From IMG/VR virus record IMGVR_UViG_3300000059_000086, positions 1 through 18,704 of that record: a stretch of DNA of 18,704 bases, one strand, 5' to 3'. Below, one piece after another: positions 1 through 18,704 of the stretch. The notes under the pieces are model-generated. The model worked only from the letters and a program-made list of their open reading frames with translations. It had not been told where the DNA came from and did no database searches. Every line of letters starts with the position of its first letter. Within the stretch, counting starts at the first letter, position 1. This DNA is from a virus (taxonomy: Duplodnaviria > Heunggongvirae > Uroviricota > Caudoviricetes). Both the position numbers and the translations under genes were made by a program.

Positions 1-65
1 TATTGCGGAAAAGAGCTGTTCGGCGGGGCAATTAAACGCCCGTGAGAGTCTGAAATAACCGCAAG

Positions 66-140
66 CCGGAGATCAGCACCGGTCATCACAACACAACAGG
101 TAAGAGCATTTGTAGAGTTCGACTCTCTACCGTGGGCTTT
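66..140 (+). pseudogene. tRNA remnant: leader CGGAGATCAGCACC followed by a T-arm-like hairpin (tagag-TTCGACT-ctcta) and a T-run, but no complete cloverleaf
   Basis: Shares the 14-nt leader with the tRNA-Ser-like gene at 339; only a T-arm-like stem-loop with TTCGACT loop is intact; no acceptor stem or CCA found. Confidence 0.2.
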
Positions 141-170
141 TTCCCGCTTCCCGCGATGCGAGCCATAAAT

Positions 171-204
171 GCTCTTTCCGTTGTGGTGAATGCGCGTTGC
201 TGGC
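171..204 (+). repeat. Copy 1 of a ~24 bp repeat (GCTCTTTCCGTTGTGGTGAATGCG) in the tRNA region
   Basis: Near-identical core recurs at 524-547 and 1145-1170, each downstream of a tRNA or tRNA-like unit. Confidence 0.5.
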
Positions 205-338
205 GCGCAAGTCCGCCCTATGGCAACGAGGCGGCGTAGTAAATATCGATGCCTCAGTCATCAAGCGCACTGACCGGCCTTATGGGCTATGAAAAAAAGA
301 GGCGCAGTCGGAGATCAGCACCGACCACCACAATCACT

Positions 339-425
339 GGAGAGTAGGGAGCATGGTGCTCAAGCGGTCTTGAAATCCGTCCCGTCGCGCAAGCGATGAT
401 GGTTCGATTCCATTACTCTCCGCCA
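339..425 (+). tRNA. Non-canonical type II tRNA-like gene, probable tRNA-Ser (anticodon UGA)
   Basis: 7-bp acceptor stem GGAGAGT/ACTCTCC, discriminator G plus CCA, T-arm gatgg-TTCGATT-ccatt, long variable arm with tcgc/gcga stem, anticodon loop CTTGAAA; D-arm short and anticodon stem closed by a U-U mismatch, so function is uncertain. Confidence 0.5.
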
Positions 426-523
426 TCGCAACGTTAAGAGTATTTGGCTAATTAAGCGAATGCCGGAAGCAGAACCGGATCACCAAATGCGTACAGGCGT
501 CATCGCCGCCCAGCCAGCCAAGT

Positions 524-547
524 GCTCTTACCATTGCGGTGAATGCG
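524..547 (+). repeat. Copy 2 of the ~24 bp repeat (GCTCTTACCATTGCGGTGAATGCG)
   Basis: Aligns with 171-204 and 1145-1170. Confidence 0.5.
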
Positions 548-715
548 GCTAAGCGCACGCGGAACAGTTAAAACAGTAAAGGTGGTCTTTTTACTGGCGT
601 AACGAGAATCCATAAGTGATCCGGCGTTAATTGTTAACTGGTTAACGTCACCGGGAGGCACCCGGCACCGCAACCTAACAGCAATGGCGTTTGTCTTAAA
701 AGGTGGCTGCAAGTG

Positions 716-844
716 ATGGATTTTTGGGCGTTTGCCGATAAAAACCCGGAGTGGACATTATTGTTTCTGCTGGTGGTTGCATACGGGGTAGAGCAAGCGG
801 CAAAAGCCTTACGCGGTTCTGGCAAAAAGCGTAAGCGTAATTAA
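716..844 (+). CDS. Small ORF (42 aa): hydrophobic segment followed by a basic tail (GKKRKRN), ending 10 nt before the tRNA
   Basis: ATG at 716 preceded by AGGTGG about 9 nt upstream; translation MDFWAFADKNPEWTLLFLLVVAYGVEQAAKALRGSGKKRKRN; below the ORF-track length cutoff. Confidence 0.25.
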   Translation: MDFWAFADKNPEWTLLFLLVVAYGVEQAAKALRGSGKKRKRN

Positions 845-853
845 CAGTAATCT

Positions 854-929
854 GGCCCTTTAGCTCAGTGGTTAGAGCGGGCGACTCATAATCGCACGGT
901 CACCGGTTCAAGTCCGGTAGGGGCCACCA
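854..929 (+). tRNA. tRNA with CAU anticodon, ileX-like architecture (tRNA-Ile2/lysidine type, or Met)
   Basis: Full 76-nt cloverleaf: acceptor GGCCCTT/AGGGGCC, D-loop AGTGGTTAG, anticodon loop CTCATAA, T-loop TTCAAGT, 3' CCA; closely resembles E. coli ileX as remembered. Confidence 0.85.
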
Positions 930-1144
930 CATTTGGTTGTAACACGGCGTATGGCACATGCGTCGTTAGCGGTCTGGTGTAGCTGTTAGGTGCCTTACTA
1001 ACACTGCATGGGCACATCAGGTAGCCGGAATGTGCAAGTCACCGTTGGTAGGATAGCGGACTCAGGGACTCACCATCCTGGCGATTCGGTGTGACAGCCG
1101 GAATAGCACGGCGTACAACAGGAAAAGGTGTTTAATTAATACGA

Positions 1145-1170
1145 GCGCCTTCTCCGTTGTGGTAATTGCG
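1145..1170 (+). repeat. Copy 3 of the ~24 bp repeat (GCGCCTTCTCCGTTGTGGTAATTGCG)
   Basis: Aligns with 171-204 and 524-547. Confidence 0.45.
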
Positions 1171-1383
1171 GCTATGCGCTCGTGACGAAGCCATTTTCAT
1201 TCACTACGTTCTGATAAGTGTCGTCGCCGGGCGTGGCTAACCTGGCAGGTGGAGGCACCACCGCCACAACTCTTTTCAATTCATCATATAGCCGCTCAGG
1301 CTGTAACCCTTAATTAATACGAATTTACGACGTCACTACCGGTTCAGCCGGGGGATAGTCGCGCGTGTAAAAAAGGAGACGTT

Positions 1384-1959
1384 ATGTTAACGGCGAACGA
1401 TAACGCGTATTCAGAAGATGATCTCGTTTTGAGTGACTTTATAGGGCGACGAGAATGCTGGACGCAAAAGCGCGAGGAGCTTTATGCAGCGTTAGTTCGT
1501 AAAGGCGTCAACATCGAAACCGCACAGAACGGCGATATGACAGTGGTAAGTGTTGGACTGCACGGCGTAAGCGTGTCAGCAATCAATCATGAGCCGTACA
1601 TTGCGTTATCCGAGTCGATGGTAAGGTTAGTTAAGTTCCTGAAGTACACAGAAGCGAATAACGTGCTCATCGCCAAAAAGAACATCCCGTTCTCATCGGC
1701 CTTTTACTGGATGATGAAGGGGCTTGATGCCCGGCGAACATCATGGCCTAAAGGGAGCTATATATCGATGCTCCGTGGCAGTGTTGGCAGCAAAGAAAAG
1801 CTCGTCGAATTCCTGCCGGAAGAGGCATTCGATATTGTTGAAGGTTGTGATGTGATGGTTATGCCTCGCCTGGTAATGATGAATGGGGATTTACAGGCGC
1901 AGACAGACTGGTTTGCAACTGGTGTTGATATTATCGCTACTGACTGGGAGGTTTTTTGA
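1384..1959 (+). CDS. Hypothetical protein (191 aa) with a C-terminal DUF2829/Tad2-like segment
   Basis: AAGGAG RBS 7 nt upstream; C-terminal blocks FYWMMKGLDARRTSWPKG and DIIATDWEVF parallel the DUF2829-like C-terminus of the 9601-10263 product. Confidence 0.65.
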   Translation: MLTANDNAYSEDDLVLSDFIGRRECWTQKREELYAALVRKGVNIETAQNGDMTVVSVGLHGVSVSAINHEPYIALSESMVRLVKFLKYTEANNVLIAKKNIPFSSAFYWMMKGLDARRTSWPKGSYISMLRGSVGSKEKLVEFLPEEAFDIVEGCDVMVMPRLVMMNGDLQAQTDWFATGVDIIATDWEVF

Positions 1960-2339
1960 TGTACGAGGCTACTAAATTACGCATCGAGGACGCGATGCAC
2001 ATTGGTTGGGATATCATCACCTGCAAGATAACATCATGCAAGGCTACACGCACAGACGCCGGACACAAGAGCACAATATCAGGTTATGTCGTGATGTCAG
2101 TCAGGAGTGTGCGCATACGCTTCAGATGGAAAGCCTGCCAGGTTACATCATCAATGCCGCTTACCGTCGAGCAGGATTACTTATGCTTACCCGAAATAGA
2201 CGGAGCGTTGCTGGTGGGCAATAGTGGTCGAAAAGCCGATTTTGAAGCCAGTCTGAAGATGGCGCAGGCGGTGATCAACAAACATAAAGGGAAGTGGGAG
2301 GCAAAAGTTAAGCATGTTGTTCGTTTATCCCGCTGGTAG
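1959..2339 (+). CDS. Hypothetical protein (126 aa), translationally coupled to the upstream gene
   Basis: ATG at 1959 overlaps the upstream TGA (TGATG); GGGAGG RBS 8 nt upstream; the track's 1956 start is a TTG two codons earlier. Confidence 0.55.
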   Translation: MYEATKLRIEDAMHIGWDIITCKITSCKATRTDAGHKSTISGYVVMSVRSVRIRFRWKACQVTSSMPLTVEQDYLCLPEIDGALLVGNSGRKADFEASLKMAQAVINKHKGKWEAKVKHVVRLSRW

Positions 2340-2354
2340 TGTTAGTAAGTTAAT

Positions 2355-2367
2355 ATTAATTTTCTAA
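2355..2367 (-). promoter_or_regulatory. Operator-like 13-mer TTAGAAAATTAAT (minus-strand reading) upstream of the lpa-like gene
   Basis: Identical 13-mer at 8194-8206 and close variants at 6797-6809 and 6888-6900; all lie in promoter-proximal intergenic DNA. Confidence 0.4.
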
Positions 2368-2446
2368 TACATCATGTTTTTGACAGTCTTCTCAGTATTA
2401 ACAAGCTGATTATCATCCCCTCGGTCTTTTTCTGTCCGGGGGATAA

Positions 2447-2839
2447 ATGGAGCAAATCAGTAGCGCCGAAATAGCGGATATCATGATCAGGGCTGACTGC
2501 TATCTGACGGTCACCGAAATCACCAGCCGTGCAAAAGCACAATATCCTCACCTTCATGTGTCGCGCGTAAACGTAAATAACATCATACGTTTTTTTGTTC
2601 GTTCCAGTCGTGCCATTTGCGAAATAGACGACCGCGTATACCCCCGGAAATATTGGCTACATGGCCTGAATGGATACCAGTTCAAGGTGCGCGGGCGCAC
2701 TCCTGAATTCGGTCGGCTGTTGGTGAAAAACACCAACCGAAAGATAGAAGCTCAATTACGAAAGGAGCAGCGTCAGTTGGTGGCGATGACTAACCAGCTA
2801 TGGAACGCCGCCGTGAAAAAACGTGAGGCTTCCCTATGA
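2447..2839 (+). CDS. lpa: Small basic protein (130 aa) immediately upstream of and overlapping pacA; positional equivalent of P1 Lpa (late promoter activator)
   Basis: Stop overlaps the pacA start (ATGA); assignment rests on synteny with P1 lpa-pacA-pacB, not on recognised sequence similarity. Confidence 0.45.
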   Translation: MEQISSAEIADIMIRADCYLTVTEITSRAKAQYPHLHVSRVNVNNIIRFFVRSSRAICEIDDRVYPRKYWLHGLNGYQFKVRGRTPEFGRLLVKNTNRKIEAQLRKEQRQLVAMTNQLWNAAVKKREASL

Positions 2840-4200
2840 CGTTAATTAATTGGGAAGCGCATCGAGCTAAGTTCCTGGAGTTAAGAGAAGAAACCGGGAT
2901 CACCATAAAGGAATATTGCGAGCAGCATGACCTCAGCTTTAACACCGCCAGAAAGCATCTCAATATGAAAAAAAATGAGGTTAAAGCGAAAGCTAAGGCT
3001 GCCGGGAAAAGTACAAAACAGCGCGCAAAAAGCAGCGCCACAAGCCCAAAAAAAGAGCAAAAAAAGGCTGATAAAAACACAGAATTTACAAAAACTGACA
3101 AATCGTTAGCTGGTGGACGATTCCGTGCCATGCCGCAAAAACAAAATGCGGATCACAAAGAAAAGTCAAGTAATAACAACAAGATACACAAGGGTGTAAG
3201 GGGATCATTTTGTGATGAAATGGGGGAAATGATCCCTAAAAGCAGCGAAAAAGCCCAACGAAACAAGGGATCATTGCAAATGATCCCTGACTCATCAGCT
3301 CAAAGCGCCACTTTGCCTGCCACCAACGTCGCCCGTGAGATGATGAAGAACGGCGCGACTGAACATTTACGACTTGCGATACAGATGGCGCAGGAACGAG
3401 CAATTCAGTATCAGGCCATCGTTGACCAGGAAGCGGAACGACTACAGGAAGAGATTGACGCCCTCGGCGATACACAGCCAGAGGGAATGCACCCAGGGCA
3501 GCGTCTTCTCGGCCTAATAAGCGATGCGGCCTACTACATGAATGACTTTATCAGTAGGTTGGCTGCCATCTACCAGACCGAGCAGAAGCTACGCCAGGGG
3601 GATGAAAAACTTGCGCAGGGCGCGCGCCAGCAGGCATTCAGAGAGGCTGAGGCCAGAGAAAAACTGGCGATTACTCGCCTGCAAGCCGAGCAGCGTGGCA
3701 AAGAGATTGAGTATCGCATTGGCGCTGACGCACGCGCCGCCAGAGTTATCGCCGCCGCTATACGTATGCGTGAGCGCGAGGAGCTGGACGATATAGGCGT
3801 TGCTGAATATATCGAGCGGCAGGGCGTCAGTGTCCCGGCTATCCTGGCGGCACGAGCGGCAAAAGCGATCTCACTTCTGGAGCCTCCGGTTTCTGACGTT
3901 AACGATGTTGATGATGAGCAACTGGATAAAGAGGCGAAGCAGTTTGCCGAGCAACAAGCTGGACTCCCACAATGGCTTGCACAACGCCGGGCTGAAGTAG
4001 CGAAAATCGTTGATAGGCTTGGGATGGGGGATTACGACCGGAACGGAGAACGTAAAGCCGGTGAATTTGAGGCCAATGATGAAGACCTGAATATAGACCC
4101 TTCCGCCACGGCTGATATCTACGGTGATTATGACGCGGGGGATACCGGTTTTGATGCTGTAGATGACGAGATTGCGATAGACCAGCCGGAGGATGACTAA
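2836..4200 (+). CDS. pacA: PacA-like terminase small/recognition subunit (454 aa)
   Basis: N-terminal HTH-like segment, long charged coiled region, very acidic C-terminal tail; coupled to a downstream terminase ATPase; contains the GATC hexamer cluster. Confidence 0.75.
   Translation: MTLINWEAHRAKFLELREETGITIKEYCEQHDLSFNTARKHLNMKKNEVKAKAKAAGKSTKQRAKSSATSPKKEQKKADKNTEFTKTDKSLAGGRFRAMPQKQNADHKEKSSNNNKIHKGVRGSFCDEMGEMIPKSSEKAQRNKGSLQMIPDSSAQSATLPATNVAREMMKNGATEHLRLAIQMAQERAIQYQAIVDQEAERLQEEIDALGDTQPEGMHPGQRLLGLISDAAYYMNDFISRLAAIYQTEQKLRQGDEKLAQGARQQAFREAEAREKLAITRLQAEQRGKEIEYRIGADARAARVIAAAIRMREREELDDIGVAEYIERQGVSVPAILAARAAKAISLLEPPVSDVNDVDDEQLDKEAKQFAEQQAGLPQWLAQRRAEVAKIVDRLGMGDYDRNGERKAGEFEANDEDLNIDPSATADIYGDYDAGDTGFDAVDDEIAIDQPEDD
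3151..3285. promoter_or_regulatory. Candidate pac packaging site: five copies of hexamer TGATCC/GGATCA, each containing a Dam GATC
   Basis: GATC at 3151, 3203, 3231, 3269, 3282 in both orientations, two pairs forming AGGGATCATT...AATGATCCCT inverted repeats; the P1 pac site is a cluster of TGATCA/G hexamers inside pacA. Confidence 0.45.
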
Positions 4201-5708
4201 TGGCTGGTGGTCGTAAGATTAAGTGCGTGACCAGTGATCCACGTTGGCGCGATATGGTTATCAGGTATCGATACAACTTTACCCAGGCGGTTGTCGATAT
4301 TTTTGGGATGTTCCCCTCCCACCAGCAGCAGCAGATCATTCAGTCAGTGCAGGAGACGGGGAGCAGGACGACCGTTACGTCCGGACACGGAACGGGTAAG
4401 TCGTCCCTTACCGCGATGTTGCTACTAATTTTTATGATCCTGTTCCCCGACGCCCGCGTCATTATTGTTGCGAACAAAATAGGCCAGGTAAAAACAGGCG
4501 TATTCAAATACGTGAAACAGTTTTGGGCGAATGCTGTTAAGCGCCACGGCTGGTTACAGACCTATTTTGTCCTGTCTGACACCATGTTTTATGAGCGTTC
4601 CCGTAAAGGGATATGGGAAGTGCTCTGTAAAGGTTATCGACTCGGTAACGAAGAGGCACTGGCGGGGGAGCACGCGGAGCATTTACTGCTAATCCTTGAT
4701 GAAGCATCGGGCATATCCGATAAGGCGATTAACGTCATGACGGGGGCGTTAACGCAGAAAGATAACCGTATGCTCATGCTTTCCCAGCCTACGCGTCCAA
4801 GCGGTTACTTTTATGAATCCCACCATTCAAGGGCAAAGGCAGAAGGCAATCCGGAAGGAGTCTGGACGGCAATAGTCCTTAACTCTGAAGAATCACCATT
4901 CGTTGAACCGAGCTTTATTCGTGAGAAATTGCTTGAGTACGGCGGCAGGGATTCGCTGGAGTACATGGTTAAGGTGCTGGGCCAGTTCCCGCGTGCAATT
5001 AACGGGTATTTGCTTGGTCGTGATGAGTGCGACCGCGCCGCACGGCGTAAAGTGTTGCTGGAGAAAGATTGGGGCTGGGTAGCGACCGCTGACGTCGGTA
5101 ATGGTCGCGACAAATCGGTGCTCAATATATGCAAAGTATCCGGTTATCGTGAGAAAAGACGTGTTGTGAACTTTAAGATACTGGAGATGCCAGGCACTAT
5201 GGACCCGTTGGCTTTTGCCGACTTTATCTATAACGAATGCACTCCTGATAAATACCCGAACATCACCATTGCTGTGGATGCTGATGGCTTTGGTTCAGAT
5301 ACGTGTGCGCAGCTTGTCCGCCGTGGTGCTAACCCCGTTCGCATCCGTTGGGGTAAACCTATGTTTGCGCTAAGAGACAGAGAACGCTTTGTCAATCAGC
5401 GTGCTTACGCCAATATTATGGCAGGGGATGCCATTAAATCAGGGCGTATGCGTATCGATAGTGACCCCAAAACTGCCGATCAGGCATCAAAAATCCCGTA
5501 TATGCTTAACGAAGAAGGGAAGGTAGCGATGATGCGCAAGGAGCACATGCGGCAGAAGTTAAACATCAAGTCGCCGGACAGATGGGATACCTACTGCTTC
5601 ACTATGCTGGTGGATTACGTGCCTGCTAATGAAGACATTGGCGCAGAACTCGCAACATTCCGCGATCAGGTGTTGGCAGAAGTGGATATTCCTGATATTG
5701 ACATTTAA
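4200..5708 (+). CDS. pacB: PacB-like terminase large subunit (502 aa), ATPase plus nuclease
   Basis: P-loop GHGTGKSS, Walker B LLLILDEASG, C-terminal acidic cluster (VDADGFGSD) consistent with an RNase H-like nuclease half; GGAGGA RBS; start overlaps the pacA stop. Confidence 0.9.
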   Translation: MAGGRKIKCVTSDPRWRDMVIRYRYNFTQAVVDIFGMFPSHQQQQIIQSVQETGSRTTVTSGHGTGKSSLTAMLLLIFMILFPDARVIIVANKIGQVKTGVFKYVKQFWANAVKRHGWLQTYFVLSDTMFYERSRKGIWEVLCKGYRLGNEEALAGEHAEHLLLILDEASGISDKAINVMTGALTQKDNRMLMLSQPTRPSGYFYESHHSRAKAEGNPEGVWTAIVLNSEESPFVEPSFIREKLLEYGGRDSLEYMVKVLGQFPRAINGYLLGRDECDRAARRKVLLEKDWGWVATADVGNGRDKSVLNICKVSGYREKRRVVNFKILEMPGTMDPLAFADFIYNECTPDKYPNITIAVDADGFGSDTCAQLVRRGANPVRIRWGKPMFALRDRERFVNQRAYANIMAGDAIKSGRMRIDSDPKTADQASKIPYMLNEEGKVAMMRKEHMRQKLNIKSPDRWDTYCFTMLVDYVPANEDIGAELATFRDQVLAEVDIPDIDI

Positions 5709-5709
5709 A

Positions 5710-5729
5710 AGCCCCGGCGATTCGGGGCT
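5710..5729 (-). terminator. GC-rich hairpin (AGCCCCG-gcgatt-CGGGGCT) between convergent pacB and the 346-aa gene
   Basis: 7-bp stem; a T-run follows on the minus strand (TTTTAAATGT), so it most likely terminates the minus-strand gene and may act weakly for pacB. Confidence 0.55.
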
Positions 5730-5745
5730 TGTGGGTGGCTTGCGA

Positions 5746-6783
5746 TTACCAGAGTTTTGCCGCGTACATCGTTTGTGTGAATGTGTACCCATAGCGTTCT
5801 TCAACGCTTTTACCGTATTTTTTCCTGGCTTCAGTAAGGCGGATGCCTGTCAGGTCATCGCCGGAGGCAATCATAACTTCCAGTAGTTCCAGGTCCATTT
5901 TATCCAGCCTTGCCATTGCATCTTTAGCTTCTTGAATTTTCCGGCTAACGATCTGGTGTATGGCTGGATCGGCTTCGGACAGCATTTTCTCTGATTTGTT
6001 TTTTAAACTCTGATTGCGGATATCAATGTTTCTCAGGATATATGACTTCACGACATAGCTTGGCTGCTGCTTTTCCAGGTCACGAACCCGATAAAGGTCA
6101 AATTCACCGAGAAGGCCGCACGGAAGCGGTTTAATGCCAGTGTAAATGGTAAGGGTGCGGCGCTCACCAACGTTGTTAACAATGGGGATCTCAGTGTTTG
6201 CTTTTCTTGCAAAGATCAGCGCACCGTGCGTACCCACTCTGAAGCGAGAAAGTCCATTGTTGCCCTCGATATTGGTGGTAATCACAACATCGGTATAACC
6301 TTCTTTTCTTGCGCGGTATACCTCGCCCTCACGTTCAGCGGCGAAGAATCTGCGTTCTTCTTCAAGTGCACCGACAACCTGTGAAAATATCCTGTTTTTC
6401 ATGCTTTTCTTTATAGTTTTATCGTATTTTTTCAGCAGGTCTTCGCGCGTGAATGTTCTCGTTGTGGTTGCGCTTTGCATAACGATATGCGTACTCTGAT
6501 TAGTATCCTCAACAATGAATGGGATCGGTAAATAAACCGACTCAACAATGTTTGAGGCTTTGTCATCATCCTTGCGACACAGATCAACAAAGGCTTTCCA
6601 TTCGGCTATGCATTTTTCAGCTTCTTCTAATACAGCCGGATCATGTGTTAATGCAACATGGCGAAATTCCTCGCCAACGTAACTGGTATCATGGAAAACA
6701 GAGTTTGCGACCACCAGCTCTTTCCACCGTTCAGCGGTTTGCAGGAACCGTTTGTACTCATTCTCGATCGACTTCTTACTCAT
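5746..6783 (-). CDS. 346-aa protein in the c1 position of the immC region (between pacB and the recombination site); possible immunity repressor, identity unconfirmed
   Basis: ATG at 6783 with AGGAA RBS (the track's longer ORF starts at an upstream in-frame codon); convergent with pacB; operator-like 13-mers lie just upstream; no HTH or C1 similarity recognised by eye. Confidence 0.8.
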   Translation of the reverse strand: MSKKSIENEYKRFLQTAERWKELVVANSVFHDTSYVGEEFRHVALTHDPAVLEEAEKCIAEWKAFVDLCRKDDDKASNIVESVYLPIPFIVEDTNQSTHIVMQSATTTRTFTREDLLKKYDKTIKKSMKNRIFSQVVGALEEERRFFAAEREGEVYRARKEGYTDVVITTNIEGNNGLSRFRVGTHGALIFARKANTEIPIVNNVGERRTLTIYTGIKPLPCGLLGEFDLYRVRDLEKQQPSYVVKSYILRNIDIRNQSLKNKSEKMLSEADPAIHQIVSRKIQEAKDAMARLDKMDLELLEVMIASGDDLTGIRLTEARKKYGKSVEERYGYTFTQTMYAAKLW

Positions 6784-6796
6784 TATTCCTACTCGA

Positions 6797-6809
6797 TTTA
6801 GTTTTCTAA
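6797..6809 (-). promoter_or_regulatory. Operator-like 13-mer TTAGAAAACTAAA (minus-strand reading), 14 bp upstream of the 346-aa gene start
   Basis: Variant of the 13-mer at 2355 and 8194. Confidence 0.4.
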
Positions 6810-6887
6810 CATAAAAGTCCTGTGACAAATTTATGCTGAATAACAAGGTGAGTAAAGGATAAAACCGCTTTTTTTTGATTGTTCCTA

Positions 6888-6900
6888 TTAGAAAATGTAA
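6888..6900 (+). promoter_or_regulatory. Operator-like 13-mer TTAGAAAATGTAA in inverted orientation relative to 6797-6809
   Basis: Same core TTAGAAAA; paired inverted sites between the 346-aa gene and rox. Confidence 0.35.
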
Positions 6901-6980
6901 CCAGGAAACGACTACCGCATGGCTGACAGATTTGCGAAGTGATCTTGTCGGTGTTTTTTTGGGAAAAAAGTCCCGATTTC

Positions 6981-7012
6981 TAACTTTAAATAATTGGCAT
7001 TATTTAAAGTTA
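6981..7012. other. rox: rox-type site-specific recombination site: 14-bp perfect inverted repeats around a 4-bp spacer (TAACTTTAAATAAT-TGGC-ATTATTTAAAGTTA)
   Basis: Perfect palindromic arms; equals the reverse complement of the published rox site as remembered; lies about 150 bp upstream of the Cre-family recombinase gene. Confidence 0.85.
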
Positions 7013-7164
7013 GGCTATAATCTCCAGTAAACAGGTAGTATTGACAAGGATGAAAAATCATGCCTCGAATCAAAGGCTTGAATTTTTAAAATTAACTTAT
7101 AACTACCCTGTCAGTTTTCTATTTTTCACGTAGCGTCATCTGTATATAGAGGTTTAATAGTTTC

Positions 7165-8193
7165 ATGGGTGAACTAGTTATCTCCGGCGGTTCTGGCGGT
7201 TTTCTGCGCGATATTGGCACCGAATACCAGGAAGCTGCAAAAAACTTTATGCAGTTCATGAACGACCAGGGAGCTTATGCCCCAAATACACTTCGTGATC
7301 TCCGTCTGGTCTTTCATTCCTGGGCGCGGTGGTGTAATTCGCGCCAGCGCCCCTGGTTCCCGATTACGCCGGAAATGGCCCGCGAGTATCTTCTCCAGTT
7401 GCATGAAGCCGATCTGGCTTCGACCACCATTGATAAGCACTATGCCATGCTTAACATGCTGCTTTCGCAATGCGGCCTACCGCCGCTGTCAGACGATAAA
7501 AGTGTATCTCTGGCCATGCGGCGCATCCGGCGCGAAGCGGCAACGGAAAAAGGCGAGCGTACAGGCCAGGCTATACCGTTGCGGTGGGATGATCTGAAAT
7601 TGCTCGACGTATTGCTGTCCCGTTCCGAGCGGCTGGTGGACCTGCGCAATCGGGCGTTTCTCTTCGTGGCATACAATACCCTGATGCGTATGTCAGAAAT
7701 CTCGCGCATCCGTGTCGGAGATCTGGACCAAACAGGTGACACTGTAACGCTGCATATTTCACACACGAAGACCATCACGACCGCCGCCGGACTTGATAAG
7801 GTGCTTTCTCGTTGCACTACCGCCGTGCTAAACGACTGGCTGGAGGTGTCCGGACTTCGTGAACATCCGGACGCGGTGCTATTCCCGCCAATACACCGCA
7901 GTAATAAAGCCAGAATCACGACAACGCCTCTTACTGCTCCTGCGATGGAGAAAATATTCAGCGATGCCTGGGGATTGCTGAATAAGCGAGATGCCACGCC
8001 GAACAAAGGAAGATACCGGACGTGGACAGGTCATAGTGCGCGTGTTGGTGCGGCAATTGATATGGCTGAGAAACAGGTGTCAATGGTCGAGATCATGCAG
8101 GAAGGCACATGGAAAAAGCCCGAAACACTTATGCGATATTTGCGCCGTAGCGGGGCATCCGTTGGTGCAAATAGTCGCCTGATGGATTCCTGA
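7165..8193 (+). CDS. dre: Cre-family tyrosine recombinase, Dre-like (342 aa)
   Basis: Cre-like blocks along its length: WARWC, RNRAFLFVAYNTLMRMSEISRIRVGDL, HSARVGAAIDMA, and the tyrosine block ETLMRYLR; adjacent rox site. Confidence 0.93.
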   Translation: MGELVISGGSGGFLRDIGTEYQEAAKNFMQFMNDQGAYAPNTLRDLRLVFHSWARWCNSRQRPWFPITPEMAREYLLQLHEADLASTTIDKHYAMLNMLLSQCGLPPLSDDKSVSLAMRRIRREAATEKGERTGQAIPLRWDDLKLLDVLLSRSERLVDLRNRAFLFVAYNTLMRMSEISRIRVGDLDQTGDTVTLHISHTKTITTAAGLDKVLSRCTTAVLNDWLEVSGLREHPDAVLFPPIHRSNKARITTTPLTAPAMEKIFSDAWGLLNKRDATPNKGRYRTWTGHSARVGAAIDMAEKQVSMVEIMQEGTWKKPETLMRYLRRSGASVGANSRLMDS

Positions 8194-8206
8194 ATTAATT
8201 TTCTAA
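8194..8206 (-). promoter_or_regulatory. Operator-like 13-mer TTAGAAAATTAAT directly after the dre stop, upstream of the accessory operon
   Basis: Identical to the 13-mer at 2355-2367. Confidence 0.4.
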
Positions 8207-8235
8207 CAATCTTTTTAGACAGTGCATTTTAATGT

Positions 8236-8267
8236 AAAGTACCCTCGCCTATTGCGGAGGGTACTTT
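8236..8267. other. Perfect 11-bp-stem hairpin (AAAGTACCCTC-gcctattgcg-GAGGGTACTTT) between dre and the first operon gene
   Basis: Perfect inverted repeat; no T-run beyond the stem; the 3' stem arm overlaps the TTG start at 8266, so it could be a dre terminator or a translational/operator element. Confidence 0.45.
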
Positions 8268-8610
8268 GCACAATCGTATTACGGAATCAAAACGCTTCAC
8301 TGTTGACGGTTACACCATAACCTTCACTGCGGGCGTTAAGCGCGACCAGGCGGTCGTGGTGTTCGGTGTTATGACCGGACTTGATGCCGTTCCCGTGTTT
8401 ACCCTCGAAAAAAACTGGCGAAATCTGGAGGAAGCTGAACGCTACGTCCGGAAAGTAACCGTCATTGCTGCTGAAAAACTCCTGGCCCACTATCAGGAAA
8501 ATTATCGCGCTATGACCGAGAAAATTAACCATGTTTTCACTCGCCCCACCAGCGGCTTCATTGCCCCTGATGCGAATGCCGGGCGCTATCCGGCAAGGGG
8601 GCGCAAATGA
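8266..8610 (+). CDS. Hypothetical protein (114 aa if the TTG start is used)
   Basis: ORF begins at TTG inside the hairpin; first in-frame ATG is 35 codons downstream; stop overlaps the next start (ATGA). Confidence 0.45.
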   Translation: MHNRITESKRFTVDGYTITFTAGVKRDQAVVVFGVMTGLDAVPVFTLEKNWRNLEEAERYVRKVTVIAAEKLLAHYQENYRAMTEKINHVFTRPTSGFIAPDANAGRYPARGRK

Positions 8611-9095
8611 AAACTTACTACCCATCCCTGAACTGCTATCCAACCACTAATCCTGAGCTGTCAGGGAAACTTCTGTCCCTCCTGGCTGATAGTCCTGATG
8701 AATGGCATAAGCCTGGTGATATCAACACACAGTTCCCTGAGTACGGGTGTATCCGCACCCGAAATGAGCTGAAGAACCTCATTGCTCACGGTTTTGTCCG
8801 TCACCGTAGCGGGAAAGGCTATCAGTTGGCTATCCCACAAGGAGAGGCAAGAGAACTCTTTGGCTATCGAGAAAGCCAGACGCAAGCGCGGGTGATCGCA
8901 GAAATTATCCGTAATGGCAGCGTCTATGCCCGCAAATTCTGGCTGTCTGGCGGTGGCGATGCATCACAGTTCTTGCGTGCTGTGCGATCGCTGGAGGAAC
9001 AAGGTGTTATCGAGAATACCTGCGTCTCCGTTCCGACCGCTCCGCATATCAAACGCCGGATTTATACATTTACCCGGAGAGCTAAAAAGCAATGA
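8607..9095 (+). CDS. Hypothetical protein (162 aa), possibly tandem winged-helix-like
   Basis: AGGGGG RBS; segments LIAHGFVRHRSGKGYQL and LRAVRSLEEQGVI look like winged-helix recognition regions; weak inference. Confidence 0.55.
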   Translation: MKTYYPSLNCYPTTNPELSGKLLSLLADSPDEWHKPGDINTQFPEYGCIRTRNELKNLIAHGFVRHRSGKGYQLAIPQGEARELFGYRESQTQARVIAEIIRNGSVYARKFWLSGGGDASQFLRAVRSLEEQGVIENTCVSVPTAPHIKRRIYTFTRRAKKQ

Positions 9096-9586
9096 TTAAC
9101 GTGAAAGTGAAACGCCTTCATCCGGCGGCAAAACTCCCCGTTTACGCCACCGCCGGATCGGCGGCGATGGATTTTGTTGCTGTTGAAATAACGCCTGGTA
9201 TCGATAGCAATGGCGCTATTTCCTCAAGCTGGTGGGTGCATACCGGCCTCGCTATGGCGATCCCTCCTGGTTGGTGTCTGAAACTTTATCCTCGTTCCGG
9301 ATTGGGCTGCAAAAAGCATACGCGCCTGGCTAACTGCGTAGGAATTATCGACGCCGATTATCGCGGTGAAATCATGGCAAAACTGATTACAGATCCCGGT
9401 GGTGAAGGTGTTTGCCTCAAGCCTGGAATGGCGGTCATGCAAGGCATTTTTGAGCGTGTTGAACCGGTATCGCTGGTAGAAGTTGATGAACTCGATGAAA
9501 CAGAGCGAGGTGCTGGTGGTTTTGGTAGCACATCGGAAGGCCGCGTTGAAATCAAGCGTACACCGCTTCAGTACGAAAAGTTTTAA
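9092..9586 (+). CDS. dut: dUTPase (trimeric Dut family)
   Basis: All five dUTPase motifs present: AGSAAMDF, PRSGLG, GIIDADYRGEI, and C-terminal RGAGGFGSTS. Confidence 0.9.
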   Translation: MINVKVKRLHPAAKLPVYATAGSAAMDFVAVEITPGIDSNGAISSSWWVHTGLAMAIPPGWCLKLYPRSGLGCKKHTRLANCVGIIDADYRGEIMAKLITDPGGEGVCLKPGMAVMQGIFERVEPVSLVEVDELDETERGAGGFGSTSEGRVEIKRTPLQYEKF

Positions 9587-9600
9587 GTAGAGGAAGGATT

Positions 9601-10263
9601 ATGGTCAGCACTTTTCAGGTGTTCCCCAAATACAAATGCCACAGCATCATTCGGGCATCGAAAATCAAAGATATTGTTATTGTCGGCGAAGATTATGCGC
9701 CCATTTTTGGCAGTATCGAAGTCGTTGAGCCAAAAGGAATGACGCTTCGTGTTGATGGTGTGTTCTTGGAAAAATTCCGCCCGCAAATAGGAGGATATCT
9801 CGTCACTGCTGAAAATGGCTATCTGGTCTATGTGCCAGAGAAAGCATTTGAAAAATGCTATAGCCGGGTTAACGACGCCTTCGAAAATGGGACATTGCTC
9901 AGCATTGAAGGTCACAATGGGGTGACATTCATTACAGCCAGGGACGTAACTATTTCTGCTGGCGGTATCGCTACTCTACAAGAAGAAATCGACCTTGAAG
10001 CAGCCGACTTTTCTGACGCGCTGATGTGGCTGAAGGATGGCAAGAAAGTTGCTCGACGCGGGTGGAACGGCGAAAACCAATTCTGCTGGCTGGTTCCTGA
10101 AGGACAGTACCCGGCACGAATGGAAGCCATTAAGGGATATTTCCCCGGCGACCTCGTTCCGTATGGTGCTTATTTCGCCTTAAAAAATGCACAAGGTGTA
10201 GTTGTTCCGTGGGTGCCTTCAGTTGGCGACCTGCTGGCCTGTGACTGGTTTGTTGTGGAGTGA
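9601..10263 (+). CDS. Two-domain protein (220 aa): unknown N-terminal domain fused to a C-terminal DUF2829/Tad2-like domain
   Basis: AGGAAGG RBS; C-terminal blocks ALMWLKDGKKVARRGWNGEN and PWVPSVGDLLACDWFVV match the remembered DUF2829 signature. Confidence 0.7.
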   Translation: MVSTFQVFPKYKCHSIIRASKIKDIVIVGEDYAPIFGSIEVVEPKGMTLRVDGVFLEKFRPQIGGYLVTAENGYLVYVPEKAFEKCYSRVNDAFENGTLLSIEGHNGVTFITARDVTISAGGIATLQEEIDLEAADFSDALMWLKDGKKVARRGWNGENQFCWLVPEGQYPARMEAIKGYFPGDLVPYGAYFALKNAQGVVVPWVPSVGDLLACDWFVVE

Positions 10264-10269
10264 TTTAAC

Positions 10270-11076
10270 GTGGAAAATACCAAAAACATTCAATATCGCC
10301 TGCGTAACGGCCTGCTGGTGGATGTAAACGATGATATGTCCCTGCCCTTTGCCACCATTGAGCGAACCATCCTTACATACCTGGGCTTAGACGAAGAGTT
10401 AGATAGTGAGAATGGCATTGCTATCTGGCGTGACGGAAAAACGGGAGTCAGACGTTTTATTACGGCAAGAGGCATTCAGTGCACACAGGAAGAATTGTTT
10501 GAACTGGCGCAGTCTTATGGATGCATCGCGTTAGATCCCCTGTATGACCCAGCCATAGCACAACAACTCATTCGAGAGCTGTCGCTTTCGGTCACGCCAA
10601 TAATCTTCCGCCAGGGAACCTTAACCGGCACATGGCGTGTAGAACGCATCTCTAAATATCAGCCATATAATATCCATTTGAACGGCACTATTACTGGTGT
10701 GGATCAACCAGTAGCAGGTGAAAACAAAGACCTGGAACTTGCAGTAATGATGGCCGCTTGTCGCGTGCTTGGCCTGGGCAAGCAGATGTTTATCCATTTC
10801 CCAAACGGCGCGGAAGGCGAAGTAGACCTGATTTCCTGCGACTTTTCCTTAACCTGGATGCTTGATGAATTCCTGGACAAAACAGTATTCCGTGCTGAAG
10901 AACTGGATATGTATGTCACCTCAAGTATTCCTAATGACGTGAAAGTTGAGGCCATCGCTACAGCCAGGGCGAAATGCCGTGCGGCGATTGCAGAACAGGC
11001 CAAAGAAGAACAGTCCGATGAAGTCGCGGCAGATGTGGAGGCAGAGGTAGCGGAGGATGCTGATGCTGACGCCTAA
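10270..11076 (+). CDS. Hypothetical protein (268 aa) with acidic C-terminal tail, coupled to the terminase-like paralogue
   Basis: GTG start with GGAG upstream; tail EVAADVEAEVAEDADADA resembles the acidic tail of PacA; 3' end overlaps the next gene. Confidence 0.6.
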   Translation: MENTKNIQYRLRNGLLVDVNDDMSLPFATIERTILTYLGLDEELDSENGIAIWRDGKTGVRRFITARGIQCTQEELFELAQSYGCIALDPLYDPAIAQQLIRELSLSVTPIIFRQGTLTGTWRVERISKYQPYNIHLNGTITGVDQPVAGENKDLELAVMMAACRVLGLGKQMFIHFPNGAEGEVDLISCDFSLTWMLDEFLDKTVFRAEELDMYVTSSIPNDVKVEAIATARAKCRAAIAEQAKEEQSDEVAADVEAEVAEDADADA

Positions 11077-12163
11077 AAACATCACCGAATTACCAGAGTG
11101 GAGAGAGCTGGTAAGCAAATATAGCCATGACTGGGCATTAGCAGCAGAAGAGTTGATGGGGGTTAAGTTAACCCACCAGCAAAAATTAATTGTTGAAGCG
11201 ATTCAACAAAAAGGTTCAGCAGTCAGCGTTACCACACCGACTGGGATAGGACATAAGTCTGCTCTGGCTATCATTTGTATCCTTTATACGATCCTGATGC
11301 CTGAGTCTAAAACGGTCATGGTCGCTCCAGACTTTGAGCGTAATGGAATGGTAACTCTCTCACTCATGAATATGTATTGGGAGAAAGCTAATACAAAAGC
11401 GCCATTACTGGGAGAGTATTTTCAAATCGACCAAAATGGCCTCAATCATCGTTACCAAAAATCTTGGGGCTGCGAAATTAAACCATATCGCCTAAATTAT
11501 GAGGAAGATGTAGCCGGATATTATGCTGAACATCTTTTGATCATTGTTATGGACGCGGCTCTTGTAAGCTATCGGCTATTCGGGATGTTAAGAGCATCTT
11601 TAGTGAGTGACGATTCACGTATACTTTTAATGTCCGCTCCTCCAGAGGAGGAACATGGACACTTTTACGATTCCCATCATGGTCGTGCAAAAACTGAAGA
11701 AAATCCATGTGGTATTTATACAGCCATCAAGCTGAACGCAGAAGAATCACCTCTGCTTACTCAAGATTATCTTGATGGGATTGCAGAAATGTATGGTGGT
11801 AAAATCGGCGATGATTACCGTCGCATGGTTCTTGGTGAGTTCCCGGGTATTCGGGAGGCTGTTCTTGAATCAGATATGCCGAAAACAATGCGCTTTTCGA
11901 TGCCTGATGGTAGTGAATGGACAATGCCATTACAAGTGATAGCCCGGCATCATGCACAGCACCACGCAAAAAAACATGGCGTTACAACATTAGAGTGGTT
12001 GAAATCGCACACCATTCCACTCTTCACTGCAGATCACAATGCTATCGTTGAGTGGGCAAAAACAATTCCGTGGGAGAATGTCGCTGAATACGCCCACATG
12101 CTAAAACCGCCGAAAGACAGGCAAGAAATTAGCTGGCTGACAGCAGAAAAAATCATTGAGTGA
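11063..12163 (+). CDS. Terminase-large-subunit ATPase-domain paralogue with degenerate Walker motifs and no nuclease domain (about 366 aa)
   Basis: Shares blocks with PacB (AEHLL, HxFY[DE]SHHxRAKxExNP, TAIxLNxEESP, YGG, VLGxFP), but the P-loop is PTGIGHKS, Walker B is IIVMDAA, and the C-terminal ~100 aa are unrelated to the PacB nuclease half; ATG at 11063 has better RBS spacing than 11057. Confidence 0.8.
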   Translation: MLTPKNITELPEWRELVSKYSHDWALAAEELMGVKLTHQQKLIVEAIQQKGSAVSVTTPTGIGHKSALAIICILYTILMPESKTVMVAPDFERNGMVTLSLMNMYWEKANTKAPLLGEYFQIDQNGLNHRYQKSWGCEIKPYRLNYEEDVAGYYAEHLLIIVMDAALVSYRLFGMLRASLVSDDSRILLMSAPPEEEHGHFYDSHHGRAKTEENPCGIYTAIKLNAEESPLLTQDYLDGIAEMYGGKIGDDYRRMVLGEFPGIREAVLESDMPKTMRFSMPDGSEWTMPLQVIARHHAQHHAKKHGVTTLEWLKSHTIPLFTADHNAIVEWAKTIPWENVAEYAHMLKPPKDRQEISWLTAEKIIE

Positions 12164-12170
12164 TAGTAGG

Positions 12171-12200
12171 AAGCCCGCCTGGTTGAGCGGGCTTCTTTTC
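12171..12200 (+). terminator. Rho-independent terminator (AAGCCCGC-ctggttga-GCGGGCTT followed by CTTTTC)
   Basis: 8-bp GC-rich stem and T-run immediately after the operon stop; sits between convergent operons. Confidence 0.7.
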
Positions 12201-12579
12201 AAATATTGGAACCATATAGTTCACGTAGTTTCTCCGCTACTGAAGATACGGGGATTTCACCAGTTGCAGCCCCAACCGCAAGTTCCACCAGCACGGGAGA
12301 ATCATATACCTGTATACCGTTACGGCGTAGAAATAGCAGCGCACTGTTTAGCGCGGTACGCTTATTGGCATCATTGAATATATGCCCTCTCGCAGTAGCC
12401 ACCAGGTAGGTGGCGGAGACTTCGAAAAGGTCGGTGATCTCTTCGTAGGCAACTCTGGCCTGAACTCTCCCGATAATGGCCTCTGCCCTACCCGGATCTG
12501 ACATTCCCGGCAGGCCGCCGTAGCGGTTTATATTCGCATCATGAAGCGCAATAAGTTCTTCCGGTGATATATGCCTCAT
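12199..12579 (-). CDS. doc: Doc toxin (Fic/Doc family kinase) of the phd-doc addiction module
   Basis: Doc signature [11 protein letters not shown]; near-identical in character to P1 Doc; start overlaps the phd stop (TAATG). Confidence 0.93.
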
Positions 12580-12800
12580 TATCGGTTAACCAGTTCCTTG
12601 TTGGTGGAGTCCAGAGTGTCAAACAGGGATGCAAATTCGGCATCCAGCGCCGCTTTTTTGTAGGCTTCAAAAGTAGCCTTGTTGACAATTACTGCTGGCT
12701 CACGGCCTCTGCGGGTGATTTCAACCTCTTCCCCGGCTTCAACATTGTTGAGCACTTCAGAAAGGTTGCCGCGCGCGGTACGGAAGTTAATGGATTGCAT
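12579..12800 (-). CDS. phd: Phd antitoxin
   Basis: Protein [39 protein letters not shown]... matches P1 Phd as remembered; GAGGTG RBS; start taken at the ATG two codons inside the track ORF. Confidence 0.93.
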
Positions 12801-12807
12801 AAACACC

Positions 12808-12832
12808 TCGTGTACTCGTTATGTGTACACAA
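12808..12832. promoter_or_regulatory. phd-doc promoter/operator region with GTGTAC-containing palindromes (CGTGTACTCG ... TGTGTACACA)
   Basis: Palindromic GTGTACAC immediately upstream of the phd start; consistent with autoregulation by Phd/Doc. Confidence 0.45.
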
Positions 12833-12872
12833 CTATAAACTTCACAGGCATAAAGCACCAGCACTTTGCAGC

Positions 12873-13262
12873 TTAAATCACCGGACAATCATCAAATTCC
12901 CCACTTCGGGCATCATTGATGACATGAGTGATCACACCAAAAACAGCATTACTGCCCGTGTATCCATCGTCATCTACTGGTAACGCCTCTTTCTTCCCGG
13001 TTCTTAAATCCTCCAGGTGCTGGCGCGGATACTTCCGGTATCTTTTTACGCGATATTCCCCCTCCATAGCGCATATAAGCAGTGAACCATCAACCGGAGT
13101 AAGTGAGGAATCAACCACCAGCAAAGCACCCTGCAATATTCCCTCACGGTGATGGCTGTCTGCCGCCCGCATGAAGTAGGTTGCTGAAGGATGTCTGATT
13201 AGTTGCTGATCAAGAGAAATACGGCTCTCTGCATAATCCGCCGCAGGAGAAGGGAAGCCCAT
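12873..13262 (-). CDS. humD: HumD, UmuD'-like SOS mutagenesis protein (S24 peptidase fold)
   Basis: GFPSPAADYxExRIxLxQxLIxHPSATYF block typical of UmuD; begins at the position equivalent to processed UmuD'. Confidence 0.88.
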   Translation of the reverse strand: MGFPSPAADYAESRISLDQQLIRHPSATYFMRAADSHHREGILQGALLVVDSSLTPVDGSLLICAMEGEYRVKRYRKYPRQHLEDLRTGKKEALPVDDDGYTGSNAVFGVITHVINDARSGEFDDCPVI

Positions 13263-13280
13263 AGCGTTTTACCTCAATAA

Positions 13281-13300
13281 TACTGTTTATTCATACAGTA
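13281..13300. promoter_or_regulatory. LexA (SOS) box TACTGT-TTATTCAT-ACAGTA upstream of humD
   Basis: Exact CTGT-N8-ACAG with flanking TA/TA, 19 bp upstream of the humD start. Confidence 0.7.
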
Positions 13301-13326
13301 TACATTGAAAAGGCATAGTTTGTGAA

Positions 13327-13352
13327 AGCGGGGTTTGTACGCGCGCCCCGCT
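13327..13352 (-). terminator. Hairpin (AGCGGGG-loop-CCCCGCT) just downstream of the lxr-like stop
   Basis: 7-bp GC stem; no clear U-tract, so possibly a partial terminator or RNA-processing structure. Confidence 0.3.
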
Positions 13353-13357
13353 GGGGG

Positions 13358-13753
13358 CTAATCACATTGGTGTGTGGACTTACCATTCATATATTGCAAA
13401 ATGCTTGATTCGATTTTTTCATTAAAATCATAATGATGCTCCTCAAGGACAAAGCGCGCCTTATTGTTGCGCACAATAACCTCCGCCAACGGCTTAACCA
13501 GAGATGTGGAGTTAGAGATTTTCTCGGCGCGCTCTACATCGCTTTTAAACGTTACGATGAAGTGCTGGTGGCCTGGTGACCGGCGACACAACATGCGTCG
13601 CACTTCCACGGTATCTTCACGGCCTTGGGTATGTACAGGAAAGCTATCAACCACCGCTGTATTGGTGCGGATTGTCTGCATAGAACGCGTGTTGTCGTGA
13701 TAGTTAAGCATGTTTAATGTCTCCCCCATCTTGCCGTTATTTTTTTGGTGCAT
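13358..13753 (-). CDS. lxr: Lxr-like protein (position as P1 lxr between hot and humD)
   Basis: Synteny hot-lxr-humD-phd-doc as in P1; start uncertain (13753 overlaps the hot 3' end; alternatives at 13729 or 13711). Confidence 0.55.
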
Positions 13754-13988
13754 CCTCGTTCTGATACACCGGATCGCTCCCTTTTGGCAACTGGAGGCTT
13801 AACTGCCGGTAGTGCCGTAGCCGTTCCATGAAATAGGCGCGCAGGTTTTCCGGTTGCTCACGGGCCACCTGCTCTGCAATCACAGGTATATTCAGCCGTT
13901 CTTTGTAAGCAACGCCGCTGGCGGCAAGGTCTACGTTCACCTTGTCTCGCTCTTCCTGGCTTTTAGCTGCTATATTTCGATCTGACAC
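13737..13988 (-). CDS. hot: Hot, homologue of DNA polymerase III theta subunit (HolE)
   Basis: Block [36 protein letters not shown] parallels E. coli theta; GTG start with perfect AGGAGG RBS at 7-nt spacing. Confidence 0.88.
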
Positions 13989-14020
13989 AAGAAACCTCCT
14001 GGAGTTAGTGGATCAGGCAC

Positions 14021-14371
14021 ATGCACAATAACGTTCTCAATGTTAGCCGTTCAATTCAGACAATCAGAGACTGCACCAGTGTGGTGGCATCAATCCCATT
14101 GCGAAACAGCATAGACGAACTGCAAATTCGTGTATTGAATCTGAGTCAGGCTAATAAGCAATTGCGCTTTATTTTGACGCTGAAAAGTGAAACAGAGGGG
14201 ATAAAGCACAGCGTAAAAGTGTTTTCTGAGGCCATTCTGCTTAATGGGAAGCTCCGGCATCTGGTAAGGCCAGAACGTCAATATCCTGACGTCCTGACGC
14301 GTGAAAAAGCCCTTCTTTCTGAAGTTCAGGATAGGGTGATCGATTTCGTTAAATCTCATCCCCTGCATTGA
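14021..14371 (+). CDS. Paralogue of the lxr-like protein (116 aa), divergently oriented
   Basis: Shared pattern S[MI]QTIR..T.VV.S.P and FI[VL]T[FL]KS[DE] with the 13358-13753 product. Confidence 0.5.
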   Translation: MHNNVLNVSRSIQTIRDCTSVVASIPLRNSIDELQIRVLNLSQANKQLRFILTLKSETEGIKHSVKVFSEAILLNGKLRHLVRPERQYPDVLTREKALLSEVQDRVIDFVKSHPLH

Positions 14372-14410
14372 GAGCAGGTGTTCCTATTTGTAACAAAAAT
14401 GCCACTGGCA

Positions 14411-14677
14411 TTATGGTTCGCATTTCCAAATGGTGTTCTGAACTCCCGTACCGGGCGCGAGATGGGGATTAGCGTTCGCGCTATGCTGATATACAGCTTT
14501 AGACTTCCCATATTGCTGACAGGCTTTATCTGCGGTTTTTTGCAGGCTATCCAAGCCATACCAACCATCTGACTGAATACTAACCTTTTCGCCGTCATTG
14601 TACTGCACCATAGCACACCCAGACATAGCCAACATCGCGCCGATAATAACGCTTTTCCATAAAACTCTATGCAACAT
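14411..14677 (-). CDS. Small lipoprotein (88 aa)
   Basis: Signal peptide MLHRVLWKSVIIGAMLAMSG followed by Cys (lipobox-like MSGC); ATG at 14677. Confidence 0.55.
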   Translation of the reverse strand: MLHRVLWKSVIIGAMLAMSGCAMVQYNDGEKVSIQSDGWYGLDSLQKTADKACQQYGKSKAVYQHSANANPHLAPGTGVQNTIWKCEP

Positions 14678-14684
14678 ATACAAA

Positions 14685-14710
14685 AATCCCCTCTGTGAAT
14701 TGAGGGGATT
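14685..14710 (-). terminator. Hairpin AATCCCCTC-tgtgaatt-GAGGGGATT with flanking T-runs, immediately upstream of the lipoprotein start
   Basis: 9-bp stem; T-runs on both sides (potentially bidirectional); its 3' arm supplies the likely RBS of the lipoprotein gene. Confidence 0.5.
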
Positions 14711-14722
14711 TTAGCATGGTGA

Positions 14723-14983
14723 TCAGAGATCAGCTTTATGCAGAATTTTATCCACCAGCGATGTAATTTTTTCTGCCAGGTCATCATTACTTACCCAATC
14801 CTGGCGGGCAGCCAGAACGGGCGACAAGGCTAATATTAACTCTCGTCGTAATGATACGTTCCTTGCTACAGGCGGAATACGTGGTGCTGGTGGTGGTTTA
14901 AGCCCCTCGCTCCCTTGTATTTCTGGAGTATTCGGCTGATAGCCATTAGTTATTTTTGGCGGTATTGGACGAGGACGAAACAT
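14723..14983 (-). CDS. Proline-rich hypothetical protein (86 aa)
   Basis: ATG at 14983 with perfect AGGAGG RBS at 7 nt, 4 nt after the upstream stop; the longer track ORF overlaps the upstream gene and is less likely. Confidence 0.5.
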   Translation of the reverse strand: MFRPRPIPPKITNGYQPNTPEIQGSEGLKPPPAPRIPPVARNVSLRRELILALSPVLAARQDWVSNDDLAEKITSLVDKILHKADL

Positions 14984-14987
14984 CGCG

Positions 14988-15272
14988 CTACCTCCTACAC
15001 TCAGGGCAAGTGTTCCCTTCCGCAAAGTAGGGAAAACTGCTATCAAGTTCATCACACCATCTGCGATGGTCGTAGCACCAAAACGCCTCCCACGGTGCAC
15101 GGAAATACTTCATCCACCAGGACACTCGATCAGGTATATCTGCTGGTGGCAGCTCTTCTGGCAATAATTTGCCTGATAATTCCCTTTCCGCCCGCGCCAG
15201 CATTCCTTTGAGGCTGGCATTCTCTTTTTCAAGAATCTCTACGCGCGCCTGTAACTCAGCTTTCGTTGGCAT
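14988..15272 (-). CDS. Hypothetical protein (95 aa), coiled-coil N-terminus and Cys/Trp-rich C-terminus
   Basis: Start at the MPTKAEL methionine; start overlaps the 3' end of the upstream gene. Confidence 0.5.
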   Translation of the reverse strand: MPTKAELQARVEILEKENASLKGMLARAERELSGKLLPEELPPADIPDRVSWWMKYFRAPWEAFWCYDHRRWCDELDSSFPYFAEGNTCPECRR

Positions 15273-15972
15273 GGTCCGCCTCATGTTTATCAGCCACCAG
15301 CGGCAATAAAGCCTTAGCCATTTCATGAACCAACATGGCATCAATGACGCCTAGCGTATGGCCTGCCTTAATCTTTAATGCAGTTTCAAGATAGCTCCTT
15401 TCCAGAGTTGTGCTTACTCTTGGCTTCGGCACCTCTTGTGGATGAGTATCCAGACGGTTGCCAGATTCATAGGCTACCCGCAGCCAGTGCATGAATGTTT
15501 CAGTAGACACACAACCGCAGTCCAGGTCGATTTTTTCGCGTTGTTGCCCCAGCCATTGCTCAAAATTTAACTTATTGGATGCTTCAAGAGCCTCCTCGTA
15601 TTGTTTGCGCGAAATTATTTCCGTGTATTCCTCGCGATCAAGGTTACTTATCGGAAGCCTGACCTCAAGGCAAAAATTGCGCCCACGCGGGCTTTTCGCT
15701 GGATCAGAGCCAAAAGCAAAGAAACCATATGATGGTTCACAGCAGTCCTCTCTAACCATGCGACAATCGAGCACATCATCAGGCCACCCTCCACGCTTTG
15801 GCAGCTCCAGCACCAACAAGTCAATCAGCTTTATACTCTCACCGTCTTTGCAGGTTGCTAACGCTATTTGGGCAAGCTCCAATACCTCATCTGCCGTGTA
15901 TCCAGCGCCGTGTCCATACATTTCGATGCGTGCAATAATCTCTGATATGCGAAATTTAGTGATTTTAGTCAT
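15256..15972 (-). CDS. Hypothetical protein (about 239 aa)
   Basis: ATG at 15972 overlaps the upstream TGA (ATGA) with AAGGA RBS; no family recognised. Confidence 0.6.
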   Translation of the reverse strand: MTKITKFRISEIIARIEMYGHGAGYTADEVLELAQIALATCKDGESIKLIDLLVLELPKRGGWPDDVLDCRMVREDCCEPSYGFFAFGSDPAKSPRGRNFCLEVRLPISNLDREEYTEIISRKQYEEALEASNKLNFEQWLGQQREKIDLDCGCVSTETFMHWLRVAYESGNRLDTHPQEVPKPRVSTTLERSYLETALKIKAGHTLGVIDAMLVHEMAKALLPLVADKHEADHANES

Positions 15973-16178
15973 AGTTTTATTTCCTTGCATGGTTCGCCTT
16001 TACGGCATACAGCTACACGGTCATTTCTTACATTAACCACTGTCACCGTTCCGTCATCACATTGAATAACGATGAAAGGGTGTTCATTCTCTTTTGTGCA
16101 ATGTTGCTGTTCTCCAGCCATTGCAGCCGGAGGAGCAAATAGCGCCAGAACAAATGCCAGTCTTAAAAAATGCTTCAT
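15969..16178 (-). CDS. Small secreted Cys-containing protein (69 aa)
   Basis: Classic signal peptide MKHFLRLAFVLALFAPPAAMA; four Cys in the mature part. Confidence 0.6.
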   Translation of the reverse strand: MKHFLRLAFVLALFAPPAAMAGEQQHCTKENEHPFIVIQCDDGTVTVVNVRNDRVAVCRKGEPCKEIKL

Positions 16179-16185
16179 TTGGCCT

Positions 16186-16239
16186 TATCCGTTATCAAAA
16201 TTGGAATATCCGTTATCACGAGAGTGATATCCGTTATGA
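16186..16239. repeat. Three direct repeats of TATCCGTTAT(C/G)A at 20-bp spacing, immediately upstream of the secreted-protein gene
   Basis: Copies at 16187, 16207 and 16227 with exact 20-bp periodicity, in the promoter region of 15969-16178. Confidence 0.6.
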
Positions 16240-16257
16240 AGTGGGGAATAAGACCAC

Positions 16258-16434
16258 TTACCAATACCCTCCGCCTGACTCAAAGTTGGCAATAAGCCAG
16301 GCTGCGAAAAGAGTAACCCCGCTCCAAAAACCACACCCCACCGTACCCCATTTAACACCACCAGCTAATAAAATAAATAAACCGCAAAGGCATACAAACA
16401 AAAAAGTTATCCAAAATTTCTTTCTGTTTTTCAT
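16258..16434 (-). CDS. Unannotated small membrane protein (58 aa), coupled to the upstream gene
   Basis: ATG at 16434 overlaps the upstream TAA (TAATG); product MKNRKKFWITFLFVCLCGLFILLAGGVKWGTVGCGFWSGVTLFAAWLIANFESGGGYW has two hydrophobic stretches; below the ORF-track cutoff. Confidence 0.45.
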   Translation of the reverse strand: MKNRKKFWITFLFVCLCGLFILLAGGVKWGTVGCGFWSGVTLFAAWLIANFESGGGYW

Positions 16435-16733
16435 TATGGTTGACTCCAGTTATCTTCAATAACAATACTCAATCTTTGTAGCCATTCTGCTAATTTCAGC
16501 ATTGCTTCTCTTTCGCTTAAACCACGTGGGAAATCATCAAGCGATATTGTTGGCCTGAAATTCCCGAAATTATCCATTTCAACGGTCAGATTTTGCTCCA
16601 GCACGGTATTCCTTACGCGGCTATTGTGCCGGAGCAAATATACTGAGCGTGATTTATTGGTTTTGTGGTCTAGCTTATATTCGGTAAGTATCATATGGCT
16701 TCTGCCATGATTATTACCGCGCCACATAATCAC
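16434..16733 (-). CDS. Hypothetical protein (99 aa)
   Basis: Track ORF in an operon-like arrangement with the flanking minus-strand genes. Confidence 0.55.
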   Translation of the reverse strand: MIMWRGNNHGRSHMILTEYKLDHKTNKSRSVYLLRHNSRVRNTVLEQNLTVEMDNFGNFRPTISLDDFPRGLSEREAMLKLAEWLQRLSIVIEDNWSQP

Positions 16734-16739
16734 TCCGTG

Positions 16740-17141
16740 TTAATAAGAAAAGTAGACCGTTGCGACTCTGTTATATTGATCGAACGAAATAGCATTTACT
16801 TCATAGCTGGTGGGTATCTTTTCGCCAAGAATGTAACCAGGCCATGATTTCCACGGAATTTCTGCTCGTTCGTCATGCCACACTGCGCAACCAAGAGAAC
16901 CGACCGTCTCTCCATACCGTTTTCCGCAAGTAACAAAGCCTATATTTGGCTTATCTTGCGTGACTGCTACAGTGGTAGTATTTGCGGATGCATTGATTGC
17001 AGTGCGTTGCTCCTGCTCGCTTGCGGCTGAGGCGCTAATTGCTGCCGTTGTTGCGGCGGTTGCAACAATAACCGATGCATGTGATAAATGGCAGGCAGAT
17101 AACATTGCCAGAAAAATAATAGTTCTCCGAAATTTAGCCAT
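16740..17141 (-). CDS. Secreted hypothetical protein (about 133 aa)
   Basis: Start at MAKFRRTIIFLAMLSACHLSHA (signal peptide) with AAGGG RBS; the longer track ORF has an unlikely N-terminal extension. Confidence 0.55.
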   Translation of the reverse strand: MAKFRRTIIFLAMLSACHLSHASVIVATAATTAAISASAASEQEQRTAINASANTTTVAVTQDKPNIGFVTCGKRYGETVGSLGCAVWHDERAEIPWKSWPGYILGEKIPTSYEVNAISFDQYNRVATVYFSY

Positions 17142-17317
17142 TGATTTACCCTTTATTGCGAACATATTTAGCTGTGTGTTGCCGATGTGCTGAGATTTTC
17201 TTATATCAATTCCACGCGCTCTGCTAACGAGCAATCCAAATAATCTTCCGGATGCTTGTCGGTGTTATTAATGATGCGAATCCTCAAATATTTTCACCTT
17301 TGAGGATAAGTTGCAGG

Positions 17318-18322
17318 TTAGCCACGGTTAACCTCCTGCGGCGGTGCTGGTAGTGGCATCCAGTGAGTTGCCTGCCCAAGAGCATTACCCGGACTAACTG
17401 TTATACCTCCGCGTCGGAACGTGCTTCCGATATAGCGTGCGGAATATATTAATGGCCCAGCCTCGCTATCGATATTCACCGAAATAAGCACGTTCTGGCC
17501 CTTTTCAGGCATTCGCTCACTACAGCTTATCCAACCATCCGGAATTACCGGATAGTTGCCAGCCAGTCTACGCAAAACAGCCTTAACAGCCTCAATACGG
17601 TCATCATCGCAACTTTCCAGCGTATCTATGCGATCGAGCATGATGATGGCGTTATCAATATCAGGATTGCCGGTCCACTCATTACCGCGATTGGATTCGG
17701 CAGCCTGGTTGCCGTGTACTGTTTGATTCTCAGCTTTACCCAGTCTGTCGTTGCTGCATGAATGCCCTTCCAGCCAGGCCAATGCTTGTCGCATGAAATA
17801 CGCAATGTGTTTGCCGTGGTAATCGTCTTCATTGATGTGAAAAGCGATACTGCGGATATATTCAATTGCGTTTTCAATGGCCTCCGGTGTTATCGGCGCT
17901 GACATATTTTGATTTTGGAGTGCCAAGACGCGGCAGGCATCCTCTACGCCTTTAACTGCATCTGCGCAGTAGTTATAGCGATTGCATTCCACTAACTTCT
18001 GCTTGAGATTTTCAATTGATTGCGCGACATCAGCCTGTATTACCGGCGCTGGCGGTGCCATGTAAAGCGGAGTGACATGTACGACAGAACCAAGTGTCTC
18101 ATGTATCCGAACCCATGTGTCTTTCTCTGCACAGTCACGGTAAATAATAGAGGCTGAGTCCTGACCGTCTTTTGTGATTGTGACCTGCCATGCCACCGGT
18201 TCAGCTTCCAGCGAGGCTAACGCTATTTCATAAGCCCGGCGCTCAATATTGTCTCGCACGTCCAGGCTGCCTATGCGCTCTTTGATTTCTTTAATCAGTT
18301 CTTTGTCGGTTACAGTGGTCAT
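17318..18322 (-). CDS. Phage protein with a C-terminal DUF551-like domain (334 aa)
   Basis: C-terminal blocks DGWISCSERMPEKGQNVLI and THWMPLP resemble the DUF551 signature common in enterobacterial phage proteins. Confidence 0.6.
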   Translation of the reverse strand: MTTVTDKELIKEIKERIGSLDVRDNIERRAYEIALASLEAEPVAWQVTITKDGQDSASIIYRDCAEKDTWVRIHETLGSVVHVTPLYMAPPAPVIQADVAQSIENLKQKLVECNRYNYCADAVKGVEDACRVLALQNQNMSAPITPEAIENAIEYIRSIAFHINEDDYHGKHIAYFMRQALAWLEGHSCSNDRLGKAENQTVHGNQAAESNRGNEWTGNPDIDNAIIMLDRIDTLESCDDDRIEAVKAVLRRLAGNYPVIPDGWISCSERMPEKGQNVLISVNIDSEAGPLIYSARYIGSTFRRGGITVSPGNALGQATHWMPLPAPPQEVNRG

Positions 18323-18528
18323 TTGTTAATCCTCAAAACTTTATGCCCGGGCGCAAAAGCACGTGTTTTGTCTTTGCTTATTCGCCAGCCATCCTTGCGC
18401 GCCTCTTTTGCACAGCCAGCCCATGACGTACCGATATACTCACCGAAGTCTGGCGACTTATATTTGCCATCTGTACACTGGAGGCAATCACAATAGAGAT
18501 GCATGGTGTAACTTGCGGCAATAGCCAT
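18319..18528 (-). CDS. Small Cys-rich protein (69 aa)
   Basis: AAGGAG RBS; CDCLQC motif plus further Cys; stop overlaps the DUF551 gene start. Confidence 0.5.
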   Translation of the reverse strand: MAIAASYTMHLYCDCLQCTDGKYKSPDFGEYIGTSWAGCAKEARKDGWRISKDKTRAFAPGHKVLRINK

Positions 18529-18529
18529 A

Positions 18530-18704
18530 TCAGTCTCCTTTGATGCCAGTGTTTACAACCTGGCAGGCCTCTTTGAGCACCCAGTCAACCGCGTCTTTCC
18601 ATGCTCCGGTTTCGACTGGCGGATTTTCACGCTTAACTTGTTCATAGAAACGCACGGCTTTAACCAGTCCTTCTGATGTCACCGGGACTGGCGGGGCAGT
18701 GAAT
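18530..18704 (-). CDS. 3' end of a gene running off the right edge (C-terminal 57 codons)
   Basis: Open frame from the window edge to a TGA at 18532-18530, directly upstream of the next gene's RBS. Confidence 0.4.
   Translation of the reverse strand, partial: FTAPPVPVTSEGLVKAVRFYEQVKRENPPVETGAWKDAVDWVLKEACQVVNTGIKGD

What the first reader, a model, noticed from the sequence alone, without database searches (positions are those of the whole stretch)
339..425. Non-canonical phage tRNA-Ser(UGA)-like gene
The sequence has a perfect 7-bp acceptor stem with CCA, a canonical T-arm and a long variable arm typical of tRNA-Ser, with anticodon loop CTTGAAA. The D-arm is short and the anticodon stem has only four pairs closed by a U-U mismatch. 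Gene finders may miss it; it could be a functional unusual tRNA or a decaying one.
Basis: seen in the sequence. Interest (0 to 1): 0.45.

Follow-up and report, generated by a model that had tools for sequence, protein, structure and literature searches.

The report
Phage serine tRNA, 8/4 cloverleaf
This is a real, conserved serine tRNA gene carried by P1/D6-like phage-plasmids, folded in the unusual but already described "8/4" shape (one extra acceptor pair, one fewer T-stem pair, a selenocysteine-tRNA-like D-arm); it is already annotated in public records, so it is a tidy confirmation, not a discovery.

Summary
ARAGORN calls tRNA-Ser(UGA) at exactly 339-425 (+).

The gene is known:
- The window is a D6/P7/P1-like phage-plasmid.
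- Copies 95-99% identical are annotated tRNA-Ser in phage D6 and in about 300 E. coli plasmids.
- The D6 record already notes that tRNAscan-SE would not call the amino acid.

It is not decaying:
- Homologues sit in tRNA clusters of unrelated phages (rV5-like, T5-like, T4-like, SSU5-like) and in many IMG/VR contigs.
- Every stem in these homologues shows compensatory changes.
- The window's U·U mismatch allele recurs as an exact 39-mer in 30 of 302 E. coli records.

The cloverleaf needs one correction. Across 68 distinct relatives, position 8 covaries with position 65 (AU 30, GC 21, UG 6, CG 1, UA 1). The canonical 49:65 pair does not covary (2 double changes, 17 mispairs). The fold is therefore 8-bp acceptor plus 4-bp T-stem. 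The D-arm is a 5-bp stem with a UGG loop. This is the "(8/4) tRNASer / allo-tRNA" class of Mukai et al. 2017.

Most likely role: host SerRS charges it and it reads UCN codons. UCA is not enriched in the phage genes, so why phages keep it is open.

Novelty: already known. Interest is low to moderate.

The parts
339..425 (+). tRNA-Ser(UGA) gene, 87 nt, CCA encoded
   Evidence: ARAGORN. Rfam tRNA-Sec model 42 bits, E=1.1e-6. Orthologues annotated tRNA-Ser in D6 and RefSeq plasmids.
339..346 (+). Acceptor stem, 5' strand, 8 nt. G339-U345 pair with A415-C421. A346 (position 8) pairs with U414 (position 65).
   Evidence: Seven perfect pairs are read directly from the sequence. The eighth pair is inferred from covariation in 68 relatives: AU30 GC21 UG6 CG1 UA1 other6.
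347..348 (+). Two-nucleotide linker (GG) between acceptor stem and D-stem
   Evidence: The 2-nt linker is the commonest layout in the family. Position 9:64 and position 10 with the base after the D-stem do not covary.
349..361 (+). D-arm: stem GAGCA (349-353) / UGCUC (357-361), loop UGG (354-356). Can also be read as 4 bp plus an AUGGU loop.
   Evidence: Hairpins of 4-6 bp with different sequences occupy the same place in all 68 relatives. The loop GG is invariant in 68/68.
364..380 (+). Anticodon arm: stem 364-368/376-380 with a U368·U376 mismatch at standard 31:39; loop CUUGAAA 369-375; anticodon UGA 371-373.
   Evidence: Sequence. All five stem pairs covary in the family. The loop is identical to that of host serT.
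381..398 (+). Long variable arm: CCC, stem GUCGC (384-388) / GCGAU (393-397), GCAA loop (389-392), then G398 unpaired in the 8/4 fold.
   Evidence: Sequence. Compensatory differences against P7 (A-U to G·U, U·G to C-G) and against L131 (C-G to U-A).
399..413 (+). T-arm: 4-bp stem AUGG (399-402) / CCAU (410-413), loop UUCGAUU (403-409).
   Evidence: Sequence. Pair 50:64 is AU54 GC6 CG4. Pair 51:63 is UA17 GU22.
414..425 (+). Acceptor stem 3' strand (U414-C421), discriminator G422, CCA 423-425.
   Evidence: Sequence. G1-C72, G2-C71 and G73 match the bacterial serine identity set (PMC9976931).
306..333 (+). Upstream repeat D2: hairpin GTCGG-AGATCAGCA-CCGAC followed by CACCACAA. It lies immediately 5' of the tRNA. 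Context only; function unknown.
   Evidence: A second copy lies at 64-91. The same element precedes the tRNA-Ser of an SSU5-like plasmid.
854..929 (+). Neighbouring canonical tRNA (anticodon CAT), the orthologue of P1 trnI (tRNA-Ile2). Same strand, probably the same transcript.
   Evidence: ARAGORN. Rfam tRNA 66.7 bits. P1 annotation.

Best explanation
It is an intact, selectively maintained phage tRNA-Ser(UGA) of the 8/4 architecture. The architecture is an 8-bp acceptor stem, a 4-bp T-stem, a 2-nt linker, a 5-bp D-stem with a 3-4-nt GG loop, and a long variable arm.

Proposed working, step by step:
1. It is transcribed with the neighbouring tRNAs and small genes from a promoter upstream of the window (inferred).
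2. RNase P cuts at G339 and the 3' end is trimmed to the encoded CCA (inferred).
3. It folds as the 8/4 cloverleaf (shown by covariation in relatives).
4. Host SerRS charges it through the long variable arm, G1-C72, G2-C71 and G73. The features are shown; charging is inferred. Mukai et al. showed that 8/4 allo-tRNAs are serylated and used in E. coli translation.
5. EF-Tu delivers it to read UCA, and by wobble other UCN codons, like host serT, whose anticodon loop it copies exactly (inferred).

The selective benefit is not settled. Simple codon supplementation is not supported for UCA. A back-up serine decoder during infection, when host tRNAs are depleted or attacked, is a plausible but untested reason.
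For: Detection:
- ARAGORN call at 339-425.
- tRNA-Sec covariance-model hit, E=1.1e-6. Mukai et al. found this class in the same way, as tRNASec-model false positives.

Conservation:
- Orthologues are 95-99% identical in D6, P7 and about 300 E. coli plasmids.
- The flanks are only 87-89% identical.
- Homologues lie inside tRNA clusters of rV5-like, T5-like, T4-like, SSU5-like and Pseudomonas phages.
- 70 distinct compact-D-arm tRNA-Ser(UGA) sequences were found in the loci held, mostly IMG/VR contigs.

Structure on 68 sequences:
- 95% of cells are paired, against 77% in shuffles.
- 207 cells carry double changes, against 54 in shuffles.
- Pair 8:65 is AU30/GC21/UG6/CG1/UA1.
- Pair 49:65 has only 2 double changes and 17 mispairs.
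- Pair 9:64 has 18 mispairs.
- Near-identical relatives differ by a triple compensatory swap at 6:67, 7:66 and 8:65 (L037 against L020/L039).
- The D-stem hairpin is present with many different sequences, and the loop GG is invariant.

The window's own allele:
- The exact 39-mer with U376 is in 30 of 302 E. coli records and 37 of 280 plasmids.
- It occurs on a different variable-arm background that is itself compensated.
- The mismatch costs about 1.2 kcal/mol.

Serine identity features and the host comparison.

No promoter-like or terminator-like site in 1-1500. In P1/P7 the tRNA block lies downstream of the C1-controlled ban operator.
Against: - No expression, processing or charging data for this gene were found or could be generated here.
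- In the window's own sequence, 8/4 and 7/5 are both possible and isoenergetic (-31.2 against -31.1 kcal/mol). The 8/4 assignment rests on relatives.
- Six of 68 relatives fit 49:65 but not 8:65.
- The homologue set was retrieved with a pattern fixing CTTGAAA, GGTTCGATTCC and CCGCCA. Invariance of those positions, including G1-C72, G2-C71 and G73 in alignment A2, is by construction. The set is also not an unbiased census.
- The thermodynamic MFE is not a cloverleaf.
- UCA is not enriched in the window's ORFs against a 50-kb host sample: 11.2 against 11.8 per 1000, p=0.58. The usual codon-supply rationale therefore lacks support.
- The sequence falls below Rfam gathering scores for both tRNA and tRNA-Sec.
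Confidence: 0.8

Rival explanations
1. It is a functional tRNA-Ser, but with the ordinary 7/5 branch: a 7-bp acceptor stem and a 5-bp T-stem closed by a G398·U414 wobble. A346 is simply an unpaired position-8 variant.
For: Both folds are possible in this sequence and are isoenergetic. G49 pairs with U65 or C65 in 51 of 68 relatives. Six relatives fit 49:65 only.
Against: Position 49 hardly varies, while 8 and 65 change together: 29 double changes against 2. Fourteen relatives pair 8:65 but not 49:65. Position 8 is A, G or C rather than the usual U8 in 58 of the 70 compact-class sequences, and the 10 with U8 mostly pair it with G65 or A65. Canonical class II tRNAs in the same phage clusters keep U8.
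Confidence: 0.12
2. It is a decaying tRNA pseudogene. The U368·U376 mismatch and the shrunken D-arm are damage.
For: The mismatch at 31:39 is absent from most orthologues, which carry A or G at that site. The sequence falls below Rfam gathering scores. tRNAscan-SE gave no isotype in D6, and one plasmid carries the label tRNA-OTHER.
Against: The compact D-arm is the conserved state of a large family with covarying stems. The U allele is present unchanged in 30 E. coli records and 37 plasmids from unrelated sources, and on two variable-arm backgrounds. Pseudomonas phage Pyxpy01 has the same U·U. The variable-arm differences from P7 are compensatory. The tRNA is more conserved than its flanks.
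Confidence: 0.04
3. It is a selenocysteine-type or recoding tRNA. This reading follows from its best Rfam match (tRNA-Sec) and its Sec-like D-arm.
For: RF01852 is the best clan hit at 42 bits. The tRNA has a long D-stem with a tiny loop, G73 and a long variable arm. SelA recognises D-arm shape (PMC7609411).
Against: The anticodon is UGA, which reads serine UCA, not UCA, which reads the UGA stop codon. The acceptor branch is 12 bp, not 13. The score is below the gathering score of 47. The anticodon is a normal serine one, so no reassignment is implied.
Confidence: 0.02
4. Its main value to the phage is not codon supply but counter-defence. On this view it is a structurally distinct serine decoder that survives, or decoys, a host or rival-element tRNA nuclease. 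Alternatively it keeps translation going when host tRNA-Ser is depleted.
For: UCA is not enriched in the phage ORFs, whereas ATA, ACA and AGA, read by neighbouring phage tRNAs, are. The same odd architecture recurs for Ser(UGA) in unrelated phage families, while other class II tRNAs in those clusters stay canonical. The next gene, 1384-1959, carries a Tad2-like anti-defence domain. Phage tRNAs are documented counter-measures to tRNA-cleaving defences (PMC10264068, PMC11464382, PMC11555353).
Against: No nuclease is known here that targets enterobacterial tRNA-Ser(UGA). The anticodon loop is identical to the host's, so an anticodon-loop nuclease would not be evaded. The evidence is entirely circumstantial. 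This rival is compatible with the best explanation at the level of molecular mechanism.
Confidence: 0.15

Closest known systems
(8/4) tRNASer, included in the allo-tRNA class (Mukai et al., Nucleic Acids Res 2017, PMC5389517)
   Same: - 12-bp acceptor branch split 8+4.
- tRNASec-like D-arm: long stem and tiny loop with GG followed by a pyrimidine.
- Long variable arm, G73 and a serine anticodon.
- Found in phages.
- Surfaces as a sub-threshold hit of the tRNA-Sec covariance model.
   Different: - The published phage examples came from uncultured marine (alpha-proteobacterial) phage contigs. This one sits in cultured, model enterobacterial phage-plasmids.
- The anticodon stem is 5 bp, with one mismatch in this allele, not the longer stem described for allo-tRNAs.
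- Most allo-tRNAs carry non-serine anticodons; this one does not.
Phage D6 tRNA-Ser gene H7U15_gt001 (NC_050154.1 7145-7231) and PGAP-annotated tRNA-Ser of P1/D6/SSU5-like E. coli plasmids
   Same: Orthologous gene, 95-99% identical, in the same place after the tRNA-Thr gene. The same oddity is noted in the record ('AA not called by tRNAscan-SE').
   Different: The window allele has U at 376 (standard position 39) where D6 and P7 have A. It also has G384 and C386 in the variable arm. The surrounding genes differ: tciA is absent here, and there is an STnc100-like element plus a small ORF instead.
E. coli serT, the host tRNA-Ser(UGA), canonical class II 7/5 tRNA
   Same: Identical anticodon loop CUUGAAA. 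G1-C72, G2-C71, A3-U70, G73 and encoded CCA. Long variable arm. Presumably the same synthetase and the same codons.
   Different: - The host tRNA has U8, a 3-bp D-stem with an 11-nt loop, and a 5-bp T-stem.
- The phage tRNA has A8 paired to U65, a 5-bp D-stem with a 3-nt loop, and a 4-bp T-stem.
Bacterial tRNASec (selC, Rfam RF01852)
   Same: 8-bp acceptor stem, extended D-stem with a very small loop, long variable arm, G73, charged by SerRS.
   Different: tRNASec has a 13-bp branch (8/5), a 6-bp D-stem and anticodon UCA. This tRNA has a 12-bp branch, a 5-bp D-stem and anticodon UGA, and scores 42 against a gathering score of 47.
P1 tRNA genes trnA (Asn), trnT (Thr), trnI (Ile2) in the C1-controlled ban operon
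   Same: Same genomic neighbourhood and strand. The window's second tRNA (854-929) is the trnI orthologue.
   Different: P1 itself lacks the tRNA-Ser; plp and upl occupy that position. The P1 tRNAs are canonical.

Membership tests
(8/4) tRNASer / allo-tRNA (Mukai 2017) | 12-bp acceptor branch made of an 8-bp acceptor stem and a 4-bp T-stem | tested here: met
   Pair 8:65 is AU30 GC21 UG6 CG1 UA1 other6 with 29 double changes. Pair 49:65 has 2 double changes and 17 mispairs. The 9/3 alternative has 18 mispairs. In the window's own sequence 8/4 and 7/5 are isoenergetic.
(8/4) tRNASer / allo-tRNA (Mukai 2017) | tRNASec-like D-arm (long stem, tetraloop-size loop) | tested here: met
   Stem 349-353/357-361 is 5 bp with loop UGG. 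The commonest family layout is a 2-nt linker, 5-bp stem, 3-nt loop and 2-nt linker (31 of 68). GG is invariant.
(8/4) tRNASer / allo-tRNA (Mukai 2017) | Long variable arm and G73 (or U73) discriminator | tested here: met
   5-bp stem plus GCAA loop at 384-397; G422.
(8/4) tRNASer / allo-tRNA (Mukai 2017) | Anticodon stem longer than the canonical 5 bp | tested here: not met
   The would-be sixth pair (A363 with C381) is a mismatch. In the family it reads AG28 AC23 CG7, so it is not a conserved pair. The paper describes this feature for allo-tRNAs in general. Whether it is required of the (8/4) tRNASer subgroup could not be checked, because the supplementary figures are not held.
(8/4) tRNASer / allo-tRNA (Mukai 2017) | Serylated by SerRS and active in bacterial translation | not testable with these tools
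   Only the identity features can be read from the sequence.
Canonical bacterial class II tRNASer (7/5) | U8, a 3-4-bp D-stem with an 8-11-nt D-loop, and a 5-bp T-stem | tested here: not met
   A346 is at position 8. The D-loop is 3-5 nt. The fifth T-stem pair is not supported by covariation. Host serT was used as the reference and is confirmed in 5426 of 5426 genomes.
Canonical bacterial class II tRNASer (7/5) | Serine identity set: long variable arm, G1-C72, G2-C71, G73, no dependence on the anticodon | tested here: met
   All features are present. They are conserved in the nine phage and plasmid sequences found by BLAST and aligned in A1, which the search pattern did not bias. The identity rules come from PMC9976931.
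tRNASec (RF01852) | Anticodon UCA, 13-bp acceptor branch, score at or above the Rfam gathering threshold | tested here: not met
   The anticodon is UGA. The branch is 12 bp. The score is 42 bits against a gathering score of 47.
Rfam tRNA (RF00005) | Score at or above the gathering score (29 bits) | tested here: not met
   Only the tRNA at 854-926 is reported at gathering thresholds. The exact RF00005 score is hidden by clan competition.
P1-family phage-plasmid tRNA operon | Same-strand tRNA block downstream of the C1-controlled ban operator, with Asn/Thr upstream and Ile2 downstream | tested here: inconclusive
   The Ile2 orthologue is present at 854-929. The closest plasmid has Arg-Tyr-Thr upstream, and D6 and P7 have Asn-Thr. 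The window starts downstream of those genes, and the promoter and operator lie outside it.

The most novel reading that the evidence does not exclude
The 8/4, Sec-like architecture may not be a neutral quirk. It may be the reason phages carry their own tRNA-Ser(UGA). Two versions are open:
- It makes the phage copy distinguishable from host serT, for example resistant to, or a decoy for, a tRNA-directed defence nuclease, or independent of host D-loop and s4U8 modification.
- More exotically, its Sec-like D-arm lets host SelA convert part of it to Sec-tRNA that EF-Tu can deliver to UCN codons.

If either holds, P7, D6 or rV5 in E. coli would be a ready genetic system for testing what natural 8/4 tRNAs are for.
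Probability: 0.1. Interest if true: 0.7.

Novelty: already known. Interest (0 to 1): 0.25.

Why it matters
As a gene it adds nothing new. It is annotated in D6 and in hundreds of plasmids, and its structural class was published in 2017.

The useful points are practical:
1. The tRNA-Ser of the classical coliphage lineages (P7, D6, SSU5-like plasmids, rV5-like, T5-like and T4-like Klebsiella phages) belongs to the 8/4 class. That class was known from bacteria and from phage contigs in metagenomes, so its biology could be tested directly in E. coli.
2. Standard covariance thresholds and some curated records (P7) miss it or leave it untyped. That is a small annotation lesson.
3. The codon-supply explanation fits the neighbouring tRNAs (ATA, ACA, AGA) but not this one. 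Why phages keep a structurally distinct serine decoder remains open.

Tried and rejected
- **Rfam at gathering thresholds.** It finds only the neighbouring tRNA.
- **Thermodynamic folding.** The MFE is not a cloverleaf, and it cannot separate 8/4 from 7/5: -31.2 against -31.1 kcal/mol.
- **9/3 layout.** Rejected. Pair 9:64 is GU45 with 18 mispairs, while 50:64 covaries.
- **Six-bp anticodon stem and a pair between position 10 and the base after the D-stem.** Not supported.
- **Codon compensation for UCA.** Not supported: 11.2 against 11.8 per 1000, Fisher p=0.58. The host sample is only 50 kb of a low-expression region. From memory, the genome-wide E. coli value is nearer 7 per 1000, so a mild enrichment cannot be excluded.
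- **'Singleton mutation or sequencing error' for U376.** Rejected.
- **Promoter and terminator scan of 1-1500.** Nothing found.
- **Supplementary figures of Mukai et al.** Wanted for the exact (8/4) tRNASer consensus and its phage sources, but they are not held.
- **Search for a tRNA-Ser-specific defence nuclease in enterobacteria.** None found in the papers opened. The bacterial Schlafen paper reports Lys, Met and T5 Ala targets. The eLife paper mentions mycobacterial VapC cleavage of tRNA-Ser anticodons.

Full report
**1. What is there**

The sequence at 339-425 (+) is GGAGAGTAGGGAGCATGGTGCTCAAGCGGTCTTGAAATCCGTCCCGTCGCGCAAGCGATGATGGTTCGATTCCATTACTCTCCGCCA. ARAGORN calls it tRNA-Ser, anticodon TGA, at exactly these coordinates, and calls a second tRNA (anticodon CAT) at 854-929.

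- At Rfam gathering thresholds only the second tRNA is reported.
- With relaxed thresholds, the best clan match for 338-422 is the selenocysteine-tRNA model RF01852: 42 bits against a gathering score of 47, E=1.1e-6.
- The strand folds better than shuffles (z=-2.9), but the minimum-energy fold is not a cloverleaf.

They are the perfect 7-bp acceptor stem, G73, encoded CCA, the T-loop, the long variable arm, the CTTGAAA loop, the short D-arm, and the anticodon stem closed by U368·U376.

**2. Where the window comes from, and whether the gene is known**

The first 1.4 kb matches P1-family phage-plasmids.

- The closest record is E. coli plasmid pEC361_3, 99.1% identical over 1-1400.
- Phage D6 matches at 89% and phage P7 at 88%.
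- Downstream genes are the D6-type late activator Lpa (Pfam BPP1_LPA, E=4e-50) and ORFs collinear with, and the same length as, D6's pacA and pacB terminase genes.

In D6 the orthologous 87-nt gene is annotated tRNA-Ser. Its note reads 'has apparent UGA Serine anticodon but AA not called by tRNAscan-SE'. A 161-nt query around the tRNA matches 336 records from 332 complete E. coli genomes, almost all of them plasmids. Nearly all of the rows listed carry the annotation tRNA-Ser, and one, pEC361_3, is labelled tRNA-OTHER. The P7 GenBank record has the gene (96.6% identical) but leaves it unannotated. P1 itself has plp and upl in that position. The gene and its oddity are therefore already on record.

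**3. Is it alive or decaying?**

*Conservation.* The tRNA is more conserved than its surroundings: 95-97% against 87-89% for D6 and P7.

*Homologues.* Homologues of 73-89% identity sit inside tRNA clusters of unrelated phages:
- rV5-like Vequintavirus
- T5-like and T4-like Klebsiella phages
- a Pseudomonas phage
- SSU5-like plasmids of about 110 kb

A pattern scan of IMG/VR (CTTGAAA ... GGTTCGATTCC N8 CCGCCA) returned 120 loci. Together with the fetched phage loci these gave 82 distinct tRNA-Ser(UGA) sequences. Seventy of them have the same compact D-arm. That pattern was derived from this family, so this is a lower bound on diversity, not a census.

*Covariation.* On an alignment of 68 distinct sequences (A2):
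- The acceptor, anticodon and T stems are 95% paired, against 77% in shuffles.
- 207 cells have changes on both sides, against 54 in shuffles.
- Versions with the 3' partner slid by 1-3 columns drop to 44-62% paired.

*Variable arm.* The window's differences from P7 are compensatory: A-U to G·U, and U·G to C-G.

*The U·U mismatch.* It is not private damage.
- The exact 39-mer containing U376 is found in 30 of 302 E. coli records and 37 of 280 PLSDB plasmids. The hosts include pigs, humans, a giant panda and beach water.
- One fetched example, a 110-kb plasmid, carries a different variable arm that is itself compensated (C-G to U-A). It is annotated tRNA-Ser.
- Other alleles at this site are A (most) and G. 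Pseudomonas phage Pyxpy01 also has U·U.
- The mismatch costs about 1.2 kcal/mol in the cloverleaf.

The 'decaying' reading is therefore unlikely.

**4. The cloverleaf is 8/4, not 7/5**

In this sequence U414 (standard position 65) could pair either with G398 (position 49; the 7/5 layout) or with A346 (position 8; the 8/4 layout). The two are isoenergetic. Relatives decide the question.

| Candidate pair | Pair types in 68 relatives | Changes on both sides | Mispairs |
|---|---|---|---|
| 8:65 | AU30, GC21, UG6, CG1, UA1 | 29 | 6 |
| 49:65 | GU30, GC18, AU1, CG1, UA1 | 2 | 17 |
| 9:64 | GU45, UG2, GC1 | 2 | 18 |
| 50:64 | AU54, GC6, CG4, GU1, UA1 | 11 | 2 |

- Among the 70 compact-class sequences, fourteen pair 8:65 but not 49:65, and six do the reverse.
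- Near-identical relatives differ by a triple swap at 6:67, 7:66 and 8:65. L037 reads GGAGGATA...TATCCTCC, while L020/L039 read GGAGGTAT...GTA(T/C)CTCC. This shows that position 8 belongs to the acceptor helix.
- A 9/3 layout is not supported, because 9:64 does not covary while 50:64 does.

The D-arm is a 5-bp stem with a 3-4-nt loop in most members. The stems have many different sequences (GAGCA/UGCUC, GUUCA/UGAAC, GUCUA/UAGAC, GUGCC/GGCAC, UGCUC/GAGCA, CGUGC/GCACG and others). The loop GG is invariant, consistent with the usual D-loop/T-loop contact. A sixth anticodon-stem pair is not supported, and neither is a pair between position 10 and the base after the D-stem. Other class II tRNAs in the same phage clusters (Ser-GCU, Leu, Tyr) keep U8 and large D-loops, so the architecture is specific to Ser(UGA).

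**5. Comparison with what is known**

Mukai et al. (Nucleic Acids Res 2017, PMC5389517) described tRNAs with 12-bp acceptor branches split 8/4 or 9/3. They found them as false positives of the Rfam tRNASec model. These tRNAs have Sec-like D-arms and long variable arms. [quoted passage not shown] The authors also showed that 8/4 and 9/3 tRNAs are charged and used by the E. coli translation system.

The present tRNA meets the tested features:
- the 8/4 branch
- the Sec-like D-arm
- the long variable arm
- G73
- a serine anticodon
- a sub-threshold hit to the tRNA-Sec model

It does not show the longer anticodon stem described for allo-tRNAs in general.

It is not a tRNASec. The anticodon is UGA, not UCA. 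The branch is 12 bp, not 13. The score is below threshold.

It is not a canonical tRNASer. The host serT sequence was confirmed at 100% identity in all 5426 E. coli genomes. serT has U8, a 3-bp D-stem with an 11-nt loop, and a 5-bp T-stem, although the two share an identical anticodon loop.

The serine identity features summarised by Giegé and Eriani (PMC9976931) are the variable arm, G1-C72, G2-C71 and G73, with no dependence on the anticodon. All are present.

**6. How it most likely works**

Shown:
- The gene is intact and conserved.
- The 8/4 cloverleaf is supported by covariation.
- The identity features for SerRS are present.
- The anticodon loop is identical to the host's.

Inferred:
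- Co-transcription with neighbouring tRNAs and small genes. No promoter-like or terminator-like site lies in 1-1500. In P1 and P7 the tRNA block lies downstream of the C1-repressed ban operator, so it would be switched on in lytic growth. The corresponding region lies outside this window.
- RNase P cleavage at G339 and trimming to the encoded CCA.
- Serylation by host SerRS, delivery by EF-Tu and reading of UCA and other UCN codons.

The benefit is unclear. In 19 window ORFs, UCA is no more frequent than in a 50-kb host sample: 11.2 against 11.8 per 1000, p=0.58. By contrast, ATA (14.9 against 6.3), ACA (15.1 against 10.4) and AGA (7.7 against 2.4) are enriched. These match the Ile2, Thr and Arg tRNAs found beside this gene here or in the closest plasmid.

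A counter-defence or back-up role is plausible by analogy with published phage tRNAs (PMC10264068, PMC11464382, PMC11555353). The adjacent ORF also carries a Tad2-like anti-defence domain. Nothing here tests that role. The anticodon loop is identical to the host's, which argues against evasion of an anticodon-loop nuclease.

**7. Verdict**

- The interpretation 'non-canonical phage tRNA-Ser' is right and 'decaying' is not.
- The cloverleaf should be redrawn as 8/4.
- The gene and its structural class are already known.
- Interest is low to moderate. The residual value is that classical, genetically tractable coliphage lineages carry a natural 8/4 tRNA whose purpose could be tested directly.

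Noticed in passing
window 535-672 (+); repeats at 167-194, 520-547, 1143-1170 and at 64-91, 306-333: There is a sub-threshold match to the Rfam sRNA family STnc100: 40.8 bits against a gathering score of 47, E=4e-7. A 28-nt repeat has three copies and another has two. The tRNA genes appear to sit between repeated units of about 170 nt. Each unit ends in a hairpin followed by CAYCRCAA. The same hairpin precedes the tRNA-Ser of an unrelated SSU5-like plasmid. The function is unknown; the units may be processing or spacer modules.
   Followed up: partly
window 113-131 (+): A T-arm-like hairpin, GTAGAG / TTCGACT / CTCTAC, with a consensus-like T-loop but no tRNA called around it. It may be a tRNA remnant inside the first repeat unit. 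It is bracketed by complementary segments at 100-111 and 167-178.
   Followed up: no
window 448-510 (+); L005 about 1610-1670: The stretch just downstream of the tRNA-Ser, which includes the hairpin GCCGG-AAGCAGAA-CCGG, is conserved at about 83% with the region downstream of the tRNA-Ser in rV5-like lytic phages. The tRNA therefore seems to have moved between phage families together with its 3' flank.
   Followed up: partly
window 1384-1959 (+): A 191-aa ORF next to the tRNA block carries a Tad2-like (Thoeris anti-defence 2-like) domain: PF11195, E=4.4e-10, residues 103-190. RefSeq labels the orthologue 'MW1434 family type I TA system toxin'.
   Followed up: partly
window 713-844 (+): A 43-aa ORF between the STnc100-like element and the second tRNA has no Pfam match. 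Read by eye, it has a hydrophobic core and a basic C-terminal tail (not computed). It is annotated 'hypothetical protein' in the closest plasmid. It occupies the place of tciA/tciB in D6 and P7.
   Followed up: partly
window 854-929 (+): The tRNA that ARAGORN calls Met(CAT) is the orthologue of P1 trnI. P1 annotates it as tRNA-Ile2, which reads AUA after lysidine modification. AUA is 2.4-fold enriched in the window's ORFs against a host sample.
   Followed up: partly
L004 1501-1587 (P7, AF503408.1 72257-72343): The phage P7 reference record contains this tRNA-Ser (96.6% identical) but does not annotate it.
   Followed up: yes
L010 1127-1375; L005 1221-1386: The closest plasmid (pEC361_3) has tRNA-Arg(TCT), Tyr(GTA) and Thr(TGT) upstream of the tRNA-Ser. 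P1, P7 and D6 have Asn-Thr there. An Arg(TCT)-Tyr(GTA) pair likewise lies directly upstream of the tRNA-Ser in rV5-like phages. This suggests modular exchange of tRNA blocks between lytic phages and phage-plasmids.
   Followed up: partly
L005 1690-1788: In the rV5-like cluster, ARAGORN reports a 99-nt 'tRNA-???' with a four-base anticodon (atcc). It has a good acceptor stem and T-arm and lies just downstream of the tRNA-Ser. It is not annotated in the record.
   Followed up: no

What the first reader, a model, noticed from the sequence alone, without database searches (positions are those of the whole stretch)
3151..3285. Cluster of five Dam-site hexamers (TGATCC/GGATCA) inside pacA: candidate pac site with a variant hexamer
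P1 packaging starts at a pac site inside pacA built from TGATCA/G hexamers whose Dam methylation controls cleavage. Here five GATC hexamers cluster within about 135 bp of pacA, all of the form TGATCC in one or the other orientation, with two pairs arranged as inverted repeats. No further GATC occurs in the adjacent 100 bp on either side.
Basis: partly seen in the sequence, partly recalled or inferred. Interest (0 to 1): 0.5.

Follow-up and report, generated by a model that had tools for sequence, protein, structure and literature searches.

The report
Candidate D6-type phage packaging site
Five conserved Dam-methylation hexamers (TGATCC) inside the small-terminase gene pacA of a D6-like phage-plasmid are very probably its DNA packaging start site, a diverged counterpart of the phage P1 pac site.

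Summary
Five GATC lie at 3151, 3203, 3231, 3269 and 3282. All sit in TGATCC/GGATCA hexamers, four of them within the 9-mer AATGATCCC, which forms two perfect inverted pairs. The nearest other GATC are 253 bp upstream and 582 bp downstream.

GATC density alone is weak evidence (scan P about 0.03 in the window, 0.29 over a 90-kb relative). The hexamer type is strong evidence (P about 2e-5), and the 9-mer occurs 4 times against 0.2 expected.

The window is a D6-like P1-family phage-plasmid carrying lpa, pacA, pacB, c1, rox and a Dre-like recombinase. In 30 distinct D6-clade pacA sequences, 148 of 150 GATC are kept at fixed spacing. They sit in the most variable part of the gene and persist through amino-acid changes.

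GATC clusters occupy the same pacA zone in all 11 lineages sampled from enterobacterial and Vibrio hosts, including the mapped P1 pac. Each lineage has its own hexamer: TGATCA, TGATCC or YGATCG.

The element family carries a Dam gene, and rox lies 3.7 kb downstream, as lox does in P1. The best reading is a Dam-gated pac site. It is a variant of P1 pac because it lacks the second hexamer cluster and a clear IHF site. Cleavage itself is untested.

The parts
2836..4200 (+). pacA, the DNA-recognition (small) terminase subunit, 454 aa, which contains the site
   Evidence: phrog_1711 E = 2.6e-167, the same family as P1 PacA. 74% aa identity to D6 PacA. 20% identity, collinear, to P1 PacA.
3150..3288 (.). 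Candidate pac site: cluster of five TGATCC-type Dam hexamers
3150..3155 (-). Site 1, GGATCA (TGATCC on the minus strand); codons Asp-His
   Evidence: GGATCA is invariant in 30 of 30 distinct D6-clade sequences, while the next synonymous position varies, CAT or CAC.
3201..3210 (-). Site 2, GGGATCATTT (reverse complement of AAATGATCCC)
   Evidence: GATC kept in 29 of 30 sequences. The codon changes GGA (Gly) to AGA (Arg) in D6-type sequences without loss of GATC. It is the inverted partner of site 3.
3227..3237 (+). Site 3, AAATGATCCCT; codons Met-Ile-Pro
   Evidence: The 10-nt island AAATGATCCC is invariant in six representatives of the subclades. AATGATCCC is kept in 29 of 30 distinct sequences and GATC in 29 of 30.
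3266..3275 (-). Site 4, AGGGATCATT
   Evidence: GATC kept in 30 of 30. The flanks differ by lineage: GGATCA, GGATCT or AGATCA. It is the inverted partner of site 5.
3278..3288 (+). Site 5, AAATGATCCCT; codons Met-Ile-Pro
   Evidence: AATGATCC is invariant in 30 of 30.
4200..5708 (+). pacB, the large terminase subunit (ATPase and nuclease), presumed to cut at the site together with PacA
   Evidence: 56% identity to P1 PacB. Matches phrog_2, terminase large subunit.
2897..2902 (-). Possible outlying sixth hexamer, GGATCA, at pacA nt 62-67
   Evidence: GGGATCAC is kept in 30 of 30 D6-clade sequences while the next codon's third base varies. It is absent from the Enterobacter relative. This is weak evidence.
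3083..3102 (+). Conserved island AATTTACAnAAAnTGACAA, 48 bp upstream of site 1. It could belong to the site or be a protein motif (EFTKTDK).
   Evidence: Near-invariant in the D6 clade and recognisable in Enterobacter sp. JBIWA008. Its role is undetermined.
6981..7012 (+). rox recombination site, 3.7 kb downstream of the cluster. Its proposed role is cyclisation of the first headful.
   Evidence: Exact 32-bp match to the annotated D6 rox.
7165..8193 (+). Dre-like tyrosine recombinase that acts on rox
   Evidence: 94% identity to D6 Dre. Matches Pfam Phage_integrase.

Best explanation
The cluster at 3150-3288 is the packaging initiation (pac) site of this D6-like phage-plasmid.

Proposed mechanism, by analogy with P1:
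1. Late in lytic growth PacA, through its N-terminal helix-turn-helix domain, binds the five TGATCC-type elements on concatemeric DNA. The full element is about 9 bp, AATGATCCC.
2. PacA recruits PacB, and the complex cuts within or next to the cluster.
3. Cutting occurs only when the GATC adenines are methylated on both strands. Methylation comes from host Dam or from the element's own Dam.
4. Headful packaging then runs through pacB and c1 towards rox, so the terminal redundancy of the first headful carries rox at both ends for Dre-mediated cyclisation.

Shown here: the sites exist, they are non-random, and they are held at the DNA level at fixed spacing. The same zone of pacA carries Dam-site clusters across the PacA family, including the mapped P1 pac. 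PacA, PacB, Dam, rox and Dre are all present in the P1-like layout.

Inferred: PacA binding, the cleavage position, the dependence on methylation and the packaging direction.
For: 1. Non-random motif. Five of five hexamers are TGATCC-type (P about 2e-5). AATGATCCC occurs 4 times against 0.20 expected. This is the densest GATC cluster in the 90-kb relative.

2. DNA-level selection.
- In 30 distinct D6-clade sequences, 148 of 150 GATC are kept.
- All 20 GATC columns are near-invariant, against 42% of the other linker columns (Fisher p = 8e-8).
- All third-codon positions inside the GATCs are near-invariant, against 37% in the background. The synonymous positions just outside them vary.
- GATC survives Gly-to-Arg replacement at site 2 and again at site 4.
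- The spacings 52, 28, 38 and 13 bp never change, although the linker is only about 60% identical between subclades.

3. Family-wide recurrence. Nt 150-540 of pacA holds 4-9 GATC against 0.8-1.9 expected in all 11 lineages sampled from enterobacterial and Vibrio hosts. The GATCs fall in different reading frames and amino-acid contexts. The set includes P1, where the annotated cleavage sites lie between its hexamer sets. The Burkholderia element has 1 against 1.3 expected.

4. Hexamer type follows PacA lineage. TGATCA occurs in P1, Pantoea, E. kobei, Leclercia and Citrobacter. TGATCC occurs in the D6 clade and Enterobacter JBIWA008. YGATCG occurs in Vibrio.

5. Context. PacA and PacB are homologues of the P1 proteins. 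A Dam-family methylase is present in the closest relative (TIGR00571, 231.6 bits), 79.6% identical to D6's and 69.5% to P1 Dmt. rox lies 3.7 kb downstream, against pac to lox of about 4.0 kb in P1.

6. Anecdote. One 23.6-kb public contig (L029) starts at the base right after the GATC of site 1 and runs towards pacB.

The P1 mechanism itself is taken from PMC10028697, which summarises Sternberg and Coulby and Skorupski et al.
Against: - No terminus, cleavage or binding data exist for this element or, in any text I could read, for D6.
- The architecture differs from P1. The upstream ('left') hexamer cluster present in P1, Pantoea, E. kobei, Enterobacter and Vibrio is absent in the D6 clade. In P1, as I recall from the literature, both hexamer sets are needed for efficient cutting.
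- No IHF consensus within one mismatch lies in 3100-3330.
- GATC density alone is not significant on a genome-wide scan (P about 0.29).
- Sites 3 and 5 both encode Met-Ile-Pro, and sites 2 and 4 encode Gly/Arg-Ser. Part of the conservation could therefore be a protein-level repeat.
- Two natural sequences each lack one GATC.
- The contig-end observation is a single case. None of the 14 metagenome contigs ends in pacA.
Confidence: 0.72

Rival explanations
1. The GATCs are a by-product of a conserved peptide repeat in the PacA linker (Gly-Ser ... Met-Ile-Pro, twice) and have no role as DNA.
For: Sites 3 and 5 both encode M-I-P, and sites 2 and 4 encode G/R-S. Both MIP motifs are also present in the Enterobacter PacA, which is 53% identical.
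Against: The synonymous positions inside the GATCs (Asp GAT, Gly GGA, Ile ATC) are conserved everywhere except two single sequences that each lost one GATC by a T-to-C change. Adjacent synonymous positions vary. Gly-to-Arg replacement keeps GATC. In other lineages the clustered GATCs sit in all three frames and encode other residues, such as DH, ND and LI. The spacing is fixed in an otherwise hypervariable linker.
Confidence: 0.08
2. The cluster is a Dam- or SeqA-sensitive regulatory element rather than the cleavage site. Examples would be a PacA autoregulatory operator, or a methylation-timed control of pacA-pacB expression.
For: Clustered GATC are classic SeqA or Dam regulatory targets; in P1 they occur at oriR and in the cre promoter (my own knowledge). 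The element carries its own Dam.
Against: No sigma-70-like promoter lies in 2700-3600 on either strand. The position matches the mapped P1 pac in the homologous gene. The hexamer type follows the PacA lineage, as expected for the terminase's recognition element. A regulatory role could coexist with pac function.
Confidence: 0.1
3. The two inverted repeats act as hairpins, either in pacA mRNA, as a terminator for antisense transcription, or as DNA cruciforms. The GATC content would then be incidental.
For: The single strand 3140-3300 folds into two 10-bp hairpins with z = -3.28. The site 4/5 palindrome scores as a terminator-like site on the minus strand.
Against: Across 14 diverse relatives the two helices show no compensatory change. 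Pairs outside the GATC core simply break, in 7 of 14 or 10 of 14 sequences. In D6-type sequences the arms are degenerate while the GATCs stay. Site 1 has no partner.
Confidence: 0.03
4. The clustering is a chance event, or a vestige of an ancestral pac site that no longer functions.
For: The GATC-only scan statistic is weak (P = 0.034 in the window, 0.29 genome-wide). The left cluster seen in relatives is missing.
Against: The hexamer-type and 9-mer statistics argue against chance. GATC retention of 148 of 150 at fixed spacing, across subclades only about 60% identical in this region, argues against a vestige.
Confidence: 0.04

Closest known systems
Bacteriophage P1 pac site (Sternberg and Coulby 1987-1990; Skorupski et al. 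1994; summarised in PMC10028697; annotated in NC_005856)
   Same: - It lies inside pacA, in the linker just after the N-terminal helix-turn-helix domain.
- It is built from several GATC-containing hexamers sharing the core TGATC.
- It is recognised by a homologous PacA/PacB pair.
- The element encodes a Dam orthologue of P1 Dmt.
- A Cre-type recombination site lies about 4 kb downstream in the same orientation.
   Different: - The hexamer is TGATCC (extended form AATGATCCC), not TGATCA/G. It is asymmetric and used in both orientations, forming two inverted pairs.
- There are five sites in one 139-bp cluster (gaps of 52, 28, 38 and 13 bp), rather than 4 + 3 sites flanking a spacer of about 90 bp.
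- No IHF consensus within one mismatch is present.
- PacA is only 20% identical.
- Cleavage and methylation dependence are untested here.
Enterobacter sp. JBIWA008 plasmid pJBIWA008_2 pacA (53% PacA identity): an uncharacterised relative
   Same: Seven of its eight sites are the same TGATCC/GGATCA hexamer. It has the same MIP-encoding sites and the same NTARKHL motif in the PacA N-terminus.
   Different: It has a P1-like two-part layout: 3 sites at 12-bp intervals (nt 157-181) plus 5 sites (nt 380-471). The window's clade has only the right-hand part.
pac sites embedded in small-terminase genes of other headful phages (P22 gene 3, SPP1 gene 1, Sf6); from my own knowledge
   Same: The recognition site for the small terminase lies inside its own gene, and packaging is headful from that point.
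   Different: Those sites are not built from Dam sites and are not known to be gated by methylation. Their small terminases are unrelated in sequence to PacA.

Membership tests
P1-type (Dam-hexamer) pac site | Located within the coding sequence of pacA, the recognition subunit of a PacA/PacB pacase | tested here: met
   The cluster occupies pacA nt 315-453. PacA matches phrog_1711, as P1 PacA does, and PacB is 56% identical to P1 PacB.
P1-type (Dam-hexamer) pac site | Several copies of a GATC-containing hexamer (P1: seven TGATCA/G in about 161 bp) | tested here: met
   Five TGATCC/GGATCA hexamers lie within 137 bp, non-random and conserved. The sixth base differs from P1.
P1-type (Dam-hexamer) pac site | Two-part layout: two hexamer sets (4 and 3) flanking a central cleavage region | tested here: inconclusive
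   The left-hand set seen in P1, Pantoea, E. kobei, Enterobacter and Vibrio is absent. The five sites could still split as 1 + 4 (52-bp gap) or 3 + 2 (38-bp gap). The cleavage position is unknown.
P1-type (Dam-hexamer) pac site | IHF binding site between the hexamer sets | tested here: not met
   No WATCAANNNNTTR match within one mismatch lies in 3100-3330. P1's annotated site has one mismatch. By eye, TAACAACAAGATA (3174-3186) is a two-mismatch candidate, which is weak evidence.
P1-type (Dam-hexamer) pac site | Cleavage by pacase at the site, generating the packaging end | not testable with these tools
   The only hint is one public contig that starts right after the GATC of site 1.
P1-type (Dam-hexamer) pac site | Cleavage requires full Dam methylation of the hexamers | not testable with these tools
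   The evidence is indirect. A Dam-family gene is present in the closest relative and in D6. GATC, not merely the flanking bases, is the invariant core. The Burkholderia relative lacks a cluster.
P1-type (Dam-hexamer) pac site | Position upstream of the Cre-type recombination site, so that the first headful carries it in its terminal redundancy | tested here: met
   An exact rox lies at 6981-7012, 3.7 kb downstream on the pacB side. In P1, pac to lox is about 4.0 kb. Packaging direction is inferred.

The most novel reading that the evidence does not exclude
D6-type phage-plasmids use a one-part, partly dyad-symmetric pac site. In this reading PacA reads an asymmetric 9-bp element (AATGATCCC) arranged as two inverted pairs plus a solitary site, and cutting occurs next to site 1.

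The sixth base of the hexamer (C, A/G, or the Vibrio YGATCG form) would be set by the PacA recognition helix. NTAR-K-HL goes with TGATCC and NTxR-R goes with TGATCA.

Co-resident P1-like and D6-like elements would then have mutually exclusive, Dam-gated packaging specificities.
Probability: 0.25. Interest if true: 0.55.

Novelty: new variant of a known kind. Interest (0 to 1): 0.4.

Why it matters
If confirmed, this defines the packaging signal of the D6 group of phage-plasmids, which are common in E. coli and Salmonella (110 PLSDB plasmids matched this pacA by DNA, 140 by protein).

It would allow D6-based phagemid or transduction vectors that do not cross-react with P1 pac, as was engineered for P1 in PMC10028697.

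It also corrects the view that the D6 subgroup (P1-g2) lacks pacA and is therefore less likely to include generalized transducers like P1 (PMC7969092).

More broadly, Dam-site clusters in the pacA linker appear to be a family-wide rule across Enterobacterales and Vibrio, with lineage-specific hexamers. That gives a natural series for studying how a small terminase reads methylated DNA.

Tried and rejected
- Literature. The two primary D6 papers (Sauer and McDermott 2004, PMC534624; Gilcrease and Casjens 2018, PMC5800970) and the P1 genome paper (PMC523184) are not held. Full-text searches found no description of a D6-type pac site. Prior description therefore cannot be excluded. The D6 GenBank records carry no pac feature.
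- Genome-contig scan with PacA: no confirmed relatives.
- Contig ends as a proxy for termini: one case in IMG/VR (L029), none among 14 metagenome loci. This is too thin to count as mapping.
- IHF consensus scan: nothing within one mismatch in the cluster.
- Promoter scan: none. The single terminator-like hit is the site 4/5 palindrome itself.
- Hairpin hypothesis: rejected for lack of covariation.
- Pfam and NCBIfam give no family for PacA or PacB. Only PHROGs does.
- No solved structure exists for any PacA relative.

Full report
**What the window is.** The window is part of a D6-like, P1-family phage-plasmid.
- Its genes include lpa (2447-2839; Pfam BPP1_LPA), pacA (2836-4200), pacB (4200-5708) and a c1-type repressor ORF on the minus strand (5746-6846).
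- An exact D6 rox site lies at 6981-7012, followed by a recombinase 94% identical to D6 Dre (7165-8193).
- The pacA-pacB segment is 80.8% identical in DNA to phage D6.
- pacA is 99.3% identical to E. coli plasmid pEC361_3 (NZ_AP027414), and 96.5-97.2% identical to six other Escherichia plasmids.
- Most of the window aligns with about 90-kb non-mobilisable plasmids of E. coli and E. marmotae.

**The observation.** Five GATC lie at 3151, 3203, 3231, 3269 and 3282.
- The hexamers are GGATCA, GGATCA, TGATCC, GGATCA and TGATCC.
- Sites 2 to 5 share the longer element AATGATCCC and form two perfect 10-nt inverted pairs.
- The nearest other GATC are at 2898 and 3867.

The statistics are uneven:
- For GATC alone, a 135-bp stretch with five sites arises in 3.4% of uniform placements in the window, and in 29% over a 90-kb genome.
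- Five of the window's 14 TGATCC-type hexamers falling together has P about 2e-5.
- The 9-mer occurs four times against 0.20 expected, and no shuffle out of 200 reaches four.
- In the complete 90-kb relative this is the densest GATC cluster, and it holds 4 of that genome's 5 copies of the 9-mer.

**Conservation.** I collected pacA from 27 IMG/VR loci, 14 metagenome loci, D6 and an E. fergusonii plasmid. This gave 30 distinct sequences over the first 600 nt.
- They align without gaps there. The cluster lies in the least conserved part of the gene: 27-45% invariant columns per 60-nt block over pacA nt 181-420, against up to 85% further downstream.
- Subclades are about 60% identical across pacA nt 181-480.
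- Even so, 148 of 150 GATC are retained. The two losses are single T-to-C changes in single sequences.
- All 20 GATC columns are near-invariant, against 42% of the other linker columns (Fisher p = 8e-8).
- Third-codon positions inside the GATCs are all near-invariant, against 37% in the background. The synonymous positions just outside vary: CAT/CAC, TCA/TCT and CCC/CCT/CCA.
- At site 2 the codon switches from Gly to Arg with GATC kept, and the same happens at site 4.
- The spacings of 52, 28, 38 and 13 bp never change.

These points indicate selection on the DNA itself, not only on the peptide.

**Comparison with P1.**
- P1's annotated pac lies in pacA. The hexamers are at gene nt 194-234 (four) and 324-353 (three), with an IHF site and the cleavage sites at nt 275-284 between them.
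- Window PacA and P1 PacA are collinear homologues at 20% identity and fall in the same PHROG family. PacB is 56% identical.
- On a protein alignment, the window's cluster falls in the same post-HTH linker. It corresponds to the right-hand P1 set and a little beyond.

**The wider family.** I examined more distant pacA genes from the following sources:
- Enterobacter sp. JBIWA008
- Enterobacter kobei
- Citrobacter
- Leclercia
- Pantoea
- two Vibrio plasmids
- a Burkholderia plasmid

In every enterobacterial or Vibrio lineage, nt 150-540 of pacA holds 4-9 GATC where 0.8-1.9 are expected from the rest of the locus. The layout is usually two sets:

| Lineage | Left set + right set |
|---|---|
| P1 | 4 + 3 |
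| E. kobei | 4 + 1 |
| Pantoea | 7 + 2 |
| Enterobacter sp. JBIWA008 | 3 + 5 |
| V. alginolyticus | 3 + 3 |
| V. parahaemolyticus | 5 + 3 |

- The GATCs fall in different reading frames and encode different residues.
- The Burkholderia element has 1 against 1.3 expected. I believe its host group lacks Dam, and its small subunit may not be a true PacA, so it is a weak control.
- The hexamer type is lineage-specific. It is TGATCA in P1-like lineages, TGATCC in the D6 clade and Enterobacter JBIWA008, and YGATCG in Vibrio.
It also tracks a Lys/Arg difference in the putative recognition helix, NTARKHL against NTxRR. This amounts to one phylogenetic event, so it is only suggestive.

**What differs from P1.**
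- The D6 clade has no left-hand set.
- It has no IHF consensus within one mismatch in 3100-3330.
- Its sites are asymmetric and used in both orientations.
- Two further conserved features might belong to the site. One is a GGATCA at 2897-2902, kept in 30 of 30 sequences. The other is an island, AATTTACAnAAAnTGACAA, at 3083-3102. Neither is resolved.

**Context supporting a Dam-gated packaging role.**
- The closest relative encodes a Dam-family methylase (TIGR00571, 231.6 bits against a cut-off of 114.85). It is 79.6% identical to D6's and 69.5% to P1 Dmt.
- rox lies 3.7 kb downstream on the pacB side, mirroring pac to lox in P1.
- One 23.6-kb public contig begins at the base immediately after the GATC of site 1 and extends towards pacB. 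This is consistent with a physical end but is a single case.

**Rivals.**
- A purely protein-level repeat (GS...MIP) is contradicted by the synonymous-site pattern and by the frame-independence seen in relatives.
- A hairpin role is contradicted by the absence of any compensatory change in 14 diverse sequences, despite a favourable fold in this lineage.
- A promoter is not detectable.
- A regulatory Dam or SeqA role cannot be excluded, and it could coexist with pac function.

**Verdict.** Function, cut position and methylation dependence remain inferences from P1 (PMC10028697).

I could not read the primary D6 papers, so I cannot rule out that the cluster has been described before. One accessible paper states that the D6 subgroup has no pacA homologue (PMC7969092), which the present data contradict.

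Noticed in passing
L029:1-30 (IMGVR_UViG_2537562191_000021), equivalent to window 3155: This 23.6-kb contig starts exactly one base after the GATC of site 1 and runs towards pacB. It could be a physical packaging end or a chance assembly break.
   Followed up: partly
window 3083-3102: An island, AATTTACAnAAAnTGACAA, is conserved in the otherwise hypervariable pacA linker 48 bp upstream of site 1. It is also recognisable in Enterobacter sp. JBIWA008. Whether the constraint is on the DNA or on the protein (EFTKTDK) is unresolved.
   Followed up: partly
window 2897-2902: A sixth GGATCA in the N-terminal domain of pacA (codons Gly-Ile-Thr) is kept in 30 of 30 D6-clade sequences while the next synonymous position varies. 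It is absent from the Enterobacter relative.
   Followed up: partly
L038:10955-11926 (NZ_AP027414 pacA annotation), equivalent to window 3229-4200: The plasmid record annotates pacA as a shortened gene starting at the ATG inside site 3. This leaves the HTH domain and most of the cluster unannotated. It is probably a gene-calling artefact.
   Followed up: no
window 2836-4200 compared with neighbouring genes: PacA is far more diverged from D6-type relatives (about 74% aa) than PacB (about 92%), Dre (94%) or rox (identical). PMC7969092 reports that the D6 subgroup lacks pacA altogether, probably because of this divergence.
   Followed up: partly
window 2836-2839 and 4200: lpa overlaps the pacA start by 4 bp, and pacA and pacB overlap by 1 bp. 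There is therefore no intergenic space for a P1-style late promoter (LPpac) directly upstream of pacA. In P1 an 85-bp spacer holds it.
   Followed up: no
window 1384-1959 and 9601-10263: Two ORFs carry a Tad2-like (Thoeris anti-defence 2) domain, with Pfam E = 4.4e-10 and 1.6e-22. RefSeq names the relatives 'MW1434 family type I TA system toxin' and 'DUF2829'.
   Followed up: no
window 12199-13988 (minus strand): This stretch holds a Doc/Fic toxin ORF (12199-12579), an S24 peptidase-like ORF (12873-13262) and a DNA polymerase III theta-like ORF (13737-13988), as in P1 accessory regions.
   Followed up: no
L036:2654-2740 (Pantoea) and L055:1491-1546 (V. parahaemolyticus): The left-hand GATC sets of these relatives are strictly periodic. 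Six sites in Pantoea and four in V. parahaemolyticus sit at 12-bp intervals, encoding runs of Asp-His or Asn-Asp. This suggests phased binding of a PacA oligomer.
   Followed up: no
PacA N-terminus, window 2836-2970, compared with relatives: The putative recognition helix reads NTARKHL in all TGATCC lineages. It reads NTARR, NTVRR or NTCRR in the TGATCA lineages. This is a possible determinant of specificity, but it rests on one phylogenetic split.
   Followed up: no

What the first reader, a model, noticed from the sequence alone, without database searches (positions are those of the whole stretch)
5746..6783. Gene in the c1 position encodes a 346-aa protein with no features I can tie to a repressor
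By synteny (pacB - convergent gene - recombination site - recombinase) this should be the immunity repressor, and operator-like motifs sit at its promoter. However, the protein is longer than P1 C1 and I see no helix-turn-helix or other familiar repressor signature. It is either a strongly diverged C1 or a different protein that has replaced it.
Basis: inference. Interest (0 to 1): 0.5.

Follow-up and report, generated by a model that had tools for sequence, protein, structure and literature searches.

The report
Diverged P1-type C1 prophage repressor
The gene is the master lysogeny repressor of a D6-like plasmid prophage of E. coli: a real but very distant relative of the phage P1 C1 repressor that is already annotated as such in public databases, so the finding is ordinary.

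Summary
The ORF at 5746-6783 (-) is real and encodes 345 aa (346 codons with the stop). The window is a D6-like plasmid prophage of E. coli. The protein is 80% identical to phage D6 C1 and 100% identical to NCBI entries named "phage repressor protein".

It is homologous to P1 C1 over residues ~7-241:
- pairwise BLASTP: 21% identity, E 1e-7
- profile-profile: probability 97.5%, E 5e-12
- same PHROG (1678) and same precomputed Pfam accession (PF27008)

The "replaced by an unrelated protein" alternative is therefore refuted.

The missing helix-turn-helix is not peculiar to this protein, because no HTH model matches P1 C1 either. The AlphaFold model (pLDDT 85) has only one significant solved-structure match: E. 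coli Tus, a protein that binds asymmetric DNA sites.

P1-type operators are absent. A different motif, TTAATTTTCTAAYA, is the most over-represented word in both the closest plasmid and D6. It lies twice at the c1 promoter, and also upstream of lpa, repL and ref.

The extra ~100 C-terminal residues form a helical hairpin under purifying selection. No coi, imcA, imcB or lxc homologues were found. Repression itself is inferred, not shown. Low interest.

The parts
5746..6783 (-). c1 gene: 345-aa C1-family prophage repressor (D6 type)
   Evidence: ORF. 80% aa identity to D6 C1. 100% identical to WP_086351773.1 'phage repressor protein'. dN/dS against D6 c1 is 0.11.
6049..6783 (-). Core of the protein (aa 1-245), homologous to P1 C1 residues 8-246; predicted alpha/beta Tus-like DNA-binding fold
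5746..6048 (-). C-terminal extension (aa 246-345 plus stop) with no counterpart in P1 C1: long helical hairpin plus three short helices
   Evidence: Not aligned to P1 C1. Model helices 233-270, 273-307, 316-323, 325-331 and 335-342. dN/dS 0.065. No Pfam family and no similarity to Lxc.
5709..5732 (.). GC-rich hairpin between the convergent pacB and c1 genes. On the minus strand it reads GCCCCG-aatcgc-CGGGGC followed by TTTTAAAT, so it is a likely terminator of c1.
   Evidence: Read directly from the sequence. The consensus scan did not report it.
6798..6811 (+). Proximal operator-like site TTAGTTTTCTAACA, 15-28 nt upstream of the c1 ATG, between the putative promoter and the Shine-Dalgarno sequence
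   Evidence: Identical in D6.
6886..6899 (-). Distal operator-like site TACATTTTCTAATA upstream of the c1 promoter
   Evidence: Only partly conserved in D6 (TGGTTTTCTAAAA).
6828..6856 (-). Putative weak c1 promoter: TTTACT, 17-nt spacer, TAAATT (8 of 12 matches), fully conserved in D6
   Evidence: Read. Below the threshold of the consensus scan. Inference only.
6981..7012 (.). rox recombination site (14-4-14), identical to D6 rox
   Evidence: (I17).
7165..8193 (+). dre: Cre-like tyrosine recombinase, 94% identical to D6 Dre
4200..5708 (+). pacB, the pacase (terminase) B subunit, convergent with c1
   Evidence: 92% aa identity to D6 PacB.
2340..2369 (.). Inverted pair of operator-like sites (TGTTAGTAAGTTAA TA TTAATTTTCTAATA) just upstream of lpa (2447-2839), the late-promoter activator gene
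   Evidence: (I4). lpa identified by PF25716, E 4e-50. The right half-site is conserved in D6.
8195..8208 (+). Operator-like site TTAATTTTCTAACA between dre and the next operon (8266 onwards)
   Evidence: A syntenic site is present in D6.

Best explanation
The gene encodes the C1-type master repressor of lytic functions (the immC repressor) of a D6-like plasmid prophage. It is a true but highly diverged homologue of phage P1 C1.

Inferred mechanism: the ~245-residue core, which has no helix-turn-helix, binds an asymmetric operator of about 14 bp, consensus (T)TTAATTTTCTAAYA. In the closest plasmid, 12 sites carry the exact 11-bp core, and weaker copies raise the count to about 20. These sites occur singly or as 30-bp inverted pairs. 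They lie at the promoters of c1 itself (two sites flanking the putative promoter, giving autoregulation), of lpa (late-gene activator), of repL (lytic replication), of ref and of other operons. Occupied sites would keep the prophage silent and give superinfection immunity.

Operator specificity differs from P1, so heteroimmunity to P1 is expected. The D6-type protein also carries a ~100-residue C-terminal helical hairpin, which I propose mediates self-association or partner binding on the paired operators. The P1 accessory proteins Coi, ImcA/B and Lxc have no detectable homologues here.

Shown: homology, gene order, purifying selection, and the existence, enrichment and placement of the motif. 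Inferred: that this protein binds that motif, that it represses, and what the C-terminal extension does.
For: Identity of the element:
- 81% nt identity to the D6 immC region, whose c1 is annotated 'phage repressor protein; similar to the C1 repressor of phage P1'.
- 80% aa identity to D6 C1 at equal length.
- The exact sequence is named 'phage repressor protein' and occurs on 189 contigs of ~90 kb.

Homology to P1 C1:
- BLASTP aligns residues 7-237 with 8-242, E 1e-7.
- Both proteins match phrog_1678 end to end.
- NCBIfam phage_rep_C1 gives a collinear hit, E 1.6e-5.
- Both subfamilies carry PF27008.1.
- hhalign probability 97.5%, E 5e-12 over 230 columns.
- 15 columns are invariant across both subfamilies.
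- The family has 126 representatives at 50% identity, with lengths from ~250 to ~400 aa.

Selection: dN/dS 0.11.

Operators:
- No P1 operator in the window at up to 3 mismatches.
- TTTTCTAAYA occurs 4 times in the window against 0.07 expected.
- 12 exact ATTTTCTAAYA sites in pEC361_3 against 0.12 in Markov simulations.
- An unbiased 10-mer enrichment ranks words of this motif first in both pEC361_3 and D6, ahead of Chi.
- Sites are intergenic and lie at c1, lpa, ref, repL, rdgC and other genes in both genomes. This parallels the P1 C1 regulon as annotated and as described in PMC8546580.

Against: - No experiment on this protein or, to my knowledge, on D6 C1 shows DNA binding or immunity.
- The link between the protein and the motif is by analogy with P1 and by placement only.
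- The NCBIfam C1 equivalog cut-off is missed by a wide margin (24.6 vs 500 bits), and database-scale tblastn does not reach P1.
- No coi, imcA, imcB or lxc homologue was found, so the control circuit is not the P1 circuit.
- There is no sequence signal linking the C1 family to Tus.
- TM-scores are only ~0.4.
Confidence: 0.85

Rival explanations
1. Non-orthologous displacement: an unrelated protein has taken the c1 position, and the real repressor is encoded elsewhere.
For: No HTH or repressor domain in the local Pfam-A copy. tblastn at database scale does not reach P1 c1. The protein is 62 aa longer than P1 C1.
Against: Collinear homology over ~235 residues by BLASTP and by profile-profile comparison (97.5%, E 5e-12). 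Shared PHROG and shared Pfam accession. Invariant residues across both subfamilies.
Confidence: 0.02
2. It is a C1 homologue with a changed job. For example, it could be a Tus-like DNA clamp acting on replication or plasmid maintenance, or it could need a different partner. The dispersed TTTTCTAAYA motif would then be bound by another factor.
For: Tus is the only significant structural match. The P1 partners Coi and Lxc are absent. The C-terminal domain is new relative to P1. Binding of the motif by this protein is untested.
Against: P1 C1, the experimentally characterised family member, is a transcriptional repressor with dispersed operators (PMC8546580; annotation). The motif sits at promoters of the same functional classes of genes as in P1, including the protein's own promoter. 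The motif shares the TCTAA(T/C)A core with the P1 operator.
Confidence: 0.1
3. It is a decaying or non-functional remnant in a defective plasmid prophage.
For: Frameshifted and chimeric versions of the gene exist in public assemblies (P0091, P0148).
Against: The frame is intact. dN/dS is 0.11 over the whole length and 0.065 in the C-terminal part. The identical protein occurs on 189 contigs and close relatives on more than 100 complete ~90-kb plasmids. The promoter and operator region is conserved with D6, a viable phage.
Confidence: 0.03

Closest known systems
C1 of Escherichia phage D6 (AAV84948.1 / ASR76322.1; immC region AY753669, genome MF356679)
   Same: Same length (345 aa). 80% identity and 90% positives with no gaps. 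Same position between pacB and rox/dre. Same C-terminal extension. Same operator-like motif at syntenic places in the genome.
   Different: 20% amino-acid divergence, within the range of the neighbouring genes (71-94%). The distal c1 operator copy is degenerate in D6. Whether the two phages are homoimmune is untested.
C1 repressor of phages P1 and P7 (283 aa; NCBIfam NF041318; annotated operators in NC_005856)
   Same: Homologous core of ~240 residues. Same PHROG and Pfam accession. Same locus in immC. No HTH match in the local Pfam-A copy for either protein. Many asymmetric operators dispersed over the genome, including at c1, lpa, ref and repL, some as inverted pairs. The operators share a TCTAA(T/C)A core.
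   Different: Only ~21% identity. Far below the equivalog cut-off. Operator consensus is TTAATTTTCTAAYA instead of ATTGCTCTAATAAATTT, and neither genome carries the other's operator. Paired sites are non-overlapping, with conserved cores ~22 bp apart, whereas the two 17-bp sites of P1 Oc1ab overlap by 6 bp. A ~100-aa helical C-terminal extension replaces the short basic tail of P1 C1. No coi, imcA, imcB or lxc homologues. The c1-to-recombinase spacer is 381 bp here; in P1 the corresponding region holds coi, imcB, imcA and cra.
E. coli Tus (replication terminus site-binding protein; PDB 1ecr, 4xr0-4xr2; Pfam PF05472)

Membership tests
P1 C1 repressor family (Pfam PF27008 / PHROG 1678) | Significant, collinear sequence similarity to P1 C1 over the conserved core | tested here: met
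   BLASTP E 1e-7, residues 7-237 vs 8-242. hhalign 97.5%, E 5e-12. phrog_1678 E 5e-159, with P1 C1 at E 3e-140. PF27008.1 is precomputed on relatives of both proteins.
P1 C1 repressor family (Pfam PF27008 / PHROG 1678) | Equivalog level: score above the NCBIfam NF041318 cut-off (500 bits) | tested here: not met
   24.6 bits, E 1.6e-5. It belongs to the wider family but not to the P1/P7 C1 equivalog group.
P1 C1 repressor family (Pfam PF27008 / PHROG 1678) | Location in immC: convergent with pacB, next to the lox/rox site and the Cre-type recombinase | tested here: met
P1 C1 repressor family (Pfam PF27008 / PHROG 1678) | Many dispersed asymmetric operator copies, including at its own promoter and at lpa, repL and ref | tested here: met
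   The motif TTAATTTTCTAAYA has 12 exact cores in pEC361_3 against 0.12 expected. It is the top-ranked over-represented word in two genomes. Sites lie at c1, lpa, ref, repL and other genes. Only the presence of the motif is tested, not binding.
P1 C1 repressor family (Pfam PF27008 / PHROG 1678) | Recognition of the P1 operator ATTGCTCTAATAAATTT | tested here: not met
   No match with up to 3 mismatches in the window, and only one 4-mismatch chance-level match in D6 immC. The specificity is different.
P1 C1 repressor family (Pfam PF27008 / PHROG 1678) | Control by the antirepressor Coi and the corepressor Lxc | tested here: not met
   tblastn with Coi, ImcA and ImcB finds nothing in the window, pEC361_3 or D6 immC. 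The 86-aa ORF at the lxc position of D6 is unrelated to Lxc.
P1 C1 repressor family (Pfam PF27008 / PHROG 1678) | Specific operator binding, repression of lytic promoters, superinfection immunity | not testable with these tools
   Needs EMSA or footprinting, reporter assays and plating tests.
D6-type long-form C1 subfamily | ~345-360 aa with the conserved C-terminal helical module (…MD.EL…SGDDL…ARK.YG..IEE..G.TF…) | tested here: met
   Alignment A1 has invariant C-terminal columns. 80% identity to D6 C1. Long-form representatives P0010 and P0032-P0038 appear.
Tus-like (Ter-binding) fold | Structural similarity to Tus | tested here: inconclusive
Tus-like (Ter-binding) fold | Sequence membership in Pfam PF05472 (Ter) | tested here: not met
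   No PF05472 hit for the window protein. hhalign of A3 against Tus gives probability 0.7%.
Classical HTH / LexA-like (S24) phage repressors | HTH DNA-binding domain and/or S24 autocleavage domain | tested here: not met
   No such Pfam or NCBIfam hit. The model is alpha/beta with long beta-strands. There is no LexA box in the c1-dre spacer.

The most novel reading that the evidence does not exclude
C1-family repressors of P1/D6-type phage-plasmids, including this one, are Tus-fold proteins. On this reading they are monomeric clamps that read an asymmetric site with inter-domain beta-strands rather than an HTH. The D6 branch has in addition acquired a C-terminal helical hairpin that lets two clamps cooperate on 30-bp inverted operator pairs (TGTTAGAAAAT-N8-ATTTTCTAACA). 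That would replace the Coi/Lxc accessory layer of P1. I found no paper in the held library linking C1 to Tus and no solved structure of any family member.
Probability: 0.4. Interest if true: 0.5.

Novelty: already known. Interest (0 to 1): 0.2.

Why it matters
For genome annotation the result is simple: the gene in the c1 position of D6-like plasmid prophages is a genuine C1-family repressor, and the missing HTH should not be read as evidence for replacement.

Two by-products could help people working on phage-plasmids, which spread resistance genes in Enterobacteriaceae. The first is a concrete operator consensus for the D6 immunity type, which allows regulon and immunity-group prediction from sequence. 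The second is a testable structural hypothesis for how the long-studied but structurally uncharacterised P1 C1 family reads asymmetric operators, namely through a Tus-like fold.

Tried and rejected
- **P1 operator search.** ATTGCTCTAATAAATTT with up to 3 mismatches gave no hits in the window.
- **Generic repeat finder.** The operators were not obvious in its output. They emerged from comparing the c1 and lpa upstream regions, and were then confirmed by unbiased k-mer enrichment.
- **tblastn against phages and plasmids.** It does not reach P1 c1, so single-sequence database searches would wrongly suggest 'no homology'.
- **Local Pfam-A.** It lacks PF27008, so there was no hit for either protein.
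- **PDB sequence searches.** Neither the protein nor the family profile found anything.
- **Fused corepressor idea.** I tested whether the C-terminal extension is a fused Lxc corepressor, and whether D6 orf13 (in the lxc position) is Lxc. There was no similarity at all. Rejected for lack of support.
- **P1 accessory genes.** Searches for coi, imcA, imcB, cra and c8 homologues found none.
- **Stand-alone C-terminal module.** Small proteins matching it (P0091, P0145, P0148) proved to be frameshifted or truncated copies of the same gene, not an independent domain family.
- **LexA box near c1.** None was found. The single box in the window is elsewhere.
- **Sequence link between C1 and Tus.** None.
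- **Key papers not available.** Sauer & McDermott 2004, Gilcrease & Casjens 2018 and Lobocka 2004 are not held. I therefore cannot say whether the D6 operator consensus has already been published.
- **Third homologue search.** Running it with the merged alignment added no new sequences.

Full report
**1. The observation.**
The window has an ORF on the minus strand at 5746-6846. That ATG is preceded by AGGA. It is the start annotated in phage D6, and it coincides with the common N-terminus of all long-form homologues.

- pacB, 4200-5708 (+), convergent with the ORF
- a 32-bp inverted repeat at 6981-7012, identical to the D6 rox site
- a tyrosine recombinase, 7165-8193 (+), 94% identical to D6 Dre

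Between pacB and the ORF lies a GC-rich hairpin (5709-5732). On the minus strand it is followed by TTTTAAAT, so it is a likely terminator for the ORF.

**2. Where the window comes from.**
Megablast places the immC part at 81% identity to the phage D6 immC region. Most of the window matches ~90-kb non-mobilizable E. coli plasmids at 96-97.5% identity. The closest for this gene is pEC361_3 (NZ_AP027414.1), where the identical protein is annotated "phage repressor protein". The exact sequence occurs on 189 contigs in public data under that name. The window is therefore a D6-like plasmid prophage.

**3. Is it a C1?**
D6 c1 is annotated "similar to the C1 repressor of phage P1". The window protein is 80% identical to it, without gaps. 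I tested the link to P1 C1 directly.

| Test | Result |
|---|---|
| Pairwise BLASTP | residues 7-237 aligned with 8-242, 21% identity, E 1e-7 |
| PHROGs | both proteins match phrog_1678 end to end |
| NCBIfam C1 equivalog model | weak but collinear hit: 24.6 bits, E 1.6e-5, far below the 500-bit cut-off |
| Precomputed Pfam | relatives of both proteins carry PF27008.1 |
| Profile-profile, D6-type vs P1-type alignment | probability 97.5%, E 5e-12, 230 columns |
| Merged alignment | 15 columns invariant across both subfamilies, including R41, R157, R159 |
| Exhaustive profile search | 126 family representatives at 50% identity, lengths ~250 to ~400 aa |

In the exhaustive search, the long (~345-360 aa) form makes up one branch.

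Database-scale tblastn does not connect the two proteins. This explains why the relation looks doubtful at first sight. The protein is a strongly diverged C1-family member, and replacement by an unrelated protein is excluded.

Between the window and D6, dN/dS is 0.11. Divergence of c1 (80%) is within the range of its neighbours (71-94%).

**4. Why no helix-turn-helix.**
P1 C1 has no HTH match either, so this appears to be a property of the family rather than of this protein. No family member has a solved structure.

An AlphaFold2 model built on the 19-sequence alignment has mean pLDDT 85. It shows an alpha/beta core with unusually long beta-strands (99-112 and 155-171), followed by a long helical hairpin.
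- Foldseek finds only four significant hits, all Tus-DNA complexes (E 2e-8 to 4e-7, probability 1.0).

From my own knowledge, Tus is a monomer that reads an asymmetric site with inter-domain beta-strands. That would fit the asymmetric 17-bp operators of P1 C1 (PMC8546580).

The support has limits:
- TM-scores are ~0.4.
- There is no sequence signal linking the family to Tus.

I treat the Tus-like fold as a reasonable hypothesis, not a result. I found no paper in the held library that makes this link.

**5. Operators.**
The P1 operator consensus is absent from the window. Comparing the regions upstream of c1 and lpa revealed a shared ATTTTCTAATA.

The core TTTTCTAAYA occurs four times in the window against 0.07 expected, and 0 of 200 shuffles reach four. 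All four copies are intergenic:
- two flank the putative c1 promoter (6798-6811 and 6886-6899)
- one belongs to an inverted pair just upstream of lpa (2340-2369)
- one lies between dre and the next operon (8195-8208)

In the complete plasmid pEC361_3 there are 12 exact ATTTTCTAAYA sites, against 0.12 in Markov simulations. Several are 30-bp inverted pairs of the form TGTTAGAAAAT-N8-ATTTTCTAACA.

An unbiased 10-mer enrichment ranks words of this motif first in both pEC361_3 and D6, ahead of Chi.

The sites lie upstream of c1, lpa, repL, ref (a divergent pair), rdgC/dmt, the pdcB-like gene and others. D6 has them at the syntenic places. This mirrors the annotated P1 C1 regulon.

The motif shares TCTAA(T/C)A with the P1 operator but differs elsewhere. 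P1 immC has no D6-type sites and D6 has no P1-type sites, so heteroimmunity with P1 is expected (inference). I could not read the D6 genome paper, so I do not know whether this consensus has been published.

**6. Differences from the P1 circuit.**
The c1-to-recombinase spacer is only 381 bp. It holds rox and no plausible gene. Coi, ImcA, ImcB, Cra and C8 have no detectable homologues in the window, in pEC361_3 or in D6 immC. Lxc is likewise absent: the 86-aa ORF that follows ulx in D6, where lxc sits in P1, is unrelated to Lxc. This agrees with PMC6799933.

**7. The C-terminal extension.**
Residues 246-345 have no counterpart in P1 C1, which ends in a short basic tail. The model gives two ~35-residue antiparallel helices plus three short helices. 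The segment has many invariant residues within the D6-type branch and dN/dS 0.065. It matches no Pfam family and is not Lxc-like. Other long family members carry different C-terminal parts, so this region is modular. I propose self-association or partner binding on the paired operators. This is inference only.

**8. Most likely mechanism.**
The protein is the immC master repressor. The core binds the dispersed operators. Two sites bracket a weak, conserved promoter (TTTACT-17-TAAATT, 6856-6828), giving autoregulation. From my own knowledge, autoregulation through several Oc1 operators, with DNA looping, is known for P1 C1. Sites at lpa and repL would block late-gene activation and lytic replication. 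Induction cannot run through Coi. The Icd/Rha-type antirepressor modules annotated elsewhere in D6-like genomes are the obvious candidates.

**9. Verdict.**
The gene is already annotated and was described with D6. The finding is ordinary and of low interest. Its by-products are a candidate D6-type operator consensus and a Tus-like fold hypothesis for the C1 family.

Noticed in passing
window 339-425 and 854-929 (+): Two tRNA genes, tRNA-Ser(UGA) and tRNA-Met(CAU), lie in the region upstream of lpa. Rfam confirms only the second. D6 annotates a tRNA-Ser with the same anticodon plus Thr and Asn tRNAs.
   Followed up: partly
window 1384-1959 (+) and 9601-10263 (+): Two proteins carry a Tad2-like (Thoeris anti-defence 2 / DUF2829, PF11195) C-terminal domain, E 4e-10 and 1.6e-22. 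They are candidate anti-defence genes flanking the immC region.
   Followed up: no
window 13283-13298 (+), upstream of 12873-13262 (-): A LexA-box-like CTGTTTATTCATACAG lies 21 bp upstream of an S24-peptidase (UmuD/HumD-like) gene. This suggests SOS control of that gene. No LexA box lies near c1.
   Followed up: partly
window 12199-12806 (-) and 13737-13988 (-): A phd/doc addiction module and a DNA polymerase III theta (hot-like) gene, as in P1.
   Followed up: partly
window 16186-16250 (+): Three tandem 21-bp repeats begin with TATCCGTTATCA/G (family D3). They look like iterons or a protein-binding array. Function unknown.
   Followed up: no
window 6994-7021 (+): A near-consensus sigma-70 promoter (TTGGCA-16-TATAAT, 11 of 12) starts inside rox and points towards dre. 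Its -35 hexamer lies over the rox spacer and right arm.
   Followed up: no
L005+L006 (pEC361_3) and L007+L008 (D6), genome-wide: After the operator motif, the next most over-represented 10-mers in both genomes all contain Chi (GCTGGTGG).
   Followed up: no
L007 11549-11809 (-) (D6 orf13); pEC361_3 69354-69614 (-): An 86-aa ORF sits directly after ulx, where P1 has the corepressor gene lxc. It shows no sequence similarity to Lxc and belongs to a different PHROG. Whether it is a functional analogue is unknown.
   Followed up: partly
public proteins P0001, P0091, P0148, P0160 (relatives of window 5746-6783): Public assemblies contain 403/404-aa versions of this protein. These may be over-extended start calls, but I did not inspect them. 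There are also frameshifted or chimeric fragments; for example, P0091 continues in the alternative frame of window ORF 5559-5804.
   Followed up: partly
L006 10955-11926 (pEC361_3 pacA) vs window 2836-4200: pacA is annotated as only 972 bp in pEC361_3, whereas the window and D6 have a 1365-bp (454-aa) ORF. This is a likely truncated annotation or a frameshift in that record.
   Followed up: no

What the first reader, a model, noticed from the sequence alone, without database searches (positions are those of the whole stretch)
6797..6900. Recurrent 13-mer TTAGAAAA(T/C)(T/G)(A/T)A(A/T) at four promoter-proximal positions: candidate repressor operators
The 13-mer TTAGAAAATTAAT occurs identically at 2355-2367 (before the lpa-like gene) and 8194-8206 (after dre, before the accessory operon). 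Close variants occur at 6797-6809 and 6888-6900 in inverted orientation between the c1-position gene and rox. This matches how C1 operators are distributed in P1, although the sequence differs from the P1 operator consensus as I recall it (ATTGCTCTAATAAATTT), which would fit a diverged repressor specificity.
Basis: partly seen in the sequence, partly recalled or inferred. Interest (0 to 1): 0.55.

Follow-up and report, generated by a model that had tools for sequence, protein, structure and literature searches.

The report
D6-type C1 repressor operator sites
The repeated AT-rich word is real: it is the core of a 19-bp site that most likely binds this plasmid-phage's own master repressor, a distant cousin of phage P1's C1 that reads a different DNA word, so it is an expected but apparently unannotated part of the lysis/lysogeny switch.

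Summary
The window is a D6-like, P1-family phage-plasmid: lpa-pacA-pacB, c1 (minus strand), rox, dre. TTAGAAAA occurs four times, all non-coding (0.11 expected there), and never in coding DNA.

- 2338-2356(-) and 2353-2371(+), a bivalent site before lpa
- 6795-6813(+), 12 bp before the c1 ATG
- 8192-8210(+), on the dre stop codon

The fourth reported site (6888-6900) keeps only the 8-bp core, but that core is conserved in relatives.

In D6, 15 of 15 strong sites are non-coding. They sit where P1 has annotated C1 operators: c1, lpa, c4/icd, repL, hrdC-dmt, ref and the ref stop codon. The P1 and D6 matrices do not cross-detect. A Pantoea relative whose C1 is 30% identical carries a third motif (WWTCTAAGRA) at the same places. 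All three C1 proteins fall in phrog_1678.

Verdict: these are operators of a diverged C1 repressor, supported by comparison only. It is a new member of a known kind and of modest interest.

The parts
2353..2371 (+). Operator half-site before lpa, strong half: ATATTAATTTTCTAATACA.
   Evidence: 26.3 bits on the 15-site D6 matrix and 24.4 bits on the 8-site matrix trained outside immC. It ends 76 bp before the lpa ATG. P1's Olpa ends 71 bp before its lpa. Conserved in D6 and pHX138.
2338..2356 (-). Second, inverted half-site (ATATTAACTTACTAACACT). It overlaps the first by 4 bp and makes a 34-bp bivalent operator spanning 2338-2371.
Evidence: 17.9 bits. The same 15-bp start offset recurs at 7 other bivalent sites in D6 and pEC361_3. 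In pHX138 the TTAG and CTAA arms are kept at the same spacing while the central spacer has diverged.
6795..6813 (+). Operator next to c1: GATTTAGTTTTCTAACATA.
   Evidence: 25.0 bits. Its core TTTTCTAACATA is invariant (3 substitutions in the A/T arm) across window, D6, pHX138 and pK91, while nearby intergenic DNA has diverged.
6884..6902 (-). Core-only site: GGTTACATTTTCTAATAGG on the c1-sense strand, with the core at 6888-6895. It is a possible weak or auxiliary operator.
   Evidence: The 8-mer core is exact but the 19-mer scores below 0 bits on the 8-site matrix and is not among the 15-site matrix's hits of at least 6 bits. The core TTAGAAAA is conserved in all four C1 clades inside an otherwise unconserved stretch.
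8192..8210 (+). Operator overlapping the dre stop codon (TGA at 8191-8193): GAATTAATTTTCTAACAAT.
   Evidence: 20.2 bits. It is conserved at the dre stop codon in D6 (24.9 bits), pHX138 and pK91 (16.3 bits). Its position resembles P1's Omat, which overlaps the ref stop codon.
5746..6783 (-). c1 homologue (345 aa), the presumed protein that binds the sites.
   Evidence: phrog_1678 over its full length, E 4.8e-159, the same family as P1 C1. 21% identity to P1 C1 over 241 aa, E 1e-7. Annotated 'c1 phage repressor' in D6 records AY753669 and MF356679. It sits between pacB and rox/dre, as c1 sits between pacB and lox/cre in P1.
6828..6856 (-). Predicted sigma-70-like c1 promoter: -35 TTTACT (6856-6851), 17-nt spacer, -10 TAAATT (6833-6828).
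   Evidence: Read directly from the sequence. Both hexamers are conserved in the four-clade alignment. It scores 8 of 12, below the scan tool's threshold, so it is an inference. If real, the operator at 6813-6795 covers about +8 to +27 of the transcript.
2447..2839 (+). lpa homologue (late-promoter activator), the likely regulated target of the 2338-2371 operator.
   Evidence: tblastn with P1 Lpa gives 34% identity and E 1e-12 at 2453-2821. D6 annotates the orthologous gene as lpa.
6981..7012 (+). rox site, included as context. It marks the c1-rox-dre layout.
   Evidence: TAACTTTAAATAATTGGCATTATTTAAAGTTA. It aligns to the misc_recomb feature annotated as rox in AY753669.

Best explanation
The sites are operators of the element's own C1-family repressor, encoded at 5746-6783. 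They play the role of P1's Op sites but have a different recognition sequence.

One repressor molecule would bind one asymmetric 19-bp site, A-W-W-T-T-A-R-TTTTCTAA-C-A-Y-A. Two inverted sites that share 4 bp of their A/T arms form a 34-bp bivalent operator.

In the lysogen (plasmid prophage), bound C1 would do three things:
1. Shut off lpa from the bivalent operator at 2338-2371, and with it all Lpa-dependent late genes.
2. Limit its own synthesis from the site at 6795-6813. That site lies just downstream of a conserved promoter-like sequence and 12 bp before the c1 ATG. The conserved core-only site at 6888-6895 may assist.
3. Control transcription leaving the end of dre into the orf117-orf116-dut operon, from 8192-8210.

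Shown: the motif, its confinement to non-coding DNA, its conservation, its placement parallel to P1 operators, and its change between C1 clades. Inferred: that C1 is the binder, that binding represses, and where the promoters are.
For: - Motif statistics: four of four 8-mer cores are non-coding, 0.11 expected. Four matrix hits of at least 14 bits against 0.13 in shuffles, using a matrix trained on D6 sites outside this region.
- D6 genome: 15 of 15 hits of at least 14 bits are non-coding, and only 10.2% of the genome is non-coding. The 7 hits not used for training are all non-coding too.
- Placement matches the C1 operators annotated in P1 record AF234172:
  - Before lpa, 76 bp in the window against 71 bp in P1.
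  - Before c1.
  - About 340 bp before icd, against 314 bp for P1's Oc4.
  - Before repL, before hrdC-dmt (Odmt) and before ref (Oref).
  - Across the ref stop codon (Omat) and at pmgR/pmgS.
- Mono- and bivalent forms both occur, as in P1.
- Footprints: the sites are conserved in relatives whose C1 is 80% and 66% identical, while flanks and the bivalent spacer diverge.
- Specificity follows the repressor: the P1 matrix finds nothing of at least 8 bits in the window. The D6 matrix finds nothing above 12 bits in P1 or in the Pantoea plasmid. That plasmid (C1 30% identical) has WWTCTAAGRA before c1 and lpa, around its pmgS-like gene and between the capsid gene and orf52.
- The three C1 proteins are full-length members of one family.
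- Background on P1: C1 binds 22 dispersed asymmetric 17-bp operators and represses repL and lpa (PMC8546580).
Against: - There are no binding or expression data.
- Whole phages differ between clades, so any clade-specific regulator would covary with the motif just as C1 does.
- Consensus scans do not place promoters on the sites. For lpa the best candidate (2389-2416) starts 18 bp after the operator. None is found near 8192-8210. The c1 promoter is my own sub-threshold reading.
- A stable hairpin (8233-8270) lies between the 8192-8210 site and the next gene, so what that site controls is unclear.
- The site at 6888-6900 lacks most of the consensus.
- The Pantoea motif is short and is less well supported.
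Confidence: 0.8

Rival explanations
1. The 19-mers bind a different regulator, not C1. This could be another phage-encoded DNA-binding protein (for example the small 'transcriptional regulator' or 'DNA-binding protein' genes annotated in pEC361_3) or a host nucleoid protein that prefers A/T-rich DNA.
For: No experiment links C1 to the sites. Relatives encode other candidate DNA-binding proteins. The motif is A/T-rich and intergenic, as are sites for IHF, Fis and H-NS. Covariation with the C1 clade would also hold for any other clade-specific protein.
Against: The sites fall at the places where P1 has experimentally founded, annotated C1 operators, at 8 or more orthologous positions including c1 itself. 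The invariant C-T-A-A-C-A core and strict 19-bp register are unlike degenerate nucleoid-protein sites. The IHF consensus WATCAANNNNTTR does not fit by inspection. In pK91, which keeps only the c1-rox-dre fragment of a D6-like element, the only hits of at least 14 bits are the two beside c1 and dre.
Confidence: 0.1
2. The motif is a promoter element, either a late-promoter box recognised with Lpa or an unusual -10/-35 element of early promoters, rather than a repressor site.
For: It is intergenic and upstream of several operons. In D6, some copies lie next to morphogenetic genes (pmgS, and the gene 23/orf52 spacer).
Against: P1 late promoters use a -22 box AAGTGACTT plus a -10. D6 late operons (23, sit, R/S, prt, 7, darA, lydA, 26) share a different box of their own, AAATCACAnnCT followed by a -10-like hexamer, and none of them carries the 19-mer. 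The 19-mer precedes lpa itself, c1, ref, repL, hrdC-dmt and icd/ant, which are early or lysogenic functions. It occurs in both orientations relative to the nearest gene and as palindromic pairs, which fits a bound protein better than a directional promoter element. pmgR/pmgS are C1-controlled in P1 too.
Confidence: 0.06
3. The recurrence of an A/T-rich word in A/T-rich spacers is a chance event with no function.
For: The word is short and low in complexity. One dinucleotide shuffle in 200 reached 4 matches to the 13-mer with up to 2 mismatches.
Against: Non-coding DNA here is not especially A/T-rich (46.7% GC against 48.6% in coding). A matrix trained elsewhere recovers these sites at 18-26 bits, with 0.02 hits of at least 18 bits expected. 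The sites are conserved across relatives where flanks are not.
Confidence: 0.01

Closest known systems
C1-controlled operators of phages P1 and P7 (Op or O sites; consensus ATTGCTCTAATAAATTT)
   Same: - The repressor is homologous (phrog_1678), and its gene sits between pacB and the recombinase site.
- The sites are asymmetric, 17-19 bp, and dispersed over the genome at c1, lpa, repL, c4/icd, ref, the ref stop codon, dmt and pmgR/S.
- Both monovalent and bivalent (overlapping inverted) forms occur, with the A/T arms at the centre of the bivalent form and the specific cores outside.
- A short TCTAA core is shared.

   Different: - The sequence differs: TTTTCTAACAYA with a 5' A/T arm, against ATTGCTCTAAT with a 3' AAATTT arm. 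The two matrices do not cross-detect.
- TCTAA points away from the dyad in D6-type bivalent sites (TTAG-N18-CTAA, 34 bp in all, 4-bp overlap). In P1 it points towards it (CTAA-N8-TTAG, 28 bp, 6-bp overlap).
- The c1-proximal site lies 12 bp before the ATG rather than over the -35 of Pc1.
- tblastn finds no Coi, ImcA/B or Lxc homologue in the window, D6 or pEC361_3.
- There is an extra site on the recombinase stop codon.
immC region of Escherichia phage D6 (AY753669; MF356679)
   Same: The gene order lpa-pacA-pacB-c1-rox-dre is the same, at 81-85% nucleotide identity, and rox aligns without change. All of the window's sites have orthologues in D6, at D6 197-215, 116-123, 4630-4648 and 89946-89964.
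   Different: C1 is only about 80% identical. The window belongs to a sister clade that is 96-97% identical to E. coli plasmids pEC361_3, NZ_CP104667 and others. Neither D6 record annotates any operator. I could not read the two D6 papers to see whether the sites are described in the text.
Candidate operators of a Pantoea agglomerans P1/D6-like plasmid (NZ_CP134736)
   Same: Its C1 belongs to the same family (E 4e-142). A short TCTAA-containing motif lies before c1 and lpa and as palindromic pairs around the pmgS-like gene. 13 of 24 TCTAAG copies are intergenic.
   Different: The motif is WWTCTAAGRA. Its bivalent geometry is CTAA-N8-TTAG, as in P1 and unlike the D6 type. This is my own prediction and rests on fewer sites.

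Membership tests
P1-type ImmC: C1 repressor with dispersed operators | A repressor protein homologous to P1 C1 | tested here: met
   phrog_1678 over the full length: E 4.8e-159 for the window protein and 2.6e-140 for P1 C1. BLASTP gives 21% identity over 241 aa, E 1e-7. There is no Pfam model and no solved structure.
P1-type ImmC: C1 repressor with dispersed operators | c1 lies between the pacase genes and the site-specific recombination module (lox-cre or rox-dre) | tested here: met
   pacB 4200-5708, c1 5746-6783 (minus strand), rox 6981-7012, dre 7165-8193.
P1-type ImmC: C1 repressor with dispersed operators | Many asymmetric operators spread over the genome at early and lysogenic promoters, including c1 (autoregulation) and lpa | tested here: met
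   The window has sites at lpa, c1 and the dre end. D6 has 15 sites and pEC361_3 about 18, at c1, lpa, icd/ant, repL, hrdC-dmt, ref, the ref stop codon, pmgR/S and pdcB.
P1-type ImmC: C1 repressor with dispersed operators | Both monovalent and bivalent (overlapping inverted) operators occur | tested here: met
   The window has a bivalent pair at 2338/2353, and seven more pairs with the same 15-bp offset occur in D6 and pEC361_3. The geometry differs from P1's Obanab and Oc1ab.
P1/P7 immunity specificity (operators matching ATTGCTCTAATAAATTT) | Operators match the P1 17-bp consensus | tested here: not met
   A matrix built from 18 annotated P1 operators gives no hit of at least 8 bits in the window. 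In D6 it gives only scattered hits of 10-13 bits, not at regulatory positions. The element therefore belongs to the C1 family but not to the P1/P7 specificity class.
P1-type ImmC: C1 repressor with dispersed operators | Accessory modulators Coi (upstream of c1), ImcA/B and Lxc | tested here: not met
   tblastn with P1 Coi, ImcA, ImcB and Lxc finds nothing better than E 0.2 in the window, D6 or pEC361_3. The c1-rox spacer is only 197 bp. PMC6799933 also reports that Lxc is not detected in a D6-like plasmid. Very small, fast-evolving proteins could escape this search.
P1-type ImmC: C1 repressor with dispersed operators | C1 protein binds the sites and represses transcription | not testable with these tools
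   This needs EMSA or footprinting, reporter fusions, or ChIP.

The most novel reading that the evidence does not exclude
D6-type C1 proteins would define a second, orthogonal ImmC immunity class among P1-like phage-plasmids, shared by more than 100 Escherichia, Salmonella and Shigella plasmids. In this class the recognition site has been rebuilt rather than merely mutated. The conserved TCTAA core is inverted and moved outward relative to the A/T arm and the dyad. Autoregulation would act from the 5' leader of c1. The switch would run without Coi or Lxc.

One consequence is that immC fragments carried on conjugative resistance plasmids (for example S. Typhi pK91, which keeps c1 with its flanking operators, rox and dre) could act as portable immunity cassettes against D6-like phages.
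Probability: 0.2. Interest if true: 0.5.

Novelty: new member of a known kind. Interest (0 to 1): 0.35.

Why it matters
P1- and D6-like phage-plasmids are common carriers of resistance genes in Enterobacterales. PLSDB alone holds 152 plasmids with a C1 of this type.

- An operator consensus allows superinfection-immunity groups and the repressed regulon (lpa, repL, the antirepressor operon, ref, dmt and others) to be predicted from sequence. It also explains why these elements would be heteroimmune to P1 at ImmC.
- It offers a candidate repressor/operator pair that does not cross-react with P1 C1, from the same phage lineage that gave the orthogonal Dre/rox recombinase.
- The three related motifs are ATTGCTCTAAT in P1, TTTTCTAACA in the D6 type and AATCTAAGRA in Pantoea. 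Together with a protein family that has no solved structure, they form a small natural series for studying how this unusual monomeric repressor reads DNA.

None of this is surprising in principle. A diverged C1 was expected to have its own operators.

Tried and rejected
- Late-promoter element: rejected. P1's -22 box is AAGTGACTT. D6 late operons share a different box, AAATCACAnnCT, and lack the 19-mer. The window has no convincing copy of that box.
- P1-type operators hidden in the window: none found with a matrix built from 18 annotated P1 operators.
- Sigma-70 consensus scans around the three loci: no promoter overlaps a site. The only candidates are a 9-of-12 match for lpa starting 18 bp after the operator, and a strong match inside rox.
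- Orientation of orthologous operators relative to their genes, compared between P1 and D6, to decide how the two consensus sequences align: the result was mixed, so I do not claim a base-by-base alignment.
- Most frequent words in the Pantoea plasmid: the top hits were Chi-like GCTGGTGG and the repB iterons CATGAAACCARCAA, not operators. The candidate motif came from a count restricted to intergenic DNA.
- IMG/VR scan for the bivalent palindrome GTTAGAAAA-N10-TTTTCTAAC: 19 loci. Seven are D6-like, all the ref-upstream operator with the A/T-rich centre. Twelve are unrelated contigs with other spacers. This adds little.
- IMG/VR search with the C1 protein: only four loci, all 99% identical, so no added diversity.
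- pSa1423-90k (C1 56% identical, H77) was fetched but set aside because the gene is fragmented there.
- Literature: Sauer & McDermott 2004 and Gilcrease & Casjens 2018 are not held. Text searches for D6 operators and for the motif string found nothing relevant.
- Rfam: only a tRNA at 854-926.

Full report
**What the window is.** The region 5700-8300 matches the immC region of Escherichia phage D6 at 81-85% identity. D6 annotates lpa, pacA, pacB, c1 (345 aa, opposite strand), the rox site and dre in the same order. The whole window is 96-97% identical to a few E. coli plasmids such as pEC361_3 (NZ_AP027414), and 84-86% identical to the larger D6 clade. The window therefore comes from a D6-like, P1-family phage-plasmid. 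The genes and sites are:
- lpa at 2447-2839
- pacA at 2836-4200
- pacB at 4200-5708
- c1 at 5746-6783 (minus strand)
- rox at 6981-7012
- dre at 7165-8193

**Checking the observation.** The 13-mer TTAGAAAATTAAT occurs without mismatch at 2355-2367 and 8194-8206. Both copies are on the minus strand, so the plus strand reads ATTAATTTTCTAA. A 2-mismatch copy lies at 6797-6809, also on the minus strand. The copy at 6888-6900 is on the plus strand and has 3 mismatches. The shared 8-mer TTAGAAAA occurs exactly four times in the window, counting both strands. All four copies are in the 13% of the window that is non-coding. Base composition predicts 0.11 copies there and 0.58 in coding DNA, where none is found.

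**The real extent of the motif.** I aligned every TTTTCTAA copy from D6 and pEC361_3. Conservation extends well beyond the 13-mer:
- An A lies at -7, TT at -4 and -3, and purines at -2 and -1.
- The TTTTCTAA core follows.
- After the core comes C-A-Y-A.

From the 15 best D6 sites the consensus is AAATTAATTTTCTAACACA, 19 bp and asymmetric.

**An independent scan of the window.** I trained a matrix only on eight D6 sites that lie outside the immC region. In the window it finds four hits of at least 10 bits and nothing else: 2338-2356(-), 2353-2371(+), 6795-6813(+) and 8192-8210(+). With the 15-site matrix, the window has four hits of at least 14 bits against 0.13 in block-shuffled controls.

First, the lpa site is bivalent. 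A second, inverted half-site overlaps the first by 4 bp, giving TGTTAGTAAG-TTAATATTAA-TTTTCTAATA. Second, the site at 6888-6900 is not a canonical site. Only its 8-bp core matches; it scores below 0 bits on the 8-site matrix and is not among the 15-site matrix's hits of at least 6 bits.

**Genome-wide behaviour in relatives.** D6 has 18 exact TTAGAAAA copies where about 4.6 are expected. It has 15 matrix hits of at least 14 bits, and all 15 are non-coding or touch only a stop codon, although 90% of the genome is coding. The seven hits not used for training are all non-coding as well.

The hits lie at these places:
- before c1
- before lpa
- about 340 bp before icd/ant
- before repL
- before hrdC-dmt (bivalent)
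- before ref
- across the ref stop codon
- between pmgR and pmgS, and after pmgS
- before pdcB (bivalent)
- before orf52
- across the dre stop codon

The P1 record AF234172 annotates C1 operators at c1 (Oc1a-e), lpa (Olpa), c4-icd-ant (Oc4), kilA-repL (OrepL), uhr-hrdC-dmt (Odmt), ref (Oref), the ref stop codon (Omat), pmgR (OpmgRa/b) and others. Even the distances agree. Olpa ends 71 bp before lpa in P1, and the window site ends 76 bp before lpa. Oc4 ends 314 bp before icd in P1, and the D6 site lies 343 bp before icd. Omat and the D6 site both straddle the ref stop codon. This parallel map is the main reason to assign the sites to the C1 homologue.

Bivalent pairs with an identical 15-bp offset recur eight times across the window, D6 and pEC361_3. 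This echoes P1's bivalent Obanab and Oc1ab.

**Conservation.** I aligned the three window loci with D6 (C1 80% identical) and with pHX138 and pK91 (C1 66% identical).
- At 6795-6813 the core TTTTCTAACATA is invariant in all four, with 3 substitutions in the A/T arm, while DNA 60-150 bp away is barely alignable.
- The 8192-8210 site is conserved on the dre stop codon in all four.
- At lpa, both TTAG and CTAA arms keep their spacing in pHX138 although the 10-bp centre has changed.
- The core of the weak site (TTAGAAAA at 6888-6895) is also conserved in all four, inside an otherwise unconserved stretch. It is probably functional, perhaps as a low-affinity partner of the c1-proximal site about 90 bp away.

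From memory, P1 C1 is reported to loop DNA between the Op99 sites during autoregulation. I did not verify this.

**The link to the repressor.**
- The 5746-6783 product, P1 C1 and the Pantoea plasmid C1 are all full-length members of phrog_1678, with E between 1e-140 and 1e-159. Pairwise identity to P1 C1 is only 21%. There is no Pfam family and no solved structure.
- The operator sets do not cross-detect. A matrix from 18 annotated P1 operators finds nothing of at least 8 bits in the window. The D6 matrix finds nothing above 12 bits in P1 or in the Pantoea plasmid, whereas true sites score 18-30 bits.
- The Pantoea plasmid has a C1 30% identical to the window's. It carries a different but related word, WWTCTAAGRA. 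This lies before c1 (21170), before lpa (27589), as palindromic pairs on both sides of its pmgS-like gene (30873/30885 and 32273/32285), and in the capsid-orf52 spacer (73433). 13 of 24 TCTAAG copies are intergenic.

Three C1 clades thus have three motifs at the same genomic places, and all three motifs contain TCTAA. This is covariation of site with repressor. It is not proof, because everything else in these phages differs too.

**Comparison with P1 in detail.**
- The P1 consensus ATTGCTCTAATAAATTT is confirmed from the annotated record and from PMC8546580.
- In both systems the bivalent form has the A/T arms overlapping at the centre and the specific cores outside.
- In P1 the TCTAA pentamer points towards the dyad: CTAA-N8-TTAG, 28 bp in all, with a 6-bp overlap. 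In the D6 type it points away and lies further out: TTAG-N18-CTAA, 34 bp in all, with a 4-bp overlap.
- Two alignments of the consensus sequences are therefore possible. One aligns the cores and the other aligns the arms. The orientation of orthologous sites did not settle the question.
- tblastn finds no homologue of Coi, ImcA/B or Lxc in the window, D6 or pEC361_3. A study of a D6-like plasmid likewise did not detect Lxc. The D6-type switch looks simpler than P1's.

**Likely mechanism at each window site.** These readings are inferences.
- *c1.* On the c1 strand there is a conserved promoter-like sequence, TTTACT-17 nt-TAAATT (6856-6828). It scores 8 of 12, below the scanner's cut-off, but both hexamers are conserved in all four clades. 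The 6813-6795 site would then cover about +8 to +27 of the transcript. A bound repressor there would hinder RNA polymerase and give negative autoregulation.
- *lpa.* The 34-bp bivalent operator lies upstream of a 9-of-12 promoter match at 2389-2416. A TTGACA lies 8 bp after the operator. Which of these is used is unknown.
- *dre end.* The site abuts a conserved CTTTTT(A/T) stretch and is followed by a very stable hairpin (8233-8270, -23.5 kcal/mol, z = -6.5). No promoter is predicted there. By analogy with P1's Omat it probably governs entry into the downstream orf117-orf116-dut operon, but this is the least clear of the three.

**Rivals.**
- *Late-promoter element.* This is excluded. P1 late promoters use AAGTGACTT. 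D6 late operons share their own box, AAATCACAnnCT plus a -10-like hexamer, and lack the 19-mer.
- *Another regulator or a host nucleoid protein.* This cannot be excluded without experiments. It does not explain the one-to-one placement with P1's C1 operators.
- *Chance.* This is excluded by the statistics and by conservation.

**Novelty.** Neither D6 GenBank record annotates operators. The searchable literature contains no description of them or of the motif string. The two papers most likely to mention them could not be read. Conceptually this is one more member of the P1-type C1/operator kind, with its own specificity and some differences in architecture. It is useful, but not surprising.

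Noticed in passing
window 6994-7021 (+), overlapping rox 6981-7012: A near-consensus sigma-70 promoter-like sequence (TTGGCA-16 nt-TATAAT, 11 of 12) has its -35 in the rox spacer and right arm and its -10 just outside rox, pointing towards dre. The TATAAT is conserved in all four clades, while the rox spacer (the -35) varies. Recombination at rox would swap the -35.
   Followed up: partly
window 8233-8270 (+): A very stable hairpin (GUAAAGUACCCUCGC...GGAGGGUACUUUGC; -23.5 kcal/mol, z = -6.5) lies between the dre-end operator and the next ORF. It has no U-run after it. In the 66% clade the stem sequence changes but can still pair. It may be a terminator or processing signal for dre, or a leader structure of the downstream operon.
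   Followed up: partly
window 2415-2444 (+): A hairpin (CCCCUCGG...CCGGGGG; -18.7 kcal/mol, z = -2.2) lies directly before the lpa start codon, and its 3' arm includes the likely ribosome-binding site GGGGGA. It is conserved in D6 and pHX138. It could limit lpa translation.
   Followed up: partly
L002/L003 (D6 MF356679): upstream of genes 23, pmgB/sit, R/S, prt, 7, ddrB/darA, lydA and 26: D6 late operons share a box AAATCACAnnCT followed 5-6 nt later by a -10-like hexamer. This is probably the D6-type Lpa-dependent late promoter. It differs from P1's AAGTGACTT -22 box, which fits Lpa being only 31-34% identical. No clear copy occurs in the window.
   Followed up: partly
L014 (S. Typhi plasmid pK91, NZ_CP029871) 13977-20979: This conjugative IncFIB multiresistance plasmid carries only a fragment of a D6-like element (hot, humD, phd/doc, dut, dre, rox, c1, truncated at IS26). 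It keeps an intact c1 and the operators that flank it. It could confer repressor-based immunity to D6-like phages.
   Followed up: no
L017/L018 (Pantoea plasmid NZ_CP134736) 900-1300 and 91790-91900: Fourteen copies of CATGAAACCARCAA cluster on both sides of repB and are presumably replication iterons. Chi-like GCTGGTGG words are also strongly over-represented in this plasmid.
   Followed up: no
window 854-926 (+): A tRNA gene (Rfam RF00005, 66.7 bits) lies upstream of the lpa region, as in D6, which carries tRNA genes near here.
   Followed up: no
L002 (D6) 7850-9085; L005 (pEC361_3) record 64442-66880: A stretch of 1.2-2.4 kb with no annotated gene lies between the tRNAs and pmgS. It holds two or three strong operators, including a bivalent one in pEC361_3 at 66846/66861. 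Something C1-controlled and unannotated may be encoded there.
   Followed up: no

What the first reader, a model, noticed from the sequence alone, without database searches (positions are those of the whole stretch)
8194..12200. Six-gene operon downstream of dre occupies the slot where P1 carries ref/mat/res/mod and is preceded by an operator-like site
The genes from 8266 to 12163 are tightly coupled (ATGA/TAATG overlaps), start right after an operator-like 13-mer and a perfect hairpin, and end at a strong terminator. The content (dUTPase, Tad2-like fusion, pseudo-terminase pair, two unknowns) looks like an early counter-defence or host-takeover cassette rather than the restriction-modification cargo P1 has at this position. 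That makes it the best candidate for an undescribed functional module in the window.
Basis: partly seen in the sequence, partly recalled or inferred. Interest (0 to 1): 0.65.

Follow-up and report, generated by a model that had tools for sequence, protein, structure and literature searches.

The report
Repressor-controlled early operon, D6-like phage-plasmid
The six-gene operon next to the Dre recombinase is real, but it is mostly a conserved backbone block of the D6 phage-plasmid family into which a known anti-Thoeris (Tad2) gene and a catalytically dead copy of the terminase ATPase have been slotted, so it is not a new kind of system.

Summary
The window is a D6-like phage-plasmid (98% identical to E. 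marmotae pRHBSTW-00605_3; about 80% to phage D6). Six same-strand ORFs (8266-12163) have gaps of at most 14 nt or overlap, and all show dN/dS below 1. They are preceded by a repeated operator-type site and a -23.5 kcal/mol hairpin, and end at an intrinsic terminator.

Four genes are syntenic backbone: p1, p2, dUTPase and IsaA follow pacB-c1-dre even in relatives whose Dre is only 45-56% identical. p1 is probably the counterpart of P1 c8. Only two genes are variable inserts:
- A Tad2-family sponge fused to an unknown N-terminal region. Its closest solved relative is ModTad2, the His-ADPR/type II Thoeris sponge.
- A PacB paralogue with degenerate Walker motifs and no nuclease domain.

IsaA is not PacA-like, so there is no "pseudo-terminase pair". 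D6 orf117-113 (2004/2018 records) already annotate five of the genes. A 2025 preprint already reports Tad2 in 93% of D6-like elements.

Points that appear new:
- A D6-type C1 operator consensus.
- A hairpin occluding the ribosome-binding site of the c8-like gene, recurring across diverged lineages.
- The IsaA/dead-PacB couple.

Interest is moderate to low.

The parts
8194..8211 (+). Candidate C1 operator of the D6 type (ATTAATTTTCTAACAATC; core TTTTCTAACA at 8199-8208), starting directly after the dre stop codon (8191-8193).
   Evidence: The 10-mer occurs 4 times in the window against 0.07 expected, and the other copies sit upstream of lpa and c1. The D6 genome has 16 copies against 1.9 expected, 13 of them intergenic. 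The core is invariant in 7 aligned relatives. Binding by C1 is inferred, not shown.
8212..8240 (+). Conserved TTTTTAGA ... TAAAGT stretch, a possible weak sigma-70 promoter (-35-like TTTTTA, 17 nt spacer, -10-like TAAAGT).
   Evidence: Both motifs and their spacing are invariant, while the 12 nt between them vary. The consensus scan found no strong promoter here. This is a low-confidence inference.
8233..8270 (+). RNA hairpin that pairs the Shine-Dalgarno (8256-8261) and the TTG start codon (8266-8268) of the first gene.
   Evidence: Energy is -23.5 kcal/mol with z = -7.3. It is conserved in all D6-like loci, with G-U and compensated variants. Start-occluding hairpins with unrelated sequences occur in deep relatives, with z of -2.4 to -4.5 in 5 of 6. 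It lacks a U-tract, so it is not a canonical terminator.
8266..8610 (+). p1, 114 aa with a TTG start; equals D6 orf117. Probable counterpart of P1 c8.
   Evidence: phrog_1968 at E = 4e-44. Homologues with ATG starts align from residue 1. It is always the first gene after the recombinase. hhalign against P1 C8 gives probability 84-89%, E = 2e-6 to 8e-6. dN/dS is about 0.2.
8607..9095 (+). p2, 162 aa, function unknown; equals D6 orf116.
   Evidence: phrog_6669 at E = 2e-86. There is no Pfam, NCBIfam or PDB hit. Homologues of 23-30% identity sit at the same position in deep relatives. dN/dS is 0.06.
9092..9586 (+). Trimeric-type dUTPase (dut); equals D6 orf115.
   Evidence: PF00692 at E = 7e-13. 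NCBIfam equivalog NF001862 scores 116.6 bits against a cutoff of 103. Motifs AGSAAMD, PRSG, GIIDADYRGE and RGAGGFGST are read directly from the translation of the sequence.
9601..10263 (+). p4, 220 aa: an unknown N-terminal region (about aa 1-130) fused to a Tad2/DUF2829 sponge domain (aa 132-220).
   Evidence: PF11195 at 80.3 bits against a cutoff of 25. It aligns end to end with solved ModTad2 9eib/8v3e (E = 6e-20), and more weakly with HgmTad2/AcrIIA7, SPO1 Tad2 and SptTad2. The gcADPR-contact residues W, N, W, S and D are conserved. D6 lacks about 75 aa of the N-terminal region. The gene is absent between dut and isaA in L049, L050 and all deep relatives.
10270..11076 (+). p5, 268 aa, IsaA homologue; equals D6 orf113.
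   Evidence: phrog_2326 at E = 5e-125. It is 46% identical to P1 IsaA. The family has only 39 representatives among 1.84 billion proteins. The AlphaFold2 model has pLDDT 83 and no informative fold match.
11057..12163 (+). p6, 366-368 aa: a PacB-derived pseudo-ATPase ('PacB-prime') plus an unrelated 105-aa C-terminal domain. Absent from D6 itself.
   Evidence: Residues 5-263 match PacB 8-266 at 34% identity, E = 6e-49, hhalign probability 100%. Walker A GTGKSS becomes GIGHKS, GIGQKT, GIGRPQ or GIGETS. Walker B LILDEAS becomes IIVMDAA, IIVDSA or FIVINSA. No nuclease-domain homology is detectable. It overlaps isaA here and in P1-like MH422554.
12168..12201 (+). Intrinsic terminator that closes the operon and abuts the 3' end of the convergent doc gene.
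   Evidence: Stem GAAGCCCGC/GCGGGCTTC followed by UUUU, -19.8 kcal/mol, z = -4.0.

Best explanation
This is the C1-repressible early operon that lies downstream of the Dre recombinase in the D6 lineage of P1-family phage-plasmids. It is a mosaic of conserved and variable genes.

**Conserved backbone: p1, p2, dut, isaA.**
- p1 is a c8-like small protein whose ribosome-binding site is locked in a hairpin.
- p2 has unknown function.
- The dUTPase keeps dUTP out of replicating phage DNA.
- IsaA has unknown function.

**Two accessory genes have been inserted into this transcript.**
- A Tad2-family sponge, predicted to sequester TIR-derived ADPR-type signals and so blunt Thoeris immunity. Its closest solved relative is the His-ADPR/type II Thoeris sponge ModTad2.
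- A catalytically dead PacB ATPase-domain paralogue, translationally coupled to IsaA.

**Proposed regulation.** In the lysogen, C1 bound at 8194-8211 keeps the operon off. On infection or induction it is transcribed as one unit up to the terminator at 12168-12201.

**What is shown:** gene structure, homologies, motif enrichment, RNA folds and synteny.

**What is inferred:** C1 binding, promoter position, timing of expression, ligand specificity of the sponge, and any role of p1, p2, IsaA and PacB-prime.
For: **Operon anatomy and coding constraint:**

**Operator family sited like P1 C1 operators:**. P1 itself has C1 operators at the equivalent places, Oref after cre-c8 and Ossb before ssb-isaA.

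**Backbone synteny.** The order pacB-c1-dre-p1-(x)-p2-dut-isaA holds in 52 IMG/VR loci and 2 plasmids, including deep relatives.

**Variable presence of the two inserts.**
- The Tad2 gene is absent from L049, L050 and L051-L070.
- PacB-prime is present in 15 of 32 close IMG/VR loci.
- Its C-terminal domain is found in 44 plasmid records at 95% identity or more, read here as D6-like, and in 121 records below 60% identity. The listed examples of the latter are 94-99 kb plasmids at 59.8%, the value seen in P1-like phages.

**The same sub-module sits in the P1-like ssb operon.** SJ46 has ssb-Tad2 fusion-isaA, and MH422554 has ssb-isaA-PacB-prime.

**Tad2 membership:**. ModTad2 biology is from bioRxiv 10.1101/2024.01.03.573942.

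**dUTPase:**

**Dead ATPase motifs:**
Against: - No strong sigma-70 promoter is detectable between the operator and the first gene. Transcription could instead come from the dre promoter.
- The hairpin would block translation of p1 on any transcript that starts upstream of 8233. How and when p1 is made is therefore unexplained.
- The P1 operator consensus is not matched. C1 binding rests only on analogy and motif statistics.
- The Tad2 domain is embedded in a 220-aa fusion, whereas the characterised Tad2 proteins seen here are 88-158 aa. T92 of HgmTad2 is Gly here and L88 is Val.
- The AlphaFold2 model of p4 failed (pLDDT 45), so assembly and pocket geometry are untested.
- Functions of four of the six proteins remain unknown.
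Confidence: 0.6

Rival explanations
1. One reading: the whole six-gene unit is a dedicated counter-defence or host-takeover cassette, carried as exchangeable cargo where P1 carries restriction-modification. All six proteins act against host immunity.
For: - A Tad2 domain is present.
- An operator-type site suggests early expression.
- p4 and p6 evolve fastest, with dN/dS of 0.34-0.44, and exist as alternative alleles.
- P1-family elements are rich in anti-defence genes.
Against: - p1, p2, dut and IsaA are syntenic backbone across deep relatives and are under strong purifying selection.
- Only p4 has any homology to a known anti-defence protein. None of the six hits PADLOC, though that library models defence systems.
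- p1 resembles P1 c8, annotated in the P1 record as 'establishment of lysogeny, putative'.
- D6 has no R-M genes to be 'replaced', and keeps ref and mat elsewhere.
Confidence: 0.15
2. The 5' half is an extension of the immunity/recombinase (immC) region rather than an early lytic operon. p1 (c8-like) and p2 would be lysogeny-establishment or regulatory proteins transcribed by read-through from the dre promoter. The hairpin would act as an attenuator or insulator for dre transcripts, and the operator as a roadblock.
For: - p1 always directly follows the recombinase and is remotely similar to P1 C8.
- The only strong promoter nearby is upstream of dre, at 6994-7021.
- The hairpin occluding the ribosome-binding site is conserved in unalignable relatives.
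- p2 shows very low dN/dS, 0.06.
Against: - The hairpin has no U-tract, so it is a poor terminator.
- The operator motif here is the same as the one before lpa, a gene whose P1 homologue is, from memory (Lehnherr et al. 1992), a C1-controlled early gene.
- The hhalign match to C8 is partial: 42 columns, probability below 90%.
Confidence: 0.15
3. IsaA plus PacB-prime is a packaging-related module. The dead ATPase paralogue would bind PacA, PacB, the portal or pac DNA, and would tune or delay terminase action, or interfere with the packaging of co-resident P1-family rivals.
For: - p6 is unmistakably derived from the PacB ATPase domain, has lost the catalytic motifs, and is still under purifying selection.
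- It overlaps isaA in both D6-like and P1-like contexts, and in every locus inspected it directly follows isaA.
- It is widespread: 166 plasmid records.
Against: - No interaction data exist.
- IsaA is unrelated to PacA.
- P1 isaA is non-essential in a CRISPRi screen (PMC10695390).
- D6, P1 and SJ46 do without PacB-prime.
- The C-terminal domain also occurs free-standing next to replication or recombination genes in other phages.
Confidence: 0.1

Closest known systems
Phage D6 orf117-orf113 (NC_050154/MF356679; orf2, orf3 and dut in AY753669)
   Same: It has the same position directly after dre, and the same order p1-p2-dut-Tad2-IsaA. Protein identity is 71-89%. The operator and hairpin are identical, with the same TTG start.
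   Different: - D6's Tad2 protein lacks about 75 aa of the N-terminal region.
- D6 has no PacB-prime gene and carries pdcA there instead.
- The window also belongs to a sub-lineage with a slightly different operator spelling (AATTTTCTAACA-A against AAATTTCTAACACA).
P1-family ssb-isaA operon under operator Ossb (P1 ssb-isaA-IS1-isaB; SJ46 ssb-Tad2 fusion-isaA; MH422554 ssb-isaA-'terminase large subunit')
   Same: It carries homologous IsaA (46%), Tad2-fusion (87% nucleotide identity) and PacB-prime (48%) genes in the same order. In P1 the operon is downstream of a C1 operator.
   Different: - It sits at a different genomic location, after ssb rather than after cre/dre.
- No p1, p2 or dut is present.
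- In P1 itself, IS1 and the unrelated isaB follow isaA.
Tad2 anti-Thoeris sponges (SPO1 Tad2, HgmTad2/AcrIIA7, ModTad2)
   Same: The DUF2829 domain aligns end to end. The GWNG loop and the C-terminal W..S..D..DW motif that contact gcADPR are conserved. The short beta2-beta5 insert resembles ModTad2.
   Different: - Here it is the C-terminal domain of a 220-aa fusion.
- T92 is Gly and L88 is Val.
- Ligand, oligomeric state and activity are untested.
- Relatives carry an alternative allele (EWKG, shorter insert), which hints at different specificity.
P1 cre-c8-Oref-ref region
   Same: The order is recombinase, then a gene of about 100-114 aa (c8 or p1), a C1 operator, and a stable hairpin immediately before a start codon.
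   Different: - In P1 the operator and hairpin precede ref, after c8. Here they precede the c8-like gene.
- P1 then continues with ref-mat-res-mod, not dut-Tad2-isaA.
PacB, the large terminase (pacase) subunit of P1/D6
   Same: p6 residues 5-263 are homologous to the PacB ATPase domain (34-37% identity, E about 1e-49).
   Different: - The Walker A lysine and the Walker B Asp/Glu are lost, and these positions vary within the family.
- There is no nuclease domain; an unrelated 105-aa C-terminal domain replaces it.
- The gene sits in an early-type operon rather than behind the late pac promoter.

Membership tests
Tad2 / DUF2829 (PF11195) anti-Thoeris sponge | Domain match above the curated threshold | tested here: met
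   80.3 bits against a gathering score of 25, covering aa 136-219 and profile positions 2-73 of 73.
Tad2 / DUF2829 (PF11195) anti-Thoeris sponge | Full-length similarity to experimentally solved Tad2 proteins | tested here: met
   ModTad2 9eib and 8v3e at E = 6e-20 and 7e-20 over the whole chain; HgmTad2 at 4e-10; SPO1 Tad2 at 6e-9.
Tad2 / DUF2829 (PF11195) anti-Thoeris sponge | Conservation of the gcADPR-contact residues defined in HgmTad2 (W21, N22, W87, L88, S90, T92, D93) | tested here: inconclusive
   Five of seven are identical (W155, N156, W, S, D). L88 is Val and T92 is Gly. This comes from the alignment read against the residues listed in PMC10680739.
Tad2 / DUF2829 (PF11195) anti-Thoeris sponge | Tetramer that binds and sequesters the TIR-made signal, and rescues phage from Thoeris | not testable with these tools
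   The AlphaFold2 model of p4 was unusable (pLDDT 45). A biochemical or phage assay is needed.
Trimeric dUTPase (PF00692 / NF001862) | Score above the curated equivalog cutoff, and the conserved motifs | tested here: met
   NF001862 scores 116.6 bits against 103, and TIGR00576 116 against 102.6. Motifs I, II, III and V are visible in the translation. Motif IV is divergent (MAVMQ).
Large terminase subunit (PacB/TerL) | Homology of the N-terminal ATPase domain | tested here: met
   34% identity over 258 aa, E = 6e-49; hhalign probability 100%.
Large terminase subunit (PacB/TerL) | Intact Walker A (GxGKS/T) and Walker B/catalytic Glu (hhhhDE) | tested here: not met
   Walker A is GIGHKS, GIGQKT, GIGRPQ, GIGRAP or GIGETS. 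Walker B is VMDAA, VTEAA, IVDSA, VVNAA or VINSA across the paralogue family, against GTGKSS and LDEAS in PacB.
Large terminase subunit (PacB/TerL) | C-terminal RNase-H-like nuclease domain | tested here: not met
   The protein ends at 366-368 aa. hhalign finds no match of aa 264-368 to PacB 267-502.
P1 C1 repressor operator | Match to the 17-bp consensus ATTGCTCTAATAAATTT | tested here: not met
   There is no match with up to 3 mismatches anywhere in the window. C1 here is a longer, diverged protein (345 aa).
P1 C1 repressor operator | A dispersed family of asymmetric sites placed 5' of c1, lpa and other early genes | tested here: met
   Four sites in the window against 0.07 expected, lying before lpa, before c1 (two sites) and before p1. 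D6 has 16 sites against 1.9 expected, 13 of them intergenic. The shared core is TCTAA(Y)A.
P1 C8 (annotated 'establishment of lysogeny, putative') | Sequence homology | tested here: inconclusive
   BLASTP finds nothing. Profile comparison gives probability 84-89%, E = 2e-6 to 8e-6 over 42-43 columns, and 72% in global mode.
P1 C8 (annotated 'establishment of lysogeny, putative') | Same position and size: the first gene after the Cre-type recombinase, about 100-115 aa | tested here: met
   P1 c8 is 103 aa and starts 51 nt after cre. p1 is 114 aa and starts 72 nt after dre. The same holds in the deep relatives.
IsaA (phrog_2326) | Full-length homology to P1 IsaA | tested here: met
   phrog_2326 at E = 5e-125. 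Identity to P1 IsaA is 46% over 84% of the protein.
Bacterial operon (single transcription unit) | Same strand, no internal gaps that could hold a promoter or terminator, bounded by a regulatory 5' region and a terminator | tested here: met
   Gaps are at most 14 nt, and three junctions overlap. The terminator is at 12168-12201.
Bacterial operon (single transcription unit) | One mRNA observed | not testable with these tools
   Transcript mapping is needed.

The most novel reading that the evidence does not exclude
IsaA and the PacB-derived pseudo-ATPase form a previously unrecognised functional pair of P1/D6 phage-plasmids. The pair would be an early-expressed, catalytically dead terminase look-alike with one of three roles:
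- controlling when the real PacAB pacase may cut pac;
- sabotaging the packaging of co-resident P1-family rivals;
- acting as a decoy for host sensors that recognise the terminase large subunit (Avs-type NLRs).

In addition, the hairpin occluding the ribosome-binding site in front of the c8-like gene may be a conserved translational switch of this phage family.
Probability: 0.15. Interest if true: 0.7.

Novelty: new member of a known kind. Interest (0 to 1): 0.35.

Why it matters
**Practical value.**
- D6-like phage-plasmids are common in E. coli, Shigella and Salmonella of clinical interest.
- Knowing which genes are fixed backbone and which are swappable anti-defence inserts helps to read their host range and persistence.
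- The D6-type operator consensus allows early genes to be predicted genome-wide in this lineage.
- The Tad2 alleles predict which Thoeris types these elements evade: the GWNG/long-insert allele near ModTad2 against the EWKG/short-insert allele.

**Conceptual value.** The only piece that could surprise a specialist is the conserved, catalytically dead terminase paralogue coupled to IsaA. If it regulates packaging or decoys terminase-sensing immunity, that would be new biology. Otherwise the finding is an ordinary, already-annotated early operon.

Tried and rejected
- **P1 C1 operator consensus in the window:** no match with up to 3 mismatches. It was replaced by a lineage-specific motif.
TTTCTAACAATCT with up to 3 mismatches is not enriched, 7 found against 5.5 expected. 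Only the 10-mer core is enriched.
- **P1 late-promoter '-22' box (CAAGTGAC):** absent upstream of p1, by comparison.
- **'IsaA is a PacA-like small terminase':** rejected by BLASTP and hhalign.
- **'P1 isaB is the C-terminal remnant of PacB-prime split by IS1':** rejected, no similarity.
- **'The p6 C-terminal domain is a decayed nuclease domain':** a MAFFT alignment suggested it, but hhalign gives no support.
- **Structure of p4:** AlphaFold2 gave pLDDT 45 and was unusable, so no fold search was run.
- **p1, p2, p5 and p6 against PDB sequences, and all six against Pfam, NCBIfam and PADLOC:** nothing useful beyond dut and Tad2.
- **Rfam on the whole window:** only a tRNA.
- **Literature:** the D6 papers of Sauer & McDermott 2004 and Gilcrease & Casjens 2018 are not held in the library. 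What they say about these ORFs could be read only from the GenBank annotations.
- **Hairpin covariation:** no formal test was made. The D6-like clade has too little variation, and the deep relatives are unalignable.

Full report
**What the window is.**
- The interval 8194-12200 is 98.3% identical over its whole length to plasmid pRHBSTW-00605_3 of Escherichia marmotae, and matches 243 plasmid records, almost all non-mobilisable (the listed records are 87-96 kb). Its first 62% is about 80% identical to phage D6.
- The flanks are lpa (PF25716), pacA, pacB, a c1-type repressor on the minus strand, a 32-bp site identical to D6 rox (6981-7012), a recombinase 94% identical to Dre, and downstream doc/phd and an S24 peptidase (UmuD/HumD-like) gene.
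- The element is therefore a D6-like member of the P1 family of phage-plasmids.

**Checking the observation.**
- Six + strand ORFs run from 8266 to 12163. They have ATGA overlaps at 8607 and 9092, gaps of 14 and 6 nt, and a 14-20 nt overlap at the last junction.
- All six evolve as coding sequence, with dN/dS of 0.06-0.44 against two relatives.
- The interval ends in a stem-loop of -19.8 kcal/mol followed by UUUU.
- I found no TAATG overlap.

**The operator-like site.**
- The site right after the dre stop codon (ATTAATTTTCTAACAATC, 8194-8211) is not a chance match.
- TTTTCTAAYA occurs four times in the window against 0.07 expected. The other three copies lie before lpa (2360) and before c1 (6802, 6886).
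- In the reconstructed D6 genome, TTTCTAAYA occurs 16 times against about 1.9 expected, and 13 of the 16 are intergenic. These include the 5' regions of c1, lpa, ref, hrdC/dmt, icd-ant and orf117 (mapped).
- This is the dispersed, asymmetric pattern of P1 C1 operators. The P1 record annotates Oref, Omat and Ossb in equivalent places.
- The P1 consensus itself is not matched. I therefore read the motif as the operator of the diverged, 345-aa C1 of this lineage. That is an inference from statistics and position, not a demonstration of binding.

**The hairpin.**
- The 'perfect hairpin' is real (8233-8270, -23.5 kcal/mol, z = -7.3), but it does not precede the gene. Its 3' arm contains the Shine-Dalgarno GGAGGG and the TTG start codon of the first ORF.
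- The TTG start is supported three ways:
  - the spacing of the Shine-Dalgarno sequence;
  - the PHROG alignment, which begins at residue 2;
  - homologues with ATG starts that align from residue 1.
- The hairpin, the operator and a TTTTTAGA...TAAAGT stretch are invariant in D6-like relatives, while the 12 nt between the last two vary.
- In deep relatives whose intergenic sequences cannot be aligned, a different hairpin again pairs the start codon or the Shine-Dalgarno sequence of the p1 homologue. z is -2.4 to -4.5 in five of six lineages.
- The hairpin lacks a U-tract and was not called as a terminator.
- I take it to be a translational control or insulating element for the first gene. Where the transcript starts relative to it is unknown, and no strong sigma-70 promoter was found.

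**What the genes are.**

*p1 (114 aa) and p2 (162 aa).*
- Neither has a Pfam, NCBIfam, PADLOC or PDB hit.
- Among 50,697 phage records they occur only in D6.

*p3.* It is a bona fide trimeric-type dUTPase.

*p4 (220 aa).*
- It ends in a Tad2/DUF2829 domain that aligns over its full length with solved Tad2 proteins.
- The best match is ModTad2 (E = 6e-20). [quoted passage not shown]
- Five of the seven gcADPR-contact residues defined for HgmTad2 are identical.
- The N-terminal 130 aa are unique to these fusions and could not be modelled.

*p5.* It is the IsaA homologue, 46% identical to P1 IsaA.
- It models confidently (pLDDT 83), with alpha-beta-beta-beta-alpha repeats and a long acidic C-terminal helix.
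- It has no informative structural neighbour.
- It belongs to a family of only 39 representatives among 1.84 billion proteins.

*p6.* It is a paralogue of the PacB ATPase domain (34% identity, E = 6e-49; hhalign probability 100% for residues 5-263).
- The Walker A lysine and Walker B acidic residues are replaced, and differently in different members.
- The nuclease domain is missing.
- Its last 105 aa form an unrelated domain. That domain is also found free-standing next to a DnaB-like helicase in Cronobacter phage JK004. In Xanthomonas phages it is fused to another protein beside recombinase, exonuclease and SSB genes.
- IsaA shows no relationship to PacA. The 'pseudo-terminase pair' is thus one pseudo-terminase coupled to an unrelated protein.

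- I collected 52 IMG/VR loci with a profile of p1, plus two plasmids.
- The order pacB-c1(-)-recombinase-p1-(one extra ORF in deep relatives)-p2-dut-isaA holds in every locus long enough to show it. That includes elements whose Dre, PacB and C1 are only 45-56%, 73-77% and 27-35% identical to the window's.
- These four genes are therefore conserved backbone of the lineage.
- The Tad2 gene is missing between dut and isaA in L049, L050 and all deep relatives. Elsewhere it exists with or without the N-terminal domain, and with two alternative sponge alleles, GWNG with a long insert or EWKG with a short insert.
- PacB-prime is present in 15 of 32 close IMG/VR loci. Its C-terminal domain is found in 166 plasmid records:
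  - 44 at 95% identity or more, read here as D6-like;
  - 121 below 60% identity, whose listed examples are 94-99 kb plasmids at the 59.8% seen in P1-like phages.
- Phage D6 itself lacks PacB-prime.
- The same Tad2-fusion, isaA and PacB-prime genes occur in P1-like phages behind ssb. In P1 that operon carries the C1 operator Ossb:
  - SJ46 has ssb-Tad2 fusion-isaA;
  - MH422554 has ssb-isaA-PacB-prime, with an 8-nt overlap;
  - P1 has ssb-isaA-IS1-isaB.
- The sub-module therefore moves between two C1-controlled early operons of the family.

**p1 and P1 c8.**
- p1 is always the first gene after the recombinase and has the size of P1 c8 (103 aa, 51 nt after cre).
- BLAST sees nothing. A profile of the p1 family matches C8 with probability 84-89% and E = 2e-6 to 8e-6 over the C-terminal helical half.
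- Together with the synteny, I consider it likely (about 70%) that p1 is the c8 counterpart. The P1 record annotates C8 only as 'establishment of lysogeny, putative'.
- Some deep relatives also have a ref homologue a few kb downstream, as P1 does after c8.
- In P1, ref is likewise preceded by an operator and then a stable hairpin immediately before its ATG.

**Most likely mechanism.**
- In the lysogen, C1 occupies 8194-8211 and keeps the operon silent.
- After infection or induction the operon is transcribed as one unit. It then supplies four things:
  - a c8-like factor whose translation is gated by the hairpin;
  - p2;
  - a dUTPase that protects replicating DNA from uracil;
  - a Tad2 sponge that soaks up TIR-made ADPR-type alarm molecules, plus IsaA with its dead-terminase partner.
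- Shown: gene structures, homologies, motif enrichment, folds and synteny.
- Inferred: C1 binding, timing, promoter, ligand, and every role beyond dut and Tad2.
- Rival readings are scored separately: an all-counter-defence cassette, an immC or lysogeny-establishment extension read through from dre, and a packaging-control module.

**Comparison with what is known, and novelty.**
- Five of the six genes are D6 orf117-113. The first three were already deposited in 2004 as orf2, orf3 and dut.
- A 2025 preprint screening phage-plasmids reports Tad2 in 93% of D6-like and 56% of P1-like elements.
- P1 isaA is non-essential in a CRISPRi screen (PMC10695390). The isaA-IS1-isaB region is a known region of difference among P1-like plasmids (PMC6906374).
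- The finding is therefore a new member of a known kind. Four details are not, to my knowledge, described:
  - the D6-type operator consensus;
  - the conserved hairpin occluding the ribosome-binding site of the c8-like gene;
  - the backbone-versus-insert dissection of the operon;
  - the PacB-derived pseudo-ATPase coupled to IsaA.
- Only the last could be truly surprising if it proved to regulate packaging or to interact with terminase-sensing immunity.

**Verdict.** Interest is 0.35.

Noticed in passing
window 1384-1959 (+): This is a second, much more diverged Tad2-like protein (191 aa; PF11195 at E = 4e-10 for aa 103-190). It lies two genes upstream of lpa and also has an unknown N-terminal extension of about 100 aa. 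The GWNG loop reads SWPKG. The element therefore carries two DUF2829 proteins. PGAP names this one 'MW1434 family type I TA system toxin' in the closest plasmid.
   Followed up: partly
window 2352-2446 (+), upstream of lpa (2447-2839): The same operator spelling (ATTAATTTTCTAATA) is followed by TTTTTGACAGT, paralleling TTTTTAGACAGT before p1. A weaker hairpin (-15.6 kcal/mol, z = -2.0) pairs the lpa Shine-Dalgarno sequence. The order operator, then hairpin, then start codon thus appears before p1, before lpa, and before P1 ref.
   Followed up: partly
window 6981-7012 and 6994-7021: The 32-bp palindrome is identical to the D6 rox site (TAACTTTAAATAAT-TGGC-ATTATTTAAAGTTA). The best sigma-70-like promoter of the region (TTGGCA, 16 nt spacer, TATAAT; 11 of 12 matches), pointing towards dre, overlaps it. 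Dre binding at rox could therefore affect dre transcription.
   Followed up: no
window 339-425 and 854-929 (+): Two tRNA genes are present, tRNA-Ser(UGA) and tRNA-Met(CAU). Only the second reaches the Rfam tRNA threshold. D6 has a Ser/Thr/Asn tRNA set at the corresponding place.
   Followed up: no
alignment A5 (relatives of window 9601-10263): There are two alternative alleles of the Tad2 domain among otherwise similar fusion proteins. One has RRGWNGEN with a 9-aa longer beta2-beta5 insert (window, D6). The other has RREWKGEK with a short insert and a different C-terminal loop (most E. coli and Salmonella relatives). The changes fall in ligand-contact loops, which suggests diversification of specificity.
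   Followed up: partly
L005 (E. coli O45:H2 FWSEC0003 plasmid, NZ_CP031917): In this relative, dre, p2 and dut are each split by frameshifts (two tblastn segments each). The Tad2, IsaA and PacB-prime genes remain intact. The 5' half of the operon seems to be decaying there.
   Followed up: no
L014 3501-3797 (Cronobacter phage JK004 gene_35); L013 1388-2803 (Xanthomonas phage Tenjo): The 105-aa C-terminal domain of PacB-prime is a mobile small domain. It is free-standing (98 aa) two genes downstream of a DnaB-like helicase in JK004. In CP2-like Xanthomonas phages it forms the C-terminus of a 471-aa protein next to recombinase, exonuclease and SSB genes. Its function is unknown.
   Followed up: partly
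L051-L070, L017, L018 (deep relatives), about 300-900 nt after the p1 homologue: Deep relatives carry one extra ORF (about 150 aa) between p1 and p2 that the D6-like clade lacks. Several have a P1 ref homologue 4-5 kb downstream on the same strand. The Acinetobacter plasmid has ISEc9-blaCTX-M-3 inserted shortly (one small ORF) after dut.
   Followed up: no
L004 4570-5532 (P1 isaA): P1 isaA is annotated as 320 aa, but similarity to the IsaA family starts only about 59 codons in (record position 21746 against the annotated start at 21569). The annotated N-terminus may be wrong, or may be a remnant of another gene such as the Tad2 fusion that occupies this place in SJ46.
   Followed up: no

What the first reader, a model, noticed from the sequence alone, without database searches (positions are those of the whole stretch)
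10270..12163. A second pacA/pacB-like gene pair whose large-subunit copy looks catalytically dead and lacks the nuclease half
The 11063-12163 product is clearly homologous to the ATPase half of PacB (4200-5708) in the same window, sharing AEHLL, HxFY[DE]SHHxRAKxExNP, TAIxLNxEESP, YGG and VLGxFP. But the P-loop is PTGIGHKS against GHGTGKSS, Walker B is IIVMDAA against LILDEAS, and the C-terminal nuclease region is replaced by an unrelated ~100-aa tail. It is translationally coupled to an upstream gene with a PacA-like acidic tail. An inactive terminase paralogue carried next to the real one could be a packaging modulator, a dominant-negative exclusion factor against related phages, or a decoy for host immune sensors that recognise terminase large subunits (such as Avs-type STAND proteins). 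I do not recognise this as a described P1 function.
Basis: partly seen in the sequence, partly recalled or inferred. Interest (0 to 1): 0.82.

Follow-up and report, generated by a model that had tools for sequence, protein, structure and literature searches.

The report
Dead PacB terminase paralogue beside isaA
Besides its real DNA-packaging enzyme, this P1/D6-type phage-plasmid carries an optional, fast-changing copy of the enzyme's motor domain that has lost its catalytic residues and its nuclease half and is fused to a small phage domain of unknown function. It probably works as a molecular mimic in phage-host or phage-phage conflict, but its target is unknown.

Summary
The core observation holds. 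The 11063-12163 product (366 aa) is a true paralogue of the ATPase half of PacB (34% identity over 258 aa, E 6e-49). In every family member examined it lacks the Walker A lysine and the Walker B aspartate. It has no nuclease domain. It ends in a 105-aa domain that also occurs as a free-standing ~100-aa protein in many phages.

The upstream gene is not PacA-like. It is the homologue of P1 isaA, a named, non-essential gene of unknown function.

The dead paralogue is absent from P1 and D6 themselves. It is present in about 22% of P1/D6-like plasmids in PLSDB, always alongside a real pacB and always in accessory regions. Three architectures exist: dead ATPase plus small domain, small domain plus dead ATPase, and dead ATPase alone.

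Its ATPase-like part has dN/dS of 0.3-0.46, against 0.03-0.05 for pacB and cre. It occurs as at least three divergent alleles that recombine independently of the backbone, next to an equally mosaic Tad2-like gene.

The best reading is a non-catalytic terminase mimic used in conflict. The target was not determined. It is undescribed in the literature I could search. Interest is moderate to high.

The parts
10270..11076 (+). isaA homologue (268 aa, GTG start), translationally overlapped with the next gene
11052..11056 (+). GGAGG ribosome-binding site inside the end of isaA, 6 nt before the ATG at 11063
   Evidence: Read directly from the sequence. Homologues start MLTPKN.
11063..11845 (+). PacB-derived ATPase-fold domain with degenerate catalytic motifs (pseudo-terminase domain)
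   Evidence: 34% identity to window PacB, E 6e-49. 36.6-36.9% to P1-family PacB. Foldseek of the low-confidence model returns only large-terminase ATPase domains at the top: 4zni, 2o0j, 6z6d. dN/dS 0.25-0.46. At least 3 alleles reassort independently of the backbone.
11237..11260 (+). Walker A remnant PTGIGHKS (PacB: GHGTGKSS)
   Evidence: At the position of the invariant PacB lysine, six family members have H/Q/R/E/R/T. At the following Ser they have K/K/P/T/A/T.
11534..11560 (+). Walker B remnant LLIIVMDAA (PacB: LLLILDEAS)
   Evidence: The PacB Asp is replaced by M/T/V/I/V/P. The catalytic Glu position has D/E/D/N/N/K.
11846..12163 (+). C-terminal 105-aa small domain (mobile phage domain of unknown function) plus stop codon
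   Evidence: No similarity to the PacB nuclease half. phmmer against 1.84 billion representatives: 207 proteins at E<=1e-3. Of 154 domain matches by BLASTP, 89 are free-standing proteins of <=135 aa. No Pfam family. Partners seen: DUF1351 in 3 members, Lar-like in 1. Free-standing in Cronobacter phage JK004, and C-terminal in Xanthomonas phage CP2 ORF36. dN/dS 0.04-0.10; 96-100% identical among D6-type plasmids.
12170..12199 (+). Intrinsic terminator closing the operon, between the gene and the convergent doc
   Evidence: GAAGCCCGC-loop-GCGGGCTTC followed by TTTT.
9601..10263 (+). Context: upstream Tad2-like/DUF2829 gene in the same gene string
   Evidence: Pfam Tad2-like, E 1.6e-22. In window vs L017 it is the only other divergent patch between near-identical backbones.

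Best explanation
**What it is.** The 11063-12163 gene encodes a pseudo-enzyme. It carries the ATPase-fold half of the P1-family large terminase PacB, with the ATP-hydrolysis residues destroyed and the nuclease half removed. This is fused to a small, widely distributed phage domain of unknown function. It is an optional cargo gene of P1/D6-type phage-plasmids, translated from an overlap with isaA.

**How it most likely works (inferred).** It acts by binding, not catalysis. It presents a terminase-like surface that competes for, or shields against, a factor that recognises the PacB/TerL ATPase domain. The variable ATPase-like domain would be the recognition or escape surface. The constant small domain would be the conserved functional or anchoring part.

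**Target class.** I judge host immunity that senses large terminases (Avs1-3- or Upx-like sensors) the most likely target, with the protein made early in the lytic cycle. The pacase of competing P1-like elements is the next candidate.

**Shown:** homology, loss of motifs, architecture, distribution, selection pattern, mosaicism.
**Inferred:** binding-only action, early expression, conflict role.
**Unknown:** the actual partner.
For: **Homology and dead motifs**
-.
- The same losses occur in a domain-permuted relative (small domain first, then dead ATPase: GSGTGTTT / SVIVPKAT).
- They also occur in a stand-alone 263-aa version in Citrobacter (GIGCKH / FFICPNAN).
- The dead ATPase domain is therefore the maintained unit, and its link to the small domain arose or was rearranged at least twice.

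**Maintained by selection, but fast-evolving**
- dN/dS is 0.25-0.46 for the ATPase-like part and 0.04-0.10 for the small domain.
- pacB and cre give 0.03-0.05 in the same pairs.

**Accessory status**
- 163 of 748 PacB-bearing plasmids have it.
- It is absent from P1, D6 and RCS47.
- 48 complete E. coli genomes keep only a 37-43-nt 3' scar.
- It is never chromosomal.

**Allele reassortment**
- At least 3 alleles, 51-77% identical, sit on backbones that are ~100% identical, and identical alleles sit on diverged backbones.
- There is no co-variation with pacA or pacB.
- The only other divergent patch between the window and L017 is the Tad2-like gene.

**Context**
- A Tad2-like domain lies upstream.
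- In the P1-type context the pair follows ssb, behind a C1 operator with 1 mismatch. P1 annotates Ossb as C1-controlled.

**Precedent that a terminase ATPase domain alone is what sensors see**
- EcAvs2 and Upx are activated by the ATPase domain alone.
- T4 vs.8, a free ATPase-domain paralogue, triggers EcAvs2 (bioRxiv 10.64898/2026.04.30.721860).
Against: - There is no experimental or structural evidence of any partner.
- The AF2 model of the protein is poor (pLDDT 52), so surfaces cannot be analysed.
- Binding to Avs-type sensors normally activates them. EcAvs2 contacts the terminase-bound ATP, which this protein probably cannot hold, so simple decoy action is not straightforward.
- No known anti-defence or defence family matches (PADLOC, Pfam, NCBIfam).
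- Elevated dN/dS is also compatible with relaxed constraint.
- Neighbourhood is only guilt by association. Other members sit next to ssb, ref or ban-type DNA-metabolism genes.
Confidence: 0.4

Rival explanations
1. Inter-phage competition factor. The dead domain binds the small subunit (PacA) or the PacB of a competing or co-resident P1-like element and poisons assembly of its pacase. Different alleles would be matched to different rivals.
For: - It keeps the whole N-terminal region and the C-terminal subdomain of the PacB ATPase half. The C-terminal subdomain is the part most conserved with PacB (45% against PacB).
- In lambda and T4 the small-subunit contact lies in the N-terminal ATPase half of the large subunit (established knowledge, not tested here).
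- PacA is itself highly variable: 74-97% within the D6 type and 25% to P1.
- Divergent alleles that do not match the resident pacA fit a weapon aimed at others.
- Satellites are known to interfere with packaging through terminase-binding proteins (my own knowledge: PICI Rpp, SaPI Ppi).
Against: - In the P1-type context the gene lies behind a C1 operator. It would then be silent in the lysogen, which is where exclusion is most useful.
- All alleles are equally distant (33-37%) from every PacB type.
- Self-poisoning would have to be avoided.
- No interaction data exist.
Confidence: 0.2
2. Regulator of the element's own packaging. It binds the resident PacA or PacB to delay or tune pac cleavage and motor assembly.
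For: It is always co-resident with pacA and pacB. It retains PacB-like non-catalytic surfaces. The early operon position would place it before late pacase synthesis.
Against: - It is dispensable and often deleted.
- It is absent from P1 and D6, which package normally.
- Its alleles reassort with no relation to the resident pacA or pacB.
- A dN/dS ten times that of pacB is unusual for a housekeeping regulator.
Confidence: 0.1
3. The terminase fold has been re-used for a DNA replication or recombination accessory role unrelated to packaging, working with IsaA and the small domain.
For: - Family members sit next to ssb, overlap the stop of ref, or lie beside a Ref-type nuclease.
- The small domain is free-standing after a DnaB-type helicase gene in JK004. 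In Xanthomonas phages it is fused to DUF1351, next to DUF2303.
Against: - These neighbourhoods are mixed early or accessory regions of P1-type genomes, not dedicated recombination modules.
- Hypervariable alleles are not expected for a DNA-metabolism cofactor.
- No DNA-binding motif was detected.
Confidence: 0.15
4. It is still an active NTPase with non-canonical motifs: the lysine shifted by one position in GIGHKS, and Asp at the catalytic-Glu position.
For: The window allele keeps a Lys one residue later and an Asp next to the lost Walker B Asp. The Gln about 20 residues before the P-loop is nearly invariant.
Against: Other members with full-length, selected genes have GIGRPQ, GIGRAP, GIGETS or GTGTTT, with no lysine at all. 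Their Walker B regions are IVVNAA, IVINSA or IVPKAT, with no acidic residue. Several further PacB-invariant residues around the site are lost in all members.
Confidence: 0.04
5. It is a decaying remnant of a duplicated or captured terminase gene, with no function.
For: Catalytic motifs and the nuclease half are lost. dN/dS is elevated. Deletion is frequent.
Against: - Intact ORFs of constant length occur in 163 plasmids across lineages that are only 43-78% identical.
- dN/dS is well below 1, and 0.04-0.10 in the small domain.
- The overlap with isaA is conserved in three lineages.
- The same two domains are joined in the opposite order in another lineage.
Confidence: 0.04

Closest known systems
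PacB, the large terminase (pacase B) subunit of P1/P7/D6
   Same: Clear homology over the whole N-terminal ATPase half with the same domain boundaries. Encoded in the same genomes. Shares the N-terminal pre-P-loop region and the FYDSHH...NP.G...SP...YGG...G.FP subdomain.
   Different: The Walker A Lys/Ser, the Walker B Asp and other PacB-invariant residues are lost. There is no nuclease half. An unrelated small domain is added. It is accessory rather than essential. dN/dS is about ten times higher. It forms a separate clade, equally distant (33-37%) from all PacBs, which are 61% identical to each other.
T4 vs.8 (free-standing paralogue of the gp17 terminase ATPase domain)
   Same: A phage-encoded extra copy of the terminase ATPase domain without the nuclease. 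Function unknown. Discussed in relation to Avs2 sensing (bioRxiv 10.64898/2026.04.30.721860).
   Different: vs.8 is reported to keep its Walker A and B motifs and to activate EcAvs2. The family here has lost them and usually carries an extra small domain. No direct homology test against vs.8 was run.
P1 isaA / isaB (IS1-associated genes; variable region RD-2 of P1-like plasmids)
   Same: The upstream gene is an isaA homologue. In P1-type plasmids without IS1 the dead paralogue occupies the position that IS1 plus isaB holds in P1, between isaA and hxr. The region is a known variable hotspot (PMC9603915, PMC6906374).
   Different: P1 isaB showed no match to the dead paralogue. tblastn with the 368-aa protein and megablast with the isaA/paralogue region of MH422554 both miss isaB. 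isaA is non-essential and of unknown function (PMC10695390), so the name adds no mechanism.
Packaging-interference proteins of phage satellites (PICI Rpp, SaPI Ppi/TerS) - functional analogy only, from my own knowledge
   Same: Non-enzymatic proteins that act on terminase assembly by binding a terminase subunit.
   Different: They are unrelated in sequence, are encoded by satellites rather than by the phage itself, and have demonstrated targets. No target is known here.
Tad2-type anti-defence sponges (neighbouring gene only)
   Same: Adjacent in the same gene string and sharing the mosaic, allele-swapping behaviour.
   Different: No sequence or fold relationship to the dead paralogue.

Membership tests
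Large terminase subunit (TerL/PacB) | Sequence homology to the ATPase domain of a bona fide large terminase | tested here: met
   E 6e-49 to window PacB. 36.6-36.9% to P1/P7 PacB. E about 1e-13 to Clostridium phage TerL. phrog_7579 'terminase large subunit', E 0.0021.
Large terminase subunit (TerL/PacB) | Walker A P-loop with conserved lysine (GxxxxGK[ST]) | tested here: not met
   Six members have H/Q/R/E/R/T at the PacB lysine position. Several members have no lysine nearby.
Large terminase subunit (TerL/PacB) | Walker B hhhhDE with catalytic glutamate | tested here: not met
   Asp is replaced by M/T/V/I/V/P. The Glu position has D/E/D/N/N/K.
Large terminase subunit (TerL/PacB) | C-terminal RNase H-like nuclease domain | tested here: not met
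   No alignment beyond residue 263. BLASTP with the PacB nuclease half finds nothing in any family member. The C-terminus belongs to a separate small-domain family.
Large terminase subunit (TerL/PacB) | TerL ATPase three-dimensional fold | tested here: inconclusive
   The AF2 model is poor (mean pLDDT 52; residues about 10-145 are better). Its top Foldseek PDB hits are nevertheless all TerL ATPase domains: P74-26 4zni E 1e-3, T4 gp17, HK97.
Large terminase subunit (TerL/PacB) | DNA packaging / pac cleavage activity | not testable with these tools
   Needs biochemistry or genetics.
Small terminase / PacA (claimed for the upstream gene) | Sequence or profile similarity to PacA | tested here: not met
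   BLASTP finds no hit. hhalign probability 0.14%.
Small terminase / PacA (claimed for the upstream gene) | Small-terminase-like fold | tested here: not met
IsaA (P1 gp017, phrog_2326) | Full-length homology to P1-family IsaA, and position in the variable isaA region | tested here: met
   D6 orf113 is annotated as similar to isaA. 46% aa identity to the IsaA of MH422554, whose gene is 97% identical to P1 isaA. phrog_2326, E 4.8e-125.
phrog_5902 (uncharacterised phage protein family) | End-to-end match to the family profile | tested here: met
   E 4.3e-127, residues 7-367 against profile positions 3-358 of 359.
Free terminase-ATPase paralogues of the T4 vs.8 type | Stand-alone ATPase domain with intact Walker motifs | tested here: not met
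   The domain is present without a nuclease, but the motifs are degenerate. The vs.8 properties are taken from the preprint.
Decoy or inhibitor of terminase-sensing immunity (Avs1-3, Upx) | Binds the sensor and blocks its activation | not testable with these tools
   No multimer modelling or assay was available. No PADLOC or Pfam family matches. The literature search found no terminase-derived decoy.
DUF5076 (for the small domain) | Significant match to the Pfam model or its structure | tested here: inconclusive
   Pfam E 0.051, below the cut-off. The profile against PDB 3ic3 gives E 0.19 over about 40 residues.

The most novel reading that the evidence does not exclude
P1/D6-type phage-plasmids carry a family of hypervariable, catalytically dead terminase-ATPase mimics. 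They come with the small domain on either side, or without it. They neutralise or evade host sensors that recognise the large terminase (Avs1-3- or Upx-like), for example by occupying the sensor without allowing its oligomerisation, or by masking monomeric PacB. This would be the first counter-defence derived from the very protein the sensors detect.
Probability: 0.25. Interest if true: 0.88.

Novelty: new variant of a known kind. Interest (0 to 1): 0.62.

Why it matters
Large terminases are now known to be a main molecular pattern by which bacterial immune sensors (Avs1-3, Upx) detect tailed phages. A naturally occurring family of terminase-ATPase folds that has lost its ATP site, evolves quickly and swaps alleles gives a concrete reagent. 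It can be used to ask what else recognises this fold: immune sensors, the small terminase subunit, or rival phages' packaging machinery.

It also corrects database annotation, because several records call the gene 'terminase large subunit'. It defines a new small phage domain with more than 200 cluster representatives and no Pfam entry. Finally, it shows that the isaA region of P1-like plasmids, so far treated as an insertion hotspot, carries a structured and reassorting accessory module.

Tried and rejected
**Structure and sequence searches of the dead paralogue**
- Structure prediction used a 9-sequence alignment and gave a poor model (pLDDT 52). No surface or pocket analysis was possible, and both prediction jobs are spent.
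- Sequence and profile searches of the PDB gave nothing for the protein. For the small domain they gave only E 0.19.
- Pfam, NCBIfam and PADLOC gave no family for either gene.

**Checks that came out negative**
- P1 isaB as a remnant of the gene: rejected, because no similarity was found.
- IsaA as a diverged PacA: rejected.
- A P1-type C1 operator in the window: none within 3 mismatches. Expression timing in the D6-type context therefore remains unknown.
- Co-variation of the ATPase-like domain with the resident pacA or pacB: none. pacB is too conserved for this test to exclude PacB binding.

**Neighbourhoods of the free-standing small-domain proteins**
- These were uninformative.

**Literature**
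- Searches for isaA function, terminase decoys or inactive terminase paralogues found no description.
- The Lobocka 2004 P1 genome paper is not held in the library.

**Permuted form**
- It was not found in PLSDB. It is known here from one metagenomic contig and from fragment calls in Klebsiella michiganensis.
Full report
**Setting.** The window is part of a D6-type (P1-like) phage-plasmid. It holds:
- pacA (2836-4200) and pacB (4200-5708);
- a C1-type repressor gene on the minus strand (5746-6846);
- a Cre/Dre-type recombinase (7165-8193);
- two small ORFs, then dut (9092-9586);
- a DUF2829/Tad2-like gene (9601-10263);
- the two genes of the finding;
- convergent doc/phd and humD.

The same order is annotated in phage D6 and in many ~90-kb E. 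coli plasmids.

**Check of the observation.**
- PacB's GHGTGKSS is PTGIGHKS here, and LLLILDEAS is LLIIVMDAA.
- After residue 263 there is no similarity to PacB.
- The true start is the ATG at 11063, 6 nt after GGAGG. It overlaps the upstream gene by 14 nt.
- The upstream product has no similarity to PacA by BLASTP or by profile-profile comparison (probability 0.14%).
- Its acidic C-terminus is missing in several relatives.
- It is the homologue of P1 isaA. D6 orf113, which is 72.5% identical in DNA, is annotated as similar to isaA. The window protein is 46% identical to the IsaA-type protein of a P1-type genome, whose gene is 97% identical to P1 isaA.

So the 'dead large subunit' part is confirmed and the 'second pacA' part is not.

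**The catalytic site is dead across the whole family.** I compared eight relatives from protein searches and phage genomes, a permuted relative and a Citrobacter relative.
- At the position of PacB's invariant Walker A lysine they carry H, Q, R, E, T or C.
- Several P-loops (GIGRPQ, GIGRAP, GIGETS, GTGTTT) have no lysine at all.
- The Walker B aspartate is replaced by M, T, A, V, I or P.
- The catalytic-glutamate position is D, E, N or K.
- Further residues invariant in three PacBs are absent from all dead copies: E153/H154, and Q192/T194/R195 after motif III.
- The three real PacBs compared (window, P1, L012) all keep GHGTGKS and DEAS.

The replacement residues differ between members, which is what loss of constraint on catalysis predicts. 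The AF2 model was poor (pLDDT 52), yet its best PDB matches are all large-terminase ATPase domains. I treat that only as weak support for the fold.

**It is a maintained gene, not debris.**
- Full-length copies occur in 163 of the 748 PLSDB plasmids that carry a PacB-like gene.
- They fall in lineages only 43-78% identical to each other and 33-37% identical to any PacB. P1 and D6-type PacBs are 61% identical to each other.
- dN/dS is 0.25-0.46 for the ATPase-like part and 0.04-0.10 for the C-terminal 105 residues. In the same genome pairs pacB and cre give 0.03-0.05 and isaA gives 0.12-0.17.
- PHROGs already holds the family (phrog_5902), with no function assigned. Some GenBank records call it 'terminase large subunit'.

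**The C-terminal 105 residues form a domain of their own.**
- An exhaustive phmmer search found 207 cluster representatives at E<=1e-3.
- Most are free-standing proteins of about 100 aa. The rest have the domain at either end of longer proteins.
- It has no Pfam family. The only partners recognised were DUF1351 (three members) and a Lar-like restriction-alleviation domain (one member).
- It is free-standing in the P1-like Cronobacter phage JK004, downstream of a DnaB-type helicase gene. It is C-terminal in ORF36 of Xanthomonas phage CP2.
- Weak hints to DUF5076 and PDB 3ic3 are not significant.

**Three architectures exist.**
- A metagenomic D6/P1-like contig (L012) encodes a 366-aa protein with the small domain first and the PacB-like domain second. 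The PacB-like domain again has a dead P-loop (GSGTGTTT) and a dead Walker B (SVIVPKAT). The gene is not next to isaA.
- A Citrobacter freundii P1-like plasmid encodes the dead ATPase domain alone (263 aa; GIGCKH, FFICPNAN). Its start overlaps the stop of ref.
- One E. coli cluster (P0007) also lacks the small domain.

The dead ATPase domain is therefore the core unit, and the small domain is a recurrent partner joined in either order.

**Genomic behaviour.**
- In P1-type plasmids the pair sits between ssb and hxr. That is exactly where P1 has isaA-IS1-isaB and RCS47 has isaA plus another transposase.
- Searches with the paralogue and with its isaA region found no match to P1 isaB.
- This region is a published variable hotspot (PMC9603915, PMC6906374). 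P1 isaA is non-essential by CRISPRi (PMC10695390).
- A C1 operator with one mismatch lies just upstream of ssb in the P1-type carrier, as in P1, where Ossb is annotated as C1-controlled. Early, repressor-controlled expression is therefore inferred there.
- No P1-type operator is present in the window.
- Among complete E. coli genomes all matches are on plasmids. 48 genomes retain only the last 37-43 nt of the gene. One near-identical plasmid shows the deletion running from just after the isaA stop to about 40 nt before the end of the gene. D6 itself lacks the gene.

**Allele reassortment.** I compared six D6-type plasmids.
- The ATPase-like domain exists as at least three alleles: GIGHKS/IVMDAA, GIGQKT/IVTEAA and GIGRPQ/IIVDSA. 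They are 51-77% identical.
- The small domain stays 96-100% identical and PacB 91-100%.
- Alleles do not follow the backbone. The window and L017 are 97-100% identical in pacA, pacB, cre and isaA but only 77% in this domain. The window and L018 differ in pacA and isaA (74%) but share a 99% identical domain.
- In a sliding comparison, the window and L017 differ in only two patches: the Tad2-like gene (9540-10220) and the core of the dead ATPase domain (11170-11800). isaA is a third independently reassorting patch in other pairs.

**Interpretation.**
- Shown: a PacB-derived pseudo-ATPase, lacking the nuclease, usually fused to a mobile small domain. It is optional, plasmid-borne, under purifying but comparatively weak selection, hypervariable by recombination, and co-located with a Tad2-like gene and isaA.
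- Inferred: it acts by binding rather than catalysis, and it serves a conflict function.

A role in tuning the element's own packaging fits poorly with its dispensability, its absence from P1 and D6, and the lack of any relation between its alleles and the resident pacA or pacB.

The two conflict readings are interference with terminase-sensing immunity and interference with rival pacases. Recent work shows that EcAvs2 and Upx are triggered by the terminase ATPase domain alone. It also shows that T4 vs.8, a free ATPase-domain paralogue with intact Walker motifs, triggers EcAvs2, and that EcAvs2 contacts the terminase-bound ATP (bioRxiv 10.64898/2026.04.30.721860). Loss of the ATP site here could therefore mean escape from such recognition as much as decoy action. 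I cannot decide between these readings.

A DNA-metabolism role is a live alternative, because several members neighbour ssb, ref or helicase genes.

**Novelty.** I found no paper describing this gene, the domain permutation or the small domain. It is a new variant of a known kind: a terminase-family pseudo-enzyme. The closest described analogue is T4 vs.8.

Noticed in passing
window 6981-7012 (upstream of the recombinase gene 7165-8193): A perfect 14-bp inverted repeat around a 4-bp centre, TAACTTTAAATAAT-TGGC-ATTATTTAAAGTTA. It overlaps the -35 of the best sigma-70-like promoter in the region (6994-7021, 11 of 12 matches). From memory it matches the rox site of the D6 Dre recombinase. The D6 record annotates a rox half-site at the equivalent place.
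   Followed up: partly
window 9601-10263: A 220-aa protein with a C-terminal Tad2-like (Thoeris anti-defence 2 / DUF2829) domain (E 1.6e-22) and a separate N-terminal domain (phrog_11049). It is one of only two divergent patches between the window and L017 (about 51-78% nt identity; dN/dS 0.2-0.4 in comparisons with two other D6-type plasmids, L008 and L009). In contig L012 the Tad2-like domain is instead fused to the dUTPase.
   Followed up: partly
L012:15565-16665 (-), Logan SRR12267734 contig: A circularly permuted relative: small domain at the N-terminus, dead PacB-like ATPase domain at the C-terminus. It lies between a DUF968 (pdcB-like) gene and a Ref-type nuclease gene, about 5.5 kb from isaA. 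Only this contig and split fragment calls in Klebsiella michiganensis were seen. PLSDB has none.
   Followed up: partly
L016:3974-4765 (Citrobacter freundii plasmid NZ_CP114569.1): A stand-alone 263-aa dead PacB-like ATPase domain without the small domain. Its start overlaps the stop of a Ref-family nuclease gene, and it lies upstream of mat.
   Followed up: partly
E. coli plasmids such as NZ_CP069647.1 (L007:3790-3850), equivalent to window 11079-12124 deleted: 48 complete E. coli genomes keep only a 37-43-nt 3' remnant of the gene directly after isaA. There are two slightly different end points (query positions 1059 and 1065). This points to one or two ancestral deletions that spread.
   Followed up: partly
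window 10270-11076 and relatives: The IsaA model (pLDDT 84.5) has two alpha/beta modules plus a 45-residue C-terminal helix. The best structural neighbours are the uncharacterised 'phage ABA sandwich'-type proteins 1r7l and 4pup. isaA also exists as divergent alleles (62-76% nt identity) on related backbones.
   Followed up: partly
window 2836-4200 (pacA) compared with P1 and L012: PacA is far more divergent than PacB. It is 25% identical to P1 PacA, against 61% for the PacB ATPase half. The window's PacA has a long lysine/serine-rich low-complexity insert near residues 45-160.
   Followed up: no
window 12199-12579 (-), 12579-12806 (-), 12873-13262 (-): doc, phd and humD (UmuD'-like) homologues converge on the gene pair. 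doc is 98-99% identical across plasmids whose isaA and dead-ATPase alleles differ strongly. The D6 pdcA gene between isaA and doc is missing here.
   Followed up: no
GenBank MH422554.1, MH445380.1 and nr 'MAG TPA: Terminase large subunit' (P0005): The dead paralogue is annotated as 'terminase large subunit' in some public records. P0005 also has a spurious 74-residue N-terminal extension from a mis-called start.
   Followed up: yes

What the first reader, a model, noticed from the sequence alone, without database searches (positions are those of the whole stretch)
16186..16239. Three direct repeats at exact 20-bp spacing in the promoter of a secreted-protein gene
TATCCGTTATCA, TATCCGTTATCA and TATCCGTTATGA occur at 16187, 16207 and 16227, between the 58-aa membrane-protein gene and the start of the 69-aa secreted-protein gene. 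Two-turn periodicity suggests cooperative binding of a regulator on one helix face (iteron-like or activator sites). I cannot assign the binding protein.
Basis: seen in the sequence. Interest (0 to 1): 0.5.

Follow-up and report, generated by a model that had tools for sequence, protein, structure and literature searches.

The report
Stranded phage repeat cassette between genes
The three repeats are real, but they are a stray copy of a 21-base repeat cassette that temperate enterobacterial phages carry mostly inside genes; it sits at a recombination joint inside an operon, and nothing shows it is a promoter or an origin-type site.

Summary
Three copies of TATCCGTTATSA lie at 16186, 16207 and 16228. 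The spacing is 21 bp, not 20. They fill most of the 79-bp gap between a 58-aa and a 69-aa gene, both on the minus strand, in a P1-like phage-plasmid. No sigma-70 promoter is predicted there. The 12-mer occurs nowhere else in a complete sister plasmid, and that plasmid's real iterons are unrelated.

The same 12-mer at 21-bp phasing occurs in other phages. In Pantoea and other prophage genes it is read on the gene strand as ATA-ACG-GAT, giving 'ITD' heptad linkers between protein domains. In PacA-like terminase genes it lies in the opposite orientation and encodes an 'SVMTDDE' tail. In all these places it is present in some relatives and absent in others, and homology breakpoints fall exactly at its edges.

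In the window it arrived as a ~130-bp module together with a new signal peptide. Only 24 of 284 related plasmids have it. Its cores are 35/36 conserved against 10/18 for the spacers in a diverged Salmonella copy, so some constraint at the nucleic-acid level is likely.

Best reading: a portable repeat cassette at a mosaic joint, now an intercistronic leader. A protein-binding array remains a live rival.

The parts
16228..16239 (-). Repeat unit 1 on the gene strand: TCATAACGGATA (plus strand TATCCGTTATGA)
16207..16218 (-). Repeat unit 2 on the gene strand: TGATAACGGATA
16186..16197 (-). Repeat unit 3 on the gene strand: TGATAACGGATA. Its 3' end runs into an AAGG Shine-Dalgarno-like motif (16183-16186), 4 nt before the ATG
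   Evidence: read from the sequence
16198..16206 (-). 9-bp spacer between units 3 and 2. It has diverged in the Salmonella copy, probably with offsetting one-base indels (my reading by eye), while its length is kept
16219..16227 (-). 9-bp spacer between units 2 and 1; diverged in the Salmonella copy
16116..16243 (-). The mosaic module: CTTC, three repeats, the ATG and the signal-peptide codons (MKHFLRLAFVLALFAPPAAMA). It is present as a unit in three backgrounds (window, L002, L006). In L005 and L007 it is replaced by an unrelated signal peptide with no repeats
16175..16264 (-). Relic reading frame through the repeats: LVSGLIPHFITDITLVITDIPILITDKAK*. Its TGA overlaps the ATG of the 69-aa gene (ATGA). 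The frame is closed 35 codons upstream and has no conserved start or ribosome-binding site
15969..16178 (-). 69-aa signal-peptide protein gene (phrog_20764, unknown function). Only its first 21 codons belong to the module
16258..16434 (-). 58-aa membrane-protein ORF upstream of the repeats. It is not part of the module: it is replaced by another gene in L006 and reduced to a 12-codon stub in L007 and L008

Best explanation
The three repeats are a stranded copy of a portable repeat cassette with a 21-bp (7-codon) period and a TGATAACGGATA core. The cassette circulates among temperate phages of Enterobacterales.

Shown:
- Elsewhere the cassette lies in frame inside genes, as an '(M/V/L)ITD(S/N)xx' interdomain linker, or in the opposite orientation as an 'SVMTDDE' C-terminal tail.
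- It is present in some close relatives and absent in others.
- Homology breakpoints fall exactly at its edges.
- In this plasmid lineage it is part of a ~130-bp module (three units plus a new signal-peptide-coding 5' end) that is present in three backgrounds.
- It lies in an intercistronic gap of a co-directional operon, with no predicted promoter and no second copy in the genome.

Inferred:
- The module replaced an arrangement in which the start of the 69-aa gene overlapped the stop of the upstream gene.
- The relic ITD frame still ends in a TGA that overlaps the ATG, so the repeats are the 3' tail of a lost donor gene.
- Today they serve as the untranslated leader that carries the ribosome-binding region (AAGG) of the 69-aa gene.
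- The conserved cores act as short shared homology patches at which modules are exchanged, not as sites for a dedicated transcription regulator.
For: - Same 12-mer at 21-bp phasing inside ORFs of other phages, read as ITD heptads.
- In a Pantoea prophage family, 13 of 113 members carry 1-3 units inserted exactly between ...ILEQQE and RGEGWIEWGGG. Most members have no insert, and 4 have decayed versions.
- A PacA-like terminase (phrog_1711; 33% identical to the plasmid's PacA over the main aligned stretch) carries the same DNA in reverse orientation as a C-terminal add-on.
- Breakpoints at the edges: homology between the window, L002 and L006 starts at CTTCATAACGG. Homology between L040 and L060/L101/L106/L355 ends right after the last ACGGATA.
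- L005 and L007 lack the repeats and have another signal peptide.
- The module is the only blastn segment shared by three repeat-bearing plasmids and absent from a repeat-free sister plasmid.
- It is rare: 24 of 284 related plasmids and 20 of 5426 E. coli genomes, all on plasmids.
- No promoter on the gene strand.
- No RNA structure beyond shuffled controls and no Rfam family.
- The relic frame ends in ATGA.
Against: - In the non-coding Salmonella copy the cores are 35/36 identical. The spacers are 10/18, the signal-peptide codons 46/63 and the mature part 64/76 (Fisher p = 3e-4 for cores against spacers). A functionless scar should not show this. It fits recognition sites better than homology patches.
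- The core is the same in two coding frames, in both orientations and in non-coding DNA, which points to a DNA-level reason I could not identify.
- No intact donor gene (ITD tail followed by the MKHFLRL gene) was found.
- A 12-bp patch is short for homologous recombination.
- The collection of cassettes was biased, because it required two exact cores.
Confidence: 0.42

Rival explanations
1. DNA-binding array. Three identically phased sites on one helix face bind monomers of an unidentified sequence-specific protein of host or core-phage origin. This would resemble iterons or AraC/XylS-type direct repeats. It would affect expression of the 69-aa gene or some other DNA transaction.
For: - Cores 35/36 against spacers 10/18, with the 21-bp spacing kept, in a non-coding context.
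- The core is invariant across families whose spacers are unrelated, in both orientations and in different frames.
- Phasing is at two helical turns.
- Substitutions in the 'free' third units are not concentrated at synonymous sites: I count 3 non-synonymous and 1 synonymous among the units listed.
Against: - No second site in 91.7 kb or in two other repeat-bearing plasmids.
- Unrelated to the plasmid's own iterons.
- No promoter to act on.
- No co-varying gene.
- Sporadic presence among close relatives, and decayed copies exist.
- No published site matches the sequence.
Confidence: 0.28
2. RNA-level translational control. On the polycistronic mRNA each unit presents ACGGAU. A CsrA/RsmA-type GGA-binding protein bridging sites 21 nt apart would occlude the ribosome-binding region of the 69-aa gene.
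For: - Three ACGGA motifs 21 nt apart, the last one abutting AAGG and the AUG.
- The genes are co-transcribed, so the repeats are in RNA.
- CsrA dimers are known to bridge GGA sites 10-63 nt apart, and ACGGAU is the core of the RsmE site in hcnA (from memory, not tested here).
Against: - No stable hairpins presenting GGA in loops, and no fold better than shuffled controls (z = -1.06 for the window, +1.65 for L006).
- The conserved block is 12 nt or more, longer than a CsrA site needs.
- The terminase copies put the reverse complement in the RNA.
- In L006 the AAGG is lost (AATG).
Confidence: 0.12
3. The repeats are translated. They would form a short leader ORF (a GTG-started 14-aa or TTG-started 28-aa 'ITD' peptide) whose stop overlaps the ATG and couples translation into the 69-aa gene. 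Alternatively they would be reached by a frameshift from the upstream gene.
For: - The ITD frame is open through all three units and ends in ATGA in the window, L002 and L006.
- The single core change in L006 (GAT to GAC) is synonymous in that frame.
Against: - No conserved start codon or ribosome-binding site. The TTG start is absent in L002, and in L006 a TAG lies three codons upstream of the first unit.
- The frame is closed 35 codons upstream.
- The spacers differ by what look like offsetting indels and mostly non-synonymous changes (my reading).
- The upstream gene differs between backgrounds.
Confidence: 0.08

Closest known systems
Plasmid and phage iterons, especially the lambda O-type arrangement where iterons lie inside the initiator gene and encode its interdomain linker (from memory)
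   Same: Direct repeats with a conserved core and variable spacer at about two helical turns. In relatives the array lies inside a gene and encodes an interdomain linker.
   Different: Not next to or inside a replication gene. The plasmid's real iterons are a different 21-mer around repB. No other copy in the genome. The carrier genes are small DUF551/PF26207-type proteins of unknown function and a terminase, not initiators.
PeSL mobile regulatory cassettes of T4-type phages (PMC2839356, PMC4122927)
   Same: A short conserved sequence found at the borders of insertions, deletions and replacements between closely related phage genomes, and proposed to mediate modular shuffling.
   Different: By their published names, PeSLs are promoter-plus-stem-loop (promoter-terminator) motifs; from memory, they occur many times per genome in intergenic DNA. 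This cassette has no predicted promoter or hairpin, is single-copy per genome and is mostly coding.
AraC/XylS-family direct-repeat operators, such as araI1-I2 and the XylS sites at 21-bp spacing (from memory)
   Same: Asymmetric sites repeated head to tail at 21 bp.
   Different: No adjacent promoter, no candidate regulator, and no sequence match to known sites.
CsrA/RsmA-controlled mRNA leaders (from memory)
   Same: Several GGA motifs upstream of and next to the ribosome-binding site.
   Different: No hairpin presentation. The conserved block is longer than a CsrA site needs. The same DNA occurs in antisense orientation elsewhere.
In-frame 21-bp tandem repeats (heptad repeats that vary in copy number) in phage proteins
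   Same: The period is a multiple of three, the copy number varies from 1 to 4, and the repeat sits in linkers and tails.
   Different: Units share only a 12-bp core with unrelated spacers. The same DNA is used in two frames and orientations and in non-coding DNA. In the window it is not part of any gene.

Membership tests
Iteron array of a replicon | Tandem direct repeats with a conserved core at roughly 21-22 bp spacing | tested here: met
   Three units at 21 bp
Iteron array of a replicon | Same sequence as the repeats at the element's origin, and adjacent to or inside its rep gene | tested here: not met
   The sister plasmid's iterons are AGGTGTAAGATTTGCCCTCAA around repB, about 39 kb away. 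The 12-mer is found nowhere else in that plasmid.
Iteron array of a replicon | Bound by the initiator protein | not testable with these tools
   Needs gel-shift or footprinting experiments
Activator-dependent sigma-70 promoter | Recognisable -10/-35 hexamers on the gene strand next to the sites | tested here: not met
   No promoter-like site on the minus strand in 15800-17400. By eye, the best hexamers inside the repeats are weak.
Activator-dependent sigma-70 promoter | A transcription start downstream of the sites | not testable with these tools
   Needs 5' RACE or differential RNA-seq. The gene layout suggests read-through from upstream.
Activator-dependent sigma-70 promoter | A cognate regulator, often linked or co-varying with the sites | tested here: not met
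   The module itself is the only segment specific to repeat-bearing plasmids.
CsrA/RsmA-regulated leader | Two or more GGA motifs 10-63 nt apart in the leader, one at the Shine-Dalgarno sequence | tested here: inconclusive
   Three ACGGA motifs 21 nt apart. The last one abuts AAGG in the window but AATG in L006.
CsrA/RsmA-regulated leader | GGA presented in hairpin loops | tested here: not met
   No fold better than shuffled controls, and no structure shared by the window and L006.
In-frame heptad coding repeat (linker cassette) | The period is a multiple of three and the frame is open through the repeat | tested here: met
   21 bp; the ITD frame is open through all units.
In-frame heptad coding repeat (linker cassette) | The repeat is continuous with a real gene on both sides | tested here: not met
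   Not met in the window: the frame is closed 35 codons upstream, has no conserved start, and the upstream gene is in another frame. It is met in relatives.
Mosaic-junction cassette (PeSL-like) | Lies at the borders of insertions, deletions or replacements between close relatives | tested here: met
Mosaic-junction cassette (PeSL-like) | Carries a promoter and a stem-loop, and occurs many times per genome | tested here: not met
Any Rfam RNA family | A covariance-model match | tested here: not met
   Only a chance mir-33 hit at E = 0.3

The most novel reading that the evidence does not exclude
TGATAACGGATA arrays at 21-bp phasing are a previously undescribed portable cis-acting DNA element of temperate enterobacterial phages. 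A conserved host or core-phage protein would recognise them at the DNA level. They would be tolerated wherever a reading frame allows: interdomain linkers, C-terminal tails and intergenic gaps. This would resemble the way lambda's iterons are embedded in the linker-coding part of gene O. The window's triple would then be a functional site array.
Probability: 0.25. Interest if true: 0.65.

Novelty: new variant of a known kind. Interest (0 to 1): 0.4.

Why it matters
If the cassette is only a recombination joint, it is a concrete, traceable example of how short shared sequences let phages and phage-plasmids swap gene parts, here a signal peptide. It also warns against reading intergenic direct repeats as operators. 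If the cores are real recognition sites, they would define a new cis element shared by P1-like phage-plasmids, lambdoid Pantoea prophages and a PacA-type terminase gene, with an unknown binding factor that could be fished out with a 63-bp probe.

Tried and rejected
- Promoter: no sigma-70-like site on the gene strand.
- Iterons of the plasmid's own Rep: a different sequence and place.
- A regulon or second site: none in three complete repeat-bearing plasmids.
- A co-varying regulator gene: none; only the module itself is specific.
- Structured RNA or a known RNA family: none.
- tRNA or attachment-site link in L055: no tRNA gene found.
- Intact donor gene for the module: not found in viral or metagenome contigs.
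- Degenerate codon scan (ATH-ACN-GAY x3), meant to test codon choice without bias: swamped by unrelated simple tandem repeats.
- Literature search for the 12-mer: only primers.
- By eye and from memory I compared the core with DnaA boxes, IHF, Fur, H-NS, ArcA, PhoP, OmpR, NarL, AraC, loxP, Mu and Tn7 end sites, Ter and Type I restriction sites. None fits convincingly.
- I first thought that group A and the terminase arrays share an absolute genome orientation. I dropped this after seeing that pacA and the accessory operon are co-directional in the IncY plasmid but opposed in the p0111-type plasmid.
- Marine and other metagenome hits (L333, L354, L334 and others) are unrelated 7-bp or 21-bp tandem repeats in chromosomal intergenic DNA.

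Full report
**Observation.** The window carries TATCCGTTATCA at 16186-16197 and 16207-16218, and TATCCGTTATGA at 16228-16239. The start-to-start spacing is 21 bp, not the 20 bp reported, and two of the reported starts are off by one. No other copy with fewer than two mismatches exists in the window. The two-mismatch hits are at chance level (5 found, 2.4 expected). The genes here are on the minus strand. On that strand the units read TCATAACGGATA, TGATAACGGATA, TGATAACGGATA. They fill most of the 79-bp gap between the stop of a 58-aa membrane ORF (16258-16434) and the ATG of a 69-aa signal-peptide ORF (15969-16178). The last unit ends 7 nt before the ATG and runs into an AAGG.

**Context.** The region is 95-98% identical to ~90-kb non-mobilizable plasmids of E. 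coli, Shigella and Salmonella. These plasmids carry P1-type genes: pacase A, Ref, Icd, a lytic replication protein, phd/doc and a Cre-like recombinase. They also carry a RepB-type replicon and ParM. They are therefore P1-like phage-plasmids (background: PMC7969092, PMC9603915). The repeats lie in a long run of small co-directional genes with overlapping or abutting stops and starts (ead/Ea22-like, DUF551 and others), so the layout is that of an operon.

- The promoter scan finds no sigma-70-like site on the gene strand between 15800 and 17400.
- In the complete sister plasmid NZ_CP104667.1 the 12-mer occurs only at this locus.
- That plasmid's real iterons are seven copies of AGGTGTAAGATTTGCCCTCAA, at 22-bp spacing in the main cluster, around repB about 39 kb away.
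- Two more repeat-bearing plasmids also have the triple as their only cluster.
- The leader RNA does not fold better than shuffled sequence in the window or in the Salmonella homologue (z = -1.06 and +1.65).
- Rfam has nothing for the region.
- The literature library holds the sequence only in unrelated primers.

**What the repeat is.** Scans of viral contigs for two cores at 21-bp spacing returned the same locus in P1-like contigs, and also the same 12-mer in quite different places.

- Group B: inside genes of other prophages. On the gene strand the core is read ATA-ACG-GAT, giving heptads such as EMITDSQPVITDSAEMITDSE that lie between two protein domains.
- A protein search with one such Pantoea brenneri protein gave 113 homologues. 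Most read ...ILEQQERGEGWIEWGGG.... Thirteen have one to three ITD heptads inserted exactly between EQQE and RGEG, and four have decayed versions (MTTDNSEVVTDS, STTDTY).
- DNA fetched for nine of these proteins, which were chosen by protein homology and not by DNA, shows ATA for every Ile in the units, ACG for every Thr, and GAT (occasionally GAC) for Asp.
- Group C: a homologue of the P1 PacA terminase subunit (phrog_1711; 33% identical over the main aligned stretch to the plasmid's PacA). It carries the same DNA in the opposite orientation, and TCC-GTT-ATG encodes a C-terminal tail ...ISVMSDDESVMSDDESVMTD... beyond the end of the family profile. The 15-mer TATCCGTTATGACCG is shared between these terminase copies and the Pantoea arrays.
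- Two further copies (L055, L207) are non-coding or out of phase, with 22-bp and 19-bp spacings.

The unit is therefore a DNA cassette that appears in two reading frames, in both orientations and in non-coding DNA, and always as an add-on.

**Mosaic structure at the window locus.** Alignment A1 and the raw comparisons give the following picture.
- The window, an E. marmotae plasmid (L002) and a true IncY P1-type Salmonella plasmid (L006) share a module. It runs from CTTC-ATAACGGATA through the three units, the ATG and the 21 signal-peptide codons, and ends at GGAGAACAGCA.
- Upstream of the module, L006 has a different gene.
- In E. albertii (L005) and E. coli (L007, L008) plasmids the mature part of the 69-aa protein is conserved. 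The repeats are absent there, the signal peptide is unrelated, and in L005 the start codon overlaps the upstream stop (ATGGTAA).
- In L002 the module is 96-97% identical to the window while both flanks are 71-74% identical.
- A whole-plasmid comparison shows that the module (49255-49377 of NZ_CP104667.1) is the only blastn segment shared by three repeat-bearing plasmids and missing from a repeat-free sister plasmid.
- Only 24 of the 284 plasmids that match the neighbourhood carry the module. So do 20 of 5426 complete E. coli genomes, always on plasmids.

Breakpoints at cassette edges recur elsewhere. L040 is homologous to L060, L101, L106 and L355 up to and including the last GATAACGGATA and then jumps to a distal part of the gene, so one deletion endpoint lies at the core.

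**The relic frame.** Read in the ITD frame, the window gives LVSGLIPHFITDITLVITDIPILITDKAK*, and its TGA overlaps the ATG of the 69-aa gene. That ATGA junction is kept in L002 and L006. The frame is closed 35 codons upstream. Its only possible starts (TTG for 28 aa, GTG for 14 aa) lack a convincing ribosome-binding site and are not conserved. In L006 a TAG lies three codons before the first unit. I read this as the 3' tail of a lost upstream gene whose stop was coupled to the MKHFLRL... gene. I did not find an intact donor in the viral or metagenome collections.

**Is there constraint?** Between the window and L006 the three cores are 35/36 identical. The two spacers are 10/18, the adjacent signal-peptide codons 46/63 and the mature part 64/76 (Fisher p = 3e-4 for cores against spacers). 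One spacer seems to differ by offsetting one-base indels, so the 21-bp period is kept. This is not what a neutral scar predicts.

Across families the cores are nearly invariant while the spacers are unrelated. That collection required two exact cores, so only the 'free' third units are informative. By my count, five of nine are exact and four carry one change each (three non-synonymous and one synonymous in the ITD frame). Conservation is therefore not concentrated at protein-relevant positions.

Against strong constraint, decayed copies exist in coding contexts and the cassette is sporadic among close relatives.

**Explanation.** What is shown:
- The repeat is a copy of a portable 21-bp cassette.
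- It sits at a mosaic joint and came with a new signal peptide.
- It lies inside an operon without a predicted promoter.
- It is not an iteron of this replicon.

What is inferred:
- It is the stranded tail of a donor gene.
- It now serves as the intercistronic leader that carries the ribosome-binding region of the 69-aa gene.
- Its cores act as short shared patches at which modules are exchanged.

I give this 0.42. The main rival, at 0.28, is that the cores are recognition sites for an unidentified DNA-binding protein. This fits the core-versus-spacer footprint and the independence from frame and orientation. It lacks a promoter, a partner protein, a second site and a consistent genomic position. 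A CsrA-type RNA mechanism gets 0.12: there are three ACGGA motifs 21 nt apart next to the ribosome-binding site, but no hairpins, a conserved block that is too long, and antisense copies elsewhere. A translated leader peptide gets 0.08.

**Comparison with known systems.** The array looks like iterons, and in its coding relatives like the iterons embedded in the linker-coding part of lambda gene O (from memory). It fails the tested membership features. It behaves like the PeSL cassettes that mark shuffling borders in T4-type phages (PMC2839356, PMC4122927), but it has no promoter or stem-loop and is single-copy. I therefore file it as a new variant of a known kind, a short conserved sequence at a phage mosaic junction, and not as a member of any named family.

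**Verdict.** The repeat belongs to a wider, apparently undescribed cassette family whose DNA-level conservation remains unexplained. Interest is moderate (0.4). It would rise if a binding factor were found.

Noticed in passing
L007 1270-1330, L008 1770-1830, window 16258-16434: In repeat-free sister plasmids the 58-aa membrane gene is reduced to a 12-codon stub (MKNRKKDCYGNI*) that overlaps the start of the 69-aa gene. The small membrane gene is therefore itself present in some close relatives and absent in others.
   Followed up: partly
Proteins P0001-P0113, e.g. P0019, P0049, P0058, P0073: In the Pantoea prophage family (PF26207, Phage_phiTE_015) the junction ...ILEQQE | RGEGWIEWGGG is a hot spot. 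Several unrelated modules are inserted there (the ITD cassette, a CxxC...CxC zinc-ribbon-like module, helical segments), often flanked by a duplicated EQQER.
   Followed up: partly
L030 4124-4210, L090 4028-4100, L191, L194, L202, L205: PacA-like small terminase genes of 87-93-kb contigs end in two to four 'SVM(T/S)DDE' heptads encoded by the reverse complement of the same 12-mer, just before the next gene's ATG. Whether this tail matters for packaging is unknown.
   Followed up: partly
L330 9963-10059, 10329, 10885, 11131 (NZ_CP104667.1): The real iterons of the sister plasmid: seven copies of AGGTGTAAGATTTGCCCTCAA, at 22-bp spacing in the main cluster, flanking and inside the repB gene.
   Followed up: yes
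L055 3277-3467: A non-coding copy of the cassette (spacings 21 and 22 bp) is flanked by 16-nt palindromes CGGATTTCAAATCCGG (two exact copies and one degenerate copy), reminiscent of REP-type elements. No tRNA gene is present.
   Followed up: partly
L344 6839-6890: A two-unit cassette is directly followed by GCTGGTGG, the E. coli Chi sequence. This may be coincidence.
   Followed up: no
window 16094-16462 (+) and 16185-16361 (-): Long spurious ORFs (122 aa and 58 aa) run through the repeats because the core is open in five of six frames. The sixth frame reads TGA-TAA, a double stop. Gene callers could mis-annotate this stretch.
   Followed up: partly
L334, L337, L340, L343, L346, L348, L353 (metagenome contigs): The 12-mer is nearly two copies of the heptamer TTATCNG. 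Unrelated metagenome contigs carry long tandem arrays of that heptamer. A marine chromosomal intergenic region (L354 4390-4470) has a 21-bp tandem repeat with the same 12-mer. I judge these unrelated to the phage cassette.
   Followed up: partly
L002 3140-3400 compared with window 16040-16300: In the E. marmotae plasmid the ~130-bp module is 96-97% identical to the window, while the flanking 58-aa gene and the mature part of the 69-aa gene are only 71-74% identical. This indicates a very short recent exchange tract.
   Followed up: yes
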